Source: Bugula neritina (lineage: Eukaryota > Animalia > Bryozoa). From it: a DNA stretch of 64,000 bases. This document shows positions 1-64,000 of the stretch, piece by piece; position 1 is the stretch's first letter; each line of letters begins with the position of its first letter. The notes beneath the pieces were generated by a model. The model worked only from the letters and a program-made list of their open reading frames with translations. It did no database searches and was not told the origin of the DNA. The stretch spans positions 12,633,801 through 12,697,800 of the forward strand of contig OZ037767.1 of the NCBI GenBank assembly GCA_964035545.1, in the 5' to 3' direction. Position numbers and translations under genes: made by a program.

Positions 1-231
1 CCTAAATCCTACAGAGCCATGTACATGACTAAAGACACCTAAGAGTTGTTGAATCTATAAGATATGTTCGATATAAAAACATTTTCTATAGCATATGTCA
101 GACCATCTAATGGATATAATATACTAGTCTATACTAATATTACCTGTAATATATTAATACTATACTGCAATAAATAATCATAACCAAAATGGACATTTCA
201 ATTTCAGCAAGTAAATTCAAGCCAGACTCAC

Positions 232-3200
232 TTTGCAGGAGTTACGCTCTCCTCTAACATGGTAGACTCTTCGTCCGCCTCAAGTCCATAGTGATCTTTG
301 TCTTTTTGCTGTAATATAAGTCATACTGTCTAAGTTAGACTACACAGACTGGCACATTGTTTCCAGTAGCACCACATTAGAAAGTATACAAACACAGAAA
401 TGACAGAAAAGAGAACTCCAGCACTTTCTGATCTTATTACAGTAAATAAGTAACTTCTAAACAAATCCTAGTTTATATGAATAATAAAACATTCTTCAAA
501 GCAATTTTATATACATTTGTTTGGTTTTTAAAAAAAGCAATTTATTTCATACTCAAATATTTCCATTTCTTGACATCTTTATTTAATCAAGGTAATCACA
601 GCACAGAATTTGTAAAAATAGCATTCAATCACAGATTTAATATGGAAGATATATTCATCATATTAACACACACAACATCTCACTCCATATACTACAAGTA
701 ATGCATTACACTAACCAATACAAGTAATTTACATTACATTAACCAATACAAGTAGTACATTATACTAACCAACACTAGTAATGCATCACACTAACCAATA
801 CACATAATAACTCACTCTCTTCAATATGATGTCAATGTAACCAGCTATCAAAGCACTAATCTGTTCTCCTTCCGAGGTCTCCACGCTGTACAGGATGTCG
901 TGATCACCAAAGTCAAGGTTGAAACTTTTCGGAGATGCAGCCCAGCGCAGTACATGAGTCAAGGGCCAAGTCTGTGTATCATACACAATAAGAATAAACC
1001 TTGTGCAGGGAGTTTAGATAGTAATACAGTGCTCTCTCCATATCTCACGGATTCAATTCTCATGAAACTCCACAGGTGACAAGACGGGCTTGAACCCTAG
1101 TTACGTGGCTTATGAATGTGTTTATAGGGGCAAAATGGCCTAATTTAACGAGATCCGTGCGTTAAATATGATATTCTACTATGTCACGAATTGAGGTTTT
1201 GGCAGTCACAGCTTAGTGAGATACGGGGAGCAGTGTATAATTGAGCTTAAAAACTGTTTAATGAAAGGCAAATAATAAGTTGAAGGCCTTTATTGGTGCT
1301 TACAAAAGAAGTACTGTTTAACCTTGCATAATACAGTCATGAGACACTTTAGTATTTCTAAGAGTATATCAGCATGTGACTCCCTAATATATCTTTATGT
1401 TATACAGATTCTGCAAATTTCAGCTTTTCCAATGACATTTAAAAACCAATATGACAGAAGACCTTGAAACAAATCAATGAAAAAAGAAACTACTGAGCTC
1501 CAGAGTTGCGATGCATGACACAAAAATATATAGTTATTAGTGGGTAAAATATATAGTTATTAGTGGGTAAAATATATAGTTATTAGTGGGTAAAATATAT
1601 AGTTATTAGTGGGTAAAATCAACCACAGCAGTTTTAGGTGCCTGAGAAAAAAAATATAGCGAAACAAGTCCATGACTTTAATGAACTAGGCATGTGGAAA
1701 GATGATACAATTAGATAAGAGAAGAAATATCACAATACAATAACATATATAGACAGCTGATACATTTTCAATGAGCACAGTTTACCTGTAAGACTTCTTT
1801 AGTTTTTTCATCTACTCTCACTATAGATTCCTTGTTGACTCCAAACAGCCGAGGAACCAACTTACGTGACGTCTTCATTCTCTCCTAAAACAGAGCCTTA
1901 TTTCATGTGTACTCAAAGCAGACCTACAGTTTTAAGTACTTCAACTTGGAAAGTAAACAAGTAAAACGCATCCTGATAAAAAACTAACTGTATTAAGGGG
2001 ATTGAAAGGAGCGAATTAGTAAAATGTCACACAAACCAAAAAAGGAAAAGATATACTAATATTTAAAAACTTTTATTTGAGGTGAGTGAGAAAACATTAT
2101 GTGTATTGCGACCTTCCTATATACCATTCTTTTAGCTGGATGAGAAAAATTACTCAGAATTGGAACAATAATATTAGTCTCTCCCACCTAGACTATGTAT
2201 AATATTAGTCTCTCCCACCTAGACTATGTATAATATTAGTCTCTCCCACCTAGACTAAGTATAATATTAGTCTCTCCCACCTAGACTATGTATAATATTA
2301 GTCCCTCCCACCTAGACTATGTATAATATTAGTTACTCCCACCTAGACTATGTATAATATTAGTTACTCCCACCTAGACTATGTATAATATTAGTCCCTC
2401 CCACCTAGACTATGTATAATATTAGTTACTCCCACCTAGACTATGTATAATATTAGTCCCTCCCACCTAGACTATGTATAATATTAGTCCCTCCCACCTA
2501 GACTATGTATAAAATTAGTCTCTCCCACCTAGACTATGTATAATATTAGTCCCTCCCACCTAGACTATGTATAATATTAGTTTCTCCCACCTAGACTAAG
2601 TATAATATTAGTCTCTCTCACCTAGACTAAGTATAATATTAGTCCCTCCACCTAGACTAAGTATAATATTAGTTACTCCCACCTAGACTGTGTATAATAT
2701 TAGTCACTCCCACCTAGACTAAGTTTAATATTAGTCCCTCCCACCTAGACTATGTATAATATTAGTCTCTCCCACCTAGACTATGTATAATATTAGTCTC
2801 TCCCACCTAGACTATGTATAATATTAGTCACTCCCACCTAGACTAAGTATAATATTAGTCCCTCCCACCTAGACTATGTATAATATTAGTCCCTCCCACC
2901 TAGACTATGTATAATATTAGTCCCTCCCACCTAGACTAAGTATATTAGCCCTTCTCCCCTATACTAAGTACACTTCGTGTAGAACATGGTACTCACTCTA
3001 ACTAAGAAGAAGGTAATCCCGTAAGTTTTAAGAGACCTGGCCAGCTGCGTGTACCTCACTTTGGCTTCTACTTCACTCAGACTATACAACTGCCTATGCT
3101 CCTGGAATATCTTCTTCTCAACGCTCTTTGTTTTTACGTATTCTTTAGGCAAGAAATCTTTTAATCTACAAAACATGTTGATTGCATTAAAATAAACTAA

Positions 3201-6200
3201 AACAAATTTAAAATTTTATTTATGTTAAAGCTATACCAGTTATGCTCTCAATATTGTCTCTATGCTATCATATTACACGCCAAGTCAAAGTTCTATACTA
3301 ATTTGTTATTAATTTAGAAAAATTAACTAGAACTAAAAACAAAACATTCTAAATTTATTCTCTTTCTCTCTCCAAAATCAGGCAGCTGGTTAAAAAGCAT
3401 GAAGGTAAATTTTTCTCACCAATCTCATATTAAGAGTTATACTATCCTGAACTTTACCAAACAAGTAGATATGAACACGCAGACGAGCCACCCCATTGTG
3501 CTCTTCACCAGCCACATGACAACATAACAGTCACTATACATGGGAAGTAGTCAACACTGTATGTCTACTCACTCAAGGAAACCAGGCTTGTGTTTGGTCT
3601 CCACGTACGGCCCAAACTGAATGTGACATTGGAAACCAGCAAACTGTACGGCTTCTTCCATGGTGACTGGGTGAGCCCCGTTCAATATGGCGTCTCTCAT
3701 CTGATGCAAATAGAATAAGCAGTAATGGTTACTTTAGATCTACTACATTGTGTGGAAATAGTGTAATAAGTATGTATCAAGTATGTAGTAAGTGAATACT
3801 AAGTATGTAGTTATTATATAGTAAGTATAGTAAATATAGTAAGTATGCAGTAAGTAGTGTAAGTATGCAGTAAGTAAAATTTTCATACAAGTCTACCATT
3901 TAAATATCTCAATTACAACTTTACTGGACACTCATATCACAGAGCCCATTTCATAGCAAGTAAACAAATATATATAATAAACAGAATAAATCAATCTTAA
4001 GCTAGCTGAGTCTTCACAAGAAATGTTGGGAGTCATTCAGCTAAATATATATAAGTCTGCATCACTTGTATGTGAAGATGACGTTGCATTTCATACATTA
4101 CTGCATACAGCACTATATTTACATACATGTGTATACACATGTATATATACATGTATATACATGTATATATACATGTGTATATACATGTATGTACAGGTAT
4201 TTATCTGCATACATAAAAGATGTGTATGATAGACAGTGTATGTACATGTACACACACTTACTAGCATGTATATTATGGGCAGTGTATATACACATATATA
4301 AACTTACCTGTACATATACTATGAGCAATGTATGTCCACATACACACACTTACCTGTACATATAACAGATTCAATTGTATCGGGTCTCTGGCATCTATAT
4401 TCTGGTCAGAGAAGAAAAGTTTTCGTTTCAACAGCAGAGTATCTCCTTCTGTGACTGACTGCTCCCGCAACGTCTTCCCGTGATCCAACCAGTTCACTGT
4501 CAGTAGAACACAACTCCTTACATACAACTCCAGGGAACACAACTCCTTACATACAACTCCAGGGACACAACTCCTTACATACAACTCCAGGAACACAACT
4601 CTTTACATACAACTCCAGGAACACAACTCCGTACATACAACTCCAGGAACACAACTCCGTACATACAACTCCAGGAACACAACTCCGTACATACAACTCC
4701 AGGGAACACAACTCCTTACATACAACTGCAGGGAACACAACTCCTTACATACAACTGCAGGAAACAAAACTCCTTCCATACGACTCCAGGGAACAAAACT
4801 CCTTACATACAACTTCAGAGAACACAACTCCTTACATACAACTCCAGGGAACAAAACTCCATAGACTAAAGCTCTATAACTACAAAACTCTATAGAACAC
4901 AACTCCAAAACACAACTTTAGAAAACACAAGGGGGATAAAATAATAAAGATATGTATACTGTAGAGGTGGAGAAGGGGATAAGACTGTGTATACTCTAGA
5001 GATAGGGAGGGTAATGATGTATATACTGTATGAAATAACTCAGTAACGCACATGCTTGTTGAATTACTGAGCAATGAGGAATGTCCACAAGTAAACATTT
5101 AGTTCTGTGTAGTATAAACATCAGCTACTAGTCATCTCATGATATCCAGATGGCATAAAAATCTACAGCTTTGAAACATGCTTCAAGTATGTGCTATCAG
5201 AGGTATTTATCACATAAAGTAAACATCCATCTATGTAAGTCAGTCATGTGGTACTAATAAAAACAATGTAAGGAATAAAGGAATTCTACTGCTGCCTATG
5301 TACACAATAGCATTTCCTCTACCAGCTAGTTTAACCATGAAACAGCCAGCAACCAAAACCCAAAAGATAAAATTACTCTACATCTGTCTAAGCTTTGACA
5401 ATGTTCAACCTACAATATTGATTATATATAGACTGAAGAAACTGCAAAGACAGGATGCCAGTATAGAAATCTACATCGATAGCGTAACATTAGTCCATGT
5501 ATAGCTTTCAAATCTGCGTTGATTAATAAAATATCAACCAGAGTGGATGTATTTAAGTTTGACAGAAGGTTTTTCGGTATGCTCAAGATTAAAGGATTTT
5601 CAGGGTACTAATAGAATTGCCTCCTTTACTTACATTCGTCATCTGTGTGTAACTTCTTTTTCATTTCCTCCAGTTTTTTCCTCTCCATCCTTGCTATTGT
5701 AGACTGTTTCTTTAGAGTAGACATATTCTCCTTCTCTTCGGGTAATTCAAATATAAGAGAATATTCATCGTGATTGGTGATGCCTAAACAAAGAGAAGAT
5801 AACCCTAGAGACAATAACTAGAGGGAGGCTAACACTTGAAAAATATACAAAAATGAGCAGCAGCCAGCAGCATTCTGGCAGCTATGTATTGTCATTCTAG
5901 CCAACAGCATGGAGTGCACAGTTTTTGGCAAATAAACTTTGCATTACCAGAATTTTAAACTTAATGACTTGGCTCAGTTAAAAGAGATACTGAAGGGCAA
6001 CTATTAAAATAGTATTAAAAATATAAAACACACCAATGAAACTTTCATTAAATAACTTTGTTACAACCAATTAAAAGATAAAATTACTGAAGATAGTTCT
6101 ACAAGTCCTGACTTTTTGAAAAAGCAATCAAAATGAGCAAATTGTTGAAAAATAACCAAATTTCAACAAACACAATCTCATGAATCACGAAAAATACTGC

Positions 6201-7991
6201 AGAAAACATCTACTTACCAATCCTGCTGCAGATCACCACCATGAGCTGACTGACCATGTGACTATCGTCCACCTGTAGCGTCTTCACAGCATCGTCTAAC
6301 ATACGCACTCTCAGAATTCTCATTTTAGACTTGTACTGCAGTATATCCTGTAATGAGAGGAGACAAATCCCAAACAATAGTTTTACTAACTGTAGCAGTC
6401 CACTGTAGCAGAATTTAAACAGTTTATTGACAGAAAATTAGGTAGAAGCGTTGGCATGGAAATATCTAATGAAAAAGTCATGAAGATGAAATGTTACAGT
6501 TGTACTAATATAATAGCGAGTGTTTTACTCAATAAATTTATTATTTGACGTTACAAATCTCGTGAAAACAAATTTGGCTCCCAAGTATTCATAAAGTGAA
6601 ATGCTGACTTATTCAACTGATGCTATTGATATTGTACTTTAATCATCAAAACACTGTCATGTTAGTAAAACATGTGCTTACCCCATTTCTTAGTAGATAG
6701 TATTCCAGAGAGCGGGCATTGTCCAACCACACCCCTTTCTTAGGGTCTTCATCCGCAAGAAATAGTCCATACTCTTGAGCTAAACAAAGTATCAAATTGT
6801 ATTCAGAATCTTGTTTGAAGCAAATATAAAATATTTCTCAATATGCAGTATTTCAACATATATAGAAAGTTGGAAACATTAACCATGTTGTTATGAACAG
6901 CAATATGACCCGAGCATTGATTACCATCCAAAGCGTTAAACTTTATATACACACAATACAAGGGGAACAACTCTTACTTGCCGAATCCTGTATCAATATT
7001 TTTAGACTGGGGTCTTGATCGAAACTCGAGTAGTAGCAAGACAGTTCAATAGGTTACAATACATTAATAAGTTATCAGGCTATTAAACCAAACTTAGCAG
7101 CTGTAACTGAATTCTCACAAAAAGTTATAATAATTATAATATATATTCACACGAGAAAAGATGAGAAACACTAAACTAAACCCATAAGATAGCATATTGG
7201 CAGAAGAAGTGAAGACTGCCTGCTAAGGTATTAAGAGTTGTGTGCACTTGCACGGTACTTACGAGACAAGTCAACTGGAAAACTATCTGTTGGCAAAATA
7301 TGAATTCAACTTTTACAATTTTAAAGGAATAAACAACAAACAATAGATTTATATGTTCCAGATTATCAACTTTGTCAAAAGCTGGGCAAAATATAGTAAG
7401 CATTCAGCCCCTCAATCACATGCCACTTACAATCCCATGCTTAGCTGCAGGTGCCCTATAGAAAACATGTGCCCTAAACAGAGATCTGACAGCTGGTTAA
7501 GACATGTCAAACCAGGTACTCGTTGATGCAACTAAATGCAACATGCAAACTACAATATTCCTTTGAATTATTCTATAAGCAGCTCCAGGTTGGGGGTGAC
7601 TGAGTGCAGTAGTTTACGGTTCTCTAGTTTAGAGTTGCGGGTTTCCATGAACCCCAACTCTAAACTCTAAACTACAGACTACTGCACTCAGTCATTCTCT
7701 CCACTCAGAGCTCGTATAGAACCATTCCCGTGTCAGTTGATAAAAATTTGTTTTAGAAAACAGTTTCTCTTTTCTCTTCTCAACAACACAATACGACAGC
7801 ATTACAATAGAGGCAGCAAGGATCAGGCAATGAGCAGCAATATCAATATCCTTACGATTTCCTCTGTTTGCTTCCTGGACTTTGTGTCGTATGAAATTGC
7901 AGGCATCAAACACCATCATGCCAGGCTCAAACTGCATGGTCTTCACCTGCTGACTAGTGTCAATGCATATCTTGAGAGACAGAGTGGCCAT
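232..7991 (-). CDS. TLN: Talin, N-terminal FERM head (F0-F3) and start of the linker; 3'-partial, continues beyond the left edge
   Basis: Ten GT-AG coding exons with compatible phases: 7991-7856, 6779-6682, 6347-6218, 5783-5634, 4496-4354, 3700-3573, 3165-2997, 1884-1786, 971-816, 308-232 (about 428 codons). Diagnostic talin peptides: MATLSLKI..KTMQFEP, EYGLFLADEDPKKGVWL, GITNHDEYSL, KKLHTDDELNWLDHGKTLREQ, FFSDQNIDARDPIQLNLLYVQ, LARSLKTYGITFFLV, RWAASPKSFNLDFGD, EGEQISALIAGYIDIILK. The ATG exon has a splice acceptor at 8045-8046, so a non-coding 5' exon lies further right. Confidence 0.97.
1027..1235. mobile_element. Tc1/mariner-pogo-type MITE in a talin intron
   Basis: TA|CAGTGCTCTCTCCATATCTCAC ... 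GTGAGATACGGGGAGCAGTG|TA: imperfect TIRs beginning CAGT, with a TA target duplication. Confidence 0.7.
1524..1618. repeat. 23-bp tandem repeat, 4 copies
   Basis: AAAATATATAGTTATTAGTGGGT repeated perfectly. Confidence 0.95.
2168..2950. repeat. 31-bp minisatellite, about 25 copies
   Basis: Unit ATAATATTAGTCTCTCCCACCTAGACTATGT with minor variants. Confidence 0.97.
4506..4920. repeat. 28-29-bp minisatellite abutting a talin splice acceptor
   Basis: Unit ACACAACTCCTTACATACAACTCCAGGGA, about 12 copies, then decaying. Confidence 0.95.
7597..7694. repeat. 98-bp foldback hairpin in a talin intron
   Basis: TGACTGAGTGCAGTAGT / ACTACTGCACTCAGTCA is a 17-bp perfect inverted pair. It encloses AGTTTAGAGTTG / CAACTCTAAACT (12-bp perfect) and GGGTT/AACCC around a short loop. 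Confidence 0.8.
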
Positions 7992-10900
7992 GTTTACTCC
8001 GCCTTAACTTCCTGCCTGACGAGGCTTCCAGCTCAGTTCAGCATCTGCAATCACAGGAAACGGTGTCACAGAAAGGCACTATTTTATAATGCAATTTCAT
8101 TTCTGATTTTAATCTTGAAAATTACTATAGGTCTAGAAAAGAGATTTGTAGTTATGATGTGCTACAATTTAACGCAAGCTTTTGTTATGAAAATACTGAA
8201 CATCTGTGGTTATCTAGACATATACTACATTCAAGTTGACACTGGAACTATAAATACAATAAAATACATTCCATATATATAATAACACATTTTTATTTGA
8301 AATAAGATATTTATATAAACCAGATAAAAGAGAAGTAATTCAAATATAAGCATGTAGTAAAACTTTCTATTTAGGTTTGTGACTAAATATGGCATAATCT
8401 ACAGAGGCCTGGTGTGATTTGTCCATTCGCAACATGATGACCAATGACTGCGTGAGTTACAGTTGAAAGCGGATAACAGAAACCAATGTCATTCCTTTTC
8501 ACAGACTACATGTCAAGTGGAGCAAGTCAATTCAATGATTCCTAGACCAGAATTTTTACTTTATAACAATAATTGATCACTAAAAGTTGTTAACGCTATA
8601 CTGACTTCCCTGATAAATCTACAAAAAGTAAAACTCAAAACCTGATTAGTATGTATAAAAATAGTTCTACAAAGATTCGAGATAAATAATGTAGAGACAA
8701 CTCCTTCTAACTTAAACATGACCCAAATATCAGGTTTCCTAAATATCCTCAATTCTAGCAGATAACTTGCCTGACTATAGAATAAAACAATTCTACTCAA
8801 AACTCAGATCCAGGTCATAAAACACATATAAAAGGACCAATTAGAGAACCAGAACTTCAACAGAAGAAACAAATCCTGATATTTTGATTTAAATAATGGA
8901 AGAGAGTTGCTAATAATAGTAGAGTCCCACATTTAAATGCACATCTGCCAGGTCAAAGGTGACAGCAGCAGCACAAATTAGAACCATGAATAGTCTATTA
9001 TAGGAAGTGTATTGAATAAGTTATGCAACATGTGGAAGCTGTGTGCAATATGCTCCAGTCTTCATGAGCTTGCTCCATGTATTAAATGGCAGGTTTTTCA
9101 GACTTTACTGAAACTCATCAAAATCATATCAATGCAGAAGCTAACTTTCTAATAGTAAAATATGACTAGCTTAGTCGTTACTTGACACCTTTTGAAAGCA
9201 GATCTACTATTTCCCTTTGACTGTATTATGAAACCTGAGATAGTCATCACAGGCGAACAATTTTCAAGAGCAACTTTTACAAAGCAAGGCAACATGGTGA
9301 AATTTTCAACTCATCAAAATTGAATCTTGGATTGACAATTGTGAATGTATAAATGCCCTTCACCTTCAATTTCAGTAAAACTCGAATTACTTACAATTTT
9401 TAATCTCAAGGACTAAAATATCGTAACACAAGACGCACTCTGCCCTTATGACCTCACACTACACAATAAAGTTCATAATCAAACACTAACACTGCTGTCA
9501 CAATACATACAATTGGCCTGGCTAATATATTCAGTCTGAAAACTGTGATATGATCTCCACTTGTTAAGAATTATGCTGCCAGTCCATTGAGAATTGGCAT
9601 CTCTTTGTTCTAACCTTGTTTATAATAAATTACTAATTAGTGCAAAGTTGCTGCAGGTACTTGTCTACCTACTGCCTTGTTTATTTGACATAACACTGCA
9701 GCATGCGTCTTTCTATATTTGTTTAACGCATTCCATGGGTCGTTGAGAGATCGCACAGTGCTTTAATATGTCCAGTACTGTAATAATCCAGAAAATATAC
9801 CTGAACAGCACGGTGGCAGGCTAATAGATTACACAGTAGTTGTGACTCATTCATACTAATTCAGTTACTACTAGTGTTACTACTAGCTACTACTACTATG
9901 ACAACCACTACTAGGATAACTAATATCACTAGTACAATAGCAATACTGCCAGTAACTATAGTAATAGTAGGACTACTAGTACTAATACAAGCAGTATTAA
10001 TACTACTAGTCATGCTACTACTACTGCAAAAACTATTGCAGTTATAAGTATTGTAAGTTATCCCATTCCAGGATAAGGACTACTGCATTCCCACTTGCCT
10101 ACCATTACTACTGTGACAGCTAGACTTGTACTCCAGTACTAGGTGCTGGGTGTGTAACACATAACCTACATATATACAGTGTAACCAAACACCTAGATGA
10201 GTAAAATGCCTTCTCATCTAACAACAACACAGTTTACAATGCAGCAAATTCTTTCCTTTCTTACACTTGTAACTCTGTTATAAAAGTCAACTAAGAGACT
10301 GAGTACTGCAGTGATTTATAGGTGGCTAACACGGTATGAAAACAATAGTCTGCATAGTAGAAGCTTGTAGGAGCATAATAATATTGTATTTACACACACT
10401 GTGCATACAGCATTTCAGTGCAGTAGTGTATAAATTATTTTACTAGCCTAATTTCTACAATTTTCTCAATAAATTTCGGTTTAGGGTGGTTGAAATTCTT
10501 TCTAATCTACAACACAAATTCTCCATTACAGCACCTAGCTAGCATACAGTGGCAGTTGGTGGTAATATGTATTTAAGATCTCACTATCTATGCTGTAATA
10601 GATAAGCTACTACTTTGATCAGTCAACAACTCTGTTAGAAAAGTAAAGCTCAACCTAAACTACCCAGCATTCTCTTAGATCTAGCACTAAGTCTATACTA
10701 CAACAGATTAAACTACCAGCTAAAGAACAGGTTCAGTGAAGATACAACTGATAGTTGATTGTAAGGGTGAAGATGAGACAAAAGATATGATGATTGGTAA
10801 GGAGCTGAGTAAAGGAGAAAGCTCAAATGGTGCTGACAGTGGCAGCAAAATAGTTCTAGCATACCGCAAGAGTGAGCTTGTTATATAACATAACACAGAA

Positions 10901-11169
10901 ATGAGAACATGTTGGCAATACTACTAGTATAAGAGATTATTATTCTTAAACATGATGCAAAAACACTGAGAAAATCCCATGTACTAAGTGAAGTCATGCC
11001 TTATTCTACCTACAAAACTGACTTCAACATTTCAGCAGTGAATGGTGGTACATACATGAAGGTCTACAGAACAGAGCATGCAACTATTTTAGTTGTTGGC
11101 ATATCTAGTATCAGTATGTCAGAAGTCAGAGTAATATATAATTAGTTACAGGTAGGTAAAAGCATAACT

Positions 11170-11183
11170 GTTTCCATGGTAAC
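11170..11183. promoter_or_regulatory. Consensus RFX X-box
   Basis: GTTTCCATGGTAAC matches the palindromic X-box consensus GTTNCCATGGNAAC exactly. Confidence 0.5.
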
Positions 11184-14100
11184 TGTGATCACAGCCACAA
11201 CACTCCTTCATTAGCATGAGCAGCAGAGGGTGGGGAGAGAGATGACTAATCTACACCAACACAAAGCTTCATCACTCAACAGTCAATACATTATTCCTTA
11301 TAGTATCTGCATTTTTCAACGTATAAAATTATTAAAGAAAACTTGTGTATTATCTCCCCACACTTCACTAGCCAACACAATATCACATATCCTTAGGACC
11401 AGGCGTAGAGCAGGTTCTGACCCACCCTTACCTCTGATGTCTGTATAGCGCACAGCTTGTATCTGGAATACGGCTACATGTGAGACAGAAAAATAGGCTT
11501 AGTACCCTTAGCCAGTGTAAAGCCCTATTACAATTAAATGGCCAATAAATATCCTCTACTTCAAAAGACTTAAGTTGATTCCAGATGATATCAAGTTTGT
11601 TATCCAAATAAATGCTGATCTAATCAATTAAACTCAACATTTAGAATAATTTTACTCTACTTGCTAAACGTTATCAGCTAAAACTATGGATTTATCTACT
11701 ACTAAACCATTTAGGTGCAAATTTCAATAGCTTAAGTTGTTTAATCACTTTTATGACTTTTAGGTTGAAGTAGCCTAGGGGTTAAAATTCTCTCGAAAAA
11801 TAACTTATTTTGCTAAAACTAAGTCTGCCTCACTAAACCTAGTAAATTTAATAACTACTAGCTGTCTACTACTAGCTAGTCTAACTGAATATATGATATG
11901 AGAATCACTGCGTGATTTGATATCTAGGTTACTTGAGATAGTAAATTAGCGCAGCCTTTAGCTCATCCCAACACACATAGCACAGACATTTTTATCAGGC
12001 ATTCATTAAGAAGATACAGGATCAAATTTATGATATAACCTACTGCAGCTGTTAACACACATTGATTTCTGATTAATCCAACCAACACTCAATAATAAAC
12101 ACTACAACTTGCCCTACTATAAAAAGTGAGAGGTTCATTATTCAGAATAACTATGTCAATTCTAAACAGAGCACGTTGAACAGCTCTTATGAAAAGGTGC
12201 AACTGAAAGTTAATTTTAAATAATTCAAAGCATGCCAGGCCGAATTAGTAATAACAGCTTAAACTTCTCTAAATAGAGGATATTAGTTGTGTTGGCCATA
12301 ATTAAGATGCACTGAGTCATTGAATTTGTTTAATTAAGTTATGCAATTACATTTCAAAAAGTATAATTATGATTATGAGTACTAATTCTGTTGTACAAGC
12401 AGAAGCAGTTGTTTACAATGACTAACTGTTAATTTAACAGTGATAAATATTTATCATTGAAATGGGTATACTGATAGGAAATCGAGTATAATATAGGAGC
12501 ATCATATAATATAGGAGTATCATAGTATCAAATCATAGAAGTTGGCTATTTGCCTACTCGAAAGTCTAGAAACACTCAGTTATCTTCGCATCAGTGAAAA
12601 ACTAACAACCATGATAATATGCTGCCAACTTCCAGGCTATAAAAAGTTAAAAATAATCACTGGAAAATGTTTGAGCAGCAAATAGTCATGCAGCCAAAAT
12701 TGCTTCCTTGTATAAATATGTGCTCTGTGAATGGATAGAGACTTTTCCAGAAAGGAAACGGCAATAACATGCAACATATATTAAACTTATTGTTAAAGTC
12801 TAAAGTGATATTTGGAGCTAGACGGTAGTTGACAATATTTTCTGCCATTTTGGATAGTAAATCAAAGGCATCCTAAAAAATGTTAGTAAATAGTCACATG
12901 TACTGAGGTCTGAAACACAAGGCTAGTCGGCTTGTGCCGGCAAAAATTATCTAAACAAAGGACAGCAATAATGGACTATTGACAGTTTTGAGTTCTGAGT
13001 TCATTCAAGATGTAAAACTTCAGACCCCTCCCCCTCTTCCCCCCCCCCCTCCCATTGTTTGGGCTGCTGAGAATCCTCAGGTGAGCTCACAAATTCCAAG
13101 TGAGATTAATGATTTGTTTATACAAACATTATGAAATAGTAAAGTGCTTACACTCAAAACTTTTCCATTCTTAATATTTCACAGCTGCTTTGCACATCTT
13201 ATGATGTAGATTTACACTATATATTGTATCCAGCTTTCAGGTTAGTAGTTTGCTCACATATACAACTTCTAATATCTTAAATAACAAGGCTGGTTTACCT
13301 AGACACTTACAAAAAAATAGTTGAATACATTCCAGAAAAAATTATCTATTCAGTTTTTTTGCAAAGTTTGTTTCAAACTATTCTACTGATGTTTCCAAGC
13401 ATGCCACACTCCCAAGAGATGCAGCTGTACAGCAATTTTAATATTATTATTGTATGTACAATTTAAAAGTTATTCATCAGGTAATTTTTCATTGAGTATG
13501 TCTACAGTAATACTATTATGGAAGTGCTGAAATATTTAGGCCATATAATACAGAGTAATGGACTTGAAACTGTACAACCTAAAAGTATGAACCAGTGGTG
13601 TTGGGTTACTCGCAACTTAATTAAAGAAGTATCCAGAATTCAACACCTACCTAGCTGCTAGTGTATGTATGCTCAATGCCTTTCTATCTAGCTTCATATA
13701 ACACAGTCAACTGCAGACAACATATAAAGCCTGAAGAGCACAGCTGACCCAGCGAAATGCACTTTAATATTTGGAAGATACAGTAACATAGGAGCATGAA
13801 ATACCCTAAGAATATAATATATAGAATATGCTAATGCGGAAGTATCTAGCAGGAATCTCCTATGAACAGAGGTTATCCATTAGAACAGAGCATATAGAGT
13901 GCATATATTAAACATTGCTCAATAGCTTGGTAAGCATTAGGCTAGTCTAGTACTTTCTAGATCTCAAATACAGTGCTCTTAACCTCTACAGCCTAATCCG
14001 AATGATAAAAAGGAGGAAGTTGAAAAGATCTTTGATATATTCAAGCAGCAGAACATATTCACCAAAACAGTCTTATCTGTGATAGTCTAGCTATGACTGC

Positions 14101-15946
14101 ATATCTATTCTACCAGTTATTTTATAAATTTTCACAGAGTGATTGAAGGTGATAAAGGAATGTGACAATGGCACCAGCATTTGTTGCTGTATCATAAGAT
14201 AACATATCTCATAGACAATTGACTTATTCATACAACTTCTCCAACACAACTAATTTCTTTCCCAGTATTCTATGTACAAGTGTTTTAAAAATTAGGCATA
14301 AAACTAAACTTGTATATAATTTTTATAAACCAATAGACTTCCAACTAACAGAAACACCAAAAATATGACAGTGATGCGAATTGCATCCAAGATCATGACT
14401 ACAGGAATAGCTACATCTAGGATGGCACTGTAGTTATACATGAACTTTCAGTTAGAAATGCTAGTCACTTTTAACACACTTCAACAGAAACTGGCTTATT
14501 CAACTACTGATGCTTCCGTGCTAATTATATAAGCTTGTGGATGTATCCTAAATATACAACACATTCTTCAATAGCTCCAAGAAATATCAAAACGCAATAT
14601 TGGGAAATAAATATTTCAATGCAAGTCAATTGCAGATTACATAATTCAGGAAAACTGATACACAGCTCTATTATTATTACTGTCTATCATAACTATCAGT
14701 ATGAGTATCAGTATTATATAGTTATATCATTATCATTATGAATATGTTCATGTCAGCAAATAAAGCCACAAATAAAAATGACTAGACATTAAAATTTAAT
14801 GAGAATAATATCGAGCTTAAGCTGTTCATAATCATTATTATAATAACTTTTCTCCAGTTATACTATATATTTATAAATCCAAATCTACACCAAAATTTAA
14901 TAAAGATTTACTCAATTAAATTTAATGAATTAATTATGACTACTTTCACGGTCACTTTGATGGCCTGTACTCTAAATCTATTGGTATTACTAGTATCATT
15001 ACATTGTCATTAGTATTACTGATACTATTAGTATTACTATTAAAGTACTACTTTTAGTATTATCACTTATTAGTATTAGTATTACAGTAAAACTAAAGGA
15101 TAAAGGTAATAGTAATACTAATACTAATAGTATTACTATTAGTATTATACTTACAGTATTACTATTACTATTTGAGTATTTCGCATTTGATATTATCAAA
15201 TTTAATATTATTAGTATTGCTAAAAATATATAATTAATTATAATATTAATATGAATATATGTCTATGACTATTGTCTATTAGTCCCAGACTAAGAGTTAG
15301 ACTAACAACTAAGACTTATCAATATCTGTTATCACCCTGCAGTCTGTGAGTTTAAAGCGAGAGTTGCAGTTACACTTACTGTAACTGTTAGTGTTACTGT
15401 TAGTTTTACTGCTAATTTCACTAATAGTAATACTTAGTCTTTTGTATTATACGTATACTTAATAACTTGTAGTTATAGCCTAGTAATATTTCTAGTAGTA
15501 GTAGTTTTAGTTTAGTGAGTAATAATATTAATTATAATTATACTTGTAGTTGTAGTGAACTTATAGTTATACTATACAAAATCAAACTCAAATTCTCAAT
15601 AGAAATTTTTAGAACTTACATGACAGTAAATAATACTAATACTCAGTATTACTAATAGTAATACTAATAGTAATAGTTATGCTTATAATTATAGTAATTT
15701 ACTAATAGTAATACTAATAGTATTAGTAATAGTATTACTGTAATAGTAATTTAGTAATTCAAATTGTACTCCAAATCTTTTATCCGCTCACTAGTACTAC
15801 TGTGACACATTCACAATTAAATGCGTTTTATCACATTCGGTAAGCTCATTTACAAAGTACTAAATAATTCAGTTTCCAAGATAAGTTAATCCCTGGCAGT
15901 TTGAGAAGTAGTACCAGACACTACACCTAGTAGTACTAGGACTGTA

Positions 15947-15947
15947 C

Positions 15948-15987
<40 letters not shown>
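15947..15987. repeat. (TAG)n microsatellite at the end of a degenerate TAG/TAA-rich zone (about 14985-15990)
   Basis: Seen directly in the sequence. Confidence 0.9.
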
Positions 15988-16149
15988 TTCATTCTTTACT
16001 TTGTCATTGGTTTCATTTCATAAAAATTATAGTCCAATATTGTAGTCATCTGCGCTTTGGCATATTATGATGTGATTCTATGCAGGTAAATTTCTCACAA
16101 TTCGTTTGTGGGTGAACTCTCTACTTGTAAAAAACCTGTGCAACAACTA

Positions 16150-16225
16150 TTTGCAGATTGGCCAATTGGAAAAGGCAATACATATTCTCTGGCAACCGCA
16201 CTTGATTGAAAGATGGCCGCCTTAA
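16150..16225. promoter_or_regulatory. Promoter of the WDR49-like gene, possibly bidirectional with talin
   Basis: Overlapping inverted CCAAT boxes (GATTGGCCAATTGG, 16156-16169), an RFX X-box-like ATTCTCTGGCAAC (about 16184-16196) and a YY1-like AAGATGGCCGCC (about 16210-16221), all within 130 bp upstream of the ATG. Confidence 0.55.
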
Positions 16226-16279
16226 TTCTGACTTCGTTTACTATCGAGTTGTAAAAACATAAGATCGTAAAAAGTTAAT

Positions 16280-38624
<22,345 letters not shown>

Positions 38625-41011
38625 CATTGCATTGTGTCTCACATCATATTCAGATATTATAATAAGTTTTTAAGGAGTTCTTTTAAAGGGGTAGTTTTTG
38701 CTTCTGTCTGTTATTTTATTAAACCAATCGATTTTGTAATATTTTTGAATTTTTTAAAATTCCCACCACGATTATATTCCAGACTTGGAAACATTCCAAA
38801 AATTATATATATATATATTATATATATATAATTGTTTATTAACATTTCCATTATTAATAAAAATTTGTTGTAAACCAGCTTTCTAAAAGCTGGTTTGTTG
38901 AAGCACCAAATTCTTTTGAAGTGAAAAATTTCTTCCCTAACATAATCAGCCATAGCTGTGTATTTATTGAATGCATTTTATTTTTATGTCACTTTATTTC
39001 TGACAACTAAGTGTTTGATATACCTACTTTGCATTCCAACTGTCATTCCATTGGAGGCAGTGAATTGTATTTTTCTAGCATTTTTAAAGAATTTACGTCA
39101 ATGTTTATGTAAAGCCATTTATTTTCATCTAAATTTGCACTGTTTTATGTGATGTTTGATATCAAAGAAATATTCAAAATAATTATTTATTATGTACTGT
39201 GATAATTTATAACTTTTGTTGGTTCTCACATTTTTATATGCCAATAGTTCTGTCCGAATTATATAATAAATTTTCAAATCTTATTCAGTGAAGCATTGTA
39301 TTATACACAATGTAACTACTATGCACATGAAACAGTGGTGTAGGTTGTACTATCTCAATATTTGGTGGCCAAAAAACACAACTTTATCTCTTGATTAGGT
39401 TACTGTACACTGCATAGTGATAGCCCTCATTGAGATTGGTTAATTGTATTTGTTATTTTGTAGTTTCTATATATTATAGTTTATAGTGTGTCTATATGTT
39501 TCATATAGTATATATATTATAAGGATAAATATGGCATTGAATTCGGCCTAGCTGTCACACAAAGCACTAGAAATCTAAATCTTTAGAATAAGCTGATATA
39601 TATGTGACCTAGGTGTACACATATAAATAATTATCAATTAAACATTTTAAAGTAAGCAAATAACCTTCTATGTAGAGGCCTCAAATAGTTTAAATACATC
39701 ATCTATGTTAGCAAAATAAAAGTTTTAAATATCAATTAACATTACATTAGATTATTTACTTATAAATTCTAGCAGATTTCCTGTTCTTTTGCAAAAACAT
39801 GCAATGTATGTATAAAAAAAAATTGTCACCACAATGGATGAACTTCTAGTTGTGTAGTTGAAACCAGGCAACCTGAATTGGTAGCTTGCAAGCAAATCCT
39901 ACTGCTACCATCCAAGGCCATTGCATTAAATATTTATCAAGGTAATAAAATATATATGAAGGCAGTTGACTGGCATTTGCTGTCCACGTGAAACCAGCAT
40001 CCATTCTGAATCAGCTGATGATAGTAAGGAAGTTAACATTTAATCCAGTTTGCCTTCTTCCATATCCTCACACTCTTTCCTCACCAGGAGGCCATCGATT
40101 TCTTTTTAGAAAGTACTCACCCTCACAAACATGTTTGCTGCCTACATGTTGGAAAAAGAAAAACCTGCTGCCAATCACATAAGGCTCCTAATTATTGAGT
40201 GCCATTTTCATTATGTTCCAAAATCTATAATGGATTTTTTATTCAATGCATGGGACAGTGTCCATCAAATAAAACCACAATCATAGGTTACTGCAACCAA
40301 ATAAATCTTATACAATTTATTTAAAACCCGGGAATGTAGTGGTACAAAGTTTTAGAAATAACCAAACCCAATCTTTGTAATCTACACTATTTCACAACTA
40401 AAATGTTTAAAGCAACATTTTCACACATGACTTGTAAATTGATTGGCTTATTTTGTCAAAATATAATTTACAGCTGAAGAGATTTCCATTTTATTTAAAA
40501 ATAGATGCTATATTTCAAATATTGTCCTTTGATTGATTCACAGAAATTTACTAATAATAAATATCTATATTTAAAAGAATTTAAAAATAGTTGAGTTTTT
40601 AATTTATGGTTACAATTGGCACTGCATTGAATGTACGAACAAACATTTGAAAAGACTGTTAATATAATAACGCTATCCATGGCAACAAAGCCTTTTGGAC
40701 CACAACCACCAATGGCCAAAACTAATTATTATTCATGCGTGTAATTAAAAGTTACTACAACTGTTAGGAAATGTAGGTAAATGAAAATAACTAAGTTACA
40801 CAGCATTGATAGGTGTATATTTAAATTTGTTATGTACAAATGTGACATGGTATAGTGGTAAAATAAATATATTTTCATAAATCTACTACTTCACAGAATT
40901 TCTATAATTTAGAATGTTTTGAAAGCTTATGGTTCATTTGACATAAAAGTAAAACACTGTCCTATTTGTGGAAAATGTTTCATTTTAGTTACATCTTCAA
41001 AATATTAAAAA

Positions 41012-41019
<8 letters not shown>

Positions 41020-41093
<74 letters not shown>
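41020..41093. repeat. (AT)n microsatellite following a poly-A run
   Basis: Seen directly in the sequence. Confidence 0.97.
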
Positions 41094-41095
<2 letters not shown>

Positions 41096-42431
41096 TTCAA
41101 CTATTTGGTTATTGTCAACTACAAAACAAGTCATTTATTTTGAACTGCTTTGTTTAAAAGACAAAAAAGTGGGCACGGTGATTCACAAATATTTTATAAA
41201 TGTCAAATAGTTATTATAAATTTAGCTTATTATATAGTTTACTGTTGTCATTGAATCTGTTTGCAGAATATGATTATGTATTTCTATGTTATATTCAACT
41301 GTTTTCTAATTTTTAGGTGAATCAAATGGAAGGCAAACACAACTACCTAAGCATACAATTTTGTTATAGCAAAACAAGCCTGGCTTGCTTCAACACATGC
41401 AGATAGACATGCATGTAGCAAAAATTCTTTTCAGTATGGAAATATGATAGATCTCTACTAATTATTAACCCCAACATACAAACAAATGATAATTTTGAAT
41501 ATGGCATTAATTTATCAGACAGTATTTCTCTCTAAACAAAGTTATGTATAGTCTGTTTATTAACTTTATACAATTTTTTACCAGGATTCATCTACTATAG
41601 ATTTAATTCTATTAATTGGCAGTTTTTTAAATAGTCAATATGTTGTTGCAGCTGCGAGAGGAGGTTTTGTGACTAGTCAATTATTTAGGCTTCCCAACAA
41701 TCGCTACCCTAGTAGACGTGCGAGAATATAAAATGCAACCCTACTATTTTACATTTTACAGCATTTTGCAAATGTTGTTGAAATAAATAGTTTGCAGCAG
41801 CATTGAGTTTGGGTAAAGCCTAAAGGTAAAGGGTTTCATATGTTAAACTTATTGCTATTGGCTTTCACATTGCCAGATCTCAAGACTAGGCTTCCATGTA
41901 GTTCTCTGCCACCAACTTTCTCTTAGTTACATACAGGGATTAAGTTAGGTTGATCATCTCATGAATAATACTTTCAGCTAGAAGTTTTAAGATTTATTCC
42001 TTTTTTCCAACTCATTATTTTAACCTTTTAATTGGAAAATCTACACTTATTTATGTTGTAAGAATTTTCGCATACCTTCATTGTATATTAAATGAATAAT
42101 CCAAACCGTACTTGAGCCTTATCATTTTCCCCCTTGTTAAATCCACAACAATGTATAGTTTTTTTAATTATTTATGGAGGCAACACCTTGTAGGCATTTT
42201 AATGAATTATTTATTATTAGTTAATAAAACTCCTCATCTATAGTAATCAATTTAGGTCAGCTAAACTATTACAGAGTTATAAGTGTTGAACTTCTTAACA
42301 AACTAATCAAATGCACTTGTGTATATATACCTTATATTATGACATCACAGTAAATATTCATGTAATGCATGTACAACACCAATCTCAAATTGTGTGTACT
42401 GAAGTATGCACTTTCTACAGTGTAAAATATT

Positions 42432-42505
42432 TGCTCCCACTGGGGTTCGAACTGCAAACCTCCGGCTCCTGCAAGCTGGCATACTAACCATTACACCACA
42501 GGGGT
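42432..42505 (-). mobile_element. tRNA-like head of SINE family B
   Basis: The minus strand reads AACCCCTGTGGTGTAATGGTTAGT...GTTCGAACCCCAGTGGGAGCA, homologous to 23815-23890. Confidence 0.65.
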
Positions 42506-44416
42506 TACTGGTTAATCTAACTATACAGGATGTGCTGTACTTTTCCATTAAACTTAGCTTTAGTATTACTTATATTATTCTAACAGTTTCTTATGTAACA
42601 ATACTCTGCAATGTTTAGGAAGACGAAAATGATCAAATATATTATATATTTCAATCAATAGTCACATCTGGTGCACTCTGTATTATAGGCTACACTTAAC
42701 TATAAGATAAAACTACACAAGTCACAACCAAATATGTGACAGAGAACGTGTGCACAGGAAAGCCTATAGACAAAACAATGAGTTGAGAACAAAAAGTAAA
42801 TAAGCAGAAAGATCCAGCGAATATGCCCATAACAGAGTTTGTTTTTATCCAATACTAGAGAAGCACATTTAACATAAAGTTAAATAAATTCAGTGAATTT
42901 CAACCTTTCAAATAATATAAAAGTTGTACATAACCAAACTACCTTTATTTATGTTATTGAGTATTGCGCATTGAGTACAGCATATACAAGCTGAAAGAAG
43001 ATGCTATTATAATGTTTACTCACGTGTTTTCCTTGGATACATGCCAACGTAGATAGATCATGATAATGGTTTGAAGTGGGTATAATTAGCAACAAGGTGT
43101 TATAATTTTAAATTTAATCATTTGTTTACATGTTTCCCTTGGTTACAGTCAAACTTATATGATTCACTGATCACCTCAATGACTTGCTAATATTTAGAGT
43201 TCCGTACTGCACCACTTCAAAGCTCTTCAAGTTACTCACTCATACGCTGCTGCTTGAAGCTGCTGCCAGGATGATGTGTATATTCTCTAATTACACACAT
43301 AATATTTAAGTAAGTGAAATCATCTTCACTACAAGTATAAATATTTTAGATTGCAGCTGAGGAAAATACAATCGAGTGCATCGTTTCTATTGATTATTAT
43401 ACTCCCACTATACTTAATCTATTGTCACCTGTAATGAAGTAGTGTATGACGATGATTGCAATTCCTTTAATCTGTCCTGAATGTACACTCATAGTCTACA
43501 TTCCGCCTGCAGATGATAAAGCGATCAGGTACAACCGCTAGTGGAGAAAGGATCGGGTGCATTATTGCTCTTCCTAAAGATTTGCCCTTTATTAGTGTTG
43601 AAACCCATGCCAGCTAAAATATCATTTTACCGTATTCTTTTTACTTACCTATTCTGAAAGAGAACTTTCTTCCAAAACGCTTTTATAAAATATGTTTGTA
43701 ACTTTTTCAAATGTTGGAAAAGTTGTTAAAAAATAAATCAGATGCTATAAAAATAAAAGGTATTGGTCTAATTTTCAACTTGATATTTTATATAATGTAT
43801 ATGCTATATCTGAATTAATATAGTAGCAGTACTGTAGCAGTTTTTCTTTAAATAAAGTGATAGAATTAAACATACTGTTAATTTATATTTTTCAGGCAGT
43901 CCTATTAAAAATCTTTTTTTCCTATAGAGCTTCTTCATGTTTTAATAAGGCAAAATATTGTAGAAGTCAATTGTTCACGAGTCCGCTAGTATTTACATGT
44001 ATTTATTAGCATACATTCAAGTATATATAGCTGCGTGATATGCAGACTTTGCCTTCTTCTTGTTATCTTACTCAATGCATATACACAGCTGTAATCTGAT
44101 TTAGGGAGCAGTTTGTTTCAAGCCTGAAAAGGTCAGTCAACCTGTATCATATCTTGTAACATGGAAACTGCCATAATAGTTTAATTTAATTGACTAATAA
44201 ATACTAGAGGCTATTTTTAGAGATGTTATGTAACATTACACTAAAGGTCATGAAGCAACCTGTTATCCTTTTAATATTAGGTGTGCATAAGTGAATTTGC
44301 CTTATACAAGAATCTACAGAAAAACACAGTTCTTGCAATCCTATTTTATTAATCACCTGTTGTTGCTGCTATATTATAATTGAGTTAAAATTAGCTTCAT
44401 GGTAACTGCATGCTAT

Positions 44417-44635
44417 TTAGGGAGCAGCCGTGTTTTAGGGGTTAAAGCATTTGCCTAGGGAACCCGAAGTCATGGGCTGAACCCTAACAAAGGCTATGGT
44501 TGATGTTAGGAAGAGCATTCAGTCATAATTTCTTCTGTGCCTCATTTAAATAAGTCCTTAGCCCGTTTCAACAAAAACCCTTTCTATCAGAGGTTTCTCA
44601 CAGGGATAGCGACTATAAACTTGCGAGAGCTTTTT
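44417..44635 (+). mobile_element. tRNA-derived SINE, family A
   Basis: tRNA-like head GGGAGCAGCCGTG..GGTTAAAGC, core GATGTTAGGAAGAGCAT.CAGTCATAATT and a T-rich tail. Exact 14-bp TSD TAACTGCATGCTAT at 44403-44416 and 44636-44649. Confidence 0.9.
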
Positions 44636-46613
44636 TAACTGCATGCTATCAAATATTCTACCTTTGAATTTTTATAGAGAAAATTTGTAATTTTATTTTA
44701 TCCTAAGCACATGATGAAGTCTTTGGAAGTGTAGAACTTACTATTGATTTAATAAACTCTATCTAACGGCTGCAGAACTTAACAATTTGTATTTTCATCA
44801 AAGAAAGTATGAAACTCTGAGACTGCTTTGTTCTTTAAGTTGGCATTTTTCGAAATGTAGTGTGACAGTTTTGATTTTAGAACTTGACATAAGAGCATCG
44901 ATATAACTTGAGATAAAGCTCAATGTCAAACTTCTCAAGGTGATTATCACTCAAATTATCATTTAATGCACATTTATATGTAACAATGCTTGTTAGTTTC
45001 ACAAGCAGCAGTTAGGAAATAGCTTGTAGCAGCACAAAATGGGTGCAGCGGTTGGGGTTTAGAGTTCCAACACCCATTTCTTTACAAACACTGCAGTCAA
45101 TAACCCCAATTTTGTGCTGCTTTTAGCAATTCCCCAGCAGTTAAAAAGCCAGCTTTGAGTTCTCCTTATGACTGTAACAGGTACACAGGTGAGGTATTAT
45201 TACTTATTTAAACTGAGTTACATTGCAAACAGATGCTGAATTGCTCAACAATGGAGAGTCTCCTACGCGATCAGCTTGTAGGTAGAAGGGAAGACATAAT
45301 GCATATACCTTACATATTTCCGTTCACTCATGGCTTTCACATCAACTTGTAACATCTTTTCTCGTAAAGTACACAAGTTTGAAATATAATGAAATGTAAA
45401 ATTCATGCTCAGCTTTTCAGTAGAGTTTCACAAGTCTATATTTTTTTTGAGTTGGCAGAAGCCAGATATATTAAATAAAGGTTTGAGTTTTAATTCCTAA
45501 ATTAATAGCACATGTGTGAACAAATCAAAGCCAGGTGATATCTGATTTAATTTTAAAGGTTCTACGGCTTAAATTACTTGGCTACTGAAAAACCTAAAAA
45601 GTGAACACCAATATGAAATCATATTGATAAAATTTATTAGAATTTTAAGGATCGGTCTGTGAAAAGGCATATAACGAAAAATATTGTGTTTCATGGCCAT
45701 ACCACATTGTATAGAGTTGCATTAGTTAAAACTAATTAAAAACTATGCAATCCATGCACTTAAAAGAAGTTACTAATAAAACATATGCAGCTATAAAATT
45801 AGCATTATTGTAGACTGTAGTTATATAATGCTGTGATATAAGTTTCAATTTTTAACTTGCTAGTAATTTGTGTCCAAGATTTATGTTGCAGTTAACACCC
45901 AGCTAGATATTCTTTGTTGTCTCACCTCTTATAAATTGAGCTCTATAACTTCAGTTTCCAATAGAAAAATTATTTTACTTACTCAGTGTGTAGCTAAACT
46001 GAAAACTAAGTGTTCAAAGCTGTCCTTTTCAGAATCACACCAAAGCAGTAATATGTTCTTTGAGAATTAAAGATTTATTTATCGCTCTAAAATAAAAATA
46101 ATTAAATATGCAAACTCCACTAAGACAATAATGGCTTATTCTAGCATGTTCCAGGCACTTTTTTTAATAATTTATTCAGCCAATTATTATGAGCAGGAAA
46201 ACCAATAGCTGCCCACAAATTAATACAATCAAATATTAATATAATTTTCTTTGTCAAAGACAATATAAATAATAAATAAAGATTAAATTTAAAATGTAGA
46301 GAGGCAAACCTGAAATGCAAAATCCAGCAATATATAAAAAATATGCATGCTGAGTATGATTGAATTCTTAATTTAGCTTTTTTGCTGATAATATTCTGCA
46401 ATTTATCTCACAGCTATAAAAAAACTTAAACTCGAAGTCGAGTTTACATGCACATAATATTATTATGCACACGTTTATAGATGGTTCGACTAAGGGTAAG
46501 TAGGGTAAGTAGTACTTGGCAGGTCTGTAAGCTATAATAGTTGATAGGTCTGAATGAAACTGATTCATTCGTTAAACTGATTACGCGGGCTGTTGCGACA
46601 TCAGTGATATTGG

Positions 46614-46804
46614 TATATAAACACCTAGCACCTTGCAAATAAATTATTAGATACAGATCGAGTGCTTCACAAATCAACGTTGTATCAGCTCTCAACATTG
46701 CAGAAAGAATAAATTTTTTTGGATAAATCAGAGCTTTACCTACTCATACAGTATACTCAGAGTTGCTATACTTTTGTCATCAACACAATTATTATCATGT
46801 AAGT
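46614..46804 (+). promoter_or_regulatory. Putative TATA promoter and non-coding first exon of the six-cysteine peptide gene
   Basis: TATATAAA at 46614-46621 is followed about 180 nt later by a consensus donor cat|GTAAGT at 46799. This donor could pair with the acceptor at 47723. Confidence 0.45.
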
Positions 46805-47587
46805 ATAATCGATTTTCACTAAGATCAGACATTCCTGAAATATACACACACTTAATTAGCTAAACAGATCTTCCCCTTGTGAAGTTAGGGCTGTCTGAAC
46901 CCATGGATATAATGACAGTACTGATGGTAGGTGATGTTTAGACTGCTCGTTCATTGTGCTTCAAACTCGACTGCCAATACAGTTTCAAAAGAGTACTCTT
47001 TTTCTAACATCACTATAAGTAGATTAAATGCTATTTACTAGTGCCATCATAATTTAGGCTGCCTTCTTAAACATTGGCTTAGAGTAGTTTTTAGGCTTCC
47101 AGAATCATTGGGTTCTTGAAGATATGACAGAGATATGACAATTTAGTAGATCCTAAATTTCGTTTAATTCGAAGGCCTCCTATTTTTTATTACAGTGTTT
47201 AGGTTGCTTTTGCACCAATTGAAGCTAAATCAATAATTTATAGAATAATTCATGCAAAAACAGCCGCAATATTCTAGAGATGATATGAGCCATATACTGA
47301 CTCTCGGTAATAAAATAGACTTGAGCCAATACAGGCAAAACTAATCTTAATTTAAATGCACAGTTCAATATGTAAGATAAAAATAAACAGGCACTGGTTA
47401 TTTTTCTGATGGTCTTTGCAATGTTACAGTATTATGTTGTTTATTCAATACTTTTGACAAATTTAAAAATATTATGTGAGAAGTTATGATAAGTTATTTT
47501 CTACATAAATCTGTATAAAAGAAAAAAAAGCAGAAACCTCCATTTTACTTTATTATATTTTCAAGCCTTTTTGGCCAATGCTCTATT

Positions 47588-47681
47588 CACTCACTCACTC
47601 ACTCACTCACTTACTCACTCACTCACTCACTCACTCACTCACTCACTCACTCACTCACTCACTCACTCACTCACTCACTCA
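47588..47681. repeat. (TCAC)n microsatellite
   Basis: Seen directly; about 40 bp upstream of the peptide gene's splice acceptor. Confidence 0.97.
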
Positions 47682-47751
47682 ACTCATTCAATAATATTCA
47701 AACAAATTCCATTTATGTTTTAGATATTGGTCTTCAGGACTTTAGCAGACC

Positions 47752-48024
47752 ATGACTTTCTGTTTGCTCAACATAATTGCATTAATAGCCTTATATTCAA
47801 TCACTTTGAGTGTATTACGGGTGGATGGAAGAACCATACCAACAATCCATTTAAGTGACGTAGAACAGAACCACTGCAACAACGAGATGATAGTAAAAGA
47901 TGGAAGTCGAACTGTAGACTGCTATTTATGTGGCAGAGTAATGGAAAGTCCGTTTATAATGTCCAGATGTTGTGCTAATCAATTAGAAGTTGTAGCATTT
48001 TGCTACCTGTACTTATATGAATAA
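47752..48024 (+). CDS. Secreted six-cysteine peptide precursor (90 aa), candidate neurohormone with a SISP-like / CHH-ITP-like framework
   Basis: Good start context (gaccATGa), a hydrophobic signal peptide MTFCLLNIIALIALYSITLSVLRVDG, and a mature region with C-x14-C-x2-C-x12-CC-x9-C. A splice acceptor (tttatgttttag, ending 47723) lies just upstream. AATAAA follows at about 48435. Confidence 0.8.
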   Translation: MTFCLLNIIALIALYSITLSVLRVDGRTIPTIHLSDVEQNHCNNEMIVKDGSRTVDCYLCGRVMESPFIMSRCCANQLEVVAFCYLYLYE

Positions 48025-50393
48025 CAGTGAGAGCACAACTCTCACAAACAATATACTCCATTCCATATTATTTTTTTACAAGACAACTCTCAATTCTTAG
48101 CACACAGCTGTGTCAATTGTTAAGTTATTACTGAATTATATATCTTATTATGTTTTTGGTTCTAGTCAAGGTTAGTGCAAATTATTACAATATGTTACAT
48201 TTGTATGTATTTTTATTATCATCTTCAATTTTGTTCTAATTTTCAATTATATTGTTACGTGTTTAATAATTAGAATACTGTTTATAGCTCATATTTACTT
48301 ATTATCAAATGAAAAAGGGAAGGTAATACTGTGTCAGGGATATTAAGATATTCCCATTTTCAAACTGTGCATGTTTTCAAGGCCTTAGAGCATAGTCCCA
48401 CTCAATGCATTCCTCTTCACCAGTATTATTCTAAAATAAAATATATTCATAGAAATTATGAAAATAGATGAACCTGCGTTGTACTGCTCTATAAAAATGT
48501 ATCTGTCGCATATATCAACATCATAATACTGACAGTACAAATTATACACCACTTAAAATAAGAACTGATTATAAGCAAATAAAGTTTAGGTATTTGCTTT
48601 AACACACACGCACCTGCACACACCTAATGCATGCAGCATGTTGAAACATCATGTGACAACAACATGTCACATGGCCCTGTGACATGTTACAAAATCATGT
48701 GACAACTTCTAGATTTTATATTTTGTGTTGTTCAATTCCTACTCAGAGCATTCATGTGTAAAAAGGTTGCATAACATCGATGAGAATATTATTTAAGTCG
48801 ATCATTTAGGAAGGTTTTGAGTAGAATTTATCAGCTCTTTCCAAAAACTTTCATCTAAAATATTTCTCAATATGTATTTGCTGAATTCCAGTAGAGCTCT
48901 TTCAGGGGCCAAGGCTAAAGAAGAACTCGGCTATTTATAATTAAGCAAGTTGGTTAAAGCGGTGCGGAGTTGGTGGTCACTGAACGCATTGGTTAGAAGT
49001 TTAGCTTGAGTTAGGAGTTGGGGTTTGGATTTGGGTCAAAGATTTTTGCAATCAGTTACCCACAACTCTTTGGCGTTGCTTTTAGCAATGTTCATTGCCT
49101 TTACTATTCAAAGCAAGCTACAATGTTAATATAACAGTATATAAGTGTCTAACATTACATTAATATACTGCTACATCCCAGTTTCCACAATTTGTCTTTT
49201 TGTAAATGGAAATATCTAAACTATAAAACATGAATCAATAACCTAATGAATTAATGAAAACCTAATGGAACTGTAGAGAATAACATAATAATATACGGTT
49301 TTTAGAATATAGAAGATTAACAAAAATTCTCATAAATTGTGCAAAGACTTTGAATTTGACAGTTTGTCATTTTATTCTTCAAAGATTTTTTACTCTTTTG
49401 TCAGTTTATTGATCTAAAATATACTACATAAATATGGAAACACATTTATTACACATTTATATACACAGAATCACATTAATCTTCGATATGTGTAAGTTGA
49501 AAAACTAAAGTTTCTAAAATTAGTTGGAGTGAGACATTCCATTGTTTAATTGATCAACATCTTGTAGGCTTATGCCTTGAAGGATAGGCAAGTTGTAATA
49601 TATAGCTTAATAGAATGTGTTTATATTGCTAAGTTTTAAAACAATATGATAATAATGGCTTCTAGCTTAGATGTCTCATCGGTTGATTGTTCACTAAAAT
49701 TTATGTACGTACCTAATACAAATAACAGCTAATCTTACAATTACAACTAGCAACTTAGCTTTTATACAAATACCATGATTTGATTTTTCTGATACTTAAT
49801 TTGTTATAAGTGTTTATGATTAAAAACATCAAATGAACTCTGAAAAATTGCATATTCTTACAACACTAACTCAGTTTACAAGTCAATTAAACTTTTTACT
49901 ATAATTTATAGAAAACATTTTAAGTACACTATTTTAATGAATTTGAAATCAAAAATATAATTTACAATAATTTACGTAAAAGATGAATAAACTTGAAAAG
50001 ATTGAATCTTAAATTTTAGGAATTTTGGCTATTAATGTACTTTTATTTATATAGAAAGATATTAATTATTATGCTTGGTATACAATTATAAAGGCCACTA
50101 GAAAAATACCATGCTAAAGTCTATAAATAAACAACATGAAGCCTCCAACAATAAAATTTTCAACTTTCAGCTTTCACATTATATACACAAACACACTAAA
50201 TAAAACTTGCATATGAGCTTTTGCAATTGATTATACAAGCTAGGTATATAATCCATGTTTACAGTACATATACATGTATACGATAAATACAGTGAGTGTT
50301 GTCTCATAATATATTCATAGGTAAATCATTAAACATATTTTATATTCTACTGAAAGATGAAGTCCTTTTTAATTATAGTTCTAAAGAAGTTAA

Positions 50394-51173
50394 TCACCGG
50401 CTTTCCATGTACCGATCTCAGATCGATCTCGCTGAGATCGATCTGAGCATACCTCTCAGATCGATCGTTTTTCCATGAGAAGTGTCAGATCGATCTCACG
50501 GAGTTGCCTCCTCTTAAGTGAAGAGTACTTTAATAGTATAATTTGTTCACAAATCTGGATGATTAAAGCTGCTGAGGTTAAAAAACAAGATTGTTGATGT
50601 CTAAAAATTAATGGTGCTTGTAAACAATACGCAACAAAGCTTTTAGTGTAAAGTAATATAGCCAATTTAAGATAATCACTTTTAATTTTTTAGCTCAACA
50701 GCTTAAATAAAATTAATAGCTATCTTGCAGATTATTCATAAACTTACAGGATTGTTAAGCTTGAAATTACGCAGCAAATAACTAATGAAAGTAAGTTTTA
50801 CTAGTCATTTAAATTCAATTTAAATGCTCCAATTCTTTGTAATTTCTATGGACTATAATTTTATATAATTGAGTTTTTTTAATCATAGTACTGAAAGTCA
50901 AAGTTTTGGCATCTGAAAATGTGGCTATCGTAATTATTAAGTAATTTGCTTAGTAATTATCAATAAGTTGTCATTTTTATCAGCAGACAACATTTTAGCG
51001 AACAGTCTTTTTCTACTTCTCAGATCGATCTGGAGTCTTTCCATGGATCGATCTCACTGAGATCGATCTGAGTTCGAGCTCTACAGACCGACCAGCTCAG
51101 AACGACTGAGATCGATCTTTGACATCTTTCCATGGATCGATCTCGCTGAGATCGGTACATGGAAAGCCGGTGA
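50394..51173. mobile_element. MITE / non-autonomous DNA transposon with 28-bp TIRs and AGATCGATCT subterminal repeats
   Basis: TCACCGGCTTTCCATGTACCGATCTCAG ... CTGAGATCGGTACATGGAAAGCCGGTGA. GATCGATC palindromes recur in both subterminal regions around an AT-rich interior. Confidence 0.88.
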
Positions 51174-51472
51174 ATAACTTTTGTATTGTTTACAACATGT
51201 CTCCTTTCCCTCCGCCCTTCTTTCGATTCTATACATCGGGAAATGTGCCGACGTGAATATAAGCATTTTGCAAGGCTATAAAAGCATGAGGAAACGCTAT
51301 AACGTTTACTTATTTAAGCAATAATAATATTTAGACAGTTCGACTCTGAGCAATCATGTTGCGATGCTTAGTAAATTTGAATTTAATAAATATATCCACC
51401 CAATTAGGTCGTTTCTAGGAACTGGCGCGTACTCAGCAGGTGGCTACCCGCGCTTTGATTGATCATTTGGCC

Positions 51473-53539
51473 ATGCAAAAAGTCGCGCTTAAAACACCCG
51501 CTAAAACCTTTGTCAGGTTTTGTAACTCGGGGCTGTTGCACTCTGCAGTTCTTTCAGTTGATGCTCAAATTGTAAACAAAATGGCATCAATAAACAAATC
51601 GCCTTTAGCTAGTCCGCTGAAACAAGTAACTAACACACTAATGTCCGCATCACCTCAGAAACGGTTTAAATCGGAAAATCAAAGTGAAATTTCTCGAAAC
51701 ACTGCTTTAAATACAAAATCTCAACCTGTTCTAAGGTTTGCTAAACTGACGGATCAAGCTACCACTCCTACAAGGGGTTCTAAATATGCTGCCGGTTATG
51801 ATTTATACAGGTAAACATAAAATATAGAGAACAACCCAGTCTTGCATTCATAGTCGGTATGATAGTCAGTGTGATATTCATTATTATTTTTATTGTCACA
51901 GTGATGGTCATACTTATACTCATAACTCATAGATGTAGTGGTAGTCATACTCAATCTCATACTCTGTGCTCGCCTAGTCTTAGTCTTACTGGTGTGATAC
52001 TGATATTCATAGTCAATGTTATAGTGGGTGTGACTTTGATAGACTTCAGTTGATGATACTCTAACCTCTACTCACACATACTCATACTGATAGTGATACT
52101 GTGAAACTGGAAATGAAATTGAATGTGATAGTCAGACTCGTAGTGATAGTGATAGTCAAACTCATGCTGAGATCCATAGGATAAGGATGGTCGCAGTACT
52201 AGTGATAGTCATAATAAAATTGGGAGTTGAACTCAAGTTAGAAGTCTTGTCATACAAGTATTAGTATAATGATCACCATTGATCAGAGATTAGATCTAAA
52301 GTTAGTTCGAATTTAAAAGTTCGACAACAAGTATAACACTGTGAAGTACACTTTCAGTTATGACTTTAAGTAAATACATCATTACTGATTTAGATTAGAC
52401 ATTATTCATCATAATTAGTAAAACTGAAAGTTGAGGTAATTACTATTTGACTGAATTAGTAATGCTAACAAGTCCTCTTTAATTTCAAACTCAATTTGCA
52501 ATCAACCAGTAAACATGGAATTTTTAGAACTGCAAAAGGTTAGGGAATGAAATTAATAGACCTGTATGTCTGTCTTAAGTTAGTAAAAACTATTAATTCT
52601 ATTTTCTAATAATTATCTCACCTTCATGACTCTATGTGTTTCTAGTGCACATGAGTGTGTGATTCCAGCCAGAGGAAAGAGTTTGATAAAAACAGACATA
52701 CAAATAGAGCTCCCCTCCGGGTGTTATGGCAGAGTGGCTCCACGCTCTGGTTTGGCTCATAAACACTTCCTGGACGTAGGCGCCGGTGTCATTGACGAAG
52801 ATTACAGAGGGAATGTTGGCGTTATTATGTTCAACTTCAACTCTGAGGACTATAAGGTAACTTATTATCATTTTGACTTCGTTAGTTTACTTCTGAATTT
52901 GTTCAAATTCAGTCTGTTTCCCTTTTATTATAATCTTTACAATATCCTATAACTTGCAAGTTGTCATTCACATTCTATATAATGATTATAAATTGTCTTT
53001 AGTTTTAACTTGTTAACTAATATCCTGAATTGCTAGTGATTATCTCCTAAAAACTCACCTGGGTTTATAGTCGTCATCCCTTTGAGAAGCCCCTGTTTAT
53101 AAGCATGCTAAGGATTTATTCATTATTGTGACACAGGAGCAATTATGACTGAATGCTCTTCATAACATTACCAATGGCCATTACTGGGATTCAAACCACT
53201 AACCTTGTGTTTAATAAGCCAGTGCTCTAACCACTAGACCACGGCTGCTCCTGCTAATGAATATTGTGCAATATATATTGATATAATGTAATAATATAAT
53301 ATATTTTTGCTGTACCAATGGCTATAAAGTTTAATAAATGCTGAAGAAGATTATAAAGTAAAGTTACTGCCACAAGTTTCACATATTATGTGAGTGTTCT
53401 CACTGTGCAGGTGGAGAAGGGAGACAGGGTAGCTCAGCTGATATGCGAAAGAATCTACTACCCTGAACTGCAGGAAGTTGAATCTCTAACTGATACAGAA
53501 AGAGGCTCCGGAGGGTACGGCTCTACCGGTAAAAAATGA
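51473..53539 (+). CDS. DUT: dUTP pyrophosphatase (trimeric dUTPase); 225 aa from ATG 51473 or 189 aa from ATG 51581
   Basis: Exons 51473-51810, 52646-52856 and 53411-53539. All five motifs are present: [53 protein letters not shown]-like SPQKRFK. AATAAA at about 54022. Confidence 0.97.
53048..53251 (-). mobile_element. tRNA-derived SINE, family A, in dUTPase intron 2
   Basis: Reverse complement of family A (CTCTAACCACTAGACCACGGCTGCTCC; ACAGGAGCAATTATGACTG; GTTTATAGTCG). Confidence 0.85.
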
Positions 53540-55016
53540 CTAAAATAAAAACCAATTTACAGCCTCATTTTTGGAGTTGCGTTCTCTATTCAAGTACTTG
53601 TATCAGGAATTATACTCCAACTTTCTGGTCATACTATACAATGACATGTTCCTGTGACAGTGGGGGTAGTATTGGTGATTCTGTGTACAATAGGTAAATA
53701 ATAGTATGCAATGCCTCGCGGATTTTTTATGTGGTGAGCATAACTCCTATGATTTACTGAATAGCAAAATTTTTAATTCGTCATTGGGAGGATGTGCTGT
53801 AATATTTGCTATAAATTTTAATTTTGAATTTGTGCCGTCTTTTAACTTGTCCTTGTGATACTTTTGTCTCGTTTAGGGAATGTGTAAAATATTGTAAATT
53901 TTCTGTTGTATAGTAATTCGTTATTTTGCAAAGGTTGAATGTAGTTTAATTTGTAAAGATATACAATTGTAAAGAATTGTAAATTAGCTCTACACATCTG
54001 CCTTGTCATATTATGCTGTGCAATAAATTGTAATTATATTTCTCAACACTGAGTATTCTGATTTTAAGAAAGCAGCAATTTCATTAGCAAAGGAAATTAA
54101 ATAACACCAACATACTTATGTAGTTGAAGGAGTAAATAAAAAGATAAACTCACTGATGTTTGTTCATTTTGGTAAGGGGTGATGCTAGAAGCCAAGTTTT
54201 AAGAGTTGTCTACTATTAAGACCTGTGCTGGTAACATTCAGCATGGTGAAAATGACATTTATTATTTTTAGTTTGAATCATTACTATAAGCAAGATAACA
54301 AAATATTGAATTTTAGGTTTAAACTATTGTGGGGTGTGTAAGAATTTATACTCCCCATGTGATCCCCTTTGTGCCAGTTGCTGTTATCCTCACTTCTTTG
54401 TGAAGAGAATAATAGAAGTTATGCACATTAAACTTCTTCTTGGCCTAAATAACTGCAGCTCAAGAATCATTTATAAGCCTACGCTGTAAATCACTTGTTT
54501 TACGTCACCTACTTCAAAGATTTTTTCCAGGTTAAGGAGTTGCCTTTTCCACATTGCTCAGTAAATTGGAGTCATTTTTAAATTAGTTATTTGGTGGTCA
54601 CAGATGTCATTATTAACAGATAGAGTGGAATTGATAACAAAGAGCAGTGAAAATATTTGGAATTATGATGGAAAGTCAGCCGCTAAAGAAAATATTATTC
54701 AAAATTATTTTGGGTACCCAGTTTGATGATAAAATGTTTGGAATATTATTTCATTTCAAAACAGATAGAAGTATAATTTATACTGATATTTTGACCAAGA
54801 TTATATATTATATTATATTAATTACATCATACCAGGCGATAGTATAACATACTATAATTATATACTTGTTATATTATATAACATATTACATAATATAGTA
54901 TATAACAGTATCACACTAATATATTATAATTATGGCATACCAACTGGCTAGTAATATATACATAGCATATTATATTACGTGTTTAAATTATTAGACACTA
55001 TAATATGCTTTATTAT

Positions 55017-55228
55017 GGGAGCAGCCGTGGTCTAGGGGTTAGAGCGTTTGCCTAGTAAGCACGAAGTTATGGGTTGGAGCCCGGACAAAGGCCATTGGTG
55101 ATGTTAGGGAGAGTATCCAGTCATAATTGCTCCTGTGTCACATATGAATAAGTCCTAAGCTTGCTTTAACAAAAACCTTTTCCGTCAGGGGTTCTCACAG
55201 GGATAGTGACTATAAACTTTCGTGAGTT
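55017..55228 (+). mobile_element. tRNA-derived SINE, family A
   Basis: Colinear with the 44417 copy. Flanked by the near-identical TATAATATGCTTTATTATGG and TATAATATGATCTATTATGG. Confidence 0.9.
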
Positions 55229-56259
55229 ATAATATGATCTATTATGGTTCAGAGAAATAACTGGTCTTTATCAAAAACTAATTGGTAGTAATCCAGAGTT
55301 TTGGAACAAAACAAAACTTTATTTCAGTAAAATAAATCATTTTAATGATCTACACTTTTCATAATTAGATGAAATATAATATTTATAACAAGAAGCTACA
55401 TGTACATGTAAATGCTAGTAACTTTCCAATAACCGTTACTGAATGAAAGGAGTTTTTCAACATGCAATTATTGTATCTATGACAAAAGTTTACTTTTAGA
55501 ATTCAACTCATATGTTACGTTATTTAGAAAAATTCTAAATGGCAAATTACATTTACTGCTGTTTCCACATTCGCTGCTGCTACAGCAGCATATCCAGGAG
55601 CTTGTTACATAACCCAATAGTGATTAAACAGCGAGAGAGAGGACTTTGAATAGCAAACCTGTCTTTGAACCATATTGATTTGAAATACATTCACTTTTCT
55701 TGTTTTGTTTCAAGCTGAGTTGTAATCATATCATGCCATTTCCCATTACTCACTTTTATAATGAACTCTTCAAGTTGTATATTTTATTCATTTACTAGCG
55801 TATAATTACACTCTAAAGAACTAAAGAAATAATTACATCTCTGCTATATTCTAATATCTGTTTTACAATTATTATATCATTCATCGTGTGTCTTCAAAGA
55901 ATGTCCCTACAAGCAGCTATATCTGATCAATGATGTTCAACATAACAGTTATTATATAACACACTGGCCATCAATCACTGCACAGTCACTTAGATGCAGG
56001 TATATCCAAAGAGTAACATAAAATAATATTTGTTGCAACCTTGTAGGCGATAACCTGCAGCCCTACCAATGTTCTTAAAGGAACCTACACAACGAAAGTC
56101 TTTATTCGAAAATAAGTGACATTAATTAAAAAAATATAAAGAAAGTGCCAGTTTATGAGTATTTTTAATCTTTTAACTTGAATTTAGTAGGCAGTGTCGT
56201 ATACATGAAGCGAAATCCTTCCCAAGCGACATCCTCTCTACGCCATATAGTTTTACTTA

Positions 56260-59200
56260 CTAAATATCTCCTTCTAAGTCACTTTCGTCAGCCTCTGGCA
56301 ATCCACTGAACGTTGTCTCTGCACTCTTAGAACTATTGTTTATTGTAGTCGCGGGTGGTTGAACCCATTTTCGTCTTGTCTCCTCACATTTCCAGCTTTT
56401 GGTAAATACGTTACTAATGGTAGCTTGACTGGTATTGGTTGAGTTAGAAGGTATGTTAGCGAATGAACAGTTTGGTATCAATGGCGAATGATCAATTCGG
56501 ACTACTTCACTGTCTTTTTGAAGGTGTGAGGGTAGAATGGAGCATGAATCTGTTTTTTTGTCTCTTCTTTCACGAGCTCTTCGATTCTGGAACCAAATTT
56601 TTACCTAAAATATGTAAATAAAAAACATTACTGACCAAAACACTGCATCAAAATTGAACTGTTTTAATATAGTTATCGAAACTATTTGAATGAGCTAGAA
56701 TATTTAAATTGAAGTAAAAAACAGGACAGTAATTGTCAAAAATTTTATAACTATTTTTAGAATTTTTTCTAATTTGATAAGCAAAGACTTTCCTTGCAAT
56801 TTTTTGTTTTCTATATTTTTGAAATTTTAAAATTATCCAATATCCAAAATAAATAACTGCGGAGATTTAAAAAAAATTTAATTTGATTCTAATATTTAAC
56901 TTCATGTTCCCATTGAATTCAATTTACTTGCTTCAAGTACAGCACAAAGAAGGGGCCAAAATATCTTAATAAAAGATATTTTTATTCTTGTTTGTAATTT
57001 TTTCAATGTTTGCTAGCAGATAGCAATTTTCAAGGGCTATAACACACTCTGGATGCTATTAACAGTATATTCTTATACTGAGCTATATATCCTTAGTAAA
57101 AGTTAGGTACCTGTTCAGCATTTTGAATATACAAATTATTTATTATAAGCACCATAATATATTATAATTATTGTATTGTCTAATTTAATTGGTTTCATTC
57201 TGCACAATACTTGAAGTTGGTCGACAAAGTATCAGTTAACCAGAAAAGTAGTTTGTTACCTTCTTATGCAAAGAGTAGACTCTCTACACAATTAACCAAC
57301 AACTGACTTGCCATCACTTATAATAGATTAGTTATTATTATCTCAACCTCTTGCTGGGCCTCTTTAACTTCTCAATTTCGATTATACAATATTTTAATAT
57401 AATGTGCATAAGCCTGTATTGCATACAAGTGAACTGGCATGCATTATATTGAGCACTTGACTAAGAAAGGTAATATAATGATAACTGGGTAATGGAATTA
57501 GCGCACCTGTGCTGCACATATTAGTGTATATATAATTACATGAAATAAATTGTTGCTATTATTAGTGTCCACTCCTTAGGTAAAATATTATAATTATAAA
57601 TATTATAGTTGTTTACTTTATTTGCCAATTTAAATTTCAGACTTATGGTGAGTATGATTGGTTTTTACCATCATGGTAAAAGAGCAAAATTAATAAATAA
57701 ATGTGAAACTTCTGAGAAAACAAAATGAATTATTTTTCATCTTTTTAATTTACTTATGAAACTAAAAAATGAAATTAGTAACATATCTTTCAAAAATTAT
57801 TTCGACAGCCAATTAGAAATCACTATTTAACTGGAAGAAAACTCAAGCTCTGTGAAAATCAGGAACATGAAAATTTATATTGATTGTTTTGAATTCATCT
57901 ATGAGGTAGGTGCAGTAATGGAGAAGTTGAGAAAAGCCTGTGTTCTAGATTAGAAATGTAGCAAAAGAAGTTATTTTCGTGCAAAGATTTCAACCTGTGC
58001 CCCAAACTAAAATTTATAAAGAAATCTAAAGAACTTAGGCTATCCTAATTTCTCCGCTACTGCTCCCAAATGTCATCTATTAAGATAAATTTGTTTCTGT
58101 TCCTTTACTAGAAATTATTAAAACATATATTCTAATATTACTTGAAAATAGATGGCATCACGCTTATATAGTATTTTTAACTATAATACTATATTCTAAT
58201 CTACGTAAACTATGTTTATAGTGTATTATCCTTATATTATATTCTATATATTTTATGCCTGTGTTAGAACCTCAAAATTTTCTAAAGCGAGATCCCAGGA
58301 ACATATTATATACAATCTAGAGTTTCTTGTAGTAGTGTCAAATTGGAGGCAAAGCTTTCAACATTGGGCGAACGTTTGGTACTAAAAAACACTCACGGCT
58401 AGACGCCAAATACACAGATGTTCAAATTGAAGATACCATAACATATTGTCATCTTTGACAGACACATGCCAATCATCATCACAGTGTACTTACTCTATGT
58501 AAATATTATATACCCTGTATAACCTATTTCAATATTATACTTACTCTATATAAACACTATATTTTACTCTTTATAACCCATTTCTATATTATACTCAACT
58601 TAATTTTCAGCTATAATAACTTGCTTTACTTACTGCATATCTGAGGTAACTAGATAAAAGAGCTCTACTTACCCTAGCCTCAGAAAGCTCTAGCTCCTTG
58701 GATAATGCCACAACGTCTAAGCTACTGAGATATTTGCTGCAGCAGTATTTCTTCTCCAAAGAGTTAATTTGTTCTTGGGTGAACGGAATCCTGGGATTGC
58801 GACCAAGTTTCCTCTTTTTCGTCACAGGAAACTTTTTAGGGTGAAGTGAGAGATGCTCCGGGTAGTGTCCTGTCAAGAAAAAAATGCTAAGGAATTTGAA
58901 GTGGCAACTATCACACAAGGGAAGCAACTCCTGAACGCTTATGGCAACTAATAAAGACTATACGTTTTTTTACTGACACAAGTTGGTAAACTAATTTTTT
59001 ATCTGTTTATTTCAAAATGAATATCATGCTGACATCTTGAAGCTCTTAGTTTTGTTAACAAATAAAATCTCCTTTGCTTAATATAAAGCTTTAGCCTAAA
59101 GAGTAGAAAACTTTATGTGTATATGTGCTGTCGATCGGCACAAAAATAAGTTTATAAACCTGCATAGTGTAAAATAAAACATAGCATTTCAATTTCTAAA

Positions 59201-60218
59201 GAACTTCTAAAGAATTGGTACATTTGTAAACTGCTTGATACTTAATGATTATAACCAATATGATATTATTCTCAGCAGCATATAAAGTTACATAGAGACT
59301 CAAACTTACAGAAACGTTATAAAAAAGGATATATATGGAAATCTATATAAAATACTTGAAGACGACATTCCTAAACTCTGCTATAACTAAAAGTTTATTT
59401 ATGCACATGATATTTTTATATTTGCAAAATTAATTGATTCAAATGACCTAAAGATGTAAAAAAATTGAGGCAATAGAAGACACCCACGTGCTAAGCTGCC
59501 GGTGTTTGCTTGGATCAGTCTGTGGTGGTTCTGCTGGGCTGCGAGCTGCTGGTGCAGCCAAATCATCTTGGCAGCATCTATTAGTGACTTGTGCTGATGA
59601 TGTAGAGCAACAGGAAGAGAGGCAGCTGCTGTCACAGGGGAACTGAACATGCTAGAGTCAGCACTGACAGGGACAGTTTCTGGAGAAGAGTTATCCAAGA
59701 TTCTGTTGATGCTAAAGTTTGACACCTGAAACAGGTGGTTGTTATATTACGACACCAAGCATAGCTATATAAGTGAAGCTTGTTTAACTGTAAAATCAAT
59801 TGTGTGCAAATTCATATTAGAATATTAATGTTGACACATTTCAGTATTGATAGGTTAAACTGTATAATATATTATTACAAATAAAAAAAGTCTTTGCTAT
59901 ATTTTCAGCTCACCGACTTTCTTGGTTCACATCTCCACTATTATAATACAAATAAAACTTTGTTACATAATAAACGTAGCTATATAAATATAATTTTTAA
60001 AATTAGGATTTTGTCTAAAATACTTTTGCACTCAACAAACAAACTATTCCATAGTTCACCTTGGAATGTTTTGTGTTTATTGATGTGTCACTGAATATTG
60101 TGGGTGTCATGGTTGGTGAAAGTAATGTCTGTGTGGAGATCAGTGAAGCTGTAGGAGCAGCTGGAAGGAAAGGGTGATACAAGAATGGAGATTGTAGTGA
60201 TGCTGCCTTCCGCTCCAT
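56260..60218 (-). CDS. Msxlx: NKL-class homeobox protein, Msxlx (Msx-like) family, about 312 aa
   Basis: Exons 60218-60060, 59725-59488, 58869-58673 and 56604-56260 with compatible phases. Homeodomain GRNPRIPFTQEQINSLEKKYCCSKYLSSLDVVALSKELELSEAR|VKIWFQNRRARERR. The PRIPFT and RVKIWFQNRRARERR signatures match Msxlx rather than Msx (PRTPFT, QVKIWFQNRRAKAKR), recalled from family knowledge. eh1 motif FSINRIL. Confidence 0.85.
57902..58067. mobile_element. ~160-bp dispersed repeat with inverted ends (MITE-like), copy 2, in a Msxlx intron
   Basis: TGAGGTAGGTGCAGTAATGGAGAAGTTGAGA ... AAAGAACTTAGGCTATCCTAATTTCTCCGCTACTGCTCC, homologous to 26697-26850. Confidence 0.75.
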
Positions 60219-60897
60219 GGTTCTGCTGCTGAAGTTATTTATTAGCACTTGGACTGAAAAAGTTTTTGTATAAAACATTAAATTAAGTTGTGTTTATAAT
60301 ATAAAGTTACAGCATATAGACAGTTTGAGTATAACGTTGTTACGTGACCACCTGATTGTTAGCTAGAAATGAAGATTTCGTTTGCTTGGGGAATGTTGAA
60401 GATGCACTAATATACTCACAATATATGTAGTAGATATATTATACAGAGATTGAGGTGATTTTATTTTCTTGAGTGAACATATATGATGAATTTGACTATC
60501 TTTAAAGTTATAACCTACGCAAAAGATATTTTTTAATATAAAATGTGTTTTTATGGGCAGTGATATTTGTATATATAACTTTTATATTTATTATTGGACT
60601 GAGTTCAAAAATTTGAATAGTAGAAATTTTTTAACCTTATAATAGCAAACATGCATTAGAAGTGCTTAAACTCTTCAAAACTTGAAAACATAAAAACGAC
60701 TTTCTTATACATTTTCAAAATAATCATTACCAACAAAAAATTAAACTCAGAAACCCATAAACATAGCTAGTATATCATAAAACACGATGATAGAGTTTTG
60801 CTTACGTACATATGAAAATGTTATCGCAATCAAAATTACTAACTTACAAAACAGAAAATTTCACTAATTAGAGTACAAGATAGGTAAGGTAACATGA

Positions 60898-61045
60898 CTT
60901 ACCGGTATAAACTTAGTTGTGTCACTATACAGAGCATTCATAAGTATCAGGGTTTAAATAGGAGCTTTCCTTGCTCACTTTTATTGTGATTTTGACGAAC
61001 CAATGAAAAGCATTGTGTGTAAGTACTTCTTGCATGTCCAATAGT
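60898..61045 (-). promoter_or_regulatory. Putative Msxlx promoter and short non-coding first exon
   Basis: Minus-strand donor (cttac at 60898-60902), TATA-like TATTTAAA at 60960-60953, and CCAAT at about 61000 and 61038. The ATG exon has its own acceptor at 60254-60255. Confidence 0.45.
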
Positions 61046-61766
61046 TGTACACATCTTTGCCTAGTCATTCATGTGGTTCAACATTGAATAAATACTGTGA
61101 AATAATGCAATATTTGGCAGCAAATTGGCTGACAATAGCTGCCTGGCAATTTCGCTGCAGATAATATAAAGCATAGGAGACTTCGTTCCATAGTTTAGCT
61201 TAACAAAAAGTATATAAAAATTATGTATAAAAACACAAAATGATGAGTGTTGAAAACAATATATTATTAGTATTTAGCAATATAACATAATTTTTATATA
61301 GATGCAAATTATGGGAAAAATTATTTTTGTAATAATAGTATGTGCAGCAAATATTTACTTAAAAATATAAACCTAGCAGCAAATATGAGTTATTAACTAA
61401 TCGATTCTTTTATTTATCAATAATTATAACAATTACTAATTATATAGTCTTAAAAGAGAAGCAGATTTCTTGGGTATAGTAACAAAAGGTTAATATTCTG
61501 TATTAATTGTTGATCGCCAGACACATATTTTAAAATATTACTTTTATTAGTAATAAAACCTCTTTTCTAGTATTACATAACTTAAAAATCTCAGCAAAAA
61601 TACACACCTTTGTATATAGATAAACTCGTCAGATAAATTCAATCATTAAAATTACCATTTATATTAACCAAAATCATACAGCAATATTGACATTTCAAAA
61701 GAACTGACAGCTTTCTTTTACACTTATGTAATATATAGCAAATTTAATATATATTATTATTATTAT

Positions 61767-62722
<956 letters not shown>

Positions 62723-64000
62723 ATAAAATAATTTAGTATATTACGCATTTTGAATTATTTTAAATTGTCATCAAACATTGTAATTTTTTTTTTATACTTT
62801 AGTGCACAAAAGCAAATATTTAAATGATGTTATGCTGTTATTTTGCTGCAGCTAATGCAGTATATGTATACTGTATACACATATTAGGAACTATGATTCT
62901 CAGCTATATTTATGACAAAACCTATCTGTATTTTAACCTGCATTATGTCAAATCATGAGAAACTTTAAGAACAGCAAGCAGTTACATGGTCTGGTAGAGT
63001 CAATGCATTTATGAATAATTGCATACAATAATTGTCGTTACTAGGTTGTTAAGGCAGCAGATTAGCTTGCGCTGCCTTTCCAGATTAATAACTCATGACA
63101 ACTTCTAACAGCTAATTACTGTATTAGCAATTACACTAAAGCAGTGGCTACATAAATTTGATATTAAAATTTAACTACAGTAATTATTGATAACATTCAT
63201 TATTTTATTGTAATATTTTCGAGTGTCTCCTTAAGCATTATGACAAGTAAACAACTAAATATACATTCAATATTGCTGCAGGTGTGCCTGCTGGACATTA
63301 GCTTACTAATACATGGTACGCTGTATTCTGATTGGCTATTTGAAATGCCTGAGATAATTATTTTAATGCAACTCGTTTACCATCTATAAGTCAACCGGGT
63401 AAAAAATATATGTTTTTGAGAAACATCAAGTAGAAATCTTCATTAACTAAAACATCAAAGTACTATCTTTTAGTTTTTAAAGTAAAAAAAATTAGACAAA
63501 ATTTGCATAATAAATAAGTTAGTCAAATACTTGATAATCTTCTTCAACTTTTCAACTTGCTCGCTTATAGTGAAAGCTAGGATTTTTCAAACACTATATG
63601 ACTAGCTATTGCCTAATAATGACAAAGTTATGCATTGCACTGCAGTTTTGCATTGAATCTCTTATTATACAAGAATAGTTTTTAAAAACATCGCTATTTG
63701 TTTATAAAGCTGGTTTATAACAATAAAATTTTATAAAAAAAAATCAAAATGGTAATATAATACATATGATACATAATATTATATTATAACACTCTATTTT
63801 TGTATATTACAATATAATATATAATATGCTGAGTTCTTACTGCATTGCTGTATACCATAGTAGCATGCAGTCTTCTGCATAGCATTATAGCATGTATATA
63901 ACACAATAATTACATAGCATTATAGCATGCAGCGCACTGCATAACATTATAGTGTGCAATGCAAGCATTTAGATACTGTTTATCATTATATATATATATA

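Follow-up and report, generated by a model that had tools for sequence, protein, structure and literature searches.

The hormones of the CHH/MIH/ITP superfamily (Pfam PF01147) are secreted helical peptides of about 70 amino acids that act on ion and water transport, and their six cysteines follow the framework C-x15-C-x2-C-x12-C-x3-C-x8-C. The receptors for ITP are of the membrane guanylyl cyclase or GPCR type. Eclosion hormone has a different framework that starts with C-x3-C-x2-C. A 2020 review of the CHH/ITP superfamily treated it as ecdysozoan, and in 2023 Koch et al. (PMC10501145) put forward a peptide with four cysteines as its first spiralian member, leaving the molluscan peptide SISP unmentioned. 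The CHH DREPs combine the cysteine pattern C-x2-C-x12-C-x11-C with a CGE[FY][YF]G motif, and their coding sequence holds a phase-2 intron (PMC10501145). According to Montagne 2010, cited in PMC10501145, the coding region of CHH genes is ancestrally interrupted by a phase-2 intron. The literature counts the centipede toxin Ssm6a among the HAND toxins of the CHH superfamily, and treats k-Ssm1a and SSD609 as look-alikes of the spiralian CHH DREP.

SISP, the sodium-influx-stimulating peptide of Lymnaea stagnalis (UniProt P42579), has been in the literature since 1993 but is rarely discussed. It is a hormone of the neurosecretory yellow cells, made from a precursor that consists of a signal peptide and one long peptide without dibasic processing (PMC8172996), and homologs occur in Aplysia, where they are annotated, and in Tritonia. 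An earlier note on the DNA analysed here had given the SISP framework as C...CYxC...CC-x9-C; this is correct, since the printed sequence reads C-x9-C-x2-C-x14-CC-x9-C (PMC8172996, supplementary table 1).

The six-cysteine peptide gene and its conservation

The window is a 64,000-nucleotide stretch of Bugula neritina contig OZ037767.1. The earlier note had described in it a 90-amino-acid single-exon ORF with signal-peptide features, a 64-residue mature part with a characteristic cysteine spacing and no dibasic sites (KR, RR or KK), flanked by a TATA-like box, a splice donor, an acceptor and an AATAAA signal. All of these are present, and their positions are collected in Table 1. The paralog described below has AEG/YK where the predicted VDG/RT cleavage site aligns.

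Table 1. Features of the locus in window coordinates
Feature	Position	Strand	Basis or remark
TATA-like box, TATATAAA, candidate core promoter	46614..46621	+	sequence reading; function putative
Putative non-coding exon 1, approximate 5' end	46645..46798	+	predicted from TATA box and consensus donor
Putative 5'-UTR intron, GTAAGT...TTTTAG	46799..47723	+	sequence motifs
(CACT)n microsatellite inside putative 5'-UTR intron	~47588-47681	+	
ATG ORF, 90 aa, single coding exon	47752-48024	+	read from sequence
Signal peptide, residues 1-26, predicted cleavage VDG/RT	47752..47829	+	hydrophobic core and -3/-1 rule
Mature 64-aa peptide, C-x14-C-x2-C-x12-CC-x9-C	47830..48021	+	ORF anatomy, alignment, AF2 model
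Stop codon TAA (TGA in sibling species)	48022..48024	+	
AATAAA, polyadenylation signal candidate	48435..48440	+	sequence reading; implied 3' UTR ~410 nt

The donor at 46798/46799 (CAT/GTAAGT) matches the consensus and is conserved in the sibling-species contig L005, which stops short of the position of the TATA-like box. Over the putative exon 1 the two sequences are 87.7% identical, a level not above that of the intron. At the 3' side of the putative intron a pyrimidine tract is followed by an AG at 47722-47723, with further AGs at 47736-47737 and 47744-47745, giving three candidate acceptors (ending at 47723, 47737 and 47745). Seven independent family loci were compared, and each has a pyrimidine tract and an AG 0-30 nt 5' of the ATG, which argues for a conserved 5'-UTR intron. 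Nematode-type trans-splicing at the acceptor near the ATG was considered and rejected, as the SL1 leader is absent. When sequencing runs were searched for the locus, only DNA contigs matched, with no RNA run and no splice joints among them.

Selection on the coding sequence was assessed against a sibling-species contig that is 87% identical. The dN/dS ratio of the ORF is 0.15 (8 synonymous and 5 non-synonymous changes, binomial p 0.0017) and falls to 0.03 in the mature part (7 synonymous, 1 non-synonymous), four of the five amino-acid differences being in the signal peptide; for the paralog the ratio is 0.12. Identity to the sibling contig is 94.9% over the coding sequence and about 88% over the flanks, and neither the sibling species nor the paralog pair shows a damaged reading frame. 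We conclude that this is a genuine gene, under purifying selection, whose product is a small secreted peptide with six cysteines.

The peptide family and its relation to SISP

Searches of Pfam, of PDB sequences and a first word search, all with the window peptide, returned nothing meaningful, and the earlier note had called the gene an orphan. That label has to be given up, because a paralog of 78 amino acids is encoded in the same genome (G000:C4:3301822-3302055) and shares the motif VDCYLCGR..ES..CCA..L..FC.LYL with the window peptide, and because a wider family exists. The family has two copies in this genome, and an exhaustive HMM search recovered about 12 further short signal-peptide proteins with the same cysteine framework, one of them from the pearl oyster Pinctada fucata. 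Word searches with alignments added no members, and a metagenome locus scan gave 107 pattern matches, none of which was confirmed.

The homologue search that the earlier note had proposed thus yielded relatives that conserve the six cysteines: these are invariant across 16 aligned sequences (the window peptide and 15 relatives, from several sources). The family framework is C-x(8-18)-C-x2-C-x12-CC-x9-C, in which the third loop has 12 residues in every member, and a tail of 3-6 residues follows the last cysteine in 14 of the 16 (P0008 and P0017 have a longer or uncertain one). The coding sequence is uninterrupted in the window gene, the paralog and six other family loci. Two relatives, P0026 and P0029, carry the furin-type sites RARR and RRVAR immediately N-terminal to the domain, an arrangement that looks prohormone-like. 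No profile or structure match pointed to a defensin or knottin, the unrelated families that the earlier note had named. A weak resemblance to the eS27 zinc ribbon (E 0.004-0.014) was put down to chance, as the protein is secreted and only half of the zinc-ribbon motif is present. We conclude that this SISP-like six-cysteine family is old, is under selection and occurs in both a bryozoan and a bivalve; as judged from the sequences, it is a lophotrochozoan family to which the window gene belongs as one of two ancient paralogs in its genome.

Of the peptides described so far, Lymnaea SISP appears to be the closest relative. The window precursor likewise consists of a signal peptide and a single mature peptide free of internal dibasic sites, and the window peptide and its 15 relatives have the six cysteines of SISP with C-x2-C, an adjacent CC pair and CC-x9-C. 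The motifs CYxCA, VYQxCC and E[YF]C, compared by eye, are common to the family and SISP and suggest that the two belong together, and the C1-C2 loop has 9 residues both in SISP and in the paralog. There are also differences: loop 3 has 14 residues in SISP against 12 in the family, the C-terminal tail 18 against 3-6, and no named SISP was among the matches in word and HMM searches with the family. Furthermore, Lymnaea is a freshwater snail, for which sodium uptake is important, whereas Bugula neritina is marine; the need for a sodium-uptake hormone in a marine bryozoan is not obvious, which counts against a SISP-like role.

Comparison with CHH/ITP hormones and centipede toxins

The earlier note had seen CHH-like spacing over the first four cysteines of the peptide, next to the SISP-type CYxC and CC-x9-C. 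These four are separated by x14, x2 and x12, close to the x15, x2 and x12 of CHH. The fifth directly follows the fourth, with x9 to the sixth, where CHH has C4-x3-C5-x8-C6; the span from C4 to C6 is 10 residues rather than 12. The window peptide resembles CHH in being secreted, in its six cysteines and in its length, and may share its helical character. The AF2 model of the mature peptide (pLDDT 78 overall, about 90 for residues 30-64) predicts a hairpin and three helices, the N-terminal hairpin standing where CHH carries a helix. A further difference lies in gene structure: the window gene, the paralog and six other family loci lack a coding intron, and their intron signal is in the 5' UTR.

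The PF01147 profile did not match the window peptide or any of 10 mature peptides, and its best family score, in one of 14 members, was E 0.062, below threshold. The AF2 model gave no match to a solved CHH or MIH structure, and a second model, run through Foldseek and pdb_via, had no matches at all. When the profile was run on the peptide's own genome only sub-threshold matches resulted, and bacterial control genomes gave similar ones; the best of them (L012) was discarded, its translation having no cysteine pattern, and for the second (L013) a single strand was translated, probably not that of the match. By ESM features, two members whose mutual identity is about 26% had arthropod and nematode PF01147 clusters as neighbours (0.88-0.92), with eclosion hormone ranked below them (0.78-0.81). 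Eclosion hormone (PF04736) gave no Pfam match with the window peptide, the 14 members or the 10 mature peptides, and its short first loop differs from the 8-18 residues between C1 and C2 in the family.

The best PDB structural matches of the AF2 model were the centipede three-helix toxins Ssm6a (2MZ4), k-Ssm1a (2M35) and SSD609 (2MVT). The three-helix core predicted by the model may be shared with these centipede SLPTX toxins. One PDB sequence match led to a centipede toxin as well, that of the paralog to SSD609 (C-x9-C-x2-C-x12-CC-x8-C), with E 0.55 and all six cysteines aligned across a single one-residue gap; from the window peptide and from three homologs, single-sequence PDB searches yielded nothing beyond zinc-ribbon or RING noise. 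The cysteine framework of the family is, apart from one residue, that of the CHH-derived centipede toxins. The family also shares with the CHH DREP and the cone-snail CHH doppelganger toxins that it is spiralian and secreted, with the peptide placed right after the signal peptide, and further a C-x2-C-G motif, after which 12 residues precede the next cysteine, and k-Ssm1a and SSD609 as top PDB look-alikes. However, the DREP has four cysteines rather than six and a phase-2 coding intron where the family has none, and the CGE[FY][YF]G motif, searched as a strict pattern, is absent from this genome. We therefore regard the CHH DREP, as far as sequences tell, as a separate family.

The link between SISP and CHH that the earlier note suggested thus gains several weak, concordant hints, but neither profiles nor folds match CHH or MIH significantly, and the CHH coding intron is missing. 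The hints of kinship are weak but consistent, each being non-significant on its own, and the family may be a distant six-cysteine spiralian branch of, or sister to, the CHH/ITP superfamily.

Proposed role and alternative explanations

Our overall reading, to which we give a probability of about 0.6, is that the gene encodes a SISP-like family peptide that is most likely a hormone or neuropeptide and probably akin to CHH/ITP. A gene of two exons, the first non-coding and the second, beyond a 5'-UTR intron, holding the whole coding sequence, would give a 90-residue prepropeptide, from which removal of the signal peptide would release one 64-residue peptide with no further dibasic processing. Three disulfides would stabilise a fold that begins with a short hairpin and continues with three helices, and the peptide would act as a secreted signal on a membrane receptor, possibly in epithelial ion transport, as with SISP and insect ITP. 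If the link to CHH/ITP holds, a characterised molluscan ion-transport hormone would be joined to the ITP system, which would suggest receptor candidates; if it fails, the bryozoan gene set still gains an unannotated, conserved peptide-hormone candidate and its paralog.

We put forward more tentatively, and consider rather doubtful, a wider proposal in which SISP-like peptides are the full-framework spiralian counterparts of CHH/ITP. Sodium uptake under SISP and ion and water transport under insect ITP would then descend from one protostome osmoregulatory hormone, and the SISP-like branch, not classical ITP, would be the source of the CC-type centipede toxins (Ssm6a, SSD609). Were this true, the ITP receptor type, membrane guanylyl cyclase or GPCR, would be a candidate for the SISP receptor.

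An alternative that we think rather unlikely is a SISP-type family confined to lophotrochozoans and sharing no origin with CHH/ITP, its C-x2-C-x12 spacing and helices being convergent. It would account for the want of significant sequence or fold matches to CHH/MIH, for a gene structure unlike that with the CHH-type phase-2 intron, for the adjacent C4 and C5 where CHH has C-x3-C, and for weak PDB matches lying amid zinc-finger noise. On the other hand, the ESM features of two divergent members lead to the CHH superfamily, the Pfam hint falls in that same superfamily, and the best sequence and structure matches are centipede toxins with a framework identical bar one residue.

We consider it improbable that the peptide is a hormone-unrelated secreted effector on a three-helix scaffold, such as a toxin, a pheromone, a peptide associated with the extracellular matrix or one with an antimicrobial or defensive role. 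Venom toxins are indeed the nearest solved look-alikes, and an inducible or stage-specific gene might be expected to leave no RNA run with the locus, but the strong purifying selection on the mature part speaks against an effector, as do the pattern of just two genome copies with old paralogs conserved across taxa, which is that of signalling peptides, the furin-type prohormone sites of some relatives and the fact that the closest described peptide, SISP, is a hormone; fast evolution and expansion are typical of toxin and antimicrobial families, unlike this one. It is very improbable that the ORF arose by chance, or belongs to a decaying pseudogene, and makes no product: although the ORF is short, lies in AT-rich surroundings and has no matching RNA run, its frame is intact in the sibling species and the paralog pair, the synonymous excess is significant and the cysteines do not vary in the 16 sequences.

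The window gene and its conservation

The earlier note had described an ORF with a signal-like segment, a six-cysteine spacing without dibasic sites, and a set of flanking signals (46614-46621, donor, acceptor AG and AATAAA); all of these were present in the sequence, and the observation as a whole is confirmed (see the table). The precursor begins with a hydrophobic stretch that reads as a signal peptide closing with V-D-G/R, and the putative mature peptide of 64 residues has the spacing C-x14-C-x2-C-x12-CC-x9-C, no dibasic site and a C-terminus six residues beyond the final cysteine.

Features of the window gene and its paralog
Feature	Position	Strand	Remark
ATG ORF, 90 codons	47752-48024	+	read from sequence
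TATATAAA	46614-46621	+	read from sequence
Consensus donor CAT/GTAAGT	46798/46799	+	read from sequence
Pyrimidine tract + AG (candidate acceptor)	47722-47723	+	two additional AGs ahead of ATG
(CACT)n microsatellite, in proposed 5'-UTR intron	~47588-47681		read from sequence
AATAAA	48435-48440	+	read from sequence
Paralog	G000:C4:3301822-3302055 (= L002:1378-1614)	+	single ORF, 78 aa

For comparison we used a 1,622-bp JGI metagenome contig (L005) that aligned to window 46661-48229 with 87% identity and is most simply taken to come from a sibling species or a deep haplotype. The CDS was 94.9% identical, the proposed exon 1 and intron ~88%, and the 3' flank 90%. The CDS carried eight synonymous and five non-synonymous changes (dN/dS 0.15, binomial p 0.0017), and because all but one of the five replacements fall within the signal peptide, dN/dS for the mature peptide was 0.03. 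L005 also keeps the donor and each of the three candidate acceptors. Given the excess of CDS identity, the purifying selection and the conserved splice signals, we conclude that the ORF is very unlikely to be a chance ORF or a pseudogene. The proposed first exon is a predicted model, its conservation being no better than that of the intron.

None of the RNA runs among the indexed sequencing runs contained the stretch, and the gene was covered by one of the four DNA contig sets examined, the probable source sample; these sets showed no splice joint. In that DNA run, window 45500-49500 resolved into two haplotypes (depth ~58 and ~78), with dense SNP and indel bubbles in the non-coding flanks and one collapsed contig spanning 47693-48232, CDS included. 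We did note that the (CACT)n microsatellite differs in length between the window and L005 (alignment gaps ~50 nt).

A paralog and a wider six-cysteine family

The earlier note had called the gene an orphan, which it is not: the genome holds a paralog, and there is a family whose members include an uncharacterised protein from Pinctada fucata, a pearl oyster. The paralog has the spacing C-x9-C-x2-C-x12-CC-x9-C, and its ATG is immediately preceded by an AG acceptor. VDCYLCGR, ES, CCA and FC.LYL are common to the two peptides. It is under purifying selection (dN/dS 0.12, p 2e-4, against its counterpart in Logan contig L009). A profile search of the 216-Mb genome gave no third copy. In a quick tree the two genes fall in separate clades with moderate support (0.78-0.89), so the duplication appears to be old.

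An exhaustive HMM search with a profile of the mature part, built from three sequences, returned 29 matches, 12 of which were short proteins with a signal peptide that aligned over nearly the full profile; long multi-stretch matches were rejected as CxxC zinc-finger-type noise. Apart from the oyster protein, the members found in this way came from marine metagenome or Logan contigs. Every family member obeys C-x(8-18)-C-x2-C-x12-CC-x9-C, which bears out the expectation that homologues would conserve the six cysteines, and the C-terminus lies 3-6 residues after the last cysteine, save in P0008 and P0017, where the called ORF continues further. Two members, P0026 and P0029, have RARR or RRVAR immediately upstream of the domain, as in a prohormone. 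Because a pyrimidine tract and AG 0-30 nt 5' of the ATG, and an uninterrupted coding region, were seen in all seven independent loci examined, a 5'-UTR intron with one coding exon appears to be the common gene structure.

P0008 and P0017 (loci on L011, a TARA metagenome scaffold, and L010) are relatives of the window-type clade, and their extensions (..YLTGG.. and ..YLGG..) may be gene-caller read-through, or may contain a Gly amidation signal with a splice donor after it that went unrecognised; the stored P0008 protein was not reproduced by translating its locus. A nematode SL1 leader was searched for and was absent, which is compatible with Bugula neritina as the source.

Proposed relationship to SISP and to the CHH/ITP superfamily

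The closest described peptide is SISP, a snail hormone that comes from the neurosecretory yellow cells and takes part in regulating ions and water (PMC8172996). The framework that the earlier note gave for it is correct, since the mature Lymnaea sequence printed there (supplementary table 1) reads C-x9-C-x2-C-x14-CC-x9-C, followed by an 18-residue tail. Compared by eye, without a statistic, SISP has the CYxCA motif of member P0025, an acidic residue then Ser in loop 3, a VYQxCC that is one residue from that of the paralog and otherwise identical, and E[YF]C ahead of the last cysteine as in the family; its precursor, like that of the window peptide, is a signal peptide plus one peptide. It differs in its long tail and in a loop 3 longer by two residues, and no named SISP was among the matches of word and HMM searches. 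We read the window gene as a new member, from a bryozoan, of a SISP-like peptide family, and give this membership a probability of about 0.7. The family is wider than the literature suggests.

The earlier interpretation as a whole is partly supported. The possible tie to the CHH/ITP superfamily would be the interesting part; indirect signals concur, but the direct tests fail. The window peptide had no match to PF01147 in a Pfam search, 14 members together gave one weak match (E 0.062), the family profile retrieved no CHH or MIH among PDB sequences, and a Foldseek structure search gave no matches. Single-sequence PDB searches with the window peptide and three other members returned zinc-ribbon or RING noise only. 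The AF2 model (pLDDT 78, ~90 over residues 30-64) has a hairpin over residues 17-30, then three helices (31-38, 41-48, 52-63). Among the indirect signals, language-model neighbours of the window peptide were, in order, arthropod clusters (0.92), a cluster partly PF01147 (0.88), then CHH1L and eclosion hormone; for P0012, only ~26% identical to it, all three nearest named clusters carry PF01147 (0.88, 0.85, 0.82), ahead of eclosion hormone. The centipede toxin k-Ssm1a ranked fourth among family-profile PDB sequence matches (E 0.96), and scoloptoxin SSD609 (C-x9-C-x2-C-x12-CC-x8-C) was the paralog's top PDB sequence match (E 0.55), all six cysteines aligning with one one-residue gap. Each CHH-related score is non-significant and the indirect signals agree with one another; shared ancestry is plausible but unproven, and we would put it at even odds. 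The CHH DREP peptides (PMC10501145) form a distinct family: they have four cysteines and the motif CGE[FY][YF]G, and their coding region is split by a phase-2 intron. Their motif was absent from the genome under a strict pattern.

The top ESM Atlas neighbours of the window peptide were three clusters (0.92; 200/256 features shared) of arthropod proteins, 102-105 aa long and carrying no annotation, which may be endogenous arthropod relatives with a CC-type framework.

Proposed role and other ORFs in the window

The precursor is of a secreted type, the mature peptide is strongly constrained and its cysteines are invariant, the two paralogs are old and low in copy number, and some relatives carry furin-type sites. 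This pattern is more in keeping with a signalling peptide than with a fast-evolving family of toxins or antimicrobials. The peptide would form three disulfides, which in a CHH-like arrangement are expected to pair C1-C5, C2-C4 and C3-C6. Its putative three-helix core would be presented to a membrane receptor, and the peptide would act in epithelial ion transport or serve some other homeostatic purpose.

A 124-aa ORF that lies 3' of the peptide gene (51440-51814, + strand) weakly resembles ATM-like TPR repeats (PF25360; E 4e-4, which is below the cut-off) and may be an exon of a gene for an ATM-type kinase. At 61744-62748 there are four ORFs of 315-334 aa that overlap one another in several frames on both strands and match no Pfam family; with frames open on both strands, a low-complexity or repeat region is suggested.
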